This document shows, one piece after another, positions 1 to 59,358 of a stretch of DNA of 59,358 nt. This DNA comes from a bacterium CG_4_10_14_0_2_um_filter_33_32. GTDB taxonomy: Bacteria > Patescibacteriota > CPR2_A > CG2-30-33-46. Under the pieces are notes generated by a model. It ran no database searches. It saw only the letters and a list, made by a program, of their open reading frames with translations, and had not been told where the DNA came from. The DNA lies in NCBI GenBank assembly GCA_002792735.1, contig PFOW01000058.1:1-59358 (forward strand), given 5' to 3'. The position numbers and the translations under genes are program-made. Numbering within the stretch: the first letter of the stretch is position 1; each line of letters begins with the position of its first letter.

Positions 1-114
1 TTTGGGTAATATTTCACCCATTGATTATTTAATAAAAACTGTTCCGGAGTCTCAAATGTGCGTGACGCGTACATAATATTGAAATTTCCACGTAATTATG
101 GTAACCTGTATTAT

Positions 115-378
115 ATGATTAAAACAGATAAGAACAACAAAAAAGAAGAATTTAAGAAACACGAAAAGGACACTGGTTCAACAGGTGTTCAAATTGCACA
201 GTTAACTGAGAATATTAACCAGCTTACAGAGCATCTTAAAACTCACAAAAAAGATTTTTCTGGCCGTAGAGGTTTATTAAAGATGGTTGGTAAAAGAAGA
301 AAACTTTTAGATTATTTAGCAAAAAGATCAGCTAAAGAATATAAAAATATCATAGAAAAATTAGGCTTAAAAAGGTAA
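115..378 (+). CDS. rpsO: 30S ribosomal protein S15
   Basis: Last 87 aa of ORF 58..378 carry the S15 signature ([48 protein letters not shown]). The first 19 codons are not S15-like, so the internal ATG at 115 is preferred. Classic rpsO-pnp synteny. Confidence 0.9.
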
Positions 379-385
379 AATAATT

Positions 386-457
386 GTGCTAGGGATTGAA
401 GATAAAGTGAATGTTAAAATTTAGGTTTAACGTTAACTTTTCCTTGATTCTTAGCAC
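386..457 (+). promoter_or_regulatory. Long imperfect hairpin in the rpsO-pnp spacer (rpsO terminator and/or pnp leader processing stem)
   Basis: GTGCTAGGGATTGA (386-399) pairs with TTGATTCTTAGCAC (444-457), about 14 bp including G-U pairs, around an inner GTTAAA/TTTAAC stem. Followed by GTAGTTTT and the pnp SD. Confidence 0.35.
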
Positions 458-477
458 GTAGTTTTGGAAGGAGAAAA

Positions 478-2550
478 ATGGAATTTGTTTCCGTTTTAGG
501 TAAAGTTGGGAATAAAGATGTGGAGATAAGTACAAAAATCATCGCAGAACAGGCTGATGGTTCTGTATTAGTTAAAATAGGTGATACTGTTGTATTGGCA
601 AGCGCTATAATGTCGTCTTCGCCGAGGGAAGATATAGACTTTTTTCCGTTATCTGTTGAATATGAGGAAAGATTATATGCCGCAGGTAAGATTTCTGGCA
701 GCAGATTTGTAAAAAGGGAGGGTAGGCCTACTGATCAAGCGATACTAACAGGAAGATTGATAGATCGTTCAATTAGGCCTTTATTCCCTAAAAATTTAAG
801 GAATGATGTTCAAGTTATCTTAACTGTTCTTTCGGTAGATGGCGAGAACGATTCTGATATTGTAGCAGCTATAGCCGCATCCTCGGCCTTAGCTATTTCA
901 GAAATTCCATTTTTAGGACCTATAGCAACTTTTAGAATTTCTGGGGCAGAAAATCAATTTATTGTAAATCCTACTTATAATGAACAAGAAAATAGCAATT
1001 TTGAGGTTATTGTAAGCGTTGTAGATAATAAAATAACAATGATAGAGACTTTAGCGAAAGAGGCAAAAGAAGAAGAGATTGTAAAAGCTTTTGACCTAGC
1101 TTTAAAAAATTCGAAAGATATTATCAGCTTACAAGAAGAATTAGTGAAGAAAATAGGCAAAAAGAAAATAGAAACCGTAAAGCCTAGTGAAGATTCGGAA
1201 ATATTAAAATCGGTAAAGGAATTAACGGATAAAAAATTAAATAATGCTATTTTTGGAACGAAGAAAGAAATTAAAGAAGACTTAAATGATATTAGTGATG
1301 AGATAAAAGAAATTTTTAAAGACGATAAAGAGAAAAAAAATCATGCTCTAAAACTTTTTGACGATTTAGTACATAAAGAGATAAGAAAATCTATATTAGA
1401 AGAAGATAAAAGACCCGATGGTAGAAAACTTGACCAGTTAAGGAATATTACGGCTGAGGTAGGAGTTCTTCCTAGAACTCATGGATCAGCAATATTCAAA
1501 AGAGGAATGACCCAATCTTTAACAGTAACAACTTTAGGATCAACAGCTGATGCTCAAATATTGGATACGATGGAAGAAGATTCCACTAAAAGATATATGC
1601 ATCATTATAATTTTCCTCCATATTCTGTCGGAGAAACAAAGCCACTAAGGGCTGCGGGAAGAAGAGAAATTGGTCACGGCGCATTGGCAGAGAAAGCATT
1701 GATAAATTTAGTACCATCTAAAGAGGAATTTCCGTATACTATTAGAGTTGTATCTGAAATATTATCATCTAATGGTTCAACTTCCATGGCTGCAACATGC
1801 GCAAGCACTCTTTCTCTGATGGATGCCGGGATACCTATTAAAAGTCCGGTTGCCGGTATATCAATAGGTCTTGTGGCTTCTGAGGACGAGAAAAGCTTTA
1901 AATTACTTACTGATATTGCAGGCTTAGAAGATTTTTCAGGTGATATGGATTTTAAAGTAGCAGGTACAAAAGACGGCATTACTGCAATACAGATGGATAC
2001 CAAATTAAAAGGCATAACTTTTGAAATTTTAAAAGAAGCTATAGAAAAAGCCAGAATTGCTAGATTGGAAATATTAGATATTATGCTTAAGGTTATTCCA
2101 GAGCCGCGTAAAGATTTATCAAAATACGCACCACGAATAAGTAAAGTTACTATTAATCCTGATAAGATTCGCGACGTTGTCGGGTCTGGAGGGAAAATTA
2201 TTAATAAGATTATCGAAGAAACGGGTGTGGAGATTGATATTGAACCCGATGGAACAGTGATGATATTTTCCAATAATCCTGAAGCAAACAAAAAAGCCGT
2301 AGATTGGGTTGAAAGGCTTACTCACGAATTTAAAGCCGGTGAGGTTTTTGACGGAAAAGTCACCAGGGTTCTGGATTTTGGAGCAATGGTTGAGGTTTTG
2401 CCTGGGCAAGAAGGTTTAGTGCATGTTTCAAAGCTAAGCAAAGGTTTTATTAAAGATATCAGGACGGTTGTAAAAGTTGGCGATAAAATGAAAGTTGTAG
2501 TTACTGAGGTTGATTCAGAGGGTCGTCTCAATCTTCAAAAAATTGGCTAA
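478..2550 (+). CDS. pnp: Polynucleotide phosphorylase (PNPase)
   Basis: 690-aa ORF with two RNase PH-like halves, a KH region and a C-terminal S1 domain (GEVFDGKVTRVLDFGAMVEVLPGQEGLVHVSKL). SD GGAAGGAG lies just upstream of the ATG. Confidence 0.95.
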   Translation: MEFVSVLGKVGNKDVEISTKIIAEQADGSVLVKIGDTVVLASAIMSSSPREDIDFFPLSVEYEERLYAAGKISGSRFVKREGRPTDQAILTGRLIDRSIRPLFPKNLRNDVQVILTVLSVDGENDSDIVAAIAASSALAISEIPFLGPIATFRISGAENQFIVNPTYNEQENSNFEVIVSVVDNKITMIETLAKEAKEEEIVKAFDLALKNSKDIISLQEELVKKIGKKKIETVKPSEDSEILKSVKELTDKKLNNAIFGTKKEIKEDLNDISDEIKEIFKDDKEKKNHALKLFDDLVHKEIRKSILEEDKRPDGRKLDQLRNITAEVGVLPRTHGSAIFKRGMTQSLTVTTLGSTADAQILDTMEEDSTKRYMHHYNFPPYSVGETKPLRAAGRREIGHGALAEKALINLVPSKEEFPYTIRVVSEILSSNGSTSMAATCASTLSLMDAGIPIKSPVAGISIGLVASEDEKSFKLLTDIAGLEDFSGDMDFKVAGTKDGITAIQMDTKLKGITFEILKEAIEKARIARLEILDIMLKVIPEPRKDLSKYAPRISKVTINPDKIRDVVGSGGKIINKIIEETGVEIDIEPDGTVMIFSNNPEANKKAVDWVERLTHEFKAGEVFDGKVTRVLDFGAMVEVLPGQEGLVHVSKLSKGFIKDIRTVVKVGDKMKVVVTEVDSEGRLNLQKIG

Positions 2551-2563
2551 TCCTAAATATCTA

Positions 2564-2592
2564 TTGACAAATTAACGAAATTATATTATAGT
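2564..2592 (+). promoter_or_regulatory. Sigma70-like promoter candidate
   Basis: TTGACA (2564-2569), 17-nt spacer, TATAGT (2587-2592), upstream of the UDG/RNase J genes. Confidence 0.4.
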
Positions 2593-2685
2593 ATTTTGAT
2601 TTGGGAAAACACAGCTCTAAATAATTAAATAATTTTCAGGCGTTTTTGGTCTATAAATGATTCTTTGATTTACTTTGATCTCTTT

Positions 2686-3288
2686 ATGATTACAAAAAAA
2701 GAAATACTCAATTCTAGGTCTTTGCAGCAAATTAATAATTTAGTATCTAAATGTAAAAGATGCGATCTTTATAAAACAAAAAAATGTGATGTTTCAGGTG
2801 AAGGTAATTCTAAGGCCAGTATATTGTTTATTGGTGAAGGTCCAGGCAAAGCAGAGAATAAGACTGGCAGGCCTTTTGTAGGCAGAGCAGGAAAGTTTTT
2901 GGATTCTTTATTAGGATCAATCAATATTAATAGAAAAGATATTTTTATTACTAATTTGATTAAACATTGGCCGCCTGATAACAGAAAGCCTAAAAGGGGT
3001 GAGATAGGCGCTTGTTTTCCTTATCTTGAGACCCAAATTCGGATTGTTAATCCAACTATAATTGTGTTACTGGGAGGATTTTCATTTAATGTATTTTTCC
3101 CGAGTGAGCAAATTTCAAAAGAACACGGTAAATTTTTAAATAAAGATAGTAGGGATTATCTTGCTTTATATCATCCGGCAGCAGCTATTTATAATAACAA
3201 TTTAACAAATATTTTAATGAATGATTTTCAAAAACTTAAAAAGTACGAAAATTATAATAAGGAGAAAAATGTTGGAAAAGACAGATAA
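2686..3288 (+). CDS. Uracil-DNA glycosylase, family 4
   Basis: Family-4 UDG motifs GEGPG...GRPFVGRAGKFLD and C-terminal YHPAA, plus an N-terminal Cys pair (CKRC). Start ambiguous: TTG 2665 or ATG 2686. Confidence 0.8.
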   Translation: MITKKEILNSRSLQQINNLVSKCKRCDLYKTKKCDVSGEGNSKASILFIGEGPGKAENKTGRPFVGRAGKFLDSLLGSININRKDIFITNLIKHWPPDNRKPKRGEIGACFPYLETQIRIVNPTIIVLLGGFSFNVFFPSEQISKEHGKFLNKDSRDYLALYHPAAAIYNNNLTNILMNDFQKLKKYENYNKEKNVGKDR

Positions 3289-5014
3289 ACAAAATATTGG
3301 GCCACAGAAAAGTCATCAGCCCACACAAGATCCAAAAGAATCTCAAGAACCTAAATTAAGGATTATTCCTTTAGGAGGTGTTGAAGAGATCGGTAAAAAC
3401 ATGACCATTTTTGAGTATGGTAATGACATAATTATCGTTGATATGGGTTTTCAATTTCCTGACGAAGAAATGTTAGGAATCGATTATGTTATACCTGATA
3501 CTACTTATCTTGAGGCACATAAGGAAAAAATAAGAGGTGTTATTATAACTCATGGTCACATGGATCATACCGGCGGTATTCCATATATTATACCTAAAAA
3601 ATTTAGTGTACCAATTTACACCGGTAACCTTACTGCTCATATGATTAAAAAGAGACAGGAAGAATTTGGTAATGCTGCAGAGATTAAGATTAATACAGTA
3701 AATCCTGACAAGGATATTATTCAGTTAGGTGTATTCAGAATAGAATTTTTTAGAGTTAATCATAATATTCCTGATGGAATGGGGTTAGCTATCCATACAC
3801 CAGTCGGCGTAATTATACATACCGGAGATTTTAAATTTGATCATACGCCAGTTGATGAAAAACCTACTGATTTTTCTAAATTAGCAAAATACGGAGGTGA
3901 GGGAGTTTTGGTATTAATGTCTGATAGTACTTCAGTAGACAAACCTGGTCACTCAATTTCAGAAAAAGAAATTGGAAATAATCTTAATAATATTTTTGCA
4001 GGTGTTAAAGGAAGATTAATCATAGCTTCTTTTTCGTCTCTAATTTCTAGGATTCAGCAAATTATCAATGCAGCTGAAAAGTTTGGAAGAAAAGTGGCAG
4101 TTGTTGGAAGAAGCATGAATGATAATGTTCAGATTGCAAGAGAATTAGAATATCTTAAAATTAATAAGGGCGTATTAGTTGATATTTCTGAGACAAAGAG
4201 TCTATCAGATAATAGAGTAGTAATTCTTACTACCGGAAGTCAGGGGGAGGAACTTTCCGGTTTAATGCGTATGGCTTCCGGAGAACATAAAGATGTAAAG
4301 ATAAGAAAAGGTGATACTGTGATTCTATCTTCTTCACCAATTCCTGGCAATGAACGTTCGATTGTATCAATGATGGATAATTTATTTAGAGAAGGTGCAC
4401 GAGTTATATATAATAAACTAATGGACGTTCATACTGGTGGTCATGCAAGGCAGGAAGATTTAAAACTCATGATTGATTTAGTAAAACCTAAATATATTAT
4501 TCCTATTCACGGCGAAAGACATAAACTCGTAATGCATAGTGATGTTGCCGCAAGTGTTGGTATTCCTCAAGATAATATTTTTGTTGTTGATAACGGTCAA
4601 ATTATAGAATTCGATAGCAAACAGCATGGTAGAGTGAAAAGAGAGAAACTGCAGGTTGGTTATGTAATGGTTGATGGATTAGGCGTTGGAGATGTTGGCA
4701 ATATTGTTCTTCGTGATAGGCAAGTTATGTCTAAGGATGGTATTTTTGTAGTTATTTTGACTATAGATCGGAAAACTGGCCGTTTATTAAATAGTCCAGA
4801 TATAATTTCTAGGGGATTTGTTTATATGCGTGAATCCGAGGCACTTATAAATGGTGCTCGCGATAGAGTTCGGAAGTCTCTTGAGAAGAAAGACGGTACC
4901 TATCCATCTAATTGGGCTTATATTAAGAATAAAATTAGAGAAGATATGGGTGAATTTTTGTATCATCATACTCAAAGACGTCCTATGGTTTTACCAGTTG
5001 TCATAGAGGTGTAA
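3269..5014 (+). CDS. rnj: Ribonuclease J
   Basis: Metallo-beta-lactamase motif HGHMDHTGG, beta-CASP region and RNase J C-terminal domain. ATG 3269 is preceded by AAGGAG (3259-3264) and preferred over ATG 3221. Overlaps the UDG gene by 20 nt. Confidence 0.9.
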   Translation: MLEKTDKQNIGPQKSHQPTQDPKESQEPKLRIIPLGGVEEIGKNMTIFEYGNDIIIVDMGFQFPDEEMLGIDYVIPDTTYLEAHKEKIRGVIITHGHMDHTGGIPYIIPKKFSVPIYTGNLTAHMIKKRQEEFGNAAEIKINTVNPDKDIIQLGVFRIEFFRVNHNIPDGMGLAIHTPVGVIIHTGDFKFDHTPVDEKPTDFSKLAKYGGEGVLVLMSDSTSVDKPGHSISEKEIGNNLNNIFAGVKGRLIIASFSSLISRIQQIINAAEKFGRKVAVVGRSMNDNVQIARELEYLKINKGVLVDISETKSLSDNRVVILTTGSQGEELSGLMRMASGEHKDVKIRKGDTVILSSSPIPGNERSIVSMMDNLFREGARVIYNKLMDVHTGGHARQEDLKLMIDLVKPKYIIPIHGERHKLVMHSDVAASVGIPQDNIFVVDNGQIIEFDSKQHGRVKREKLQVGYVMVDGLGVGDVGNIVLRDRQVMSKDGIFVVILTIDRKTGRLLNSPDIISRGFVYMRESEALINGARDRVRKSLEKKDGTYPSNWAYIKNKIREDMGEFLYHHTQRRPMVLPVVIEV

Positions 5015-5017
5015 GAT

Positions 5018-5047
5018 AAAAAAAACCGGCTTTAAGCCGGTTTTTTT
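5018..5047 (+). terminator. Rho-independent terminator after rnj
   Basis: A-run, CCGGC (5026-5030) / GCCGG (5036-5040) stem, then T7 (5041-5047). Confidence 0.7.
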
Positions 5048-5122
5048 ATATGAAATTTATCGGCATTTATTATTTAAAGTTAGCTACTAATTATTTATAT
5101 TTTGAGGTATAATTATTAGTAT

Positions 5123-7261
5123 ATGTCACCAAAGAAAAGGAAAAATAAGCGAAGAAGAAAGTCCTTTTTTTATCCTAAAAGTTCTGAGTCAGAAATGGAT
5201 TTAAGAGTAAGCCCTGATACTATCAGGGAAATTGCCGGCGTTTCTCTTATTGTATTTGGAGTAGTTTTTTTACTGGCGGTATTAAATTTAGCCGGTAATT
5301 TAGGTTCAATTCTTTATTCGCTGTCAAGGATAGTTATAGGCTGGTCTTCTTTTTCCTTGCCAGCTATTTTTATAATTTTAGGAATAGGATTTCTTTATCC
5401 TCAAAAAATATTAATTAGGCCATCGACAGTTTTGGGAATAATTATTTTTATTATTTCATCGGCAGCTTTTATACATTTACTTTTTGCTTTTAAAACTACT
5501 ATCTCACAGTTAAAGCTAGGCATTGGTGGAGGTTATGTAGGTTATGGAATAACTCTTCTTTTTTCACAGGTTTTTGGATTTTGGGCTTCGCTAGTGATAT
5601 TTTTAGGGGTTTTGATTTCATCTATTCTTTTAACATTTAATACGTCTTTTTCGAGTTTTAGAGATAAGTTAACTGAAATAAAAGATAATCAGAAAAAACC
5701 GGAAGTGGTTGTAAACACGCCGCCTGATTTTAAAACAGAAGTAAGGGAGATTTCTAATAAATCAAAGCTTTCTCGAGTATCATTACAGGAAAATAAAGAC
5801 ATAGAACTTTCTTATACTGATACTTTAGATAAAGATTGGAAACTTCCGCCACTGGATTTGCTTTCTGATGCTATTACTGCTCCTGATAGTGGAAACATTA
5901 AAGAAAATGTGAAAATTGTAGAAAGAACTTTATCTAATTTTGGAGTTTCGGTTGAAATGGTTGATGTTAATGTTGGTCCAACTGTTACTCAGTATACTTT
6001 AAAACCTGATGACGGAGTTAAACTTAACAAAATTACAAGTCTTAATAATGATTTAGCTCTAGCCTTAGCTGCCCATCCCATTCGTATTGAAGCTCCTATC
6101 CCGGGTAAATCATTGGTAGGAATAGAAATACCCAATAAATCAGTATCTACAGTAAGATTAAAAAGTTTATTGGAAGCAGAATCATTTCTAAAAAGAAAAT
6201 CCAATTTAACTATTACTTTAGGTAGAGATGTTGCCGGTTCTCCTTCTTATGCCAATTTGGATAATATGCCTCATCTATTGATTGCCGGTAGTACAGGTTC
6301 TGGTAAAAGTGTTTCTATTAATTCATTGCTTATAAGTCTGCTTTATCAGAATTCACCAAGAGATCTTAAACTGCTTTTGGTGGATCCTAAGAGAGTGGAA
6401 ATGTCTGTTTATAATGGTATTCCTCATCTTTTAACTCCCGTTGTTACAGAAGTGGATAAAACAGTTAATGCTTTAAAGTGGATGGTTTCTGAAATGGAGA
6501 GAAGGTATAGGCTTTTTCAGCAAAACGGAAAAAGAGATATAAAATCATATAATCATTCTTTAAAAGATGAAAAAATGCCTTATATAGTTGTTATAATTGA
6601 TGAATTAGCTGATTTGATGACAGTCGCTTCTAATGAAGTTGAGGGCGCAATTGTAAGATTAGCTCAAATGGCTAGGGCGACCGGAATTCATCTTGTAGTT
6701 GCAACCCAAAGACCATCAGTTGATGTTATTACTGGTTTGATTAAAGCTAATATTACGACAAGGGTTGCATTTGCAGTTGCCTCACAGGTAGATTCCCGCA
6801 CTATTCTAGATATGACTGGCGCAGAGAAACTACTTGGAAAAGGAGATATGCTTTATCTATCTTCTGACAATTCAAAACCAAAAAGAATTCAAGGTGTATA
6901 TATATCTGATGCTGAAATAAAAAAAGTTACAGAATTTCTTAAAGGCAAGGAAGAAGCTACATATAATAATGAAATTCTTGAAAAGAAGATCGAAGAATCT
7001 TCTATTTCAGGTTTAGGGAGTATGGGCGATGATTCTTTATATAGAGAAGCAGTTGAGGTTGTTATTGCCGCAAAGAAAGCTTCTGCTTCCTTACTTCAAC
7101 GAAGGTTAAGAGTCGGTTATGCGCGTGCCGCAAGATTGTTAGATATATTAGAAGAAAAAGGTATAGTTGCCCCTCAAGAAGGAAGCAAGCCAAGAGATGT
7201 TTTAATCTCTAATGCTGGAGAAACTGAGGAGACGGACGAGGAAGAATATCAAAATTTGTGA
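5123..7261 (+). CDS. ftsK: DNA translocase FtsK/SpoIIIE
   Basis: N-terminal multi-TM region, Walker A GSTGSGKS, Walker B VVIIDELAD, C-terminal gamma winged helix (LLQRRLRVGYARAARLLD). Confidence 0.9.
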   Translation: MSPKKRKNKRRRKSFFYPKSSESEMDLRVSPDTIREIAGVSLIVFGVVFLLAVLNLAGNLGSILYSLSRIVIGWSSFSLPAIFIILGIGFLYPQKILIRPSTVLGIIIFIISSAAFIHLLFAFKTTISQLKLGIGGGYVGYGITLLFSQVFGFWASLVIFLGVLISSILLTFNTSFSSFRDKLTEIKDNQKKPEVVVNTPPDFKTEVREISNKSKLSRVSLQENKDIELSYTDTLDKDWKLPPLDLLSDAITAPDSGNIKENVKIVERTLSNFGVSVEMVDVNVGPTVTQYTLKPDDGVKLNKITSLNNDLALALAAHPIRIEAPIPGKSLVGIEIPNKSVSTVRLKSLLEAESFLKRKSNLTITLGRDVAGSPSYANLDNMPHLLIAGSTGSGKSVSINSLLISLLYQNSPRDLKLLLVDPKRVEMSVYNGIPHLLTPVVTEVDKTVNALKWMVSEMERRYRLFQQNGKRDIKSYNHSLKDEKMPYIVVIIDELADLMTVASNEVEGAIVRLAQMARATGIHLVVATQRPSVDVITGLIKANITTRVAFAVASQVDSRTILDMTGAEKLLGKGDMLYLSSDNSKPKRIQGVYISDAEIKKVTEFLKGKEEATYNNEILEKKIEESSISGLGSMGDDSLYREAVEVVIAAKKASASLLQRRLRVGYARAARLLDILEEKGIVAPQEGSKPRDVLISNAGETEETDEEEYQNL

Positions 7262-7268
7262 GGAAAAA

Positions 7269-8252
7269 GTGGTTCCAAAATTTAAAACAACCGAAGTAAC
7301 ACCTTCTGAAACCTTAGGTGAGAAGCTAAAAAAAATAAGAGAAGGGTTAAAGTTGAGTTTAGCTGATGTAGAGAAATCTACAAAAATACAGAAAAAATAC
7401 ATCAAAGCTATTGAAGAGAACGATTATAACTCTCTGCCCGCAGATGTTTATACAAAAGGTTTTCTAAGTAATTATTCAAAGATTCTACGTATAGACGGTA
7501 ATAAGGTATTAGAAATCTACAAGAAAGAAAGAGGTATTATTGATAATATTCAACAGACCAAAAAACCAAGAAATATCAATAAACTTAAATCTCCAAAGTT
7601 TATAATAACGCCAAAAAGTATGCTGGTATTTTTAGCTGTTATTCTTGCCTTTGGAATTATTAGCTATATCGGTTACGAAATTTTTATATTAACATCTTCT
7701 CCAAAACTACAGATTATCTCGCCGGTAGATAATTCAGTTATTAAAAAAAACTTTATAGATATTACAGGTAAGACAGATGAAGGAGCTGACGTTTATATTA
7801 ATGGTCAAAAGGTAAATATTTCAGAAGCAGGCGATTTTAAGATTAATGTTGGTATTGGACAAAAAGGTGTTAATGTAATTAAGATAGTTGCTAAAAATAA
7901 TAAAAACGGTAAAACAACCGAAAAAATAACTAATGTTATAGCAGAAATATCAGAAGTTTCTTTACCTAACCAGCCGGCTACCCCAGAGTTGTTAAATAAT
8001 GTAAAAGTTACTTTAAAAATTGATTCTGGAACGGCATGGATTTCATTAGTCAAAGACGGTAATAAAGATTTTGAAGGTATAATGCTTCCGGGTACAATCA
8101 GGGATTTCGAAGCAAAAGATAAAATTATACTAACAACAGGTAATGCTGGAAGTACGGAAGTTATTTTTAATGGTAAAAGTTTAGGTAAAATCGGAGGAGA
8201 TGGAGAAGTAAAAACAGATTTAGTTTTTGATCAAAATACCAAAGTTGAATGA
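7269..8252 (+). CDS. rodZ: RodZ-like cytoskeleton protein (HTH + TM + DUF4115-like C-terminus)
   Basis: XRE-type HTH (LGEKLKKIREGLKLSLADVEKSTKIQKKYIKAIEEND), a single TM, an Ig-like middle and a RodZ C-terminal-like domain. GTG 7269 follows GAGGAAAAA and avoids overlap with ftsK; the ORF track start at 7212 lies inside ftsK. Confidence 0.65.
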   Translation: MVPKFKTTEVTPSETLGEKLKKIREGLKLSLADVEKSTKIQKKYIKAIEENDYNSLPADVYTKGFLSNYSKILRIDGNKVLEIYKKERGIIDNIQQTKKPRNINKLKSPKFIITPKSMLVFLAVILAFGIISYIGYEIFILTSSPKLQIISPVDNSVIKKNFIDITGKTDEGADVYINGQKVNISEAGDFKINVGIGQKGVNVIKIVAKNNKNGKTTEKITNVIAEISEVSLPNQPATPELLNNVKVTLKIDSGTAWISLVKDGNKDFEGIMLPGTIRDFEAKDKIILTTGNAGSTEVIFNGKSLGKIGGDGEVKTDLVFDQNTKVE

Positions 8253-8336
8253 TTGTATAATTCATGATAAGTTAAGTTGTATTAAATAATAAGAATTAAT
8301 GCCCGTTTGTAACGTTATGCTTGCATAAACGGGCAG

Positions 8337-8408
8337 GCCCGCCCTCACTTACAGTTTCTGGCGGGCCTCGGCTTCGGCAAAGAATATATATTCCGAAGCC
8401 TCGGGAGG
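8337..8408 (+). promoter_or_regulatory. Conserved two-hairpin intercistronic element, copy 1 (ends in the recA SD)
   Basis: Hairpin 1 GCCCGCC (8337-8343) / GGCGGGC (8360-8366). Hairpin 2 GGCTTCGG (8370-8377) / CCGAAGCC (8393-8400). SD GGGAGG 8403-8408. Near-identical copies at 15800-15871 and 38484-38554. Confidence 0.6.
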
Positions 8409-8415
8409 TAAAATA

Positions 8416-9426
8416 ATGGATAACAAAGAAAAAGAGCAAAAGTTGCAAGCGGCTAAAATTGCAGTTGAGCAAATCGAAAAGAGATTCGGTAAAGGCTCTA
8501 TTATGCAATTAGGAGAAGCCAGAAGGGTAGATGTAGATGTCATTCCTACTGGTTCAATATCTATAGATATTGCTTTAGGGGTAGGTGGAATACCAAGAGG
8601 ACGAATTATTGAAATTTTTGGCCCAGAAAGTTCAGGTAAAACAACACTGGCCCAACATATTGTTGCTGAAGCGCAAAAAAAAGGAGGAGTAGCAGCTTTT
8701 ATTGATGCTGAGCATGCTTTGGATCCGGAATATGCCAAAAATATAGGTATTAACTTAAATGATTTATTAATTTCTCAGCCTGATACAGGGGAACAGGCTT
8801 TGGAAATCACTGAAACATTGGTAAGGTCTAATGCAGTAGATTTAATCGTAGTTGATTCTGTAGCAGCTCTTACACCTAGAATGGAAATTGAAGGAGATAT
8901 GGGTGACTCATTTATAGGATTACAGGCAAGATTAATGAGTCAAGCTTTAAGAAAGTTAGCCGGTGCTATTTCAAAATCAAACTCCATAGTTATATTCATA
9001 AATCAGATTAGAATGAAAATTGGTGTGATGTTTGGTAATCCTGAAACAACACCGGGCGGTAATGCTTTAAAATTCTATTCTTCTGTTAGGATCGATATAA
9101 GAAGAATTGGTCAGATAAAAGATAAGGAAAATATTATTGGTAATAGAACAAAAATAAAAGTTGTTAAAAATAAGGTAGCCCCTCCTTTTAAAATTGCGGA
9201 ATTTGATATCATGTATAAAGAAGGTATATCAAAAGAAGGAGATATTGTAGACTTGGGTGCCGAAATGGGTATTGTTGATAAATCGGGTTCATGGTATCAA
9301 TATGGAAAGGAAAAGATAGGTCAGGGTAGAGAAGCGGCCAAGCAATATCTAAAAGATAATCGAAAATTAAGAGATGAGATAGAGAAAGAGATAAGAAAAA
9401 AAATAAAAGAAGAAGTCGCAGCATAA
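8416..9426 (+). CDS. recA: Recombinase RecA
   Basis: Walker [10 protein letters not shown] and near-universal RecA core sequence over the full length (336 aa). Confidence 0.97.
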
Positions 9427-9451
9427 TTTATAAATTATGGTAATGAAGTAT

Positions 9452-9490
9452 AAAAAAATCCAAAAAATTAATCTAGTTTTGGATTTTTTA
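9452..9490 (+). terminator. Rho-independent terminator/attenuator between recA and recX
   Basis: ATCCAAAA (9458-9465) / TTTTGGAT (9477-9484) followed by T5; flanked by an A-run. Confidence 0.55.
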
Positions 9491-9500
9491 AAACAATATT

Positions 9501-10124
9501 ATGGGTAAAATATCTAAGATAGAGGTACAGAAAAAAAGAAAAGATCGATATAGTATTTTTGTCGATGGTAAATTTCAAGTTGGTTTGTCGGAAAAAGATT
9601 TTTTGGAGCTAGGCATCAAAAAAGATCAGGAACTGAATGAAAAAGATTTAAAAATAATTAAAGACAGAAGCAATGAATCTAAAGTTAGGGAAAAGGCTGT
9701 AAGGCTTTTATCAATACGACCGCAAAGCGAAGATGAGATTAGAAAAAAATTAGAAGCGAAAAAATATGACTTTAGACTTATAAAAAAAACCATATCTTGG
9801 CTTAAAAAAGAAGCTTTATTAAATGATACAAAGTTTGCCAAAATTTGGATTAATAATAGAAAAAATTTCCATCCTCTAGGCAAAAGAAGGCTATTTTTAG
9901 AGCTAAATAAAAAATCTGTTAATAGGAATATAATTGAAAAAGAAATTAAGAAAATTTCTGATACTGAAGAGTTGTCGGCTGCTTCTAGGCTAGTCGAAAG
10001 AAGGATTATTCCGTATAAGGGTTTAGAAAAATATAAAAAGAGAGAAAAGATTATTAGTTTTCTTTCTAGGAGAGGTTATAGCTGGGATATTATTAAGGGT
10101 GTTATTGATAGGTTTAAGATTTGA
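9501..10124 (+). CDS. recX: RecA regulator RecX
   Basis: Helical-repeat RecX-like sequence (KAVRLLSIRPQSEDEIRKKL..., FAKIWINNRKNFHPLGKRRLFLEL) directly downstream of recA. Confidence 0.8.
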   Translation: MGKISKIEVQKKRKDRYSIFVDGKFQVGLSEKDFLELGIKKDQELNEKDLKIIKDRSNESKVREKAVRLLSIRPQSEDEIRKKLEAKKYDFRLIKKTISWLKKEALLNDTKFAKIWINNRKNFHPLGKRRLFLELNKKSVNRNIIEKEIKKISDTEELSAASRLVERRIIPYKGLEKYKKREKIISFLSRRGYSWDIIKGVIDRFKI

Positions 10125-11988
10125 ATATTTTTTGGCTTCTTTTTATTTTTTCCAAGAATATTAAAAGAGTGGTAATATCGGCAGGAGTAACTTCTGCAAT
10201 CCTTGATGCTTGGCCGATTGAAATTGGTTTAACTTCTTTTAGCCTTTCTTTTGCGACAAATTTTAATCCTGGTACTGAATCATAATTAATTTTTGGTATT
10301 TTTTTATTTTCTAATGAAATATTTTTTATAACCGTTTGTTCTTGTCTTTTTATATAGTCTTCATATTTTGCAAGAATTTCTACTTCATTTAATATTTCTT
10401 CTGATAAAGATTCAATCTTTAATTTTTTTGTTCTGTTTTTAGTTATTTTGAAAAGCTTTTGAATATTAATTTCAGGTCTTTTTAAATAACTCCAGGCATT
10501 TTTAGAATTAATCTTTATCTTTTTTAATTCTTTAATTGCTGTGTCTATTTTTTTTCTCTTATTTTCTATTGCTAACTTTCTTTTTTTATCTACTAGTCCT
10601 AAATTAAAAGCTAAATCAATTAATCTCTCGTCAGCATTATCCTGTCTTAGAAGTAATCTATATTCAGCAGCTGATGTGTATACTCTATATGGTTCTTTGT
10701 GTTTTTTGGTAATCAAATCATCTATCATTACGCCGATATATGCTTGATTTCTATTAAGAATAAATGGTTTTTTATTTTTAATTTTCAAAGCGGCATTTAT
10801 GCCTGCCATAATTCCTTGAGCCGCCGCTTCTTCATAGCCAGAGGTGCCATTCACCTGTCCGGCTAAAAATAGTCCTTTTATTTTTTTTGTTTCAAGATTT
10901 TTTTTGATTTGCCAGGACGGTACATAATCGTAAACAACCGCATAACCTGGTTGTAATATTATAGCTTTTTCCATTCCCTTAACAGATCTTATAATTTTAA
11001 GTTGTAAGTCTTCAGGCATTGCAGTAGTTAAACCTTGGAGATAAAGTCGGTTAGATTTTCTGCCCTCCGGTTCTACAAAAATTGGATGTCGTTCTTTGTT
11101 AGGGAAATTAACTACTTTTCTATCTATAGAAGGGCAGTGTCTGGGTCCATGTTCTTCAATGATCCCTGATTTAATTGGTGAATAATTAATATTTTCATTA
11201 ATAATTTTATGAGTTTTAGGATTAGTATAAGCAAGCCAACACGGTATTTGTTTATTATATTTTATTACCTCTCTTTCCGGGAAAGAAAATGAACATGGTC
11301 CTTTGGTTCCTGGTTGAATTTCCATTTTTGAGCAATCAACTGATTTTTTATCTATCCTTGGTGGAGTAGCGGTTTGTAGTTTTTCTAGCTTTAATCCAAT
11401 TTTATTTAGACTATTTGATAATTGGTATGATCCGTTTTCGTCAATTCGTCCTCCTTTTCTAATAATTTTATCACCGATAATAATTTTCGCATTTAAAAAC
11501 GTTCCGGTCGTAATAATTGTTGCCCCACATTCTATTCTTTTGCCCGATTTAGTCTTTACGCCAGTTATAGTTTTTGGATTATTTGCGGCATCTATATCAG
11601 TTACTTCATCTTCTAAGATTTTTAGTTTTTTTAGTTTTTTTAAAGTTTCCAGCATGATTTTCTGATAGTCATCTCTTTCGATTTGCGCCCTATAAGCTTG
11701 AACAGCCGGACCTTTTGTATGATTTAATAATTTGATTTGAATTAATGATTGATCAGAAACTTTTGCCATTGCGCCACCTAGGCAATCTATTTCTCTAACA
11801 AGGTGCCCTTTCCCAGGTCCGCCTATTGCAGGATTGCAAGGCATGGTGGCTATTTTTTTGATTGTAGTTGTAACAAGTAGAGTAGAACAGCCCATTTTCG
11901 CCGATACTAAAGCTGCTTCACATCCGGCATGACCGCCACCTATTACCACCACATCGTATTTGTATTTATTTTTTAGGCTTTCGGACAT
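10114..11988 (-). CDS. mnmG: tRNA uridine 5-carboxymethylaminomethyl modification enzyme MnmG (GidA)
   Basis: N-terminal FAD motif VVVIGGGHAGCEAA; full-length GidA-like sequence, 624 aa. Confidence 0.95.
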   Translation of the reverse strand: MSESLKNKYKYDVVVIGGGHAGCEAALVSAKMGCSTLLVTTTIKKIATMPCNPAIGGPGKGHLVREIDCLGGAMAKVSDQSLIQIKLLNHTKGPAVQAYRAQIERDDYQKIMLETLKKLKKLKILEDEVTDIDAANNPKTITGVKTKSGKRIECGATIITTGTFLNAKIIIGDKIIRKGGRIDENGSYQLSNSLNKIGLKLEKLQTATPPRIDKKSVDCSKMEIQPGTKGPCSFSFPEREVIKYNKQIPCWLAYTNPKTHKIINENINYSPIKSGIIEEHGPRHCPSIDRKVVNFPNKERHPIFVEPEGRKSNRLYLQGLTTAMPEDLQLKIIRSVKGMEKAIILQPGYAVVYDYVPSWQIKKNLETKKIKGLFLAGQVNGTSGYEEAAAQGIMAGINAALKIKNKKPFILNRNQAYIGVMIDDLITKKHKEPYRVYTSAAEYRLLLRQDNADERLIDLAFNLGLVDKKRKLAIENKRKKIDTAIKELKKIKINSKNAWSYLKRPEINIQKLFKITKNRTKKLKIESLSEEILNEVEILAKYEDYIKRQEQTVIKNISLENKKIPKINYDSVPGLKFVAKERLKEVKPISIGQASRIAEVTPADITTLLIFLEKIKRSQKIFKS

Positions 11989-11989
11989 A

Positions 11990-12364
11990 TTATTTATTTG
12001 CTTGATATTTTAAATCAATTCCACCAGCCTTTATATTACCGTGTTTTCCCTTAACTTTTTTTAAAGGGAACCTCTCTTTGTATTCTTTTTGGCTTTTCCA
12101 GATAGCTTCTTTTAAATCCATATCAAAACTCCCGCATAATTTTAACAGGAGCCAGCCAATGTCACCAATTTGATCTTCTATTTCTCTGTAATGATTTTTT
12201 ATTACTTTCTCCATTTCTTTTTGGTCTGTTCCGATGTATTTAAAATAATTCCATAGCTCTCCAACTTCTTCTGCTATATTCAAAAGAGTATCATGAGTAC
12301 CTGTTAAATTATGCCATTCTCTTTCTTCTAGAAAAGAGTTAATTTCTTTTTGTAATTTTTTCAT
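11990..12364 (-). CDS. MazG-like nucleotide pyrophosphohydrolase
   Basis: Small all-alpha protein with the EExGE-type motif (NIAEEVGELWNYFKY) typical of the MazG/YpjD-like NTP-PPase family. Confidence 0.65.
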   Translation of the reverse strand: MKKLQKEINSFLEEREWHNLTGTHDTLLNIAEEVGELWNYFKYIGTDQKEMEKVIKNHYREIEDQIGDIGWLLLKLCGSFDMDLKEAIWKSQKEYKERFPLKKVKGKHGNIKAGGIDLKYQANK

Positions 12365-12428
12365 TTATTTCCTTTCTTTCTAATTAGAACTATAATTATA
12401 TTGTGCGAATTAAATATTATCAATCTAA

Positions 12429-13355
12429 ATGAGTAAAATAGACGAATTAAAAAACGATTTTTTGGAATACTTAGAAATTGAAAGAAACAAAAGTGATCTT
12501 ACGGTAAAGAACTATAATCATTATCTTGTAAGATTTCTAGACTTTGCCAATAAAGAAGGAGTAAACAGCCCCGAAAGTATAACCATTGACCTTGTCAGAA
12601 AATTCCGTCTTTTTTTAAATCGTTTTACTAATGAGAAGGGTCAATCTTTAAAAAAGATCACCCAAAACTATCATATCATAGCATTAAGAGCTTTTTTAAA
12701 GTATTTAATTAAAAGAGATATTCAAACATTGCCTGCGGAGAAAATAGAGTTAGGTGACTTTTCTAGAAAAGAGATTGAAGTAATAGAAATATCAGAACTG
12801 GAGCGACTTTTAAATATTCCTGATATATCAAAAACAGCAGGAATTAGAGACAGGGCAATTTTAGAAACTTTATTTTCAACTGGCCTTAGAGTTTCTGAAC
12901 TTGTTAATTTAAACAGAGATCAAATTAATCTTAAAACGGGTGAATTTATGGTGAGAGGCAAAGGCAGGAAAGATAGAATTGTTTTTTTGTCTAAGGATGC
13001 AGCTTTTTGGTTATCCAAATACTTGGAGAAAAGAAAGGATAATTATAACCCGGTTTTTATAAATTATAGAGGCAAAGATAATATTTTTGAAGGTGAAAGT
13101 AAAAGACTTACGGCAAGAAGTGTTCAAAGAATGGTAAATAAATATGCAAAATTGGCCGGGATAGTAAAGACGGTAACGCCTCATGGCTTACGACATGTAT
13201 TTGCGACAGATCTTTTGCAAAATGGAGCTGATATTCGTTCGGTTCAGACAATGTTGGGTCATTCTTCAATAACTACCACACAAATATATACTCATATTAC
13301 GAATAAGCGATTAAAGGAAGTTCATCAGTCTTTTCATACCAGCAAAAGAAAATGA
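12429..13355 (+). CDS. Tyrosine recombinase XerC/XerD family
   Basis: SAM-like N-domain. Catalytic residues in context: RDRAILETLFSTGLRVSEL, HGLRHVFAT, LGHSSITTTQIYTH. Confidence 0.85.
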   Translation: MSKIDELKNDFLEYLEIERNKSDLTVKNYNHYLVRFLDFANKEGVNSPESITIDLVRKFRLFLNRFTNEKGQSLKKITQNYHIIALRAFLKYLIKRDIQTLPAEKIELGDFSRKEIEVIEISELERLLNIPDISKTAGIRDRAILETLFSTGLRVSELVNLNRDQINLKTGEFMVRGKGRKDRIVFLSKDAAFWLSKYLEKRKDNYNPVFINYRGKDNIFEGESKRLTARSVQRMVNKYAKLAGIVKTVTPHGLRHVFATDLLQNGADIRSVQTMLGHSSITTTQIYTHITNKRLKEVHQSFHTSKRK

Positions 13356-13436
13356 TGGTTTTCTAAAGGACTTATTTTTATTGGAAATAATCTAAAAAAA
13401 TGATAAACTCTTTAAAGTTTATTGGAGGTTATAAAT

Positions 13437-14501
13437 ATGGGTTTATCTATAGGAATAGTCGGATTGCCGAATGTGGGAAAATCTACTTTATTTAATGCGC
13501 TTACCAAGAATAAAGTGGAAGCTCAGAACTATCCTTTTTGCACAATCGATCCTAATATTGGAATTGTTTCTGTGCCAGACAAGAGACTAGAATTGTTAGC
13601 CAAAACTGTAAATACTCAAAAAATTGTTCCAGCTATAGTTGAATTTGTTGACATAGCAGGGATAGTAAAAGGCGCTAATAAAGGGGAAGGATTGGGCAAT
13701 AAATTCTTATCTCATATAAGAGAATGTGATGCCATTGTTGAGGTTGTCCGAGATTTTGATAACGATAATATTATTCATGTAGAGGGTAAAGTTAATCCAG
13801 TTTCTGATATTGAAACAATTAAAACAGAACTTATTCTAGCTGATCTCGAAACTATTACAAAGATTGTTGATAGATTAGAAAAAGAAGCAAAGAAAGAATC
13901 TAAAAAGAAAGCAGAGTTAGAAATATCTTTAAAATTAAAAGAAATTTTAGACAAAGGAATGCCTGCTAGAGAATTAGAACTTACTGACGATGAACAATCA
14001 ATGATAAAAAGTTATAATTTACTTACGGCTAAGCCCCACTTTTATGTTATAAATATTGATGAAGATCATATTTTAGATAATGCAAAAAAATTGAACATGG
14101 ACAATGCCATCAAAATTTCTGCAAAAATCGAATCAGAACTGTCTGATTTATCTCAAGAAGATGCTGATGAATATCTCAAAGAAATAGGACAAAAAGAATC
14201 GGGTCTCAATATGTTAATAAAAAAATCATATGATATTTTATCTCTTCAAACTTTTTTTACAGCTGGAGAAAAAGAAGCCAAAGCTTGGACAATCAAGAAA
14301 GGAGCTAAAGCTCCAGAGGCGGCCGGAACTATTCATACAGATTTCGAAAAAGGTTTTATAAAGGCGGAAGTTATTAACTGGAAAGAATTTGTAAGCTTAC
14401 AAGGATGGGTTAATGCTAGAGAACAAGGGAAGGTTAGGTTGGAAGGTAAGGATTATATTGTGCAGGATGGTGACGTTATGTTATTCAAATTTAATTTATA
14501 G
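13437..14501 (+). CDS. ychF: Ribosome-binding ATPase YchF
   Basis: G1 motif GLPNVGKST, coiled-coil insert and C-terminal TGS-like domain (DFEKGFIKAEV). ATG 13437 is preceded by GGAGG; the TTG at 13422 overlaps that SD. Confidence 0.9.
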   Translation: MGLSIGIVGLPNVGKSTLFNALTKNKVEAQNYPFCTIDPNIGIVSVPDKRLELLAKTVNTQKIVPAIVEFVDIAGIVKGANKGEGLGNKFLSHIRECDAIVEVVRDFDNDNIIHVEGKVNPVSDIETIKTELILADLETITKIVDRLEKEAKKESKKKAELEISLKLKEILDKGMPARELELTDDEQSMIKSYNLLTAKPHFYVINIDEDHILDNAKKLNMDNAIKISAKIESELSDLSQEDADEYLKEIGQKESGLNMLIKKSYDILSLQTFFTAGEKEAKAWTIKKGAKAPEAAGTIHTDFEKGFIKAEVINWKEFVSLQGWVNAREQGKVRLEGKDYIVQDGDVMLFKFNL

Positions 14502-14516
14502 TTATTAGTTTTATAG

Positions 14517-14544
14517 TTGACTTTTTCCATTTACTATATATACT
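14517..14544 (+). promoter_or_regulatory. Sigma70-like promoter candidate for the rpsF operon
   Basis: TTGACT (14517-14522), 16-nt spacer, TATACT (14539-14544). Confidence 0.4.
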
Positions 14545-14634
14545 ATTAATATATTAGTTTCCTTTTCCCTCGATGAATATTAGCATCGGGGCATAAGTCC
14601 AAGAGGAGGAATTTTTTAATTAAAAGGAGGAAAG

Positions 14635-15225
14635 TTGAGAAATTACGAATTAATGTCAGTAGTTCAGGGACAGATACCCGAGGACCTTGCTAAGGAAGTC
14701 ATGAATAAGATCAAGAGTATGGTAGGTGATTTGGGAGGCAAGGATTTATCAGAAGATTTTTGGGGTCGGAGAAAGCTGGCTTATAAAATAGGCGGTCAAG
14801 AGCATGGTTATTATGATGTATTAAATTTTCAAATTAGTCCTGAAAATGTAAGAAGATTAGAAGAAGAAATTAAATTGATTGGTGAAGTAATAAGATACCT
14901 AATGGTTGTAAAAGAAAAGAAGAAGATAGTGATAGCAAAAGAAAAGTCCAATAAAGAAACAGTTTTTAAGAAGGAAGTGAAAGAAAAATCAGTAGAACAA
15001 AAAAAGATTGAGAATGTTAAAATAGAAGAAGAGTCCTTAGGAGATATTCAAGGAGAAGAAAAAATAGAAACTGATGAATCTAAGAAGGAAGAAAAAGAAG
15101 TAAAGAGAGATCGAGAGAAAGAGGAAAAAGAAGAGAAAAAAGATCAAAAGAGTGATAAAAAGGAAGAAGAAAAGGAAAGACTGCAAGAGCTAGATAGAAA
15201 AATTGACGAGATATTAAAAGATTAA
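14635..15225 (+). CDS. rpsF: 30S ribosomal protein S6 with long K/E-rich C-terminal tail
   Basis: N-terminal ~95 aa are S6-like (YELMSVV..., WGRRKLAYKI, HGYY). TTG start follows AAGGAGG. The remaining ~100 aa are low-complexity K/E repeats. rpsF-ssb-rpsR synteny. Confidence 0.85.
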   Translation: MRNYELMSVVQGQIPEDLAKEVMNKIKSMVGDLGGKDLSEDFWGRRKLAYKIGGQEHGYYDVLNFQISPENVRRLEEEIKLIGEVIRYLMVVKEKKKIVIAKEKSNKETVFKKEVKEKSVEQKKIENVKIEEESLGDIQGEEKIETDESKKEEKEVKRDREKEEKEEKKDQKSDKKEEEKERLQELDRKIDEILKD

Positions 15226-15255
15226 TATCTACGCTAAAGCGTAGGAAGGAGAAAA

Positions 15256-15729
15256 ATGAGGGATTTAAATAAAGTTCTAATAATAGGGAATCTAACAAGA
15301 GATCCTGAATCCCGATTTACCCCATCCGGTCAATCTGTTGCTTCCTTTGCGGTTGCTACAAACAGGAGATGGAAAGGCCAGGATGGAGAAGTAAAAGACA
15401 GTGTAGAATATCATGACGTTGTTGCTTGGGGGAAATTGGCAGAAATAGCAGAGAAAATTTTAAAAAAAGGCAGAAGGGCATATATAGAAGGTAGATTACA
15501 AACTCGATCATGGGAGGGGCAAGATGGCGTTAAGAGAAATAAAACAGAAATTGTTGCGGCCGATATTATTGTTTTAGATAAAAAGGGCGCAGAAGAAGAT
15601 TTAGGTACCATAGGAACAGAGCCTGCAGATTCTTCCTCATCTGAAGATAGGCCAAAAGTTTCTGATAAAAAAGATACTAAACCAACTGAAGAATCTGAAG
15701 AGGTAAATCTAGATGACATACCTTTCTAG
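15256..15729 (+). CDS. ssb: Single-stranded DNA-binding protein
   Basis: OB-fold SSB sequence (LNKVLIIGNLTRDPE...) and acidic C-terminal tip DDIPF. Confidence 0.92.
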   Translation: MRDLNKVLIIGNLTRDPESRFTPSGQSVASFAVATNRRWKGQDGEVKDSVEYHDVVAWGKLAEIAEKILKKGRRAYIEGRLQTRSWEGQDGVKRNKTEIVAADIIVLDKKGAEEDLGTIGTEPADSSSSEDRPKVSDKKDTKPTEESEEVNLDDIPF

Positions 15730-15799
15730 ATTGAATAGCTACAATAAATTAAAGCATTAACATTCAACTTATAAATATGCCCACCATTAAAAGTGGCAT

Positions 15800-15871
15800 G
15801 CCCGCCCTCACTTACAGTTTTTGGCGGGCTTCGGTCTCGGTAAGGAATATATATTCCGAGACCTCAGGAGG
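15800..15871 (+). promoter_or_regulatory. Conserved two-hairpin intercistronic element, copy 2 (ends in the rpsR SD)
   Basis: GCCCGCC (15800-15806) / GGCGGGC (15823-15829). GGTCTCGG (15833-15840) / CCGAGACC (15856-15863). SD AGGAGG 15866-15871, TTG start 15877. Confidence 0.6.
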
Positions 15872-15876
15872 AAAAT

Positions 15877-16104
15877 TTGGAAAGACAAAAATTCTATCAA
15901 GTTAAAAAAGTTTGCGAATTTTGTAAAAAAACAACAAAAGATATAGATTATAAAAACGTAAAAGTTTTGCAGAAGTTTATTTCTTTCTACGGTAAAATAG
16001 AGTTTAGGAAGAGATCGGGCTGTTGTGCTAAACATCAAAGAATATTAGCAAAAGAAATAAAAAAAGCACGTCACGTAGCGCTACTTCCATTTACGGCTAA
16101 GTAA
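15877..16104 (+). CDS. rpsR: 30S ribosomal protein S18
   Basis: 75 aa, S18 core (DIDYKNVKVLQKFIS..GKI..RKRSG.CAKHQR.LAKEIKKAR..ALLPF). TTG start. Confidence 0.9.
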   Translation: MERQKFYQVKKVCEFCKKTTKDIDYKNVKVLQKFISFYGKIEFRKRSGCCAKHQRILAKEIKKARHVALLPFTAK

Positions 16105-16196
16105 ACCCTGTTATAAATAAGGGTTTGGGGTTCGAAGTATATGTATCAAAATTTAAGCAATTCTATTGTAATAGAAATAATTTCTAACAGGGTAAA

Positions 16197-16760
16197 ATGC
16201 TAAAAGTAACAGATTTACGAATTGGAAAATTTATTGAATTAGATAATGCACCATTTGAGGTTCTTGAATATTCTCACAGTAAACTTGGTAGGGGCGGTGC
16301 TATAGTTAAAACTAAACTCAGAAATTTAAGAACTGGTGCAACTATTGATAAAACTTTTAAAGGTCAGGAGCGAGTAGAGGAAGCCTCTTTGAGCTCTAGC
16401 TCCTGCCAATATTTATATTCTGACGCGCAAGAATTTTATTTTATGGATCTTGGTAACTTTAATCAGTTTACAATTTCAAGGGAATCGCTTGGCAATAAAA
16501 CTAATTTTTTAAAAGAGGGCGATAATATTGATGTTACTTTTTTAGATGATAAAGAGCCCATTAATATTAATTTGCCTATAAAAGTTAACTTTAAAATTAC
16601 CGAAACCGAACCTGGAGTTAAAGGCGATACAGCTTCTTCAGCAACAAAAGAAGCTATAATAGAAACAGGTTTTAAACTGCACGTTCCTCTATTTATAAAA
16701 ATTGGTGATGTTATTAAAATAGATACTAGAACTGGAGATTATTTAGAGCGAGTAAATTGA
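16197..16760 (+). CDS. efp: Elongation factor P
   Basis: 187 aa, EF-P KOW-like and OB domains (SKLGRGGAIVKTKLRNLRTG). Confidence 0.93.
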   Translation: MLKVTDLRIGKFIELDNAPFEVLEYSHSKLGRGGAIVKTKLRNLRTGATIDKTFKGQERVEEASLSSSSCQYLYSDAQEFYFMDLGNFNQFTISRESLGNKTNFLKEGDNIDVTFLDDKEPININLPIKVNFKITETEPGVKGDTASSATKEAIIETGFKLHVPLFIKIGDVIKIDTRTGDYLERVN

Positions 16761-16767
16761 TCTAATC

Positions 16768-17907
16768 ATGCAAAAAAACAAAAAAGAGAGATTAGATATA
16801 CTATTAGTTAAAAGGGGACTAGTGGAGAGTCGTGAAAATGCAGCACGGCTCATTTTGGCTGGGTTAGTAAAAACTGAAGGCCAACTATTAACAAAACCTG
16901 GAATGAAAATAAATGAAACAGCAAAAGTAGATATTGAGAAAAGTGAAATTTTTGTTGGAAAAGGCGCAAAAAAGATTGAGAGCGCTTATAAGAAATTTAA
17001 ACTTAATTTTAATAACAAAATAATAGCGGACATAGGCGCATCGACGGGCGGTTTTACTGATTTTGCTCTAAGTAAGGGCGCTCAAAAAGTTTATGCGGTT
17101 GATGTTGGTTATGGTCAATTGGCATATAAACTACGCCAGAATGTTAAAGTTATAAATATGGAAAGAAATGATATCAGAAGTATAGAAAAATTTCCCGATA
17201 AAATTGATATATTTCTTATAGATGTTTCTTTCGTCTCTCTTAAAAAAATCTTGCCGAAAATAAAAGAAATAATTAAGAATCAAAATCACAAAGCAGAAGT
17301 AGTAATATTAGTTAAACCGCAATTTGAGGTAGGGAAAAAAATTGCCGATAAATTCAAAGGGGTGATAAAAAATAAAAAAATTCAGCAAAAAATCGTAAGA
17401 GAAATATCTAAATTTGTAGCAGAAGAGAAATTTGCTGTGATTTCATCTACAAAAGCGGCTGTTCAAGGAGAAAAAGGCAATCAGGAATATTTTTTATATT
17501 TAAGATTTCCTAAGATAGTTAAAGTTTTTGGCACTTTTGATTTAGTGCATAAAGGGCACAGTTATTTTTTGAGTAAGGCATCAGAATACGGAGAATTAAT
17601 AGTTGTTATACCCAGCGACGATAAAGTACTGGAACTCAAAAAGAAAAAACCGATCCACTCATTAGTCCACAGAGTAAAAAATATAGAGAAATTGGGGTTT
17701 AAAGCTGAAATAGAAAAAGAAGATCCATGGCAAAATATTATAGAGAATAAAGCAGATGTTATTGTATTAGGTTACGACCAAAGCTGGGAAGCGGAAATTA
17801 GAAGAAAAATAAAAGAAACAGGATATTTGGTGAAGATAAGAAAGATTAAAAAAGCCTATAAACCAGAAATTTTTAAGAGTTCTCACTTTAGAAAGAAATT
17901 TGATTAG
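16768..17907 (+). CDS. TlyA-like rRNA 2'-O-methyltransferase fused to a cytidylyl/adenylyltransferase-like domain
   Basis: Residues 1-~245: S4-like (RLDILLVKRGLVESRENAARLI) plus SAM-MTase motif DIGASTGGFTDF. Residues ~250-379: nucleotidyltransferase HxGH motif (FGTFDLVHKGHSYF), then IVVIPSDD and VLGYDQ, resembling RibL-type FAD synthetase or glycerol-3-P cytidylyltransferase. Confidence 0.75.
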   Translation: MQKNKKERLDILLVKRGLVESRENAARLILAGLVKTEGQLLTKPGMKINETAKVDIEKSEIFVGKGAKKIESAYKKFKLNFNNKIIADIGASTGGFTDFALSKGAQKVYAVDVGYGQLAYKLRQNVKVINMERNDIRSIEKFPDKIDIFLIDVSFVSLKKILPKIKEIIKNQNHKAEVVILVKPQFEVGKKIADKFKGVIKNKKIQQKIVREISKFVAEEKFAVISSTKAAVQGEKGNQEYFLYLRFPKIVKVFGTFDLVHKGHSYFLSKASEYGELIVVIPSDDKVLELKKKKPIHSLVHRVKNIEKLGFKAEIEKEDPWQNIIENKADVIVLGYDQSWEAEIRRKIKETGYLVKIRKIKKAYKPEIFKSSHFRKKFD

Positions 17908-17933
17908 GTAGTTGGACTTTGCTATTATAGTTT

Positions 17934-17958
17934 AAAGGACGTAAGTCCTTTTATTTTT
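17934..17958 (+). terminator. Rho-independent terminator
   Basis: AAAGGAC (17934-17940), loop GTAA, GTCCTTT (17945-17951), then TATTTTT. Confidence 0.55.
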
Positions 17959-17985
17959 GACCTTTGACATAGGGAGGCGACTATT

Positions 17986-18693
17986 TTGAAAAAAAATAGC
18001 AGAATAATCATTGCTTTAGATGATATGACAATTCCGGATGCATTGAGACTAGCGGAAAAAACTGGGAGTAAAGTATGGGGGTTTAAAGTAAATTCTTTAT
18101 ATTCACAAAATCCTGAAGTAGTTAAAATGTTAAAGCCTTTTGGTAAGGTATTTGTTGATATGAAGATTCACGATATACCAAAAACGGCTGCTTTGCATGC
18201 AGAAAAGCAGCTAAATCATGGCGCTGATATTATTAACTGTCATGTTTCAGGTGGCGTTAAAATGATGAGATACATTAGAACGGTTACGAATGTGAATCAT
18301 GCCCTAGTAATAGCAGTTACAGTTTTAACCAGTCTTGATAAAGATGACTGTGAAGATATATATGGTGAGAAAAATGTGTTACGTAAAGTTATGCATTTTG
18401 CGGAGATGGCATTAGATAATGCTGTTTTGGATGGGATTGTTTGTTCTCCAAATGAAGTTAGAGGAATCAAAGAAGAATGGGGAGACAGATGTATTGCAAT
18501 AATTCCAGGTATTCGTTTGGTTGGTGATGACACAGAAGATCAAAAACGCCTAGATACCCCATACAATGCCATAATGAATGGCGCTGATTTGTTAGTTATC
18601 GGTAGTTCTATAACAAAAGCAGAAGATCCAGTTGAGGCTGTAGATATAATTAACGAACAGATTGAAAAAGCTTTACAGGAAATTAAGAGGTGA
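17986..18693 (+). CDS. pyrF: Orotidine 5'-phosphate decarboxylase
   Basis: OMPdecase motifs IIALDD and DMKIHDIPKT. 235 aa. TTG start after GGGAGG. Confidence 0.85.
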   Translation: MKKNSRIIIALDDMTIPDALRLAEKTGSKVWGFKVNSLYSQNPEVVKMLKPFGKVFVDMKIHDIPKTAALHAEKQLNHGADIINCHVSGGVKMMRYIRTVTNVNHALVIAVTVLTSLDKDDCEDIYGEKNVLRKVMHFAEMALDNAVLDGIVCSPNEVRGIKEEWGDRCIAIIPGIRLVGDDTEDQKRLDTPYNAIMNGADLLVIGSSITKAEDPVEAVDIINEQIEKALQEIKR

Positions 18694-19607
18694 TTGTTTT
18701 GAGGAATCAGTTAGAGCGACAGAGGATAAGCCAACAAATAAAGGAAATCTTTGAGAAGTCAGAAGCTATTATTACAGATGATCATTTTGTTTATGCTAAA
18801 AAAGCAGATGGATGGTATCATGGCTCAGCTTATGTAAATAAAGACGCCATATATCCCTATACAAGGTTTGTTAGCTTTTTGTGCAGGGAAATTGCTAATC
18901 ATTTTAGCGGAAAAGGTATTCAAGTTGTGATTGGTCCAACTATAGGTGGGGTTAGTCTTTCTCAGTGGACAGCTCATTGGTTAATGCCTGAATTAGAAAA
19001 AGAATTTCTTGGGGTTTATATGGAAGATATCGATCATGATCATGATTATGATTTTATTAAATCCCAAGGGGAAATATTAGCAGTTTATGCTGATGAAGAA
19101 GATACTTTAGAAGAATTTTCAATAGATGTCATAGCCTTAAAAGACTGGAGGTTGGGACAAAAAATTGAATTTTTAGTCGCCGGTCATGTGCAGATAGAAC
19201 TCGTAGGAAATAAGGGCGGTAAAATGATAGAAAAGATTATTTATCAAACAAAAGTAGGCACGCGGCGTGTTTTAAAACGCGGATATGATAAGTTAGTTAA
19301 GGGCAAAGATTGTTTAATAGTTGAAGATATAATTAACTCGGGTGCAACAGTGCAGAAAACAAAACAAGCAATTCGGGATGCCGGTGGAAATGTTGTAGAG
19401 GTAGGAACTTTTTGCAATAGAAGCGGAGGCAAGGTTACTACTCAAACTCTTGGTGTATCTGAATTATTTTCACTTTTAGATCTTGATATGGAAATGTATC
19501 CAGAGGATAAATGTCCAATTTGCAGAGCAAAAGGTTCACGTTCCGTTAGAACAGATTTAGGTAAAGGCAGAGAATTCCTTATTCGTAAAGGATTAATGAT
19601 TTTATAG
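18690..19607 (+). CDS. Type I phosphoribosyltransferase, probable orotate PRTase with large insertion
   Basis: PRPP-binding motif CLIVEDIINSGATV and an OPRT-like N-terminus. About 90 extra residues precede the PRPP motif. GTG start overlaps the pyrF stop (GTGA). Confidence 0.6.
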   Translation: MIVLRNQLERQRISQQIKEIFEKSEAIITDDHFVYAKKADGWYHGSAYVNKDAIYPYTRFVSFLCREIANHFSGKGIQVVIGPTIGGVSLSQWTAHWLMPELEKEFLGVYMEDIDHDHDYDFIKSQGEILAVYADEEDTLEEFSIDVIALKDWRLGQKIEFLVAGHVQIELVGNKGGKMIEKIIYQTKVGTRRVLKRGYDKLVKGKDCLIVEDIINSGATVQKTKQAIRDAGGNVVEVGTFCNRSGGKVTTQTLGVSELFSLLDLDMEMYPEDKCPICRAKGSRSVRTDLGKGREFLIRKGLMIL

Positions 19608-19619
19608 GGAGGTAATGAG

Positions 19620-19730
19620 ATGAAATCGAGAATTGTTTTTATTGATAAGAAAGAGATTATCTTTATTGTTTGTGTGTGGACAACTTGGTTTTTGGTAGGC
19701 GCTTTAGCTGATTGTGTACGTACTTTGTAA
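19620..19730 (+). CDS. Possible small hydrophobic peptide (36 aa)
   Basis: ATG 19620 follows GGGAGG (19607-19612). MKSRIVFIDKKEIIFIVCVWTTWFLVGALADCVRTL. Below the ORF-track size cut-off; no homology recognised. Confidence 0.2.
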   Translation: MKSRIVFIDKKEIIFIVCVWTTWFLVGALADCVRTL

Positions 19731-19747
19731 ATACGAGGTGATTAAAT

Positions 19748-19882
19748 GTGATTTTCTTTACTTTCGGCACTCTGATAATGGCATTTGCCTCTGATAAATA
19801 TAAGTTTTTAGGGTTATTCCTAATTGTCATTCCTTACATTGACTCATTCTGTTGTTTATTTTTCCGTAAACCTCTAAAATAA
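19748..19882 (+). CDS. Possible small membrane peptide (44 aa)
   Basis: GTG 19748 follows GAGGTG. (V/M)IFFTFGTLIMAFASDKYKFLGLFLIVIPYIDSFCCLFFRKPLK. Speculative. Confidence 0.15.
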   Translation: MIFFTFGTLIMAFASDKYKFLGLFLIVIPYIDSFCCLFFRKPLK

Positions 19883-19967
19883 AATTCAATATAATTTACC
19901 ATGCGTTCCAATAGGAGCACTTTTTTATACCCAATTCATTAAATTTTTGGTATAATTTAACATATTC

Positions 19968-20489
19968 ATGCTTAGATCAGCTAAATATTTTTTAAATATA
20001 CCTATTATAAGCCTTTATAATACTGTAAAAGTTGGTTCGCTTATTGATTTTATTATTGATCCCGAGATAGGTAAAGTAGTAGGTATAGTTGGAGATAAGG
20101 GTATTGTTAGGGATAAAGTAAAAGTGGTATCAATGGTTGATGTAAGGGAAATGTCTAATGATGCTGTAATTGTCGATAATGAAGATGCTCTGGTGTCTCA
20201 AGAAGAAATTGTAAGAATAGACGATATTTTAAAATTAGGCATCAAGATTATCGGAAATAAAGTGATTACAGAATCCGGGCAATATCTTGGTAAGGCGATA
20301 GACTTTTTATTAGATGACTTTTTCTATATAAATAAGCTGTATGTTAAGCCATCTATAATGAATATTGTTGACTCACAATTGGTAATTCCGAGAGAGTTGA
20401 TAATTAAAGTTACGAAAGAAAAAATTATTGTTAGTGATGATTTAATAAAAACCATTAAAGAAGTAGAACCCGTCCCTGCTACACAATAA
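19968..20489 (+). CDS. PRC-barrel-like domain protein (two repeats)
   Basis: Two repeats resembling PRC-barrel/YlmC-type motifs (VGSLIDFIIDPEIGKVVGIV; GKAIDFLLDDFFYINKLYV). Extended -10 TGGTATAAT lies upstream (~19946-19954). Confidence 0.45.
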   Translation: MLRSAKYFLNIPIISLYNTVKVGSLIDFIIDPEIGKVVGIVGDKGIVRDKVKVVSMVDVREMSNDAVIVDNEDALVSQEEIVRIDDILKLGIKIIGNKVITESGQYLGKAIDFLLDDFFYINKLYVKPSIMNIVDSQLVIPRELIIKVTKEKIIVSDDLIKTIKEVEPVPATQ

Positions 20490-20505
20490 AATAATTAGGA
20501 GTTTT

Positions 20506-21447
20506 ATGATAATGAAAGAGAAAAAATACGATCTTATTATTATAGGAGCTGGTCCGGCCGGTTTAAGCGCTGCCTTGTATGCAACACAATATAAGTTAAA
20601 TACCATTATTATTAGTGAGAGGTTAGGTGGAACGCTTTTATCATGTTCAGAGATTAGCAATTATCCAGGGCAAGAAATAATACCAGGTCAGGATTTAGCT
20701 AAGGTTTTTGAGCAAAGGATAAAAGGTAAAATATCTATAATAGAAGATAATGTAACAAAATTAAGAAAACTTGGTAATGATTTTTTAATTGATATAAAAG
20801 ATAATAATCAATTTCAATCAGAAGCAGTTATATTGGCGATAGGTGCAGTAAGAAAGAAACTAGGAGTAAAAGGTGAAGAGGAATTTAAAAATAGAGGAGT
20901 GAGCTATTGTGCTATTTGTGACTCCCCAATGTTTAAAAATAAGTCAGTTGCTGTAGTTGGTAGCGGTAATGCTGCTCTTCATGCAGGATTGTTAATTTCA
21001 GAATACGCAAAAGAAGTTTTTATTTTAGCAAGAAATAGACTTAAAGCCGATCCTGTGTTAATCGATAAAGCTCAAGAAAATGTTAAAATAAAAATGGTTG
21101 AAAATATCGGCATCGAAGAAATAAAAGGTAGTGTTTTTGTTGAAAAAATTAATTTATCAAGAAAATTAAACGGTAATAAAAGCATGGATGTTCAAGGAGT
21201 TTTTGTTGAAATTGGGATTGAGCCCGATGCAGAAATAATCAGTGATTTTGGTGTTGAAAAAGATTCTGTTGGATTTATTAAAGTGAACAGTGCAATGGAA
21301 ACAAATATCCCTGAATTATATGCTGCCGGAGATATGACTACCGGTTCTAATGGATTAAGACAAGTAATTACAGCTGCAGCGGAAGGAGCAATTGCAGCTA
21401 CCAGTGTTTATCACATGGTTAAAGAAAATATGGAAGAATCAGAATAA
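20506..21447 (+). CDS. trxB: Thioredoxin reductase-like flavoprotein
   Basis: FAD motif IIIGAGPAGLSAA, redox CAIC, second dinucleotide motif VVGSGNAA, C-terminal GD motif AAGDMT. Confidence 0.85.
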   Translation: MIMKEKKYDLIIIGAGPAGLSAALYATQYKLNTIIISERLGGTLLSCSEISNYPGQEIIPGQDLAKVFEQRIKGKISIIEDNVTKLRKLGNDFLIDIKDNNQFQSEAVILAIGAVRKKLGVKGEEEFKNRGVSYCAICDSPMFKNKSVAVVGSGNAALHAGLLISEYAKEVFILARNRLKADPVLIDKAQENVKIKMVENIGIEEIKGSVFVEKINLSRKLNGNKSMDVQGVFVEIGIEPDAEIISDFGVEKDSVGFIKVNSAMETNIPELYAAGDMTTGSNGLRQVITAAAEGAIAATSVYHMVKENMEESE

Positions 21448-21471
21448 AAGGAATTATATTGAGGAGATACA

Positions 21472-22386
21472 GTGAATAATAATCAAAAAATATATGATAC
21501 AATTATTTTAGGTATGGGTCCAGCTGGTCTTACTGCCGCTCTATATTTAGCAAGAGCTGGTTTAAAGATAATAGTTTTAGGAAAAAAGGAAAACTCTAGG
21601 TTGTATAGTGCTCATATGGTGACAAACTATTTTGGCCTTCCAGAGGGTATTGATGGCCGATTTTTATTAGAAAAGGGCTTAGCTCAAGCTAAAGATGCCG
21701 GAGCCGAATTAAAGGAAGAGGAATCCGTAGATATAAGAAAGCAAGAAAATAATTTTTTGATTTCAACATCTAATAATAACTATCTTGGAAAAAGTATTTT
21801 ATTTGCCACGGGCGTAAAAAATATTTCTAGTTTAATTAAGAGTGAAGATAAATTTGTAGGCAGAGGTATTGCTTTTTGTGTAGCGTGCGACGGCTTATAT
21901 TTTAAAGATAAAAAAGTAGTTGTTATTGGGGAGGGTGATTTTGCAGCAAGGGAGGCTTTGGAGCTTTTAGAATATACCAAAGATGTTAATATTTATTCAG
22001 ATGGAAAAGATTTTAGCATTAGTGAAGACATCAAAAAGCAGTTAGAGGTTAAAAACATTAATCTATATAAGGATAAAATTAAAGAATTTATTGGCGATAG
22101 TAAATTAGAAAGTTTGATGAAAAACGATGGAGAAGAAGTTGATATTGATGGTGTTTTTATTGCTAAGGGTATGCCTAAATCTTCAGACCTCGCCTATAAA
22201 TTAGGTTTAGATACTTTTAATAATTATATTCAAAGCACTAATAATGGAGAAACTAATATTAAGGGTGTTTTTGTGGCAGGTGATGCGACGGGCATAGGCT
22301 TACAGATTGGTACAGCCGTAGGTTCGGCTATTAATGCATCATTTTCTGTAGTATCTTATCTCAAGAATGGAGAATTTAAACAATGA
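21472..22386 (+). CDS. Second thioredoxin reductase-like flavoprotein (divergent pyridine-nucleotide site)
   Basis: IILGMGPAGLTAA, redox CVAC, VIGEGDFAA, VAGDAT. GTG start after GAGGAG. Confidence 0.7.
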   Translation: MNNNQKIYDTIILGMGPAGLTAALYLARAGLKIIVLGKKENSRLYSAHMVTNYFGLPEGIDGRFLLEKGLAQAKDAGAELKEEESVDIRKQENNFLISTSNNNYLGKSILFATGVKNISSLIKSEDKFVGRGIAFCVACDGLYFKDKKVVVIGEGDFAAREALELLEYTKDVNIYSDGKDFSISEDIKKQLEVKNINLYKDKIKEFIGDSKLESLMKNDGEEVDIDGVFIAKGMPKSSDLAYKLGLDTFNNYIQSTNNGETNIKGVFVAGDATGIGLQIGTAVGSAINASFSVVSYLKNGEFKQ

Positions 22387-23180
22387 ATGAAGTGTTGATA
22401 TCTTTAGTGTTAGGATTTATTCAGGCTATCACCGAATTTTTACCAATTAGTTCCTCAGGCCATTTAATTTTAGCAAAGGCATTTTTTAATTTTGATTCTA
22501 GTTTTTTTAATTTATCCTTTGATATCATTCTTCATCTTGGCAGTCTTGTTGCATTGATTATTTTTTTTAGGAAAGATCTATTAAAAATTTCTGGTTCATT
22601 TTTAGTTAAAAGTGGAGATCGGAGATTGGGTTATTCTATTCTCTTGGCTATAATTCCGGCAATTATTCTAGGATTATTACTTGATGGTTCGATTGAGGAT
22701 AAATTACGCCAGGTACCTGTTGTATTGGTTATGCTTTTTATTGTTGGTATATTATTTATTGTTGCAGAAAATATCTCGAAAAAGAAAAAGGATATAAGTG
22801 GTATCAGTCTAAAAGATGCCTTTATAATAGGCATTGCACAATCATTGGCTCTTGTTCCTGGTGTATCAAGATCAGGAATAACAATAACCAGCGGTTTGTT
22901 TCTTGGTTTTAAAAGAGACGAAGCGGCAAGATTTTCTTTTTTGCTTTCAATCCCTACGATCCTTCTGGCGTTTATTAAAGATATCTACGAACTATGGAAA
23001 GTAAACATATCATCTATTTTTTCAATGCCTTATTTCGTAGGATTTCTAATTTCCGCAGTGACTAGTTTTTTAGTAATAAAATTTTTGATAAATTATCTTA
23101 AGAACAATACATTAAAGCCCTTTGCGTATTATAGATTTACATTAGTGATATTATTTTTGGTAATAAGTTATGTTTTTTAA
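22383..23180 (+). CDS. uppP: Undecaprenyl-diphosphate phosphatase
   Basis: BacA/UppP motifs (EFLPISSSGHLIL, PGVSRSGITI) and a multi-TM profile. ATGA overlap with the upstream gene. Confidence 0.9.
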   Translation: MNEVLISLVLGFIQAITEFLPISSSGHLILAKAFFNFDSSFFNLSFDIILHLGSLVALIIFFRKDLLKISGSFLVKSGDRRLGYSILLAIIPAIILGLLLDGSIEDKLRQVPVVLVMLFIVGILFIVAENISKKKKDISGISLKDAFIIGIAQSLALVPGVSRSGITITSGLFLGFKRDEAARFSFLLSIPTILLAFIKDIYELWKVNISSIFSMPYFVGFLISAVTSFLVIKFLINYLKNNTLKPFAYYRFTLVILFLVISYVF

Positions 23181-23640
23181 TCTACCCCCACAAATAATAA
23201 TATTTTTACTTTCCATGCTTCCAGTAGGCGAGAAGGTCGCTATCCCTGTGGCTATTAAAGTATATGGTTTATCGCCTTGGGAATCTTTTGTTATAACAGT
23301 GATAGGTTCTTTTATACCTACTATTGCTATAGTTTATTTAATGGGTCCTATATCGGAATTTTTTTCTAAAAGGTTTATTAAGGTAAAGAAGTTATTTGAT
23401 TGGCTTTTTTATCATACCAGGAAAAGGCATACTAAATATTTCGATATTTTTAAAGAATTATCATTATTAGTTTTTGTTTCTATACCTTCTCCTATAACTG
23501 GACCATGGGGAGGAGCCTTAGCTTCTTTTGTTTTCGGAATTCCTCCTAAAAAAGCCCTCCCTTTTATATTCGGAGGATGTTTCATATCAGGTATTATAAT
23601 TACTTTTTTAACTCAAGGTGCTACAATTTTATTTAAATGA
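23170..23640 (+). CDS. Small membrane protein, COG2426-like (putative small multidrug export family)
   Basis: 4-TM 156-aa protein. The N-terminal LPVGEKVAIPVAIKVYGL resembles the family motif. Family assignment from memory only. Confidence 0.45.
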   Translation: MFFNLPPQIIIFLLSMLPVGEKVAIPVAIKVYGLSPWESFVITVIGSFIPTIAIVYLMGPISEFFSKRFIKVKKLFDWLFYHTRKRHTKYFDIFKELSLLVFVSIPSPITGPWGGALASFVFGIPPKKALPFIFGGCFISGIIITFLTQGATILFK

Positions 23641-24920
23641 AGAATCTAGCATTTTCTCAAAATATATTAAACAATGGCTTGCGTTTCATAAATATTCCAA
23701 CGGGGAGCATTAACGCTGCTTCTGTTTTAGTATTAGTAAAAGCAGGTTCAAGATATGAATATTCTAACTTATCAGGTATAGCTCATTTTTTAGAGCATAT
23801 GTTTTTTAAGGGGGGCAAAAAATTTAAGAGTACTCGTGAAATTTCAACCGCTATTGATGGTTTAGGCGGAATTTTTAATGCTATGACAGATAAAGAAGAA
23901 GTTGGATTTTTTATTAAATTACCCAGTAAAAAAATAGAGGTTGCTTTAGATATTCTTTCGGATATGTTTTTGAACTCTAAGTTTTATCAAACAGATATTG
24001 ATCAAGAAAAGAAAGTTATTATAGAAGAAATAAATATGTATGAAGATACGCCAATGTTTCAGACTAACGAATTGCTTGAGAGCATATTATATAAAGGAGG
24101 TTCTCTTGGAAGAAGAATAATCGGTAATAGGAAGATTATAGAATCAATTAAGCAAAAAGATTTTATAAATTTTACCAAGCAATTTTATTTTCCTGAAAAT
24201 ATTGTTATTGTAACTGCCGGCGAAACTAAAAATGTGAATGAAAAAATGATTTCCAGATTCTTTAATTTTGAGAATGAGGGTAAGACACCGGAAGAATTTT
24301 TCTATAAAGAAGATCAAGCAGAGTCGAGGGTAATTTTAAAATCTAAAGATACTGAACAGAGTCATTTTTCCTTGGGATTTAGAATGCCTGAAGCCAGTTA
24401 TCATCATGAGGATTATTTTAAAGCAAAGATTTTAAGTGTTATTTTAGGCGAAGGCATGAGTTCTAGGATGTTTTTATCAATAAGAGAAGAAAAAGGTTTA
24501 GCCTACAGAATAAGTTCTTCTATACAATCGTTTATTGACACAGGTTATTTGGATGTATCGGCAGGTGTTGATAATAAGCAAGTCTTGATGGCGATAAAGG
24601 CTATTTTATTTGAATTCCAAAAAATTAGAGATAAAAAAATTGACGAGAAAGAACTAGATAAATCCAAGGAATATCTTAAAGGTAAGCTTTCTCTAGGGCT
24701 CGAAGAGTCCTTAGACGTTGCCTTCTTTTTGGGTAGGCAAGAAATATTAACCAATAAGATTCTAAATGTTCTGGATGTTTTTAAAAAAATAAATGATGTG
24801 ACTGCGGAAGATATTTTTAATCTTGCTAACAAACGTTTTATTGAAAAAGGTTTGAATATCGGTATTATAGGCCCTGTTATAGATGAAGAATTGATAAGGA
24901 GAGGACTTAAGATCGGTTAA
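23637..24920 (+). CDS. M16 family zinc peptidase (insulinase-like)
   Basis: Inverted zinc motif HFLEH followed by a downstream E. Two-domain 427-aa architecture. Confidence 0.8.
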   Translation: MKNLAFSQNILNNGLRFINIPTGSINAASVLVLVKAGSRYEYSNLSGIAHFLEHMFFKGGKKFKSTREISTAIDGLGGIFNAMTDKEEVGFFIKLPSKKIEVALDILSDMFLNSKFYQTDIDQEKKVIIEEINMYEDTPMFQTNELLESILYKGGSLGRRIIGNRKIIESIKQKDFINFTKQFYFPENIVIVTAGETKNVNEKMISRFFNFENEGKTPEEFFYKEDQAESRVILKSKDTEQSHFSLGFRMPEASYHHEDYFKAKILSVILGEGMSSRMFLSIREEKGLAYRISSSIQSFIDTGYLDVSAGVDNKQVLMAIKAILFEFQKIRDKKIDEKELDKSKEYLKGKLSLGLEESLDVAFFLGRQEILTNKILNVLDVFKKINDVTAEDIFNLANKRFIEKGLNIGIIGPVIDEELIRRGLKIG

Positions 24921-24998
24921 TATGCGTTATTCATGTTTTGACTTTTTCTTAATAATCTTATAAGATATCTATTATTAAATAAATTAAAGGAATTCATT

Positions 24999-25298
24999 AT
25001 GCCAATAAAAAAATCAGCAAAGAAAAGTGTTAGAAAAACAAAGAAACGTACCATTTTTAACAAAAAAGTTAAAAAGACAGTTAAGAAAGTAATGAAAGAT
25101 ACTAAGAAGGCTATTAGCTCTGGATCAAAAGAAGTAGAGGATTTAGCCAGGAAAGCCCAAAAAGTGTTAGGTAAAGCAGTTAAATCCGGTGTTTATCATA
25201 AGAATACAGCCGCAAGAAAATTAAGCAGGCTGATTAAAGCTAAAAAATCAAAGACCATAAAAGCAACCGAGAAAAAGACAAAAAAAGAGGTCTCCTAA
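24999..25298 (+). CDS. rpsT: 30S ribosomal protein S20
   Basis: Basic 99-aa protein, MPIKKSAKKSVRK... and ...GVYHKNTAARKLSRL, typical of S20. Confidence 0.85.
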   Translation: MPIKKSAKKSVRKTKKRTIFNKKVKKTVKKVMKDTKKAISSGSKEVEDLARKAQKVLGKAVKSGVYHKNTAARKLSRLIKAKKSKTIKATEKKTKKEVS

Positions 25299-26000
25299 TC
25301 AGAGGCCTCTTTTGTAATGAATTTTTTTTGATAAATTATAAAATATATTTCTTAGATGACCTAAGTTCATACTTATGTACATTCTAATTCTTCTTACAAA
25401 ACCTGTTATCAGTCCCCACTTTTCTTCTTTTAATGATTGGCTTACTCCATCCCACTCAACAAAATAAATTCCTATTTTAAAATTTTTCGATCTATCAGTA
25501 ATAATATTTTCTATTCCATATTTTACTTTTCCAATATTTTTTATTGTCTTAAATATTTTTATAAATATTTCTTTTTTTGCGGCTCTTTGTCCGCTGCACT
25601 TAGTATTTAAGCTTTGGGCAATATCTGTTGACAACCTGCCATTTACAAGTTTAGCCACTGTCATAATTTCTTGGTTAATTAGCAATGGTTTTATTAAATT
25701 AATAATATGTGTACTCTTAAGATTTACTAAGTCTCCATCAATAAAAAGACAAAACTCTCCCTTAGCTTCTTTTAGTCCCTCTGCCATTGCATAGGCTTTG
25801 CCTTTGTTTTCTTGGAGGTTAATTAATTTTACATGCTTATTTCTTGCTATCATTTCGGTTTTGTCTTTTGAGCCATCATTAACAACTATAATTTCTGATA
25901 TTAATCCTATCGATTGTGTTTTTTCTAAAACATCTATAACTCTTCCAATATTTTTTTCTTCATTGAAAGCCGGAATTATAGCTGTTATTTTTTGATACAT
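25299..26000 (-). CDS. Glycosyltransferase family 2
   Basis: GT-A signature IIPAFNEE..., VVNDGSKD, FIDGDL. Confidence 0.75.
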   Translation of the reverse strand: MYQKITAIIPAFNEEKNIGRVIDVLEKTQSIGLISEIIVVNDGSKDKTEMIARNKHVKLINLQENKGKAYAMAEGLKEAKGEFCLFIDGDLVNLKSTHIINLIKPLLINQEIMTVAKLVNGRLSTDIAQSLNTKCSGQRAAKKEIFIKIFKTIKNIGKVKYGIENIITDRSKNFKIGIYFVEWDGVSQSLKEEKWGLITGFVRRIRMYISMNLGHLRNIFYNLSKKIHYKRGL

Positions 26001-26941
26001 AATTTTGTAGCTAAAATATTTAATGCTATTTTAGGTTCTAATTTCCCATTTTTTATTTTAAGTTCTGTTTCAAATATTTCAGAATACATTTTTTCTAACT
26101 CATCGGCGGAAAAATTTCTGGATTGTTTAATGGTTTTTTCTATAACAAAAGGATGCTTCTTTGTTATTTTTGCTATTTCTGTTTTATTTAGATTACGCGA
26201 TACCAATTCTTTAATAATAATCAAATTTCTTAATTGGTAGACCATCATTCTTAATAAATAAATAATTTCTTCGCCCTTAGTAATTAAATTATTCAAAAAT
26301 GTAAGTGTTTTTTCAATGTTCTTTTCTCCAATACCGTCAACCAATTGAAAAATATTTGTGTTTATATTAGTAGAAACCAATCTATCGATGTCTTCATCTT
26401 GTATCGAGTCGTTATTTTTATTTTTATAAGTTGATAGCTTGTTAATCTCTTGATTTAATTGCCATAGATCATTTCCTACAAATGAAACTAATCTTGATAA
26501 GGCCTTTTTATCTATCTCGCTATTATTTTTTTTGAATTCTTCGTCAGCCCATTTTTCTAATTGAGGTATCGATAGCTTACTATAGTTCCAATTTTTTTCT
26601 GATATTTTTTCTATTTCTGCAAATATTTTTCCTTGAACTTTATTTTCTTCGTAAATAACAAGGAGTATGAAATCCGGTATTTTTTTTACTTGTTCAATAA
26701 AAATTTTCTCATCCTCTTTTTTAAGCTTAGTATTTAAAATGTTTTTTAATATAATCAATCTTTTATCAGAAAGGAAAGGCGGAGAGGATATTGATTTAAT
26801 AAAATCTTGCATTGAAAATGATTTTTCGTCAAACTCATCTAAATTAGAATTTTCTATATCTTTAGAGGAAAATTTTTCTTTTATTTGAAATAATTTTTTT
26901 GAAGATAAGAAATTTTCTTCCCCTGAGATTAGTAGGATCAT
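25985..26941 (-). CDS. holA: DNA polymerase III delta subunit
   Basis: Length and helical pattern of HolA (MILLISGEENFL...; FQLVDGIGEKN; winged-helix C-domain). Similarity is weak and judged by eye. Confidence 0.65.
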   Translation of the reverse strand: MILLISGEENFLSSKKLFQIKEKFSSKDIENSNLDEFDEKSFSMQDFIKSISSPPFLSDKRLIILKNILNTKLKKEDEKIFIEQVKKIPDFILLVIYEENKVQGKIFAEIEKISEKNWNYSKLSIPQLEKWADEEFKKNNSEIDKKALSRLVSFVGNDLWQLNQEINKLSTYKNKNNDSIQDEDIDRLVSTNINTNIFQLVDGIGEKNIEKTLTFLNNLITKGEEIIYLLRMMVYQLRNLIIIKELVSRNLNKTEIAKITKKHPFVIEKTIKQSRNFSADELEKMYSEIFETELKIKNGKLEPKIALNILATKLCIKK

Positions 26942-26956
26942 TTGATTTCCTTATTA

Positions 26957-27850
26957 CTAATTTTTTTGACAAAAAGGGCAGAAATAGGAAGATCTACCTC
27001 CTATTTTTACTCTTTTAATACTGCCACCGCACTTTCTTGGGCATTCTTCCTTTTCTTTTTTGTATACTCTTCTACTTTCAGTATAGAAACCTTTTTCGCC
27101 GGCAGTGTCTCTATAATCAGAAATACTGGAACCTCTTTTTTCTATAGCTTCTTTTAGTATTTTTTTCATTGCCACATACATTTTTTTTAATCTAGGTAAT
27201 GTTAGTTTGTCAGCCGACTCTTTGGGATTAATTCTCGCCTCGAATAATATTTCATCAGAATAAATATTACCTATGCCTGCTATGATCTCTTGGTCAAGAA
27301 GAACCTGTTTAATGCTTCTTTTTTGTTCCTGTATTACTTTCTTAAAATCACTGAAAGTCAATTTTTCACTCATCGCGTCTGGTCCTAGTTTAGCAAATAT
27401 CAAAGGTATTTCTGTTTTATCAACAAGTCTTACTGTGGCAAATTTTCTAAGATCCGATAAAAGTAGATTTTTACCTTTGTCTAGGCTAAATCCTAAGTGT
27501 ACAAAACGGTTTTGAGGGTCTTCTTCTATTGGATCCGGCTTTTTACATTCTTCATTGCTTTTTTTTCTTAGCTTTTCTTTGGTGAATTCCCAACAAGTTG
27601 AAACTAGGGGATGGCCTGTCATTTTAAGATGTATAATTAAAGCCTTATCTCTCGATAAATATATTATGATATTTTTACCCCTACGTTCAATTTTTTCAAT
27701 GATTAAACCTTGAATATCTTTTTCAAACTGTTCATAATCAGGTTTTTTTATTATTTTAGGCCAATCTGAATTAACTCCTAAAATTTTGTGGCCTGATATT
27801 TTAGTTTTTAAGTCTTGTACTATTGTTTGTACTTCTGGTAATTCTGGCAT
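26957..27850 (-). CDS. mutM: Formamidopyrimidine-DNA glycosylase
   Basis: N-terminal MPELPEV (catalytic Pro2/Glu3), H2TH region, C-terminal zinc finger CPRKC...CPFC. Confidence 0.9.
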   Translation of the reverse strand: MPELPEVQTIVQDLKTKISGHKILGVNSDWPKIIKKPDYEQFEKDIQGLIIEKIERRGKNIIIYLSRDKALIIHLKMTGHPLVSTCWEFTKEKLRKKSNEECKKPDPIEEDPQNRFVHLGFSLDKGKNLLLSDLRKFATVRLVDKTEIPLIFAKLGPDAMSEKLTFSDFKKVIQEQKRSIKQVLLDQEIIAGIGNIYSDEILFEARINPKESADKLTLPRLKKMYVAMKKILKEAIEKRGSSISDYRDTAGEKGFYTESRRVYKKEKEECPRKCGGSIKRVKIGGRSSYFCPFCQKN

Positions 27851-27929
27851 CGTTTTATTATAACAAAAAATCCAAATATTTATAATAGCTTTAGAACAGA
27901 TAAGAATTATTATATAGAATAACTTGAAA

Positions 27930-29663
27930 CTATTGGTTTAAGAGGTCTAATTTATTTCCTTTAACAATAATATCATTCACTTGGGCTAATTCTTTTGATC
28001 TATTAAAACCAGTCAAACATTTATTTACATCGATAGTTTCTTGACTTTTCCTATCATAACAAGTTCCGTTTTCGAATTTTCCGTCTAGTGATGGTTGATA
28101 AAAAAGATTTTTATCCATAAACGAATTATTTAAAGTATTATTTCTTCTCATCAATACAAAAGGGTTCTTTGTGTTAAACAAGTCTTGACCGAGAGTAGTT
28201 TTTGGTATGTTATAACCAAGCAAGTTTACAATTGTCGGGTAAACATCTATTTCACTTGCTGGTATATCTGATTCACCAATCAAAGAGTTATTAGGTAAAT
28301 GAATAATTGCTGGAATACGATGGATGGCAGCATGAGTTAGATAATTTTCTTTTTTCGCCCCAGGTATACCTAGCCAATCAAGAAAAGCCTTATTATCAAT
28401 TGCGTTTAATCCACCCTCATGATCACCGTAAATTAAAATTACACTGTTGTCGTATAAGTCTTCTTTTTTCAGTTTATCGATAAACTGTCCGAATGCTTTA
28501 TCAACATAATGTCCACTCTGCAAATAATCTGTAATTAATTTTCCAAATCTATTTTTGTCTATTTTCAATTCTTGTTTTTTTTCCGGCAGATTGAAAGGAT
28601 CATGTGAGGAAAGGGTGAGCATAAACGATAGGAATGGTTTTTTTTCTTTTTTCATATAATCTATTGATTGGCTAAAAAAATTTTCGTCTGGCAGTCCCCA
28701 TCCGATCCCGTCTGTAAATTTATAGTCATCAACGTTATAAAAACGATCAAATCCTAAATTAGGATAAATAACAGCTCTGTTCCAAAAACTTTTTTTGTAT
28801 CCGTGCATAGCAAATGTTCTATAGCCATTTTCTTTTAAGAGCCCCGGTAAGGCATGGTATTTATTTAACGGGTAATCAAAATAAGCAGATTTATCGTGTA
28901 AAAAATAAAGGGAATTTAAAGAGGTGAATTCAGCATCCGCAGTAGTCGAAGGGCCTACTTGATAGTAAAAATTAGTAAACCTAAAATTTTCTTCACTAAA
29001 CTTATTTAAATTGGGAGTAATCTCCTGACCATCGATAGAGCGTCCTAATAAAAAATCCTGAAAAGACTCTAACTGTATTATTATAACGTTTTTGTTTTTG
29101 GCAATCCCTTCAAGATTTTTTCCATCCTCAAAATTTCTATTTTTATTCCATTCTTTTACAAGGGATATTTCTTCTGGTGATGTGCCGTTTTTGGCAAAGA
29201 AATATTTTACGAAATCCTGTACTGCATAGTTTACCGCTCCGATTTTCTGGATAATCATAGAACCATCCATGGGTATAACTAAAAAATTGAGATTTTTTTC
29301 TTTCAGTATTACAAAAGATGAAAATATTAAACCAAAGATAATAGTTGTAATGAATAGGTATACTCTTGGCTTTAATGCAATCAAGATATCTTCTTTTTTT
29401 CTTTTAGCAAAAAAGAAGATGAGTAAAATTATCGGTAAGTCTATAAAAAATAAGGCCGTACGTACATTAATTAATCTTGCGACAATATTAGTTACTGGTG
29501 CTAATTGGTAGAAATATTTCAATGAAGAGAAAGAAAAAATGCCATTATTATAGTTATTATAAATATATTGGACCGCGAAAATAATTGAAGTGAAGGATGC
29601 AACAAATAATAAATATAATATACGACCCTTGCGTTTAAGTATAATTGCCGGCGAACAAAGCAA
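27930..29663 (-). CDS. LtaS-like sulfatase-family membrane enzyme (phosphoglycerol/LTA synthase-like)
   Basis: Multi-TM N-terminus plus an extracytoplasmic alkaline-phosphatase/sulfatase domain (IIIQLESFQ, TADAEF, YGDHEG). The frame stays open upstream to 29870; see findings. Confidence 0.8.
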   Translation of the reverse strand: MLCSPAIILKRKGRILYLLFVASFTSIIFAVQYIYNNYNNGIFSFSSLKYFYQLAPVTNIVARLINVRTALFFIDLPIILLIFFFAKRKKEDILIALKPRVYLFITTIIFGLIFSSFVILKEKNLNFLVIPMDGSMIIQKIGAVNYAVQDFVKYFFAKNGTSPEEISLVKEWNKNRNFEDGKNLEGIAKNKNVIIIQLESFQDFLLGRSIDGQEITPNLNKFSEENFRFTNFYYQVGPSTTADAEFTSLNSLYFLHDKSAYFDYPLNKYHALPGLLKENGYRTFAMHGYKKSFWNRAVIYPNLGFDRFYNVDDYKFTDGIGWGLPDENFFSQSIDYMKKEKKPFLSFMLTLSSHDPFNLPEKKQELKIDKNRFGKLITDYLQSGHYVDKAFGQFIDKLKKEDLYDNSVILIYGDHEGGLNAIDNKAFLDWLGIPGAKKENYLTHAAIHRIPAIIHLPNNSLIGESDIPASEIDVYPTIVNLLGYNIPKTTLGQDLFNTKNPFVLMRRNNTLNNSFMDKNLFYQPSLDGKFENGTCYDRKSQETIDVNKCLTGFNRSKELAQVNDIIVKGNKLDLLNQ

Positions 29664-29889
29664 CAGAAAGGTTCCAAGCGCTGTGATTGTTCTTTCTTTA
29701 AACCATAGATCAATAGTTAGTCCCGTCCATAAGTTAAAGATGTGGGTTTTTAAGATAAAGAAAAAAATAACTACTAGAATAAGATAGTATTCTTTTAGTA
29801 GGTTGAATATTTTTTTATAAGAAGATTTTATTATTTCTTTTAATTTTATGATCAGTAAGAACTGTAGATTTTATAATAGCAAGAATATT

Positions 29890-30291
29890 CTATTTATTAT
29901 CCTGCCAGAATTTAAGTAAATCCTCCTTAGGTTTGTAGCCGACTAATCTTTTGTCATTGAGTATAAAAGTTGGAGTTCCTTCAACACTATATTGAGATAG
30001 TAGATTACGATTTTCACCAACATCCATGTATTTAAATTTAACACCTTCTTTTTCTAACTCTTGGACAATCGGCTTTTCTTTTTGGCACCAGCTGCAATAG
30101 TTAGAATAGAAAAATAATATTACGCCTTTTTCAGATGCAGTAGTAGCAGGAGGCTTTTTTTGTTGTGTTTCTTCCTTGGTATCGCCGGAATTATTTTTAT
30201 TCCACTCTTTTGCATTAGAGAAAAATGCTAGCGTAATTGAAGCGGCTATAAAGATAATTAATAATACAATAATTCCTAAATATTTTTTCAT
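29890..30291 (-). CDS. Membrane-anchored thioredoxin-fold protein
   Basis: N-terminal signal anchor and thioredoxin fold with CSWC active site. Confidence 0.7.
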   Translation of the reverse strand: MKKYLGIIVLLIIFIAASITLAFFSNAKEWNKNNSGDTKEETQQKKPPATTASEKGVILFFYSNYCSWCQKEKPIVQELEKEGVKFKYMDVGENRNLLSQYSVEGTPTFILNDKRLVGYKPKEDLLKFWQDNK

Positions 30292-30306
30292 TTTTATATC
30301 TCCTTT

Positions 30307-33069
30307 TTAATGTTGGAACCCTTTTGTTTTATTTTTATCGCCCTTTATTATATTTTGCATATCTTTCCAGTTTTTGCCATAAGATATATCTACTCGAATA
30401 GGAACTTCTAGTTTAGGATACACTCCTTCCATGATTTTTTCCAGGAAAGACGCTACGGGTTCTATTTCATTATCAGGTATTTCAAACACCAATTCATCAT
30501 GGACCTGTAGAATCATTTTAGATTTTTGTGACAGTTCTGGCAACCTTTTTTCAATTTCTATCATTGCTATTTTAATGAAATCCGCAGCTGTTCCTTGCGC
30601 AGGGAAATTAATAGCCATACGCTCAGCCGCTGATCGGATTTGAAAATTAGAGGAATTTATTTCTGGTATATATCTTTTTCTTTTAAGTAATGTTTCTATG
30701 AAGCCTTTTTTTCTTGCTTCATCTGTAGTGTTGTTTATATATTCTAAGATGCCCGGATGTTTTAGATAGTATTTATTAATGTAATCTTGGGCTTCTTCTC
30801 TTGTCCACCCTAACTGTTCAGATAACCCATGTCCGCTTATACCATATACTATACCAAAGTTTACTGCCTTTGCGGCTCTCCGCATTTCATAGGTTACGTC
30901 ATTGAGTGGTATATCATTGACATCCGCAGCAGTTCTGGCATGAATATCTTCGTGTTTTTGAAATGCATCAATCATTTTTTTATCACCAGACAAATGAGCG
31001 ATTATCCTAAGTTCAATTTGGGAATAATCAGCAGAGATAAGCTTAAACCCTTCGTTAGCTATAAAGGCCTTTCTTATTTCTCTTCCTATTTCTGTTCTTA
31101 TGGGTATGTTTTGTAGATTAGGGTTTGATGAAGAAAGTCTCCCAGTTGATGTTATTGTTTGATTAAAACTTGTATGAACCCTTCCTGTTTTTGGATGAAT
31201 AAGATTGGGGAGTGTATCAATATAGGTATTTTTAAGTTTTACTAATTCTCTATATTCTAGAAGAATATTTATTACAGGGTGTGCATTTTTTAACTTTTCT
31301 AAAACAGGTGCTGCAGTTGAAAATCCCCCGGACTTAACTTTTTTTAATTCTTTTCTAACGATCGGATTTTCCGCTAGATCTAATTTTTCAAAAAGGATTT
31401 CTTTGAGTTGTTGGGGCGAGTTAATATTAAAATCATATCCTGATAATTTATGTATTTCATTTTTTAAATTGATTATCCTTTTTTCTAATTCCTTCGACAT
31501 TTTTTTAAGGAAATTAACATCTATTTTTACGCCGTTTTTTTCCATTTCAGCTAGAATCGATACTAAGGGTAGCTCAATATCCATGAAGAGGCTTAAGAGA
31601 TTTTCCGCTTTTAATAGTGGTTTAATTTTTTGATATAGCCTGAAAGTTATTACAGAATCTTCACAAGAATAAGTGGCTACTTTTTTTTCTGGCACCTCGC
31701 TTAAATTTTTTTGATTTTTACCTTTGCCGATTAAATCTTCTATAGATATTTTTTCATAATGAAGTTCAAGAAATGCAAGATCATCTAAATTAAATTTTCT
31801 ATCGCCTGGATGGAGCAAGTAATAACCAATCATAGTATCGAAAATGAAAGGGGACAAATTAATATTATAATTTTTAAGAATATTTAAATCGTATTTAAGG
31901 TTATGTCCTATTTTGCCGATGTTTTTTTCTTCGAGTACGGTTTTTAGCTCGCCTAAAAAATCCGTATTATTTTCATTTATAGGTATGTAAAAACCTTCAT
32001 TTTGGTCAAAACTTATTGATATTCCTATAAGCTTACCGTCTATCGAATCCAGTTTATCTGTCTCTGTGTCTACCACTATTTCGGTTTGTTTTTTAATATT
32101 ATTAATAAGTTTGATGAGTTCTGATTTTTCTCTTATTATGTTTACTTTAAAGTCTACGCTTTTCTTTTCATCATTATTCAATGATTTGGGTAGCTTAGGC
32201 AAAAGAGTTTTGAACTCAAATTTATTGAATATTTTTAATGCTTCTTCGCGCTTATAATTTACTAGTTCAGTTTTCTTTAAATCAAATTCAATTGGTATAT
32301 TAGTGACTATTTCTGCCAGTTTTTTACTCATTCTTGCTTTTTCTTCGTTTTCCTGCAGCTGTTGAAGCGTTTTAATTCTTACATCTTTAATCTCAGGATC
32401 ATCGTTGTTTATTTTTTTATATAGATTTTCAATATCGCCAAATTTTTTTATAAGATAAATTGCTGTTTTTTCACCAATTCCTGGCACACCGGGAATGTTA
32501 TCTGATGGGTCTCCTCTTAAAGCCTTGTAATCTACTACTTGTTTCGGAGTTAATCCTCCAAATTTTTCAGCAACCATTTTTTTATCGTATATAACAGTAT
32601 CAGTGAAACCTTTCCGCATGGTATAAACAACTGTATTATCTGAAACTAGCTGAACTTCGTCTAGATCTCCAGTGACAACTATCGCTTGGACACCTTCTTC
32701 TTTAGCTTTTTTTGCGATGGTGCCTATGATATCATCGGCTTCGTAGCCCGGTTTTTCGAATATTGGGATATTCATACTATTAATAACTTCTTTTACTTTT
32801 GGAAATTGTTCAACAAGTTCATCGGCAGCTTTTTGTCTTGTTGCCTTATATTCTTTGTATTCTTTATGTCTAAAGGTTGGTTCTGGGGTATCAAAGGCAA
32901 CAGCTACATGTTCCGGTTTTAATTCGTTAATCGCTTTCAAAAGAATTACAGAAAATCCGTAAACAGCACTAATCATTTCTCCTGTTTTTAAAGTTAGGGG
33001 AGGTAAAGCGTGAAATGCCCTGTGTATTAGGGCATTAGCATCAATAATTAATAGCTTTTCTTTTTTCAT
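30307..33069 (-). CDS. polA: DNA polymerase I
   Basis: 5'-3' exonuclease N-domain, 3'-5' exo-like domain and family A polymerase motifs (DYSQIELR, QVHDELVFE). 920 aa. Confidence 0.97.
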   Translation of the reverse strand: MKKEKLLIIDANALIHRAFHALPPLTLKTGEMISAVYGFSVILLKAINELKPEHVAVAFDTPEPTFRHKEYKEYKATRQKAADELVEQFPKVKEVINSMNIPIFEKPGYEADDIIGTIAKKAKEEGVQAIVVTGDLDEVQLVSDNTVVYTMRKGFTDTVIYDKKMVAEKFGGLTPKQVVDYKALRGDPSDNIPGVPGIGEKTAIYLIKKFGDIENLYKKINNDDPEIKDVRIKTLQQLQENEEKARMSKKLAEIVTNIPIEFDLKKTELVNYKREEALKIFNKFEFKTLLPKLPKSLNNDEKKSVDFKVNIIREKSELIKLINNIKKQTEIVVDTETDKLDSIDGKLIGISISFDQNEGFYIPINENNTDFLGELKTVLEEKNIGKIGHNLKYDLNILKNYNINLSPFIFDTMIGYYLLHPGDRKFNLDDLAFLELHYEKISIEDLIGKGKNQKNLSEVPEKKVATYSCEDSVITFRLYQKIKPLLKAENLLSLFMDIELPLVSILAEMEKNGVKIDVNFLKKMSKELEKRIINLKNEIHKLSGYDFNINSPQQLKEILFEKLDLAENPIVRKELKKVKSGGFSTAAPVLEKLKNAHPVINILLEYRELVKLKNTYIDTLPNLIHPKTGRVHTSFNQTITSTGRLSSSNPNLQNIPIRTEIGREIRKAFIANEGFKLISADYSQIELRIIAHLSGDKKMIDAFQKHEDIHARTAADVNDIPLNDVTYEMRRAAKAVNFGIVYGISGHGLSEQLGWTREEAQDYINKYYLKHPGILEYINNTTDEARKKGFIETLLKRKRYIPEINSSNFQIRSAAERMAINFPAQGTAADFIKIAMIEIEKRLPELSQKSKMILQVHDELVFEIPDNEIEPVASFLEKIMEGVYPKLEVPIRVDISYGKNWKDMQNIIKGDKNKTKGFQH

Positions 33070-33293
33070 TTTATCTTTTCGGATCCTTTTTATCGCTAAA
33101 ACTAGATCTAAATTTTATATATACATTTTAACCTAAAATCGAGGATAATTCTATTTACACCGTTATTAACTCTGAGGAAATATTTTCATTAGAAATAATG
33201 TTAGCTGTAAGGTGATATTATTATAAGAATTTAGTATTTTAAGAAAATATATCTTGAAGTTAATGCGGGGTTTGTTAAGAAAGGTTTCTAAAA

Positions 33294-33322
33294 TTGACTT
33301 TTTAGTTGGGGGGGGATAATAA
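33294..33322 (+). promoter_or_regulatory. Promoter candidate with G8 tract in the spacer
   Basis: TTGACT (33294-33299). G8 at 33308-33315. -10 candidates GATAAT (33315-33320, 15-nt spacer) or TAATAA (33317-33322, 17-nt spacer). Confidence 0.4.
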
Positions 33323-33347
33323 AGAAAATTAAAATGAAAGGTAAAAA

Positions 33348-33914
33348 ATGCAAAAAAGAACTTCCGTGATTATCCTTGGAGTACTTCTTTTAGTATTTGT
33401 TTTTACTTCCATCAAGGCAGTAGGTACTATCCCAAGTTCTTATAGTCAAGATGCTCGTGATCTTCTGAGTATGCTCTGGGGCAAGCTAGACCAGGTCATT
33501 ATCTCCAATTACAATGTCTCTATGGATTTGAGGTATCATGACCATCAAGGAAGCTTGGCTAATGGATCTTTCAAAACAAAAGGGTTACCGCTTGACGGCA
33601 GTAAAGCTCTTCAAGACTTCTCGGTTACAGAATCAAAATTAGCTACCGGGTCTGTAAATTCTAGAGTGCTGGATACTTGTCCAATAACAATTACCGTATC
33701 AGCTGGAACTAGTAGTGCTTTAGATGATCCATCTGATGATTGTTCTGATTTTGGAACATTGGGATATTATCAAATATTAGGATACTATCCTGCTGGCAAT
33801 CAAGATCAATTCGTTGATAGTATTGCAATTAATGCAGAACAAGTAGAAGTTAATCTGGCTGGCAATGCCGTAGCGGATAATGTTTTTACGGTTGTTCTTT
33901 TGGATATTTATTAA
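33348..33914 (+). CDS. Hypothetical secreted/anchored protein (orphan)
   Basis: N-terminal signal/anchor (SVIILGVLLLVFVFTSIKA). No recognisable family. Lys-poor and visibly more G+C-rich than neighbouring genes. Own promoter candidate and terminator. Confidence 0.6.
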   Translation: MQKRTSVIILGVLLLVFVFTSIKAVGTIPSSYSQDARDLLSMLWGKLDQVIISNYNVSMDLRYHDHQGSLANGSFKTKGLPLDGSKALQDFSVTESKLATGSVNSRVLDTCPITITVSAGTSSALDDPSDDCSDFGTLGYYQILGYYPAGNQDQFVDSIAINAEQVEVNLAGNAVADNVFTVVLLDIY

Positions 33915-33958
33915 TTATAAGCTAAAGTTTTTGAGCGAGTGATGTGTTATTTGTTTAC

Positions 33959-33986
33959 TAAAAAACTGCCTTTTGGCAGTTTTTTA
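33959..33986. terminator. Bidirectional rho-independent terminator
   Basis: A6, CTGCC (33966-33970), TTTT, GGCAG (33975-33979), T7. Confidence 0.7.
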
Positions 33987-34050
33987 AACCTGACTTTTTA
34001 AAGAGTGCTAGGACGAACCTAAGTTCCTTTCTTGCCAAGCCCCTAGCTTT

Positions 34051-34088
34051 AAAAATAAAAAAGCGGTATAAGCTTTTGTTTATACCGC
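34051..34088 (-). terminator. Rho-independent terminator of the accD/accA fusion gene
   Basis: On the minus strand, GCGGTATAA / TTATACCGC (34063-34071 with 34079-34088) followed by TTTTTTATTTTT. The stem includes the stop codon. Confidence 0.6.
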
Positions 34089-35807
34089 AGTGAATCTTTT
34101 TATTCTTTTTTGAATATCTTGTGTTGTTGGTATTTTGTTTGGAAGGTTGTATATTTTTTCTAATTCTTGTTTGATTGCTTCTTCTATATATTCTATCGCT
34201 TTTTCTGTATCCAGATGTGCGCCTCCTTCGGGCTCGTTAATAATTCCGTCTATATAATGTTTATCTAATAGTTGTTTCGAGGTAATTTCTGAATTATTTG
34301 CAGCAATCTCCAAACTATTTTTTTCGTCAGGATAAAGTATACTGGCTTTTGCTTCGCAGGCTGCGATAGCCGCATATGCATATTTTTGCATAAGAATTTT
34401 ATCTGCACATGCTAGAGCAATATAACCACCACTGCCGCCTTCCCCGATATTTATAGCTACAGTCCAAGTCTTTAAATTCAAAATTGTTTTCATCGTTTCA
34501 TTGAGTTCATAGGCAATATTTCCTCGCTCAGATACAGGATCCATTCTTGCTCCAGAAGTATCCAGTATAAACACAACCGGCAATTTAGCTTTTTCGGCAA
34601 ATCTTATGATTCTTCTTGCTTTTCTATATTCAGTCGGGCCTGGCATGCCATTATTATAGAAAATCTTTTGGCCAGAGAATAAAGCATCCCCTTTTTCAAT
34701 AAATTTGCCTTTTTCTATGCCTATTACTATGAGTGGTTTTTTATCAATAAGGGCCAGCCCTGCTATTATCGTTGGTCCATCGCCAGATATTCTGTCTCCT
34801 TTTAACTCAACAAATTGATCAAAGATTTTAAGATAATCAATACAGGTGGGTCTTTTGTAGTGCTTAGCTATTCCTAGGATGTTAAACGCATTCATATAGT
34901 TGTTGTTAATTTCTGTTTTTATCGCGCTATGATTAGATATTTTTGCTCCTATTGCTATATCAGGCGGTTGGAATTTAATCTTTTGGCACTCAGAATAATT
35001 TTTCGAATCAAGACAGTTTAAGATATTAAGCAATATTGTTTTGATATCTTTTCTTTCGGCTATCATATCAACCTTACCGGATTTTAATGCTTCTTCTTCT
35101 GTTTGGAACTTGTCAGGTATAGGAATACTTTTTTTTATTATATTTTTTCCGGTAAATCCGAAGATTGATTCTTTTTCCGCAATGATTATATCTCCTTGAA
35201 CAAAACTGACTGAAGTCCCACCTAAAACTGTTCCCGAAAGGATACTGATATAAGGCATATTTAATTCTGAAAGGTAGTAAGTTATTTTTGGCATCTGATA
35301 AAGCGATTCTATATCGAGATACATATTCATTCCATAAGAAGTCCATATGCTAATAAGGGGTAGCTTGTTATTTTTTGCAATCTGGATAGCTCTGGCAAAC
35401 TTCTCTCCTTCAACAGGTCCTATCGTTCCATTAAAGAAATCAAAGTTAAGAATGGTTAATACAACTGGATGATAATCTATGTTGGTACGCATCGTAATTA
35501 AGCCATCTTTAAATCCTGATTTTTTTTTGCTTTCATGTAACTTTTTCTTAAAGCGTGGGTGTTTTGAATGGAGTTCATCTTTTATTTCTTTGTGATGTAT
35601 TATTTGTTTTACTGATATCTTACCTGTTAAATAATAAATCCAGTCCATTGCTGTAAAAGGTAGATAACAGTTACAATGAGGGCATACTTTTAAATTTTCC
35701 GCTAAATCGCTTGTTCTATGGCAGTTAGGGCATTCTTTGGATTTTAAATACTTATCATAGTAATGTTTAATCGGTAATTTAAAATAACCTATCGATCTAT
35801 CAGGCAT
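34080..35807 (-). CDS. Acetyl-CoA carboxylase carboxyltransferase, fused beta (AccD-like) and alpha (AccA-like) halves
   Basis: N-terminal AccD zinc ribbon CPNC...CPHCNC, a crotonase-like CT beta half, then a CT alpha half (GEGGSGGYIALACADKILM). Confidence 0.8.
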   Translation of the reverse strand: MPDRSIGYFKLPIKHYYDKYLKSKECPNCHRTSDLAENLKVCPHCNCYLPFTAMDWIYYLTGKISVKQIIHHKEIKDELHSKHPRFKKKLHESKKKSGFKDGLITMRTNIDYHPVVLTILNFDFFNGTIGPVEGEKFARAIQIAKNNKLPLISIWTSYGMNMYLDIESLYQMPKITYYLSELNMPYISILSGTVLGGTSVSFVQGDIIIAEKESIFGFTGKNIIKKSIPIPDKFQTEEEALKSGKVDMIAERKDIKTILLNILNCLDSKNYSECQKIKFQPPDIAIGAKISNHSAIKTEINNNYMNAFNILGIAKHYKRPTCIDYLKIFDQFVELKGDRISGDGPTIIAGLALIDKKPLIVIGIEKGKFIEKGDALFSGQKIFYNNGMPGPTEYRKARRIIRFAEKAKLPVVFILDTSGARMDPVSERGNIAYELNETMKTILNLKTWTVAINIGEGGSGGYIALACADKILMQKYAYAAIAACEAKASILYPDEKNSLEIAANNSEITSKQLLDKHYIDGIINEPEGGAHLDTEKAIEYIEEAIKQELEKIYNLPNKIPTTQDIQKRIKRFTAV

Positions 35808-35880
35808 TACAAACCAACTCCTAATTTGTTAAAGAACTAGTTAGAAGTTTTAATATATCACGAGTAAGGCAAGAGTCAAA

Positions 35881-36018
35881 TTATTTTAAGAAGGCTAACG
35901 CAAGACCTGCTACTAGTGCCATAATAGCAAGACAAATTAAAATAGCCGCGTTTGTTGTAACTTGAAGCTTAAGCTTCTCACATATTTTGTTTTCTTGTTC
36001 TTTTATTCTATCTTTCAT
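35881..36018 (-). CDS. Possible 45-aa tail-anchored membrane peptide
   Basis: MKDRIKEQENKICEKLKLQVTTNAAILICLAIMALVAGLALAFLK. ATG start, no clear SD. Lies upstream of accD/accA on the same strand. Speculative. Confidence 0.25.
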   Translation of the reverse strand: MKDRIKEQENKICEKLKLQVTTNAAILICLAIMALVAGLALAFLK

Positions 36019-36064
36019 AAAAATGAAAATTTACATTCTTTAAAAGAAATTATAACATAACGAT

Positions 36065-37126
36065 ATGAGAATATTAGGAATTGAAACAAGTTGTGATGAT
36101 ACTTCAAGCGCTGTCATTGAGGCTCAAAAAGAGAAGATAAAATCTTTATCTAGCATTGTTTCTTCACAAAATAAGCTTCATGAGATATATGGTGGTATAG
36201 TTCCAGAAGTGGCCTCTCGCGCCCATATAGAGACTATTATTCCAGCCATTAAAGAATCGTTAAAAAGATCCAAGTCTTCTTTGAAGAATATAGATTTGAT
36301 CTCGGTAACCCGTGGTCCTGGTTTGGTTGGATCTTTATTAATTGGCATAAATACTGCAAAGACGATATCCTTTGTTAATAATTTGCCAATAGTATGCGTA
36401 AATCATCTAGAAGGGCATATCTATGCTAATTTTGTTGACCAAAAAGAGAGAATAGAGTTTCCGTTGATTGTACTTATAGTATCCGGCGGTCATACAATGT
36501 TGGTTTATATGAAAGACCATTTGAAATATAAGATATTAGGACAAACTAAAGATGATGCTGCAGGGGAAGCTTTTGATAAAGTTGCCAGGGCATTGGGCTT
36601 GGGTTATCCTGGGGGGGCAATAATAGAGAAAATATCGAAAGAAGGTGATCCTGAAAAATTTAAGTTTCCAAAAGCAGAAATGGAAAGCAAAATCATTAGA
36701 TTAGAAAGCGGCTATCTTAAAAAATTGCCACCTAATTTAGATTTTAGTTTTTCTGGCTTGAAAACAGCGGTTATAAATGAAGTTAGGAAACATAAAACAA
36801 AGAATAAAAGTTTTATTGCAGATATTGTTGCAAGTTTTCAGAAAACATCTGTTGATATTTTAGTAGCAAAAACAATTTGGGCAGCAGAAAGAAAAAAGGT
36901 AAAAACGGTTTTAATATCCGGAGGAGTTGCGGCCAATGCTATATTAAGAAAAGAATTGCAAAAAAAGTGTCAAATTCAAGGTTTTAATTTTTTTGCGCCT
37001 CCTAAAAATCTTTGTACTGATAATGCGGCAATGATTGCGGCTGCCGGATATTTCAAATATAAAAATAAAGGTCCCGATCTATTAGAAAAAATAAAAGTTA
37101 ATCCAAATTTAAAGCTCGGTAAATAA
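36065..37126 (+). CDS. tsaD: tRNA N6-adenosine threonylcarbamoyltransferase TsaD
   Basis: Kae1/TsaD motifs (ILGIETSCDDTS, HLEGHI, SGGHT, SGGVAAN). Confidence 0.93.
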   Translation: MRILGIETSCDDTSSAVIEAQKEKIKSLSSIVSSQNKLHEIYGGIVPEVASRAHIETIIPAIKESLKRSKSSLKNIDLISVTRGPGLVGSLLIGINTAKTISFVNNLPIVCVNHLEGHIYANFVDQKERIEFPLIVLIVSGGHTMLVYMKDHLKYKILGQTKDDAAGEAFDKVARALGLGYPGGAIIEKISKEGDPEKFKFPKAEMESKIIRLESGYLKKLPPNLDFSFSGLKTAVINEVRKHKTKNKSFIADIVASFQKTSVDILVAKTIWAAERKKVKTVLISGGVAANAILRKELQKKCQIQGFNFFAPPKNLCTDNAAMIAAAGYFKYKNKGPDLLEKIKVNPNLKLGK

Positions 37127-37145
37127 AAGCAAATTTAATCTTTTA

Positions 37146-37174
37146 TTGACCTTATTTTGAACAAGGTTTAAAAT
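37146..37174 (+). promoter_or_regulatory. Sigma70-like promoter of the T-box leader
   Basis: TTGACC (37146-37151), 17-nt spacer, TAAAAT (37169-37174). Confidence 0.5.
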
Positions 37175-37182
37175 ATAATTAA

Positions 37183-37331
37183 ATCGATAAAGCGATGAAG
37201 GAGACTAACTAACTCCAGAGCTTCGGCTGGTTCGGCCGTTATCGAATCAAAAGAGCGCTCTGATGTATATCAGAGAAATTGGGTGGAACCGCCCACAAGG
37301 GTCCCAATGCGTATAGCATTGGATTTTTTAT
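37183..37331 (+). promoter_or_regulatory. T-box riboswitch leader (transcriptional; probable Thr specifier ACU)
   Basis: T-box sequence AAATTGGGTGGAACCGCC (37276-37293). Antiterminator ATTGGG/CCCAAT plus GCCC/GGGT around the 7-nt bulge TGGAACC. Competing terminator CCAATGC (37304-37310) / GCATTGG (37316-37322) plus T6. Stem III CTCTGAT/ATCAGAG (37258-37275). K-turn AGC-GAU-GA...GA-GCU with 9-nt loop ACUAACUAA (37204-37212). Confidence 0.85.
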
Positions 37332-37353
37332 TTAACAGGGTGAAGGAGAAAGG

Positions 37354-37944
37354 ATGGAAGAAGTTTTTAAAATTTCATTTGAGCAAAAGTTTGATCGTAA
37401 AGATTGGTCAGTAGTAATTAATTGTGGGGAGAAAATCAAGCTTCCTGATGGAACATTCTTGAATAATTTCGAATCAGGATTATTTAAGAATACGAAATTT
37501 TCTGCTGATAAGTTATTAGTTTTTGAGGTTGGAGATAATTTTGAAGTAAGCCAAGCAATTGCCAATTATTGCAAAGAAAATTGGACTCAAGTTTCTGAAT
37601 TATATCCTGAAATCGAGGAATTTAAGGGAACTGAATTTTATCGATCACCAAAAATAAAACTTAATAACCTTGAATTTAATTTTTGGTACTGTAAAGAAGA
37701 TTTTTCTTGCAGAATTCATAAAGATCACGACTTTTTCGAGGTTCATATTCAGATATTAGGTCAAGGAGAAATGCAGAAATTTTTCCAGAACGATGAAAAT
37801 ACTATGTATTATCGGGATATTCTATCGTCTGGGCAAACCCATAACCCCTTTTATGATATAAACTGTAAGTATCCATGGCATAGATATTATTCTAATTCTA
37901 AATGTATTTGGTTAGCTATCGAAAGCAAAGTAATTATTCCATAA
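37354..37944 (+). CDS. Hypothetical protein, possibly cupin-like
   Basis: SD GAAGGAG upstream. 196 aa. A His/Glu-rich segment (RIHKDHDFFEVHIQILGQGEMQKF) is reminiscent of cupin metal sites. No confident family. Confidence 0.55.
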   Translation: MEEVFKISFEQKFDRKDWSVVINCGEKIKLPDGTFLNNFESGLFKNTKFSADKLLVFEVGDNFEVSQAIANYCKENWTQVSELYPEIEEFKGTEFYRSPKIKLNNLEFNFWYCKEDFSCRIHKDHDFFEVHIQILGQGEMQKFFQNDENTMYYRDILSSGQTHNPFYDINCKYPWHRYYSNSKCIWLAIESKVIIP

Positions 37945-37951
37945 AATTATT

Positions 37952-38473
37952 ATGAGAGATGATATTATCCAAAAAGCAATAAGTAAATTTTATGAAATAA
38001 GAGATATACCTTATCATATTTCTGTTAGTGACCAAGAGGAATACAATGATTGTGAAGGAAAGAATAAAAAACTAGCTAAAGCGTTAGAGGATTTGGGTTA
38101 TAAAGTTAGATTTAGAGTTGGTTTATTTTACTGGAATGTTGTAAAACTGCCAAAAGAGATATTAGAAATACCTCATAATGAAGATTGCTCACACTTTTTT
38201 ATAGAAGTAACGCTTCCTGATAAAAACGAATGGGTTTTTGTGGATGCTACTTGGAATAAAGAACTTAAAAATGCCGGATTTATAGTAGCTGAATGGGATG
38301 GAGTAAATCAAACAGAATTAGCTTTTGAATGTTATGAAGTATTAGGATCTGAAGATTCAAGACGCTACTTAGAAAATATTAATTATGAAAAAGATCTGAA
38401 AACAAATGGTAAGTTTTACGAAGCTATAAATAAGTATTGCGACAGCTTTTTAAAGCCTCACAAAAATGAATAA
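37952..38473 (+). CDS. Transglutaminase-like (papain-fold) domain protein
   Basis: Cys...His...Asp order and context typical of transglutaminase-like cysteine peptidase cores (DCEGKNKKLAKALEDLGY; CSHFFIEV; WVFVDATWN). Confidence 0.55.
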   Translation: MRDDIIQKAISKFYEIRDIPYHISVSDQEEYNDCEGKNKKLAKALEDLGYKVRFRVGLFYWNVVKLPKEILEIPHNEDCSHFFIEVTLPDKNEWVFVDATWNKELKNAGFIVAEWDGVNQTELAFECYEVLGSEDSRRYLENINYEKDLKTNGKFYEAINKYCDSFLKPHKNE

Positions 38474-38483
38474 TAAATTAAAA

Positions 38484-38554
38484 GCCCGCCCTCACTTTCA
38501 GTTTTTGGCGGGCCTCAGCCTCTACAAAGAATGAATATTTCGAGGCTTTGGGAG
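38484..38554 (+). promoter_or_regulatory. Conserved two-hairpin intercistronic element, copy 3 (ends in the thrS SD)
   Basis: GCCCGCC (38484-38490) / GGCGGGC (38507-38513). AGCCTC (38517-38522) / GAGGCT (38542-38547). SD GGGAG 38550-38554, ATG 38562. Confidence 0.6.
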
Positions 38555-38561
38555 AATAACC

Positions 38562-40313
38562 ATGAATAAAAAAGAGAAAAAACAAGATTTACAAACACTA
38601 AGGCATTCCGCAGCTCATGTTTTAGCTCAAGCAGTCTTACAAATGTTTCCGGAAGCCAAACTTGCGATAGGACCATCAACTGATGAAGGATTCTATTATG
38701 ATTTTGATCTGCCAAGAACTTTAATACCGGAAGATTTAGATATTTTAGAAAAAAAGATGAAAGATATAATAAAAGCCGATTATCAGGTTAAGCCAGAGGA
38801 AGTAGTAAAGGAAAAAGCGCTGGATTTTTATAAAAAGGGAAAACAGGTATACAAACGCGAGCTAATTAACGATATCCCTAAGAAAAAAGTTTATTTTTAT
38901 AGGCAGAATGATTTTGTTGATCTATGTGCCGGTCCTCATGTTAAATCAACAGGAGAGATTAAAGCATTTAAACTCTTGAAAATTGCCGGAGCTTACTGGC
39001 GAGGGGACGAGAAAAGACCCATGTTGCAGAGGATTTATGGTACTGTTTTTTATACTCAAAAAGAACTTGAAGAATATTTGAAAAATTTAGAAGAAGCGAA
39101 AAAAAGAGACCATCGAAGACTAGGGAAAGATTTAGATCTTTTCGTATTTTCAGATTTAGTTGGGCAGGGTCTTCCTTTATTTACACCAAAAGGAACTATT
39201 ATACGTCAAGAAATGCAGAAATATTCTAGCGAATTGAGAAAAGAAATTGACTATCAGGAAGTTAGTACCCAAGAGATAAATAAAGGTGAATTATTTAAAA
39301 TCTCCGGCCATTACGAGAAATATAAAGAAGATATGTTTCAAATTTTTTCTCATCACACAAAAGAAGAATATTTTTTAAAGCCCATGAATTGTCCCCAGCA
39401 CACCCAGATTTACGCCTCTAAAATAAGAAGCTATAAAGATCTACCTTACAAAGTAGCTGATTTCTCAATGATTTATAGAGATGAGAAGCCGGGTGAGGTT
39501 GGTGGATTAACTAGAGTCAGAGGGTTTGAGATGGACGATGGACATTGTTTCTGTAGAGAAGATCAGATAGAAGCAGAATTTGATAAAGTTCTAAAAGCCA
39601 TTAAAAAAGCACTTAAGACCTATGGCATGGATTTTTATGTAAGACTTTCCTTAAGGGATCCGAAAGAGAAAGCTAAATATCTTGGTGATGATCAAGTTTG
39701 GAACAAATCTGAAAAAATATTAGAAAAAATAGCTAAAGATAACAAAATCTCTTATGAAATAGGGATAGGTGAAGCAGCTTTTTACGGTCCTAAGATGGAT
39801 ATTATGGCAAAAGATGCTTTAAATAGAGAACACCAGATTTCCACTATCCAGTTGGATTTTAACATGCCTAAGAGGTTTAATTTAAGTTATGCAAGTGATG
39901 ACGGCAAAAATTATATGCCGGTTATGATTCACAGCGCTCTTATCGGTTCGATTGATAGATTTTTGGGAGTTCTAATCGAACATTATGCCGGCGCTTTTCC
40001 AGCTTGGCTAGCTCCTGTTCAGGTAATTATTATTCCGATATCTGATAAGAAACATCTAAAATATGCCAAAGAAATAAGTAAAAATGTTTTAGAAAAAGAT
40101 ATTAGGGTTGAGATTGACTCAAGGCCGGAATCAGTTGGTAAAAAAATAAGAGAAGCGGAACTTCAAAAAATTCCTTACATGTTTATTGTTGGAGATAAAG
40201 AGATTAAAGCAAAGAAAATATCGGTTAGAAACTACAAAAAAGGCGATTTAGGCCAAAAGAGTTTAAAATTTATAGATGATATCAAACAAGAGATTGATAA
40301 AAGACAGGGTTAG
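38562..40313 (+). CDS. thrS: Threonyl-tRNA synthetase (no N-terminal TGS domain)
   Basis: Begins at the editing-domain HSAAH motif, then CAGPH, class II catalytic core and anticodon-binding domain. 583 aa. Confidence 0.96.
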   Translation: MNKKEKKQDLQTLRHSAAHVLAQAVLQMFPEAKLAIGPSTDEGFYYDFDLPRTLIPEDLDILEKKMKDIIKADYQVKPEEVVKEKALDFYKKGKQVYKRELINDIPKKKVYFYRQNDFVDLCAGPHVKSTGEIKAFKLLKIAGAYWRGDEKRPMLQRIYGTVFYTQKELEEYLKNLEEAKKRDHRRLGKDLDLFVFSDLVGQGLPLFTPKGTIIRQEMQKYSSELRKEIDYQEVSTQEINKGELFKISGHYEKYKEDMFQIFSHHTKEEYFLKPMNCPQHTQIYASKIRSYKDLPYKVADFSMIYRDEKPGEVGGLTRVRGFEMDDGHCFCREDQIEAEFDKVLKAIKKALKTYGMDFYVRLSLRDPKEKAKYLGDDQVWNKSEKILEKIAKDNKISYEIGIGEAAFYGPKMDIMAKDALNREHQISTIQLDFNMPKRFNLSYASDDGKNYMPVMIHSALIGSIDRFLGVLIEHYAGAFPAWLAPVQVIIIPISDKKHLKYAKEISKNVLEKDIRVEIDSRPESVGKKIREAELQKIPYMFIVGDKEIKAKKISVRNYKKGDLGQKSLKFIDDIKQEIDKRQG

Positions 40314-40317
40314 ATGA

Positions 40318-40908
40318 CTAGTTATTTCTATGATGCTCGATGATTTTATCAATTTCTCGTAAGGCGTGGTTATAATCTGCATCTATGGTTTTTACAAAAT
40401 GATCTATTAGTTTTTCTTTTTTAAGGGTTTTTATGTAATCAAGTTCTTTTTCGGTAATTTTTATTCGGTTTCTGATGTATTCTTTGTCATGCCCTCTTTT
40501 GATAAGTCTTTTTTTTACATTTTTCAGTATAGGGTCTTCAGTCAAAACGCATATAATTTTTATATGTTTGTAAGTTTTCTTAAGTTTTTTTACTCTATCA
40601 ACGGTTAAAGTTAAAACACAGTCACCTTTTTGAAGAAATTTTTCTACGTCTTTTTTAAGTTTTCCGTAATAATGGCCGCCAAAAGATGTATATTCTAGTA
40701 GTTCCCTGTTTTTTATATGTTTTTCAAACGCCTCTAAAGTAATATGCTGGTATTCAGCTAAATTTCCTTTTCGAGGGGGTCTGGTTGTAGTTGAAGGTAT
40801 ATAAAAAAAACCATGCTTTTCCCGCATGTGTCTTGAGAGATCAGTTTTCCCAACTGCCCCCGGTCCTATTAATCCAAAAAGACAGTTTTTCTTATTTTGT
40901 CTCTCCAT
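40318..40908 (-). CDS. Guanylate kinase-like protein
   Basis: P-loop GPGAVGKTD; STTTRPPRKGNLAEYQHITLEAFE...LLEYTSFGGHYYG matches the guanylate kinase core pattern. Confidence 0.7.
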   Translation of the reverse strand: MERQNKKNCLFGLIGPGAVGKTDLSRHMREKHGFFYIPSTTTRPPRKGNLAEYQHITLEAFEKHIKNRELLEYTSFGGHYYGKLKKDVEKFLQKGDCVLTLTVDRVKKLKKTYKHIKIICVLTEDPILKNVKKRLIKRGHDKEYIRNRIKITEKELDYIKTLKKEKLIDHFVKTIDADYNHALREIDKIIEHHRNN

Positions 40909-40970
40909 GTATAAATTATATAGAGTAAACAGCTAACAGTAAACAGTTAACAGATGATCAAGAATTTTAA

Positions 40971-40999
40971 TTGGCTTTTTAAAATAGTTGAATTATAGT
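40971..40999 (+). promoter_or_regulatory. Promoter candidate for miaB
   Basis: TTGGCT (40971-40976), 17-nt spacer, TATAGT (40994-40999). Confidence 0.35.
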
Positions 41000-41012
41000 A
41001 GCATATGAAGAT

Positions 41013-42350
41013 ATGAATAATACAAAACTAAAATATTATATTTGGATAATTGGGTGTCAAATGAACAAATCGGATGCAGAACGTGTTGTTTCTGTTCTGA
41101 ATGATTTGGGATTTGAAAGAACCGAAGATGAAAAATCAGCTGATTTAATTATTGCTTTAGCATGTTCTGTAAGACAAACAGCAATTGACAGAATTTACGG
41201 CAAAGCCAAGAAATGGAACGAAATAAAGAAAAATCGAAAATTGATAACTATGCTTTCAGGTTGTGTTCTGGACGCTGATAAGCCAAAAATGGGAAAAATA
41301 TTCGATTATCTGTTTAATATTTCTGATTTAAGCAAGCTTCCTTTGTTATTAGGCGAAAGTGATTCAGTCAGATGCCAAGATTACTTTAAGATTAAACCGA
41401 TTTATGAATCTTATTTTTCCGCGTTTATTCCGATAATGACTGGATGCAACAATTTTTGTACTTATTGTGCCGTGCCCTATACAAGGGGAAGAGAAAAATA
41501 CAGAGAAAGGCAAGAAATAATTAAGGAAATTTTAGGATTAGTAAAAAAAGGCTATAAAGAAATAACGCTTCTTGGGCAGAATGTTAATTCCTACGGAATT
41601 AGTAAACAGTTAACAGTAAATACTTCGACTATACTCAGCACAGGTAGTAAACAGGGAGATCAAGAAACTAACAATAAAAACAATTTTGCTGAGTTACTTA
41701 GAGAAGTGAATAAAATTCCGGGAAATTTTTGGATAAGATTTTTAACATCAAACCCTCATGACATGTCAGATGAGATAATTGACGCTGTCGCTGAAAGTAA
41801 AAAGATATGTGAATACATCCATTTACCAGTGCAGGTAGGCAATAATGAGGTTCTTAAGAATATGAACAGGAAGTATACAAGGGAGCATTATTTAGAATTG
41901 ATTGAAAAGATAAAGACGAGAATCCCCGGCGTTGCTATTTCTACTGATACCATTGTAGGTTTTCCCGGAGAAACAAAAGAGCAATTTAAAGATACGATTG
42001 ATATCTATCAAAAGGTAGGTTACACAATGGCCTATATAGCCCAATATTCTCCTCGGTCAGGTACAGTATCAGCTAAAATGAAAGATGATGTATCTAGGGA
42101 AGAGAAAAAAAGACGAGATAAAGAATTGACAAGTATTTTAGAAAAAACAGCCCTAAAGGATAATGAAAAATATATCAACGAAACAATTGATGTTTTAGTT
42201 GATTTAAAAAAGAAAGACTATTTATATGGAAGAACCAGGACTTATAAATTAGTTCAATTTAAAGGCGAGGAAGATTTAATTGGTAATTTTGTTAAAGTTA
42301 AGATTTCTTCGGTTACTCCTTGGGCTATGAAGGGGGACATAATAGAATAA
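41013..42350 (+). CDS. miaB: tRNA-i6A37 methylthiotransferase MiaB
   Basis: UPF0004 N-domain, radical-SAM CNNFCTYCAVP, C-terminal TRAM domain. Contains a ~29-aa Ser/Thr/Asn/Gln-rich insertion after QNVNSYG. Confidence 0.9.
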   Translation: MNNTKLKYYIWIIGCQMNKSDAERVVSVLNDLGFERTEDEKSADLIIALACSVRQTAIDRIYGKAKKWNEIKKNRKLITMLSGCVLDADKPKMGKIFDYLFNISDLSKLPLLLGESDSVRCQDYFKIKPIYESYFSAFIPIMTGCNNFCTYCAVPYTRGREKYRERQEIIKEILGLVKKGYKEITLLGQNVNSYGISKQLTVNTSTILSTGSKQGDQETNNKNNFAELLREVNKIPGNFWIRFLTSNPHDMSDEIIDAVAESKKICEYIHLPVQVGNNEVLKNMNRKYTREHYLELIEKIKTRIPGVAISTDTIVGFPGETKEQFKDTIDIYQKVGYTMAYIAQYSPRSGTVSAKMKDDVSREEKKRRDKELTSILEKTALKDNEKYINETIDVLVDLKKKDYLYGRTRTYKLVQFKGEEDLIGNFVKVKISSVTPWAMKGDIIE

Positions 42351-42384
42351 AAAAATCCGTCACTCGTTTATCGTGACGGATTTT
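42351..42384. terminator. Bidirectional terminator between convergent genes
   Basis: AATCCGTCAC (42354-42363) / GTGACGGATT (42373-42382), flanked by an A-run and a T-run. Confidence 0.65.
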
Positions 42385-42400
42385 AGAATATAAACTGAGA

Positions 42401-42928
42401 CTATTTACCTTGAGATCCCGTTGTTGGCGCAGATTCAAAATTGGGTAATGTTTGAGGCTGTGATGTTGTTGTAAAAAATAAAATTAGGATAAATATGGCT
42501 AGCCATATGACTTCTAAGAAAATAATATACACAAGGGATGCCCAATCTTTCGTATAAATCGCATTTAACAATGGGATGGCTACAACGCTAAGTATAAGCA
42601 ATATAGCTGAAGACACTATAAAGGCAAAGTACATAGTAGCGCTTGTGAAAAACTTTTCCTGTAGTATTCCAGATGCAACTCCTGATGCATATCCGATACC
42701 AATTAGGAGTAGAGTAGAGAAGAGACTCAACGTTAGATTTTTAATTGAAAATACTTCTTTTAAGCTTTTTATAGCCTTTTCAACTATCTTATTTTGCTTT
42801 TTCTCTGTTTTTTCCTCGGTTTTTACGGATTCCATTGGTTTTTCACTAACTTCAGTTTTTTCAATTGAGCTTTCTTCGTTTTTTGTCTCGTCCATTGTGT
42901 TTTCTTCTGGTTTTATTTCGCCTGTCAT
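42401..42928 (-). CDS. Hypothetical membrane protein
   Basis: Charged E/K-rich N-terminal ~60 aa followed by 3-4 TM segments. No family recognised. Confidence 0.5.
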   Translation of the reverse strand: MTGEIKPEENTMDETKNEESSIEKTEVSEKPMESVKTEEKTEKKQNKIVEKAIKSLKEVFSIKNLTLSLFSTLLLIGIGYASGVASGILQEKFFTSATMYFAFIVSSAILLILSVVAIPLLNAIYTKDWASLVYIIFLEVIWLAIFILILFFTTTSQPQTLPNFESAPTTGSQGK

Positions 42929-42988
42929 TTTTTCTCCTTTAATAATAAAATTTAAATATCGAGTATAGTAAAAAAAGTATAGCAGATT

Positions 42989-43933
42989 ATGAAGTTTATA
43001 ACAATATTAGGGTCTACTGCTTCAGGGAAAACAAGCTTGGCTATTAAGATGGCTAAGAATTTTAATGGTGAAATAGTTAATGCCGATTCAAAAATTCTAT
43101 ATCGATATTTAGATATTGGGACAGATAAACCTTTAAAAAGTAAAAAGGAGACCCTTCGATTTCGCTCAGGGCAGACAGTAAAAAGGAAAAAAGATGAAGA
43201 ATACATAGTAGAAGGAATTCTTCATCATCTAACAGATATCTTAGAGCCAGATGAAGAATTTTCAATCGCACAATATCAAAAAATAGCATCTATTACTATA
43301 AAAGATATCCAAAAGAGAGGGAAAATACCATTTTTAGTCGGCGGCTCACCTCTTTATATAGAATCAGTAATATATAATTATAAAATTCCCAAAATAACTC
43401 CAGACAAACGATTAAGAGATAAGCTATCAAAAAAATCATTAGATAATTTAGTAAAGACGTTAAAGAAAATTAACCCTGAAAATTTTCAATTTGTTGATTT
43501 AAAAAATAAACGAAGAGTTATAAGAGCGATTGAAATTTCTTTAAATAAAGAAAAAAGTTTGAGAAAAACTAACGCAAGAAAATTATCAAAAAATATATTG
43601 GTTTTAGGTATAAAAAAAGATAGAGAAGAACTATACAAAAAGATTAACGACCGGGTGGATAATATGATTAAAAAGGGTTTAGTATCTGAAGTGAAGAAAA
43701 TAATAAAAAAATACGGCAAAGAAGCGCCGGCCCTTTTTGGTATTGGTTACAGGCAAATTATTCAATACTTAGAAGGAAAAATATTGTTAGATCAGGCAAT
43801 AGAACTTATTAAAAGAGACTCAAGGAGATTTGCTAAGCGTCAATTAACTTGGTTTAAGCGTGATAAAAATATTAAATGGATAGAATCATCTGCAGAAGCT
43901 AGATTACTTATAGAAAATTTCCTTAAATCCTAA
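42989..43933 (+). CDS. miaA: tRNA dimethylallyltransferase MiaA
   Basis: P-loop GSTASGKTS, DSKILYRYLDIGTDKP, HHLTD. About 20 extra residues lie between GTDKP and HHL. Confidence 0.9.
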   Translation: MKFITILGSTASGKTSLAIKMAKNFNGEIVNADSKILYRYLDIGTDKPLKSKKETLRFRSGQTVKRKKDEEYIVEGILHHLTDILEPDEEFSIAQYQKIASITIKDIQKRGKIPFLVGGSPLYIESVIYNYKIPKITPDKRLRDKLSKKSLDNLVKTLKKINPENFQFVDLKNKRRVIRAIEISLNKEKSLRKTNARKLSKNILVLGIKKDREELYKKINDRVDNMIKKGLVSEVKKIIKKYGKEAPALFGIGYRQIIQYLEGKILLDQAIELIKRDSRRFAKRQLTWFKRDKNIKWIESSAEARLLIENFLKS

Positions 43934-43990
43934 TAGATTGTTTATTAAGCATACAGATGATAATATATTAATGATAATTATAGAGATCTA

Positions 43991-45049
43991 ATGAAAAACA
44001 CAAACGATATAAGTACTCCTCCCTTACCTCCTATTCCTCCCCCTGTTTATGTAAAAAAAAGCGGCGGAGAATTTGTAAAAGGCTTGAAATGGAGTTTAGG
44101 CATAAATGCTGGTTGTTGCGGTGTTTTTATGATATTTTTCTTTTTAATTTTTACGTTGTTTGCAATTTTGGGGGCATTGGCAGTAGGTATAGGTTCTTCG
44201 GATTTGAATAAAACAAAAGAATCATCAATTGAAGGCATAGGTCCTGATAAAATAGCTATCATTAACATATCAGGAGAGATATTGTCGGGGAGCCAATCTT
44301 CTGTTTTTGATTCAGCCAATGCTGATTCTAAAACGATAATAAGCCAACTTAAGAAAGCAAAGGAAGACCCATTCGTAAGAGCAGTTGTATTAAGAATCAA
44401 TACTCCGGGCGGATCCGCTACGGCTAGTGATGAAATTCATAATAAAGTAAAAGAATTAGCAAAAGAGAAAAAGGTTGTAGCTTCTTTCGATGGTTTGGCC
44501 GCAAGCGGCGGTTATTATATAGCCTGCGGTTCAGATAAAATTTTTGCCAACCCAGCTACTCTTACTGGAAGTATTGGGGTTATTATAACAATACCTAACC
44601 TTTCTAGCTTATATGACAAAATAGGATATAAAGAAGTTGTTATAAAGTCAGGAAAATTAAAAGATATTGGTTCTTCTACAAGAGAGCTAACAAGTGAAGA
44701 AAAGGATATTTTTCAGGGCTTGATCGATGATTTTTATGAGCGGTTTGTAGAAGTAGTTTCAGACGGCCGTAAAATGAGTAAAGATGAAGTTAAGAAAATT
44801 GCGGATGGCAGGATTTATTCTGGAAAACAGGCCAAAGCATTAAAATTGATTGATAATTTCGGCGGTTTAGACGAAGCTATTAGTGAAGCTAAAATTTTGG
44901 CTAATATACAAAATGCGCAAGTGATAGAATACCGCCATTCTTTTTGGGAAGATCTTTCAGGCGTAAGCAGCAGGATCGCTGAGAAAATTAAATTATTTAG
45001 TTTTCCTACAAAGAGTTCACCTTCATTAGAATATAAATGGATTGAATAA
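43991..45049 (+). CDS. sppA: Signal peptide peptidase SppA (36K type, S49)
   Basis: N-terminal TM and S49 core with GLAASGGYY (Ser nucleophile context). Confidence 0.85.
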   Translation: MKNTNDISTPPLPPIPPPVYVKKSGGEFVKGLKWSLGINAGCCGVFMIFFFLIFTLFAILGALAVGIGSSDLNKTKESSIEGIGPDKIAIINISGEILSGSQSSVFDSANADSKTIISQLKKAKEDPFVRAVVLRINTPGGSATASDEIHNKVKELAKEKKVVASFDGLAASGGYYIACGSDKIFANPATLTGSIGVIITIPNLSSLYDKIGYKEVVIKSGKLKDIGSSTRELTSEEKDIFQGLIDDFYERFVEVVSDGRKMSKDEVKKIADGRIYSGKQAKALKLIDNFGGLDEAISEAKILANIQNAQVIEYRHSFWEDLSGVSSRIAEKIKLFSFPTKSSPSLEYKWIE

Positions 45050-45058
45050 ATTAAATAA

Positions 45059-46582
45059 ATGATCTCTAAAATAAATTCAGCATCAATAGTCGGATTAGAG
45101 GCGGTTCCAGTAGAAGTGGAATCTGATATAAGCAACGGTTTGCCGAATTTTCTTATCGTTGGTTTACCTGATAAATCTGTTGAAGAAGCCAAAGAAAGAG
45201 TCAGATCTGCTGTTAAAAATTCAAATGCGGTTTTTCCAACAAAAAGAATAACTGTTAATTTAGCGCCCGCTGACTTAAGGAAAGAAGGGTCTTCTTTCGA
45301 TCTGCCTGTAGCTGTATCAATCATGGCAGCATCAGGTCAAATAAAAGTAGATGACGGTGATTTATTTATAGGAGAATTAGCCTTAGATGGTATGTTAAGG
45401 AAAGTTAACGGTATTCTTTCCATTGTTATAATGGCCAGAGAAAGAGGGTTTAAGAATATATTTTTGCCGCTGGAAAATGAGAAAGAGGCATCTGCTGTTG
45501 AGGGTGTTAAAATCTTTCCCATAAAAAATTTAGAAGAATTAATGATGGGTTTAAGGGGTGATATTAATTTACGCAAAGTAGAAAGTAATCTTGATATAAA
45601 AGATTTTTTAAATAATGAAGAAGATATTCAAAGTGACTTAGATTTTTCTTTGGTTTCAGGGCAAGAGCACGCAAAAAGGGCATTAGAAATAGCTGCCTCT
45701 GGAGGTCATAATGTTTTAATGATAGGTCCTCCAGGAACAGGAAAGACATTATTAGCTAAGGCTTTTACAACAATATTGCCTAAGATGACATTTGAAGAAA
45801 TGCTTGAAATATCCAGGATATATTCTGTTTCAGGTTTTTTAGAGCCAAATAAACCACTTCTAACAAAGCGCCCTTTTAGAAATCCTCATCATACGGCTTC
45901 CCGCATAGCTTTAGTCGGAGGAGGTCAAAGGCCCAAGCCTGGTGAGATTAGCCTTGCGCATAGGGGTGTTTTGTTTTTAGATGAATTTTCTGAGTTTCCG
46001 AAAGCCGTTTTAGAAGTTTTAAGACAGCCATTAGAAGATGGTAAAATTACTATTTCAAGGGCTTCGGCTAGCTTAACTTATCCGTCAGTTTTTATTCTTA
46101 TTGCGGCTTCTAATCCTTGTCCTTGCGGATATCTGGGTGACGAAAGCAAAGAGTGTGTATGTTCAAATTCACAAATAATTAACTATTCGAAGAAAATATC
46201 AGGACCTATTATGGATAGGATAGATATACATATTAGAGTGCCGAGGGTTAAATATGATAAATTAAGAGATAATAGAAGCGCTGAGTCTTCTTTTATGATT
46301 AGGGAGCGAGTTGAAAAAGCCAGGGATATTCAAGTTTCCCGATTTGCTAATAAAAAAATTACATCAAACGCTGAGATGGGTGTTAGGGAAATAAAAGATT
46401 TTTGTATTGTAGACTCTGATACTGAATCTATTTTAAAACAAGCAGTAGATAATTTATCAATATCAGTTAGGGGATATCATAAAATTTTAAAACTAGCTAG
46501 AACAATCGCGGATTTAGAAAATGAGGATAATATAAAACAATATCATGTGACAGAAGCTATTCAATATAGGCAGGCTAGCTAA
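45059..46582 (+). CDS. comM: Mg-chelatase-like AAA+ protein ComM/YifB
   Basis: Lon-protease-like N-domain, GPPGTGKT, Cys cluster NPCPCGY, C-terminal ChlI-like helix bundle. Confidence 0.9.
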   Translation: MISKINSASIVGLEAVPVEVESDISNGLPNFLIVGLPDKSVEEAKERVRSAVKNSNAVFPTKRITVNLAPADLRKEGSSFDLPVAVSIMAASGQIKVDDGDLFIGELALDGMLRKVNGILSIVIMARERGFKNIFLPLENEKEASAVEGVKIFPIKNLEELMMGLRGDINLRKVESNLDIKDFLNNEEDIQSDLDFSLVSGQEHAKRALEIAASGGHNVLMIGPPGTGKTLLAKAFTTILPKMTFEEMLEISRIYSVSGFLEPNKPLLTKRPFRNPHHTASRIALVGGGQRPKPGEISLAHRGVLFLDEFSEFPKAVLEVLRQPLEDGKITISRASASLTYPSVFILIAASNPCPCGYLGDESKECVCSNSQIINYSKKISGPIMDRIDIHIRVPRVKYDKLRDNRSAESSFMIRERVEKARDIQVSRFANKKITSNAEMGVREIKDFCIVDSDTESILKQAVDNLSISVRGYHKILKLARTIADLENEDNIKQYHVTEAIQYRQAS

Positions 46583-46643
46583 TAATTCTTATTTAAAAAA
46601 AGTATAATATTGTTATAATATTTAAAGTTATTAAAAAAAAGAG

Positions 46644-47627
46644 ATGGCAAAAAAACCCGTAATTAAAACTGTAAATCTCTGCAAATATTATCAGATGGGA
46701 AAAACAACGGTTCGTGCGAACCAAAAGATTAATATTGAGGTTTATTCTGGAGAATTTGTTATAATTTTTGGTCAATCAGGCTGCGGCAAGTCAACACTGA
46801 TGAGCTTGTTGGCTGGTTTAGATGAGCCTACTTCAGGAGAGATCTTGGTAAGAGGTGAAAAACTGAATGGTTTAAACGCGCTTCAGCTTGCAAAATACAG
46901 AAGGACTAAGATTGGAATGGTTTTTCAACAATATAATCTTATTAAAACCATGACTGCTGTTGAAAATGTCGCTCTTCCGCTTACGTTTGATGGCAGACCT
47001 AAAAGGCTTAGAACTCAAAGAGCTGAAAATTGTTTAGACATGGTAGGTATGCAAAGTTATAAAGACCATACTCCCGCCGAATTATCAGGAGGTCAACAGC
47101 AAAGAGTGGCTATTGCCAGAGCTTGGGTTACCAGCCCCTGGATTGTGTTAGCTGATGAGCCAACAGGTAATTTAGACAGTAAATCAGCTAATGACATTAT
47201 GGAGTTGCTAAAAAAATTAAGCGTTAAATCTAAACGAATAGTTGTTTTGATTACTCATAACCCCGATTATATTAAATACGCTGATAAGGTTTTTTATATA
47301 AGAGATGGTGTTATAACTAAAGTTACAGGTAAATCTAAAAGCGTTAAGAAGAGTAAGCCAAAAGCTACTTTAGAATTTTTGGAAATTGATCCTAAAATAG
47401 TAAGAGATCTTAAAAAGGTAGGATATAAATCAGCTCAAGATATTATTTCTGCAAAAATATCTGATTTAATACAGGTTTCGGGTGTGAATGAGGTAGAAGC
47501 GGCTAAGATTCAAAAAGCTGCCACTAAGTTTTTGGAAGGGGAAGAAACAGGTGATTCAGGATCCACAGAGGGTAATGAAGCAGACGAAGATTTAGAAGGA
47601 GAAAATTCTGGCAGCTTAACTAGCTAA
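46644..47627 (+). CDS. ABC transporter ATP-binding protein (MacB/LolD-type) with C-terminal helix-hairpin-helix tail
   Basis: Walker A GQSGCGKST, signature LSGGQQQR, Walker B VLADEPT. Residues ~235-300 have HhH-like repeats (LIQVSGVNEVEAAKI), followed by an acidic tail. Confidence 0.88.
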   Translation: MAKKPVIKTVNLCKYYQMGKTTVRANQKINIEVYSGEFVIIFGQSGCGKSTLMSLLAGLDEPTSGEILVRGEKLNGLNALQLAKYRRTKIGMVFQQYNLIKTMTAVENVALPLTFDGRPKRLRTQRAENCLDMVGMQSYKDHTPAELSGGQQQRVAIARAWVTSPWIVLADEPTGNLDSKSANDIMELLKKLSVKSKRIVVLITHNPDYIKYADKVFYIRDGVITKVTGKSKSVKKSKPKATLEFLEIDPKIVRDLKKVGYKSAQDIISAKISDLIQVSGVNEVEAAKIQKAATKFLEGEETGDSGSTEGNEADEDLEGENSGSLTS

Positions 47628-47642
47628 CAAAGAAGGTAAAAT

Positions 47643-48839
47643 ATGAAGATTAGAGACGTTTTTGCTCTATCAACAGGAAATTTAAGAAGAAATAGGATGC
47701 GTAGTGTTCTTACTATAACGGGTGTAACCATTGGTATAGCTGCTATTGTTTTTCTAGTATCTTTAGGTTTTGGCCTGCAGAATCTCTCTATTAAAAAAAT
47801 TACTTCCTTAGATGCTTTAACAACTATTACTGTGTCTCCGGGTAATAATGCCCAAACTAAACTTAATGAAGAGACTGTTAATAAATTTAAAGGTATTAAG
47901 GGTGTTTCTAATGTAAGCACTACTTTTTCGGTACCTAGCCAGATATCTTATAATAATAAAACCACTGATTCTGTAACGTATGGGTTAAATCCAGAATATA
48001 TCGATATAGAAGGATTGAAAATAAAAGAGGGAAAAAGCTTTTCATCAAATGATGCAAAAGAAGTGATTGTTTCACAATCAATATTAAAAGTTTTTGATGT
48101 TAAAGATTATAAGAGTGTTTTAGGCCAAGACTTGGAAGTAAATTTTATAGTGTTAGATGATGAAGGTAATATTAAAAAAATAGATGAATCTTTGTCAAAG
48201 CAGAAGCTTAAGATAGTTGGTTTTGTTGAAGAAGAGAAAAATAACGTTTATATTTCTATTGATCACTTAAAACCATTAGGGCTTAAACTTTATAATAGAA
48301 CAAAAGTAAAAGTTAATGATAAGGCAGATTTAGAGTCGATTAGAAGTCAGATAGATGCCTTAGGTTTTACCACAATTTCAGTAAAGGATACTATAAATCA
48401 AATTGATAAAGTTTTCTTAATCGTAAAAATCATCCTTGGTGCATTTGGGATGATAGCGCTTTTAGTCGCTTCAATAGGTATTTTTAATACCATGACTATA
48501 GCTTTATTAGAAAGAACCCATGAGATTGGTGTTATGAAAGCTATAGGTGCAACTGATAAAGACATCAAATGGACTTTTATATCAGAAGTTTCTGTAATTG
48601 GTCTTCTAGGAGGTATCTTAGGAGTTATATCGGGCATAATAGGTGGTTATATTATAAATTGGTTAGTGAATTCTTTAGCAAAAGCGTTGGGTGGAGAACC
48701 TAATACTCTTTTTTATACTCCAATAGAATTTATTCTAATAGCTATCGGTTTTTCGTTCTTTGTTAGTACATTGGCAGGGTTTTATCCTGCAAAAAGAGCC
48801 TCTAAACTAAGCCCTATAGAGGCATTAAGGTATGAATAG
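47643..48839 (+). CDS. ABC transporter permease, FtsX/MacB family
   Basis: TM1, a large periplasmic-type domain, then a C-terminal FtsX 3-TM bundle. Adjacent to the ATPase. Confidence 0.85.
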   Translation: MKIRDVFALSTGNLRRNRMRSVLTITGVTIGIAAIVFLVSLGFGLQNLSIKKITSLDALTTITVSPGNNAQTKLNEETVNKFKGIKGVSNVSTTFSVPSQISYNNKTTDSVTYGLNPEYIDIEGLKIKEGKSFSSNDAKEVIVSQSILKVFDVKDYKSVLGQDLEVNFIVLDDEGNIKKIDESLSKQKLKIVGFVEEEKNNVYISIDHLKPLGLKLYNRTKVKVNDKADLESIRSQIDALGFTTISVKDTINQIDKVFLIVKIILGAFGMIALLVASIGIFNTMTIALLERTHEIGVMKAIGATDKDIKWTFISEVSVIGLLGGILGVISGIIGGYIINWLVNSLAKALGGEPNTLFYTPIEFILIAIGFSFFVSTLAGFYPAKRASKLSPIEALRYE

Positions 48840-48857
48840 TAGGCTAAGAAGCCCCGA

Positions 48858-49172
48858 TTATTTTAATATATAATTAGATACTTTAGAAATCGAGTTTGTG
48901 CTATTCAAGTAATAATAGATTCCAAAGATTATTAGGAATACAAGAGTAGATAAAATAATTGTCTTTTTTATATCTTTTTTAATAAATCGGTGTATTTTGT
49001 CTTCTTCTAATATCTCAGCGGTTGTAGCAGTGGTTGCTGGCGTTGTTTCTGATGATAATTCTTCTTTGTTTAAGGATTCATTAAATGTATGCGTCTGAAT
49101 CTGGTTTTCGAGGTGTTGTTGCATTAGTTGTTTGAACTGTTTTTTTAGTTTTTTATTCTTCTTTTTTCTCAT
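48858..49172 (-). CDS. Hypothetical small membrane protein
   Basis: Basic N-terminus and a single C-terminal TM (TIILSTLVFLIIFGIYYYL). No family recognised. Confidence 0.4.
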   Translation of the reverse strand: MRKKKNKKLKKQFKQLMQQHLENQIQTHTFNESLNKEELSSETTPATTATTAEILEEDKIHRFIKKDIKKTIILSTLVFLIIFGIYYYLNSTNSISKVSNYILK

Positions 49173-49231
49173 TGGCTTTTGTTTCCTTTTAATTTATAAT
49201 ATTATATTATATCATCCTATAAAAGACTTTT

Positions 49232-49720
49232 ATGGAAACAAACATTTTATTTATTATTATTGCTATTTTATCTATTTTTATAATCTCGCTTCAAATACAA
49301 GTGCTATTTCTTAGAAGAAGGATAAGAGATCTCTTTGGCAAAGAAAAAGGCAAGGATATTGAACAGGTACTTAATGATTATGTTAAAGGAGTCAGCCATT
49401 ATTTTGAAGATGTGGAAGAATTAAAAAAATTCTCCCAAAAGTTGTTTCATCTAGTAAGTAAGAGTATCCAAAAGATAGGTTTTATAAGATTTAATCCTTT
49501 TGATGATGTAGGTGGAGATCAAAGTTTCTCAATAGCGCTTTTAGATTTAAATAATGACGGTATTTTGATTTCCAGTTTGTTTGGCAGAGACGGTACAAGA
49601 GTGTATAGCAAGCCAATCACCAGCGGTAAATCAAAATACTTTTTGTCTCATGAAGAAGAAAAGGCCTTGGAAGAGGCAATAAAAAATAATAGGAGTTTAG
49701 ATGTTTCGCAAAAAAAATGA
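49232..49720 (+). CDS. DUF4446-like protein
   Basis: N-terminal TM plus FIRFNPFDDVGGDQSFSIALLDLNNDGILISSLFGRDGTRVYSKPI, matching my recollection of the DUF4446 core. Confidence 0.55.
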   Translation: METNILFIIIAILSIFIISLQIQVLFLRRRIRDLFGKEKGKDIEQVLNDYVKGVSHYFEDVEELKKFSQKLFHLVSKSIQKIGFIRFNPFDDVGGDQSFSIALLDLNNDGILISSLFGRDGTRVYSKPITSGKSKYFLSHEEEKALEEAIKNNRSLDVSQKK

Positions 49721-50141
49721 ACTAAGCAATGAGATTGAAACGATCGTTGGGCCATCCGTTGCCTTAAAAGGAAATTTACACAGTGATGGTAATATAATTG
49801 TTAAAGGTGTAGTTTCAGGGGAAATCAAAACGCAAGGTGATATTTTAGTAGATGAAGGAGCTGAGATTAAAGCTTCAGTCTCAGCAACGAATATTAAAAT
49901 TGCTGGTACAGTTAATGGTGATCTTGTCTCAGACGGTGAGATAGAAATTACAGAAACAGGTAAAGTAATAGGTAATATTAATTCCTCAGCGCTTATAATC
50001 AGAGTAGGAGCAGTATTCATCGGTAAGAGCGTTATGGAATTAAATGAAGATAATGTAAATAAAGCAAAAGAAGATCAAGAAGAGAAAGAAGAACAAGAAG
50101 AAGAGGGAAACATAGAACCAGAGCCCGAAATAGAAGAATAG
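49701..50141 (+). CDS. Bactofilin
   Basis: Beta-helical repeat pattern of bactofilin (DUF583) (LKGNLHSDGNIIVKGVVSGEIKTQGDILVDEGAEIKASV...) with an acidic tail. Overlaps the upstream gene by 20 nt. Confidence 0.8.
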   Translation: MFRKKNELSNEIETIVGPSVALKGNLHSDGNIIVKGVVSGEIKTQGDILVDEGAEIKASVSATNIKIAGTVNGDLVSDGEIEITETGKVIGNINSSALIIRVGAVFIGKSVMELNEDNVNKAKEDQEEKEEQEEEGNIEPEPEIEE

Positions 50142-50244
50142 CCACCACGCCTTTTGAGCGGCATCTATGACTTTGAATGCTATACAATCAACTAATTATG
50201 ATTTACAACCAAGCAACATGTACCCTAGAAGGTGAGGGGTAAAA

Positions 50245-51099
50245 ATGTATTATTATATAATAAATCCCGCTGCAGGTGGCGGTAAGATAAATAAGATACA
50301 AACAAGACTTAAAGCCCTACTTAAAGAAAAAAGGATAGATGGGGATTTTGCTAAAAGTATTGGTAAGGGTGACGCTTCAAAGATTACAAAGATAGCGATT
50401 AGACAAGGTTTTAAGACTATTATCGCCGTAGGCGGAGATAGTACAGTATTAGAGGTTGTGAATGGAATTATTGATAATTCTGATATTGCGTTAGGCATTC
50501 TTCCAATAGGTTCTACAAACGTTATAGCCAGACTTTTCGGCATTAATGATTGGGTTGAGACGACTGATATTCTAGCTCAAAGAAAATTAGAAAAAATAAA
50601 CTTGGGTCAAGTTAATAACTCTTTTTTTATAAATTCAGTACAGTTGGGGATTGAAAATGAATTGTCACAAGAGAGGAAAGACATATCTCCTTTAAATAAT
50701 CTGTTATTTAAAGGAAAAGTTATGCGTAAAATACTGCAATTTAAATCTTTTTTTGCAAGATTGGATTTTGAAGAAGGATTTTCTGTAAGCTCAGATATTT
50801 TTAATATCTCTGTAATTAATGGAGGAAAGGATTATAATTCTGATAAATTACAAGTTATTTTGGTACCTAATCAGTCTAAGTTCAATCTGCTTAAGAAACT
50901 TTCCAAAGTTACCGCTTCTTCGTATGTAGATTTATCTTTTGTAAGTAAATTTCAGACTAAGAAGGTTTCTATCACAACCAAGAAACCTAAGCAAATTTTT
51001 GCAGATAATGAATATATAGGTATGACGCCAATGGATATTTCTACTACCTCAAAGAAAATTAAGATTATAGTAAATAAACAAAATATAAGTAGATATTGA
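50245..51099 (+). CDS. Diacylglycerol/lipid kinase family protein (YegS/DagK-like)
   Basis: DAGK catalytic-domain motifs (IINPAAGGG, IAVGGDSTVLEVVNG). Confidence 0.8.
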   Translation: MYYYIINPAAGGGKINKIQTRLKALLKEKRIDGDFAKSIGKGDASKITKIAIRQGFKTIIAVGGDSTVLEVVNGIIDNSDIALGILPIGSTNVIARLFGINDWVETTDILAQRKLEKINLGQVNNSFFINSVQLGIENELSQERKDISPLNNLLFKGKVMRKILQFKSFFARLDFEEGFSVSSDIFNISVINGGKDYNSDKLQVILVPNQSKFNLLKKLSKVTASSYVDLSFVSKFQTKKVSITTKKPKQIFADNEYIGMTPMDISTTSKKIKIIVNKQNISRY

Positions 51100-51144
51100 T
51101 TAACTTTCAATTTAAAGCTATTATATTAAAGGAAGGAGAAAAAA

Positions 51145-51651
51145 ATAGTTAAGAAATTTCGTATTAACAAAGAAATTAGATTTTCCCCCCTCAGGGTTAT
51201 AGATGCTGACGGAACTCAACTAGGGGTATTATCAAAAGAAGAGGCTTTTTCAAGGGCTGAAGAATATGGTTTAGATTTGGTAGAAGTTTCTCCCAATGCT
51301 CGTCCTCCCGTTGTTAAGATAATGGATTTTGGTAAATTTAAGTATGAACAGGCAAAAGCAGAAAAAAAGCATAATCAAAAGCAAAAGACAGGAGAGCTTA
51401 AAGAAATCAGGTTTGGATTAAAAATAGGTACCCATGATTTAGATATAAAGCTGAGACGAGCAGAAGAATTTTTTAAAGATAATAATAAAGTTCAAATTAT
51501 TTTAAGATTTAAAGGTCGAGAGATAACTCATAAAGAGTTGGGTTTCGAGCTTTTAAAAAAATTTATTGATAGATTAAACGAAATTAGCAAACTAGAAGGA
51601 GGTATTAAGAGTCAGGGTATGTCTATAACTGCCCTTCTAGTACCGAAATAA
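51145..51651 (+). CDS. infC: Translation initiation factor IF-3 (non-canonical ATA start)
   Basis: The frame is open from 51130. IF-3 N-domain sequence (INKEIRFSPLRVIDADGTQLGVLSKEEAFSRAEEYGLDLVEVSPNA) lies upstream of the first ATG (51277). ATA 51145 sits 7 nt after GGAAGGAG. Confidence 0.85.
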   Translation: MVKKFRINKEIRFSPLRVIDADGTQLGVLSKEEAFSRAEEYGLDLVEVSPNARPPVVKIMDFGKFKYEQAKAEKKHNQKQKTGELKEIRFGLKIGTHDLDIKLRRAEEFFKDNNKVQIILRFKGREITHKELGFELLKKFIDRLNEISKLEGGIKSQGMSITALLVPK

Positions 51652-51655
51652 AATT

Positions 51656-51853
51656 ATGGTAAAAATGAAAACCCACAAGGGTACACAAAAGAGAATAAAG
51701 GTTACAAAAACAGGAAAGCTTAAAAGAAGAAGAGCTTATCGAAGTCATTTGTTAGAGAAAAAAAGTCCTAAGAGAAAGTCGAAATACTCAAAATCTTTTG
51801 CGGTTAGCTCCGCTGACGAAAAAAATGTTAAGAAATTACTTCCAAGTAGGTAA
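51656..51853 (+). CDS. rpmI: 50S ribosomal protein L35
   Basis: MVKMKTHKGTQKRIKVTKTGKLKRRRA, an L35 signature. infC-rpmI-rplT synteny. Confidence 0.88.
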   Translation: MVKMKTHKGTQKRIKVTKTGKLKRRRAYRSHLLEKKSPKRKSKYSKSFAVSSADEKNVKKLLPSR

Positions 51854-51889
51854 TTTTATAGCTATATTGTATTTGGAAAGGAGAATAAG

Positions 51890-52237
51890 TTGGTTAGGGT
51901 AAAAAGGGGCAAAATAACAAGACAAAAACATAAGAAAGTTTTAAAAGCGACAAAAGGCATGAAGGGCGTTAGGCGTTCTTCAATAAAGAAAGCCAAAGAA
52001 GCGGTTATTAAAGCTTTATCTTATTCATATAGAGACAGAAGGGCTAAAAAGAGGGATTTCCGCAAGCTATGGATTATTCGTCTTAATAATGCTTTGGCCG
52101 AAAAAGGAATTTCATACTCTAAATTTATAAACCAGCTTAAAGTTAAAAATATTCAGATTGATCGTAAAACGTTATCTGATCTTGCGGTCAATGATTCCGA
52201 GGTTTTTAACAAGTTAGTCGATGAGGTTAAAAAATGA
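51890..52237 (+). CDS. rplT: 50S ribosomal protein L20
   Basis: MVRVKRGKITRQKHKKVLKATKGMKG... L20 signature. TTG start after GGAGAA. Confidence 0.92.
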   Translation: MVRVKRGKITRQKHKKVLKATKGMKGVRRSSIKKAKEAVIKALSYSYRDRRAKKRDFRKLWIIRLNNALAEKGISYSKFINQLKVKNIQIDRKTLSDLAVNDSEVFNKLVDEVKK

Positions 52238-52431
52238 TTCTTTATGAATATCAATGTAAAAAATGCGAATGTATATTTCAACAATTTTCTAATTCAGAAG
52301 ACCGTGATAAGGTAATTTGTCCTAGTTGTAATTCTAAGGATACTAAGAGACTTATGGCTACTGTTGCCACTAAAGGATCTGGTGGTTGTTGTCAGAGTGG
52401 GGGTGGTTGCTGTGGGTGTAATGGCTGTTAA
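52234..52431 (+). CDS. FmdB-family zinc-ribbon protein with Cys/Gly-rich tail
   Basis: YEYQCKKCE...ICPSCNS two CxxC knuckles. C-terminal GSGGCCQSGGGCCGCNGC. ATGA overlap with the rplT stop. Confidence 0.7.
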   Translation: MILYEYQCKKCECIFQQFSNSEDRDKVICPSCNSKDTKRLMATVATKGSGGCCQSGGGCCGCNGC

Positions 52432-52462
52432 TTAATTTTCTAGATAGGTTGTTATAGAATGT

Positions 52463-52492
52463 AAAAATTCTCGGTAAATGCCGAGCATTTTT
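52463..52492. terminator. Weak bidirectional terminator candidate
   Basis: CTCGG (52470-52474) / CCGAG (52481-52485) flanked by A5 and T5. The stem is short. Confidence 0.35.
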
Positions 52493-52497
52493 ATAAT

Positions 52498-52749
52498 TCA
52501 ATCAATTTTTTCAACAGGATTAATTACAGATAGTGTTCTATCCAGTCCTGGTTTTAAGAATTCATCTATTCGTTCATATTCTTTTGTTTCAATAATGTAA
52601 TAAACAGTGTGTTCACCACTTGAATAATATGTTTTTTTAAGTTTAAAATCAGGGATTTCTTCGGGGTTTTTGAAAAGCATTGCGATGCCGCCCTCTTCTT
52701 CTGAAGGCATAGACTCGGGTGCGTGTGTTTGCGTTATTAAAAAAATCAT
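52498..52749 (-). CDS. Hypothetical protein (83 aa)
   Basis: Intact ORF with SD (AGGAGG on the minus strand upstream of the ATG). No family recognised with confidence. Confidence 0.5.
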   Translation of the reverse strand: MIFLITQTHAPESMPSEEEGGIAMLFKNPEEIPDFKLKKTYYSSGEHTVYYIIETKEYERIDEFLKPGLDRTLSVINPVEKID

Positions 52750-52806
52750 GATGGACCTCCTTATTCAATTTTACAAGAAGGATAATTTTTATCTACGGTA
52801 TTTTTG

Positions 52807-54900
52807 CTAATGATTTTTATTAGAATATGTAAGATAGAAGAAAAGATCGGTTGACAGAATTCCGTTAAAGCTTTCTTGTTTTTTTTCTATATTACCGCCA
52901 AAACTCCTAGTAACCATTCCATCGGGTATTTTGATTATGGTTTTCAGTTTAGAACCTAAGCTACCTGGTTGTTTTTGGGTGATAAGAGAATATTTTGCAA
53001 TGTTATTATCAGGATTAATTTTAAAAGGTAATTCATATGATATTTGCGCGGTTTTTTTCTCTTTTGGTGCGAGAGAAAATTCTGATCCAAAAACTGTTTT
53101 ACCATCTTCATTATAAATATCAATTTTATTTTCAAATCCTTCTGCTTTTATTAGCCTGCTACCATTGGGCGTATATATTTTTATATAATTTTTATTGATT
53201 CCAACAAGCCACATTTCTCTTTTGGCCCAAGGGTCATAGTATTTATACAGATAATCGGAAGTATGCTCTCTTGTTATCGTTAAATTTTTAATTATTGATC
53301 CATCTTCTTTTATTATTATTTCTTGTTGAAGATCCTCGTTAACTTTTAAACTACTTTTGCCTCCACCAAAATTGTTATTAACAACCATAAGGAAGTCATC
53401 ATTAGGCTTATTATCTATTTTTCCTGTCCAATTTAAAGCATCGGCAATTTTTTGAATTTCGTTATCCGTAGAATATATAAGCATATGTTTTTCATCTATC
53501 ATTTCTAGCATTGAGAACAACAGCTGCTTTGTTTCTTGTGTATTTAATGAGGATATTTTTGTTACTAATTTATCTTTTATATTGCCAAGTATAGTTTTTG
53601 GATTTTTACTATCCTGTTTATCTTTTCCGGCTTCAACTTCTATTTGTAGAGTTTCCAGAAGGTTGCCGCTATTAATAGTGATTCCGTAATCGTCTAATTT
53701 AATCGGACCCGTTATTTTTAATATTTTTTCAAGTACAGTGGGGGTTACGGATATTATTCCATCTATTCTTTCCGGATATTTATTATTTTCAGCATATTTA
53801 GTTTCTGTTTTATAAAAACTTATTATGTTTTTAGCGGTTTTGGAAAAATCTGGATCTAAATTTGAATCCCTTAGAGCCCAATTACCGGTTGATGCGGGGT
53901 TCATAGGCAAAGGAGGCGCTACATAAATGGCTTTACCTGCTGCTACTGCTTTTGAGTATGGATTGTCTAATTTATAAATATCATCTACGTAAAAGTCTTT
54001 AATTTCAGCATCTTTCATTTTTAGAATACCAAAACTCCCAATAAATCCGCCCGTACCTCTCATTTCATTATTATTCTGAAATATTAACAAATAATTTTTT
54101 TCTTGGGCTAAGCCAGTGATCGTGGGCAGCTGTAAACTTAATTGGTTTCCCAGTGCGACATATTTCTTTATTTTCGGAAAAACGACTTTCATTTTTTCGA
54201 CTTTCGGAGCAATATTATTATCCAGTATATTTGTATCTATTTTAGATAAAGATATATCTATTTTATCCAATTCCTGCATTATTTGCGGCAGCCGACTTTC
54301 TATTTTGTAAATTGTTTCCTTGGGGTCATTTTTTGAATTAGGATTTTGTCTGGCAAAATCTGTAACTTCAATTCCGATCTTAGAAATATTCTTCCCTATT
54401 ATTATCATATTTTCTGCATTTTTTTCATACTTTGACGCAAAAGGAATTACCGAAGCCGGGGCAGTGATAAGTTTTGCTTTGGAGAATTTATTATCAGCAT
54501 TATTAAATTCTTCAAGAGATTTTTTAAAGTACAGAGATGATTTTTCTAAATCAAATGAAGACAAATTATTCTTTGCCAATTTTAAATACCGCATTCCTTT
54601 ATAGCCAGAAGACATAACACTATCTTTGAATCTATAGATTTCAGAAGCTATTGATAGTGAGATAATGATGAAGGTTGCGGATAATATTAATATCGAAAAT
54701 AACCCAAGATTAAAGACTATTTTATTAATAAAATTATGTTTTGTAATAAAATCGGCTAATTCGTGAGTTTTGGCATGAGAATATATTACAGAATCAACTG
54801 CGTATGGAGTTTCAGTTGGGTTGTTTCTTCTAAATTTTTCCCCAAGTGATTCCTTTTGATGGTCTAGGGGGTCAATTTTTCTAGGAATTATGTCTTTCAT
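52807..54900 (-). CDS. DUF4012 domain membrane protein
   Basis: N-terminal TM and the hallmark FQNNNEMRGTGGFIGSFG motif of DUF4012. Adjacent to glycosyltransferase genes. Confidence 0.75.
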   Translation of the reverse strand: MKDIIPRKIDPLDHQKESLGEKFRRNNPTETPYAVDSVIYSHAKTHELADFITKHNFINKIVFNLGLFSILILSATFIIISLSIASEIYRFKDSVMSSGYKGMRYLKLAKNNLSSFDLEKSSLYFKKSLEEFNNADNKFSKAKLITAPASVIPFASKYEKNAENMIIIGKNISKIGIEVTDFARQNPNSKNDPKETIYKIESRLPQIMQELDKIDISLSKIDTNILDNNIAPKVEKMKVVFPKIKKYVALGNQLSLQLPTITGLAQEKNYLLIFQNNNEMRGTGGFIGSFGILKMKDAEIKDFYVDDIYKLDNPYSKAVAAGKAIYVAPPLPMNPASTGNWALRDSNLDPDFSKTAKNIISFYKTETKYAENNKYPERIDGIISVTPTVLEKILKITGPIKLDDYGITINSGNLLETLQIEVEAGKDKQDSKNPKTILGNIKDKLVTKISSLNTQETKQLLFSMLEMIDEKHMLIYSTDNEIQKIADALNWTGKIDNKPNDDFLMVVNNNFGGGKSSLKVNEDLQQEIIIKEDGSIIKNLTITREHTSDYLYKYYDPWAKREMWLVGINKNYIKIYTPNGSRLIKAEGFENKIDIYNEDGKTVFGSEFSLAPKEKKTAQISYELPFKINPDNNIAKYSLITQKQPGSLGSKLKTIIKIPDGMVTRSFGGNIEKKQESFNGILSTDLFFYLTYSNKNH

Positions 54901-56011
54901 CTAAAAACCCTTTATATCTTTCAAAAACAAAATTTTCTATTTTTTCTTTAAAATTGTTTTTACTAAATTTTGTGGCATTGTTTCTTATCATTGATGGATC
55001 GAAATTTGTTTTTTCAAATTCTCTGATAGTAGAGATCAATGACTCAGCAGTTTGTTCATCAAATAATAATCCGGAAACTTTTGGTGCTACAGTTTCTTTT
55101 GCGCCACCTTTGTTATAAGCGATAACGGGTCTACCTGAAGCCATGGATTCTACCGGTGTTATACCAAAGTCCTCTTCGGTGGGGAATATAAAAGCCTTAG
55201 CGTTAGAATATAGTTCTCTTAGTCGGTTATCGCTGACCCTGCCTAAAAATTCAATATTATCATTAGCAATATTTTTTAAATCATTCTCGATTGATCCGGT
55301 ACCCGCAATCTTAAGTGGTAACTTAAGTTTATTAAAGGCCTCAATAACAAGATCTATCTTTTTGTAAGGTATTAGTCTGCTGCATATAAAATAATAATCC
55401 TGAACATTATTTGAAATATTGAAGAAATCAGTATTAATAGGAGGATATATAACTTCTGAATCTGCTCGATAGTATTTTTTAATCCTTTTTGCTGTATTTT
55501 GTGAGTTAGCGATCCACAAATCAACCCTATCTGCGGCTAATCGATCCCACATTCTTAAGTTATAGGCAATTTTTGGCATCCGCCACCTTATAAGAGGGTT
55601 CAATATACCAAATTCCATTTGATTTAGGTATTCATGATAATGACTCCAAAGATATCTTGTGGGCGTATGGCAATAACATATATGGAGTGTTTCTGGTTTG
55701 GTGATAACTCCTTTTGATGATGCATGGGAGCTTGATATAATTATGTCAAAATCAGACAAATCGAATTCTTCAAAGGCTTTACCCATAAAAGGAAACAACA
55801 GTTGATGTTTAGCAATCGGAAATTTTTGCAGGGAAGACGTGTAAACTTTGCGATTTTTGAATATTTCTGGAAATTTTTCGGGTTTGTATAAAGATGTAAA
55901 TATAGGTGCTTCCGGGAATACTTCCAAAAGAGCCATCACAACCTGTTCTGCGCCTGCAAAATTGGTTAGCCAATCATGAACTATTGCTATTTTAGGTTTG
56001 CTAGTATGCAC
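54881..56011 (-). CDS. Glycosyltransferase family 4 (GT-B)
   Basis: GT-B fold with an EX7E-like region (FPTEEDFGITPVESMASGRPVIA). Confidence 0.85.
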   Translation of the reverse strand: MHTSKPKIAIVHDWLTNFAGAEQVVMALLEVFPEAPIFTSLYKPEKFPEIFKNRKVYTSSLQKFPIAKHQLLFPFMGKAFEEFDLSDFDIIISSSHASSKGVITKPETLHICYCHTPTRYLWSHYHEYLNQMEFGILNPLIRWRMPKIAYNLRMWDRLAADRVDLWIANSQNTAKRIKKYYRADSEVIYPPINTDFFNISNNVQDYYFICSRLIPYKKIDLVIEAFNKLKLPLKIAGTGSIENDLKNIANDNIEFLGRVSDNRLRELYSNAKAFIFPTEEDFGITPVESMASGRPVIAYNKGGAKETVAPKVSGLLFDEQTAESLISTIREFEKTNFDPSMIRNNATKFSKNNFKEKIENFVFERYKGFLDERHNS

Positions 56012-57455
56012 TTTTTACCTTAAAGAAGACCAATAAAGTTTTAAATAATATTTTTATATCCAAAAAAAGTGACCAATTCTCAATATAGTATATATCCAAC
56101 TTGGCTCTTTCTGAATAAGTTAAATCATTTCTGCCGCTTATCTGCCATAGTCCAGTCATGCCAGGTTTTAGTATAAGTCTTTGTTGTTTATTGCTGCCAT
56201 ATTTTTCTATTTCTTCTTCAACGACAGGTCTTGGTCCAACCAAACTCATTTCACCCTTTAAGACGTTGATTAGCTGCGGTAATTCATCTAAGCTGGTTTT
56301 TCTAAGGAATGTTCCAATAGATGTAACCCTTGGGTCATCTTTTAATTTAAAGTCTTTTGTGAACTCTTCTTTTTTATCTGGATCACTCATTAGCTTTTGG
56401 AAATATTCTTCGGCCTGTTTTCCTCCATATCCATCGCCCCGGCAGTATTCTATTTTCATCGTTCTAAATTTATATAGATAGAAGTTTTTGCCAAAACGTC
56501 CAAGTCGTTTATGCTTATAAAGCAAAGGACCGTTAGAGCTGATTTTTACTAGTAAAATAACAATTATTAAAATTGGGGAGAAAATTATTAAGGTCATCAA
56601 GGATCCAATAATATCCATCAATCTTTTTATTATTCTTCCCCATCCTTCTAGTGGAGTTTTTTTAAGTTCAACTATAGGTATGCCCGCTAAGATATTAACT
56701 GAAGTGTTAGTTGTGTAAACTCCAAATAAACTTGGAGCAAACTTAAAATCAATTTTATATTGATCACTTAAGCTAATCATTTCAGCTACGTTAGAAGGTG
56801 AAAGTTGGGGGTTGGCTTGTATAATTTCATCTACGTTTCTTTTTCTAGCTAATTCTGGGAGCATATCCTCGCTGCCTATTACTTTATAGCCTAAAAAATC
56901 TTCGCCAATTTTTCTTTTATCTAAAATGCCTATAATGTTGTAGCCTAGATAGGGTTTTCTTTTTATTTCGGAAAGGATTAGTTGACTAATTCTGTTGGCC
57001 CCGATAACTACAGTGTTTTGTACGCCGACACCAAACTTGAAAAGATATCTTTGTAATTCTCTAAGCAACTGCCTTGAAATAGATACAGCAACAATAGCAA
57101 TAGCCCAAGCATATATAGGAATAGATTTTGCAGGAAAAATATGCTGTGTTTTAACGAAATCTAGAATAATAATCATCATAACACCTGTAGAAACTGCTAG
57201 GAATATTTTTTTAAGTTCATCGATCCTGCTTTCTGGTTTTTTGATATTGTACAGGCCTGCAAAAAAGAAAATAATTATTCCTATAGTGGATAAGGTTAGT
57301 ACAAGTTTAATGTATGCTATTGCGGTGGTGGGGTTAGCAAGTGGTCTTATATCGATATTTGTTCTAATATGATAAGCCAATAGGAAAGAGAGGGATAGAA
57401 CAATAAAATCTATACCCAGTGCCATAATGCTAAAAATTAGACGTGATTTTTTCAT
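56001..57455 (-). CDS. Polyprenyl-phosphate glycosylphosphotransferase (WbaP/EpsL-type sugar transferase)
   Basis: 4-5 N-terminal TMs, a Rossmann-like middle and a bacterial sugar transferase domain (PLLYKHKRLGRFGKNFYLYKFRTM, DELPQLINVLKGEMSLVGPRP). Confidence 0.88.
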   Translation of the reverse strand: MKKSRLIFSIMALGIDFIVLSLSFLLAYHIRTNIDIRPLANPTTAIAYIKLVLTLSTIGIIIFFFAGLYNIKKPESRIDELKKIFLAVSTGVMMIIILDFVKTQHIFPAKSIPIYAWAIAIVAVSISRQLLRELQRYLFKFGVGVQNTVVIGANRISQLILSEIKRKPYLGYNIIGILDKRKIGEDFLGYKVIGSEDMLPELARKRNVDEIIQANPQLSPSNVAEMISLSDQYKIDFKFAPSLFGVYTTNTSVNILAGIPIVELKKTPLEGWGRIIKRLMDIIGSLMTLIIFSPILIIVILLVKISSNGPLLYKHKRLGRFGKNFYLYKFRTMKIEYCRGDGYGGKQAEEYFQKLMSDPDKKEEFTKDFKLKDDPRVTSIGTFLRKTSLDELPQLINVLKGEMSLVGPRPVVEEEIEKYGSNKQQRLILKPGMTGLWQISGRNDLTYSERAKLDIYYIENWSLFLDIKILFKTLLVFFKVKSAY

Positions 57456-57581
57456 GGGTAAGTTTATTTTAACCTAAACCCCGTTAGAAATCCATTTTTA
57501 GGTTTACGTTTAATAACATAGTAATAGAAGTTTTCTATCTCTAGGGTTTCTATTCATAATGGGGCAAAAACGGATTGAATT

Positions 57582-57612
57582 CAAAAGCCCCTCCAATATT
57601 AATCGGAGGGGC
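57582..57612 (-). terminator. Rho-independent terminator of rnpB
   Basis: Minus strand: GCCCCTCC / GGAGGGGC (57605-57612 with 57587-57594) followed by TTTTG. Confidence 0.7.
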
Positions 57613-58051
57613 TAGCAGGCAGATCTATAAGCCGAGTTCTGTTCCCGATATTAATCGGGATGCAATCATCTATCTTGATTCTTCATTGCTGAAGAATTCT
57701 AGCAACCAGACCCTGTAAAAAATGCCGAGTAAACAATTTTCCTTAGAGCACCAATTTCATCTTTAGAATGATTTTGATTTCTTTAGGATTCTTACAAGGT
57801 CCACTGGTCTTGCACCGGATGGGGTTTACCATTCTGATAAGTCACCTTATCAGATAGAGGGGTCTTACTCCCTCACTTTTCACCCTTAGTCGCCTTAGGC
57901 GACCGGTATAGTCTCTGTGGCACTTTCCCTAGGCTTTTCCTTATATAAATCGGGATTACGCCCGGTTCCCGTTAGGAACCATCCCACTCTTTGGTGCTCG
58001 GACTTTCCTCCCCGATGTAACTCGGGGCGATTGCACGATCCACCTGGATCA
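57612..58051 (-). ncRNA. rnpB: RNase P RNA, bacterial type A
   Basis: Reverse complement contains GGAGGAAAGTCCGAGC (57996-58011), TAAGGGTGAAAAGTGAGGGAGTAAGACCCCTC (57857-57888) and ACAGAACTCGGCTTAT (57627-57642). P1 pairs CAGGTGGATC (58038-58047) with GATCTGCCTG (57616-57625). End coordinates are approximate. Confidence 0.9.
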
Positions 58052-58058
58052 TTATGAT

Positions 58059-58086
58059 ATCATAAAGTGAAAGAAAATCAAGACAA
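58059..58086 (-). promoter_or_regulatory. Promoter candidate for rnpB
   Basis: Minus strand: TTGTCT (58081-58086), 16-nt spacer, TATGAT (58059-58064), about 7 nt before the P1 5' strand. Confidence 0.4.
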
Positions 58087-58100
58087 AAAATATAGTACAT

Positions 58101-58508
58101 TTATTTTTTTATTGCTTCATCTATTGCTTGATTAACCAGTTTATCTGCTTCTTTATTTTGTTCGCGAGGCACAAAATAATATGCAATATTTGTAAAATTC
58201 TGTTCTAAAGTTTTTACTTTAAACAGTAAATTTCTTATTTCACTATTCTTTACCTTAAAAAGTCCTTTTGCTTGATTGACCACCAATTGACTATCTAAAT
58301 AGAATTCTAAATTTTCTGATTTTTCTTTGGCTAGTTCCAATGCTTTTATTAATGCTTGATATTCTGCCTGATTATTTGTTTTTTCCCCGATATATTCTTT
58401 ATAAGTTTCGATCACGTTTCTACTTGAATCCATTATTACGATTCCTATCCCTGCGGGCCCCGGATTATTTCTTGCTCCGCCGTCTGTATAGATGATTAAC
58501 TTTTCCAC
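58101..58508 (-). CDS. rnhA: Ribonuclease HI
   Basis: IYTDGGARNNPGPAGIG, NNQAEYQAL and a C-terminal D, matching the RNase H type 1 catalytic pattern. 135 aa. Confidence 0.85.
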   Translation of the reverse strand: MEKLIIYTDGGARNNPGPAGIGIVIMDSSRNVIETYKEYIGEKTNNQAEYQALIKALELAKEKSENLEFYLDSQLVVNQAKGLFKVKNSEIRNLLFKVKTLEQNFTNIAYYFVPREQNKEADKLVNQAIDEAIKK

Positions 58509-58536
58509 TCGAACCTCTTTTATTTATATATAAATT

Positions 58537-59328
58537 CTATATTAAGTTGTTTTTGGAAGCGAGTGTTTTTTTAAACCAATCAATCGCATGTTGTATCATC
58601 TCTAATCTTTTTTGAGGATTAGTAAAGCCATGATCAGCATCTTTAATTATAATTATTTTTTTGGGTTTATTCACTAGCTCGTAAAGTTTTTTTGCGTATG
58701 AAGGGGGAATGTTTTTATCTTTTTCACCATGAATAACCAAAATTGGTTTACGAATGAAGGTAACTAGTTTTGGGATGTCCTGTTTTTGTAAATCTTGCCA
58801 AATCTGAGGGCCTAATTCAATGCGTTCTCCCTCGGAACTAATTCTGTAGGATAGACCATTGGGGTTAAATTTATAGTCAATAAAGAGAGCACTTAAGGTT
58901 TTATAGGTATTATGTGCTGCAGAGCTTAAAAAAATATATGATTGGATGTTAGGGGAATTAAGGATAATTGATGGTAGCGTACCAAAAGACATTGCCAGAA
59001 TTCCTATTTTTTTAGTATTTACTTGTGTTTGAGATTTAACGAATTTAATAATAGAAAATAGGTCATCGGTTAATTTAGCAATGGTAGTTTTGGAGTAATC
59101 CCCCTCGCTTTTCCCTAAACCAGAAAAATCAAATCTATAGATTATAAAACCCTTCTCGGTTAAAGCAGGGGAGATATCATCAAACATGCTTTTTTCGTGT
59201 CTATTAGTGCCAAAGCCATGGGTTAGAATAATAGCTGGGTATTTGTTTTTTTGAATATCCGGAGTATCAACTTGCCCTCTTAGCTTTTCTTTATATTGAT
59301 TGTAAGTAAAAATTTCTTTTGAAATCAT
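58537..59328 (-). CDS. Alpha/beta hydrolase
   Basis: HGFG oxyanion region, nucleophile elbow AMSFG, HGEKD and C-terminal DADHGF. Confidence 0.75.
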   Translation of the reverse strand: MISKEIFTYNQYKEKLRGQVDTPDIQKNKYPAIILTHGFGTNRHEKSMFDDISPALTEKGFIIYRFDFSGLGKSEGDYSKTTIAKLTDDLFSIIKFVKSQTQVNTKKIGILAMSFGTLPSIILNSPNIQSYIFLSSAAHNTYKTLSALFIDYKFNPNGLSYRISSEGERIELGPQIWQDLQKQDIPKLVTFIRKPILVIHGEKDKNIPPSYAKKLYELVNKPKKIIIIKDADHGFTNPQKRLEMIQHAIDWFKKTLASKNNLI

Positions 59329-59358
59329 TTTAAGCCTTTATTATAATGGCAACGTCAA

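Follow-up and report, generated by a model that had tools for sequence, protein, structure and literature searches.

A minimal T-box leader upstream of thrS in a CPR bacterium, probably threonine-specific and acting by transcription attenuation

Current models of T-box riboswitches hold that leaders acting on transcription need a long Stem I for the fast capture of tRNA via its elbow, and that a truncated Stem I goes along with translational control, specificity for ileS and dependence on Stem II. The Stem II with its S-turn is, to our knowledge, missing only in glycine leaders. These glyQS T-boxes, in which the loss of Stem II has been attributed to the strong GGC:GCC pairing, act on transcription and have kept the elbow platform on a long Stem I, while their IIA/B pseudoknot is missing. 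The ultrashort (US) Stem I leaders are known from Actinobacteria (Sherwood, Grundy and Henkin 2015, as cited in reviews and later papers); in these descriptions all of them belong to ileS and act translationally via Shine-Dalgarno sequestration, and the S-turn of their Stem II latches the codon-anticodon helix and is required. Within the searchable part of the literature, a Stem I with the specifier in its terminal loop is described only for these translational actinobacterial ileS T-boxes, and a transcriptional Thr T-box without an elbow platform and without Stem II is a variant not previously described.

The leader reported here was found in a 59,358-nucleotide stretch of contig PFOW01000058.1 (the window), whose source organism belongs to the CPR/Patescibacteria; the genome is small and AT-rich, with a local GC content of about 33%. 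The elements of the leader and the genes downstream of it lie on the + strand. The leader is probably a minimal Thr-specific T-box riboswitch with a reduced decoding module, which controls an ORF1-ORF2-thrS operon by transcription attenuation. Its length from the transcription start to the U-run is only about 150 nt. An initial annotation had identified it as a T-box leader from the letters alone, and inspection of 37146-37329 verified the elements listed there. This identification is borne out by a match to the Rfam T-box family RF00230 at 37186-37309 (54.1 bits, E = 3.2e-11 in a search of a 401-nt stretch), in which the K-turn, F-box, Stem III and T-box are all aligned, whereas the 72 model positions of the distal Stem I are reduced to 5 nt and the 25 positions of Stem II to a single one. 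The score nevertheless remains below the RF00230 gathering score of 93, and the match surfaces only if an E-value threshold is applied to a short stretch. Consequently, no T-box appears in the output of a gathering-threshold Rfam scan of the whole window, the only match of which is an RNase P RNA.

The similarity to canonical RF00230 leaders, such as those of Bacillus tyrS and thrS, is extensive. Common to both are the K-turn at the base of Stem I, a loop that begins 4 bp beyond this K-turn and carries the specifier codon and a following purine on its 3' side, the IIA/B pseudoknot with the F-box CCGUUA, the succession of RRRxG, Stem III and AA, an antiterminator with a UGGN bulge closed by a G-U pair and overlapping an intrinsic terminator, and an aminoacyl-tRNA synthetase gene downstream. 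The UGGA sequence is also present in a thrS leader from Bacillota (L038), which scores 114 bits. In contrast to canonical leaders, the AG bulge, distal loop and elbow platform are absent, so that the specifier lies in a terminal instead of an internal loop, and Stem II with its S-turn is absent as well. The US ileS T-boxes, known from the Mycobacterium tuberculosis and Nocardia farcinica structures, share with the leader the short Stem I with a terminal-loop specifier, the lack of the platform, the basal K-turn and the IIA/B pseudoknot, and they hold the tRNA by the anticodon and the 3' end only, as would also be expected here. They differ in that the CPR leader carries an intrinsic terminator with a U-run instead of sequestering the Shine-Dalgarno sequence, displays a Thr codon in front of thrS, lacks Stem II and comes from Patescibacteria/CPR. 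Transcriptional control without Stem II is shared with the glyQS T-boxes, but unlike these the leader has lost the platform, kept the pseudoknot and displays the codon ACU (ACC in its relatives).

Four independent relatives from the Patescibacteria/CPR have a common layout with the window (L001, L085, L088 and L101; thrS identity 63-81%) and show compensatory changes; the exact layout was thus found in five sequences in all, including the window. A hand-curated alignment of these five pairs in 98.3% of the cells and contains changes on both sides in 19 of 45 pairs, while none of 500 shuffles equals it and slid controls pair in only 29-48% of the cells. Alignments A2 and A3 were hand-fitted to the structure, and the stems of A3 were selected for their pairing. 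An unguided MAFFT alignment evaluated with RNAalifold recovers Stem I, Stem IIB, Stem III and both antiterminator helices A1 and A2. When compared with RF00230, L001 scores 41.6 bits. Of the 14 homologous proteins of ORF1, the first gene after the leader, all except that of L001 are encoded beside sugar-phosphate mutase genes without a T-box. In a metagenome scan for the pattern AGCTTCG..CGTTA..TGGGTGGAACC, the only matches were two duplicates of L085 and one due to chance, and the thrS relatives P0024, P0026 and P0021 have no upstream T-box. An apparent T-box match in L005 was rejected, as the other strand encodes a protein there and the match falls within this ORF.

The leader is preceded by a sigma-70-type promoter with 10 of 12 matches at 37146-37174, consisting of TTGACC (37146-37151), a 17-nt spacer and TAAAAT (37169-37174), which places the inferred transcription start at about 37181, roughly 9-10 nt upstream of Stem I. 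The distance from the end of the -10 box to the base of Stem I is 16-17 nt in the window as well as in L001, L085 and L101, and L088 contains a TATAAT at a matching distance, as judged by eye. A -10 box this close to Stem I excludes a longer Stem I upstream, and promoter position and RF00230 alignment agree on the absence of a long Stem I with AG bulge, distal loop and elbow platform. The 32-nt ultrashort Stem I (37191-37222) is supported by the RF00230 alignment, by folding of the window sequence, which recovers the hairpin, and by pair changes in the four relatives. It consists of a 3-bp base helix AGC/GCU (37191-93 / 37220-22), the K-turn internal loop GAUGAA opposite AGA (37194-99 / 37217-19), a 4-bp upper helix GGAG/CUCC (37200-03 / 37213-16) and the 9-nt terminal loop ACUAACUAA (37204-37212). 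The annotated capping of Stem I by this loop after only 4 bp is corroborated by the model alignment, from which the distal Stem I is deleted. The K-turn had been called canonical, which holds for the window, where the GA/K-turn motif matches the RF00230 consensus with high posterior probability; the perfect consensus does not extend further, however, the motif being degenerate in all four relatives.

The terminal loop had been noted to contain two copies of a Thr codon with a purine after it. Only the second copy, ACU at 37208-37210 with the purine A37211, survives comparison, since the homologous loop position reads ACC-A in L001, L085 and L088 and ACC-G in L101, and the alignment of the ACC-R-N of the relatives with ACU-A-A of the window fixes the second ACU as the predicted Thr specifier. 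It is the sole ACU in the conserved register, and the first ACU, which is out of register, is coincidental. An alternative register of codon, one purine and helix was rejected in favour of ACY-R-N: the window would then display the Leu codon CUA and the relatives the Pro codon CCA, so that the two would conflict and neither would suit thrS. A mimic of the anticodon arm for binding of ThrRS, known from the E. coli thrS operator, was likewise discarded, because the loops hold the codon ACC or ACU and no anticodon. At the third specifier position C is usually preferred, and the ACU of the window departs from this; with a GGU anticodon it would form a weak A-U / C-G / U-G helix, and both known stabilising domains are missing from the leader as well. 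No T-boxes with any other codon were found in the window or the fetched loci. A tRNA-Thr gene was found neither in the window nor in the 10 kb past its right-hand end nor in about 100 fetched loci; on the other side, contigs carrying the first gene of the window end about 0.1-0.2 kb past its left-hand end.

The 3' half of the leader had been annotated as textbook. In the 5' part of the discriminator (37249-37277), a purine linker, AAAAGAGCG, contains the RRRxG motif as GAGCG (37253-57) and is followed by Stem III, an inverted repeat CUCUGAU/AUCAGAG (37258-64 / 37269-75), and by AA (37276-77). The relatives have GAGUG (L001, L088 and L101) or GAGAG (L085) at the corresponding position and AA after Stem III in each case, and 7 of the 11 Stem III pairs are changed on both sides. 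This flanking arrangement of RRRxG, Stem III and AA has been described in a review (PMC7583486). The T-box sequence AAAUUGGGUGGAACCGCC (37276-37293) leads into the antiterminator (37278-37308), as supported by the RF00230 alignment and folding energy, with helix A1 AUUGGG/CCCAAU (37278-83 / 37303-08), the 7-nt bulge UGGAACC (37284-90) and helix A2 GCCC/GGGU (37291-94 / 37299-302), which is closed by a G-U pair and shows changes on both sides in three pairs among the relatives. These elements, all part of the initial annotation, are in place and conserved in the relatives. The same is true for the expression platform, an intrinsic terminator (37304-37329) of the hairpin CCAAUGC-GUAUA-GCAUUGG (37304-37322), an A and a U6 run (37324-29), which shares 5 nt (37304-37308) with the 3' strand of A1 and has equivalents in L001, L085, L088 and L101. 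The hairpin with its U6 is the sole terminator-like site on the + strand between 36900 and 38700. The terminator hairpin alone has a calculated energy of -11.0 kcal/mol, and a minimum free energy of -20.8 kcal/mol for the 3' domain in the terminator state, against -11.2 kcal/mol for the antiterminator, predicts that termination is favoured without ligand.

Downstream of the terminator, a Shine-Dalgarno sequence AAGGAG (37343-48) remains unpaired in both the terminator and the antiterminator fold. It precedes two ORFs without a Pfam family, ORF1 (196 aa, 37354-37944) and ORF2 (173 aa, 37952-38473), and the thrS gene (583 aa, 38562-40313), whose product matches tRNA_SAD, tRNA-synt_2b and HGTP_anticodon. 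The annotated association with thrS holds, thrS being the third gene after the leader, 1.2 kb downstream; in L101, no other gene stands between the leader and thrS. We infer that ORF1, ORF2 and thrS are co-transcribed as a regulated operon (37343-40313). No other terminator-like site occurs on the + strand from the leader to 38700, and the promoter-like sites on this strand of the same region, at 37830 and 37919 with 9 of 12 matches, both lie inside ORF1.

The segment between Stem I and the purine linker allows two readings. A second hairpin at 37224-37238 had been proposed to form a three-way junction with Stem I, closed by the helix UCGAUAA/UUAUCGA (37184-37190 / 37239-37245) and replacing the usual Stem II domain. 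This 7-bp helix does exist in the window, where it is part of the minimum free energy fold of 37176-37250 and, as a bare duplex of -6.4 kcal/mol, is stronger than the competing Stem IIB (-4.6 kcal/mol); each of the five sequences could also form a short AUAA/UUAU pairing. The 7-bp helix is not conserved, however: only 61.8% of its cells pair, three pairs fail outright and the duplex energy in the four relatives is +1.0 to -1.0 kcal/mol. Moreover, it competes for the CGA at 37243-37245 with Stem IIB, which shows changes on both sides in five of six pairs, pairs in 100% of the cells, is recovered by RNAalifold on the unguided alignment and has duplex energies of -2.7 to -6.8 kcal/mol in the five sequences. 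Since CCGUUA at 37236-41 also aligns with the F-box of RF00230, the three-way junction is unlikely, and the hairpin fits better as the IIA stem in a canonical IIA/B pseudoknot (37224-37248) with IIA CGGC/GCCG (37224-27 / 37235-38) and IIB GGUUCG/CGAAUC (37229-34 / 37243-48), both of which pair in all five sequences. A single nucleotide, U37223, separates Stem I from Stem IIA, and together with the RF00230 alignment this indicates the absence of a Stem II with S-turn.

A wider set of CPR leaders upstream of thrS shares the principle but not the exact architecture. Seventeen others (L006, L007, L009, L011, L013, L015-L017, L020, L023-L025, L029, L062, L065, L082 and L096) contain a short hairpin with ACC and a purine in its terminal loop (ACU in L011) and the UGGAACC bulge, and those that were read as far as the 3' end have a terminator too. 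Most of them differ from the window by a 7-nt loop YUACCAA, and in many a 3-bp helix that covaries encloses both Stem I and a second hairpin, where the window has the K-turn hairpin and the F-box pseudoknot. None of the 17 scanned CPR thrS leaders passes the RF00230 gathering threshold.

By the established T-box mechanism, the anticodon of uncharged tRNA-Thr would pair with the loop codon ACU, a GGU anticodon forming a G-U wobble and an AGU isoacceptor pairing fully, while GGU would form full Watson-Crick pairs with the ACC of the relatives. The tRNA's free 3'-NCCA end, which the UGGA bulge predicts to be U73-C-C-A, would pair with UGGA (37284-87) and stabilise the antiterminator, allowing RNA polymerase to read through, whereas the 3' end of Thr-tRNA could not dock, leaving the more stable terminator fold and a stop at 37324-29. 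Recognition would then consist of two base-paired contacts, to the anticodon and to the 3' end, with the pseudoknot serving as a hinge in the absence of the elbow contact and the Stem II purine latch. Tentatively, and as a reading that appears possible though short of probable, CPR bacteria may use a minimal co-transcriptional T-box of this kind, which recognizes tRNA-Thr by a loop-loop contact of its anticodon with the small terminal loop and by an NCCA-bulge helix, without a platform or a Stem II latch.

It could be argued instead that the leader senses only the 3' end via its discriminator domain, the loop not being a specifier at all, and is either non-specific or made specific by a protein cofactor. 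Such a sensor would fit the loss of both known stabilisers of the codon-anticodon pairing, the degenerate K-turns of the relatives and the predicted weakness of the codon-anticodon helix in the window. It would not account for the Thr codon and purine that 22 of 23 CPR thrS leaders display at one and the same place in the loop, on completely different stems: all 22 Stem I loops have A and C as the first two letters of the codon, the third position is C or U, making a synonymous C to U the sole change in the codon, and the next position is a purine. The stems, by contrast, vary, 55 of their cells being changed on both sides. Hairpins with terminal loops ending in ACY-R(-N) occur in 19 of the 23 leaders, compared to 2.8 on average and at most 8 in mononucleotide shuffles, and in three further leaders the loop ends in ACC-AAA. 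A sensor of the 3' end only is therefore quite improbable. The last alternative, a canonical T-box in decay, left with a constitutive or leaky terminator and no tRNA response, would suit the sub-threshold RF00230 score and a small, AT-rich genome of about 33% local GC, but can hardly be credited given the compensatory changes that maintain the helices at a thrS identity of only 63-81%, the intact UGGAACC bulge, RRRxG-Stem III-AA motif and terminator, and the lack of any other strong promoter for the essential thrS in the promoter scan.

The leader joins an ultrashort Stem I carrying its specifier in the terminal loop with an intrinsic terminator, in the absence of Stem II, and its relatives across the CPR do likewise. 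If it works as read here, it would contain, at about 150 nt, the smallest natural decoding module of a transcriptional T-box, which would make the minimal requirements of tRNA recognition directly testable, and such a compact, codon-programmable tRNA sensor would be a handy part for engineering. As none of the 17 CPR leaders passes the gathering threshold, annotation by Rfam thresholds overlooks T-box control across much of the diversity of bacteria. Should the proposed recognition mode hold, the platform and Stem II would be dispensable even for transcriptional control, and the reduced design would be the norm for thrS across the CPR.

The leader upstream of thrS is most aptly classed as a T-box variant, and we infer that it likely acts as a Thr-specific transcriptional T-box. 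Re-reading of the sequence recovered every element listed in the initial annotation at its position, namely a promoter (TTGACC-17-TAAAAT, 37146-37174), a 32-nt hairpin representing Stem I (37191-37222, composed of AGC, GAUGAA, GGAG, the loop ACUAACUAA, CUCC, AGA, and GCU), another small hairpin (37224-37238), Stem III (37258-37275), the T-box sequence (37276-37293), antiterminator helices A1 (AUUGGG/CCCAAU) and A2 (GCCC/GGGU) around the bulge UGGAACC, and a terminator consisting of CCAAUGC/GCAUUGG plus U6 (37304-37329), which is the sole terminator-like site on the plus strand within 36900-38700. An Rfam scan of the whole window at the gathering threshold left the T-box unreported and retrieved RNase P RNA only, which is of bacterial class A (57612-58046, minus strand; RF00010, 234.5 bits) and carries insertions of about 50 and 21 nt relative to the model. 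A search of 37050-37450 with the T-box model RF00230 under an E-value threshold produced a match of 54.1 bits (E = 3.2e-11), short of the gathering score (93). High posterior probabilities accompany the matches to the K-turn, F-box, Stem III, and T-box, while 72 model positions of the distal Stem I correspond to 5 nt and 25 positions of Stem II to 1 nt. The leader possesses the antiterminator, terminator, specifier, K-turn, IIA/B pseudoknot, and Stem III motif of a T-box, but lacks a distal Stem I, a Stem II, and a score reaching the Rfam gathering value.

Homologous leaders of the same order, as sought by the initial annotation, are present 5' of thrS in four further loci (L001, L085, L088, and L101). 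All share a 3-bp base helix, an asymmetric internal loop, a short helix, and a terminal loop of 9-11 nt, followed by a hairpin of 3-4 bp, (C/G)CGUUA, a purine-rich linker ending in GAGNG, and then Stem III, AA, the UGGAACC antiterminator, and a terminator with a U-run. In an alignment of the five leaders, segmented by hand and fitted to the structure, 98.3% of the cells pair, and two-sided changes occur in 19 of 45 pairs. Not one of 500 shuffles reached the observed values, and slid partners paired in 29-48%. Because this alignment was fitted to the structure, RNAalifold was also run on an unguided MAFFT alignment, which independently recovered the upper Stem I helix, IIB, Stem III, and the A1 and A2 helices.

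The assignment of the specifier to Thr is well supported by sequence comparison, since a fixed loop codon stands against variable stems. The terminal loops read ACUA-ACU-AA in the window, AUUC-ACC-AA in L001, CCUC-ACC-AA in L085, AAAUUA-ACC-AC in L088, and AUUA-ACC-GC in L101, and thus have in common a Thr codon followed by a purine, one more nucleotide, and the helix. This pattern identifies the second ACU of the window (37208-37210) as the specifier, so that the proposed ACU codon in the terminal loop holds in this register, while the first ACU is coincidental. An alternative codon register, reading Leu in the window versus Pro in the relatives, was rejected. UGGAACC leaders were found at 17 further CPR thrS loci, and a hairpin with a terminal loop ending in ACY-R(-N) occurs in 19 of 23 CPR leaders (mean of 2.8 and maximum of 8 in shuffles); three more end in ACC-AAA. 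Within these 22 Stem I hairpins, codon positions 1 and 2 are always A and C, position 3 is C in 20 hairpins and U in the other 2, and a purine comes next, whereas the stems are wholly different, with 55 cells changed on both sides. As the stems were chosen for pairing, the informative result is their variability versus the fixed loop.

For the middle domain, the initial annotation had proposed a three-way junction enclosed by the helix UCGAUAA/UUAUCGA (37184-37190 with 37239-37245). The window does contain this helix (-6.4 kcal/mol), but the junction is not conserved: the best equivalents in the four relatives range from +1.0 to -1.0 kcal/mol, and just 61.8% of the cells pair in the five-leader alignment. 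The conserved alternative, as judged from covariation, is the canonical Stem IIA/B pseudoknot, in which IIA is formed by CGGC/GCCG and IIB by the loop segment GGUUCG (37229-37234) with CGAAUC (37243-37248), the F-box CCGUUA being located between the IIB strands. IIB reads GAUUCG/CGAAUC in L001, GGA(a)CC/GGUCC in L085, and GG(u)AAC/GUUCC in L088 and L101; five of its six pairs are changed on both sides, all cells pair, and its energy is -2.7 to -6.8 kcal/mol in every sequence. U37223 alone lies between Stem I and IIA, leaving no Stem II. A perfect K-turn consensus is likewise confined to the window; all four relatives keep an asymmetric internal loop but lack the tandem G-A pairs. This degeneracy fits the view that the K-turn chiefly positions Stem II (PMC7583486), which is absent here.

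Terminator and antiterminator are mutually exclusive as proposed, sharing 37304-37308 between the terminator and helix A1. The isolated antiterminator is calculated at -11.2 kcal/mol, the terminator hairpin alone at -11.0 kcal/mol, and the minimum free energy (MFE) fold of the 3' domain, an extended terminator plus a GGGUGG/CCGCCC helix occupying the bulge, at -20.8 kcal/mol. Such a balance is typical of T-boxes, whose antiterminator needs the tRNA in order to prevail. The GGGUGG/CCGCCC helix, which hides the T-box bulge in the ligand-free MFE fold (37281-37296), may lock the off state further; it was not seen in relatives whose A2 helix is longer. The Shine-Dalgarno sequence (37343-37348), located 3' of the terminator, escapes sequestration, indicating transcriptional control. 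The distance from the end of the -10 box to the base of Stem I is 16-17 nt in the window, L001, L085, and L101, and a TATAAT recognized by eye occurs at the same distance in L088, placing the RNA start about 10 nt before Stem I and leaving no room for a hidden longer Stem I upstream.

While the parts, their conservation, and the codon are read directly, the mode of action is deduced from the established T-box mechanism. Uncharged tRNA-Thr would bind the loop codon through its anticodon and UGGA through its 3'-NCCA end, and these contacts would stabilize the antiterminator and allow transcription into ORF1-ORF2-thrS; charged tRNA would be unable to dock, and the terminator would form. The stronger reading of a two-contact minimal T-box is tentative, and we regard it as a somewhat doubtful but serious possibility. 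The ACU of the window would pair with a GGU anticodon via wobble; full pairing would be possible with a tRNA-Thr(AGU), as present in some AT-rich bacteria. The UGGA bulge predicts U73 in tRNA-Thr. UGGA is carried by all CPR thrS leaders and also by three Firmicutes-type thrS T-boxes (L038, which exceeds the gathering score with 114 bits; L064; and L080). Since Thr identity does not depend strongly on position 73, which differs among species (reviewed in PMC9976931), the prediction is plausible and a genome-by-genome matter. Neither the window, nor the 10 kb to its right, nor any of the loci examined yielded a tRNA-Thr gene; on the left-hand side, contigs sharing the first gene of the window (also found on MNYB01000002.1 of assembly GCA_001872935.1) end about 0.1-0.2 kb beyond and so add almost nothing. 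Just past the right-hand end, a cluster of GmrSD-like (DUF262/HNH), EcoRI-methylase-like, and T5orf172/GIY-YIG genes (L099/L100, 2801-5866) adjoins a tRNA-Ser(UGA) of the same genome and looks like a small defense or mobile island. In many non-CPR phyla, including Ignavibacteria, Zixibacteria, Cloacimonadota, and KSB1, thrS is preceded at a distance of about 250-400 nt by a tRNA-Val(GAC) gene (many loci among L035-L069, e.g., L036 3639-3713 and L037 3664-3740), which in a CPR2 genome is located 1.4 kb upstream of thrS (L085 8546-8622); this linkage is widely conserved.

As the initial annotation stated, thrS lies downstream of the leader, with two intervening genes: ORF1 (37354-37944, 196 aa) and ORF2 (37952-38473, 173 aa), neither matching a family in Pfam or NCBIfam, precede the ThrRS gene (583 aa; tRNA_SAD, class II core, and anticodon-binding domains). 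In the genome collection, no species representative exceeds 59% identity to this ThrRS, the best matches all being Patescibacteria/CPR MAGs; the nearest in the larger protein collection is encoded on a Logan contig (L001, 81%), followed here by L085, annotated as candidate division CPR2 (65%), and L088 (63%), which is itself 81% identical to L101. Only 14 homologues of ORF1 occur among 5.8 billion clustered proteins; the one in L001 likewise lies between leader and thrS, and those in L002, L003, and L004 adjoin phosphogluco/phosphomannomutase and nucleotidyl-transferase genes. ORF1 thus resembles a passenger within the thrS operon. No gene separates leader and thrS in L101, and the CPR2-like relatives carry a different small ORF of 101-107 aa without Pfam family between T-box terminator and thrS (L085 9587-9892, L088 9691-10014), suggesting that this slot has been filled more than once.

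In the papers covered, T-boxes whose Stem I is intermediate or ultrashort are translational, and the ultrashort class, with its specifier in the terminal loop, always regulates ileS. The window leader resembles that class in its terminal specifier loop and missing platform only. For short-Stem-I leaders, the TBDB search was confined to Actinobacteria and to class I hits whose Stem I is truncated, and we found no literature on CPR/Patescibacteria T-boxes or on minimal or truncated transcriptional ones, which is absence of evidence only, as few subscription papers were covered. The initial interpretation thus was largely right, apart from the codon register, the pseudoknot replacing the three-way junction, and the unconserved K-turn. 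A second reduced design was observed in thrS leaders of other CPR MAGs (L013 526-600, L015 3724-3815, L016 3793-3860, L017 3646-3715, L023 3756-3825, L025 3770-3840, L029, and L062), in which the specifier occupies a terminal loop of 7 nt, YUACCAA, that matches a tRNA anticodon loop in format (Y32 U33 NNN R37 A38). Its Stem I and second hairpin are enclosed by a covarying 3-bp helix (GGC/GCC, GAC/GUC, CGC/GCG, CAC/GUG, or UGC/GCA) between the conserved strands YUGAUUG and CCYAAG; it is without an F-box and has long terminators 3'. Reduced T-box designs, at least two in number and including that of the window leader, appear to be common 5' of CPR thrS genes, where standard annotation misses them.
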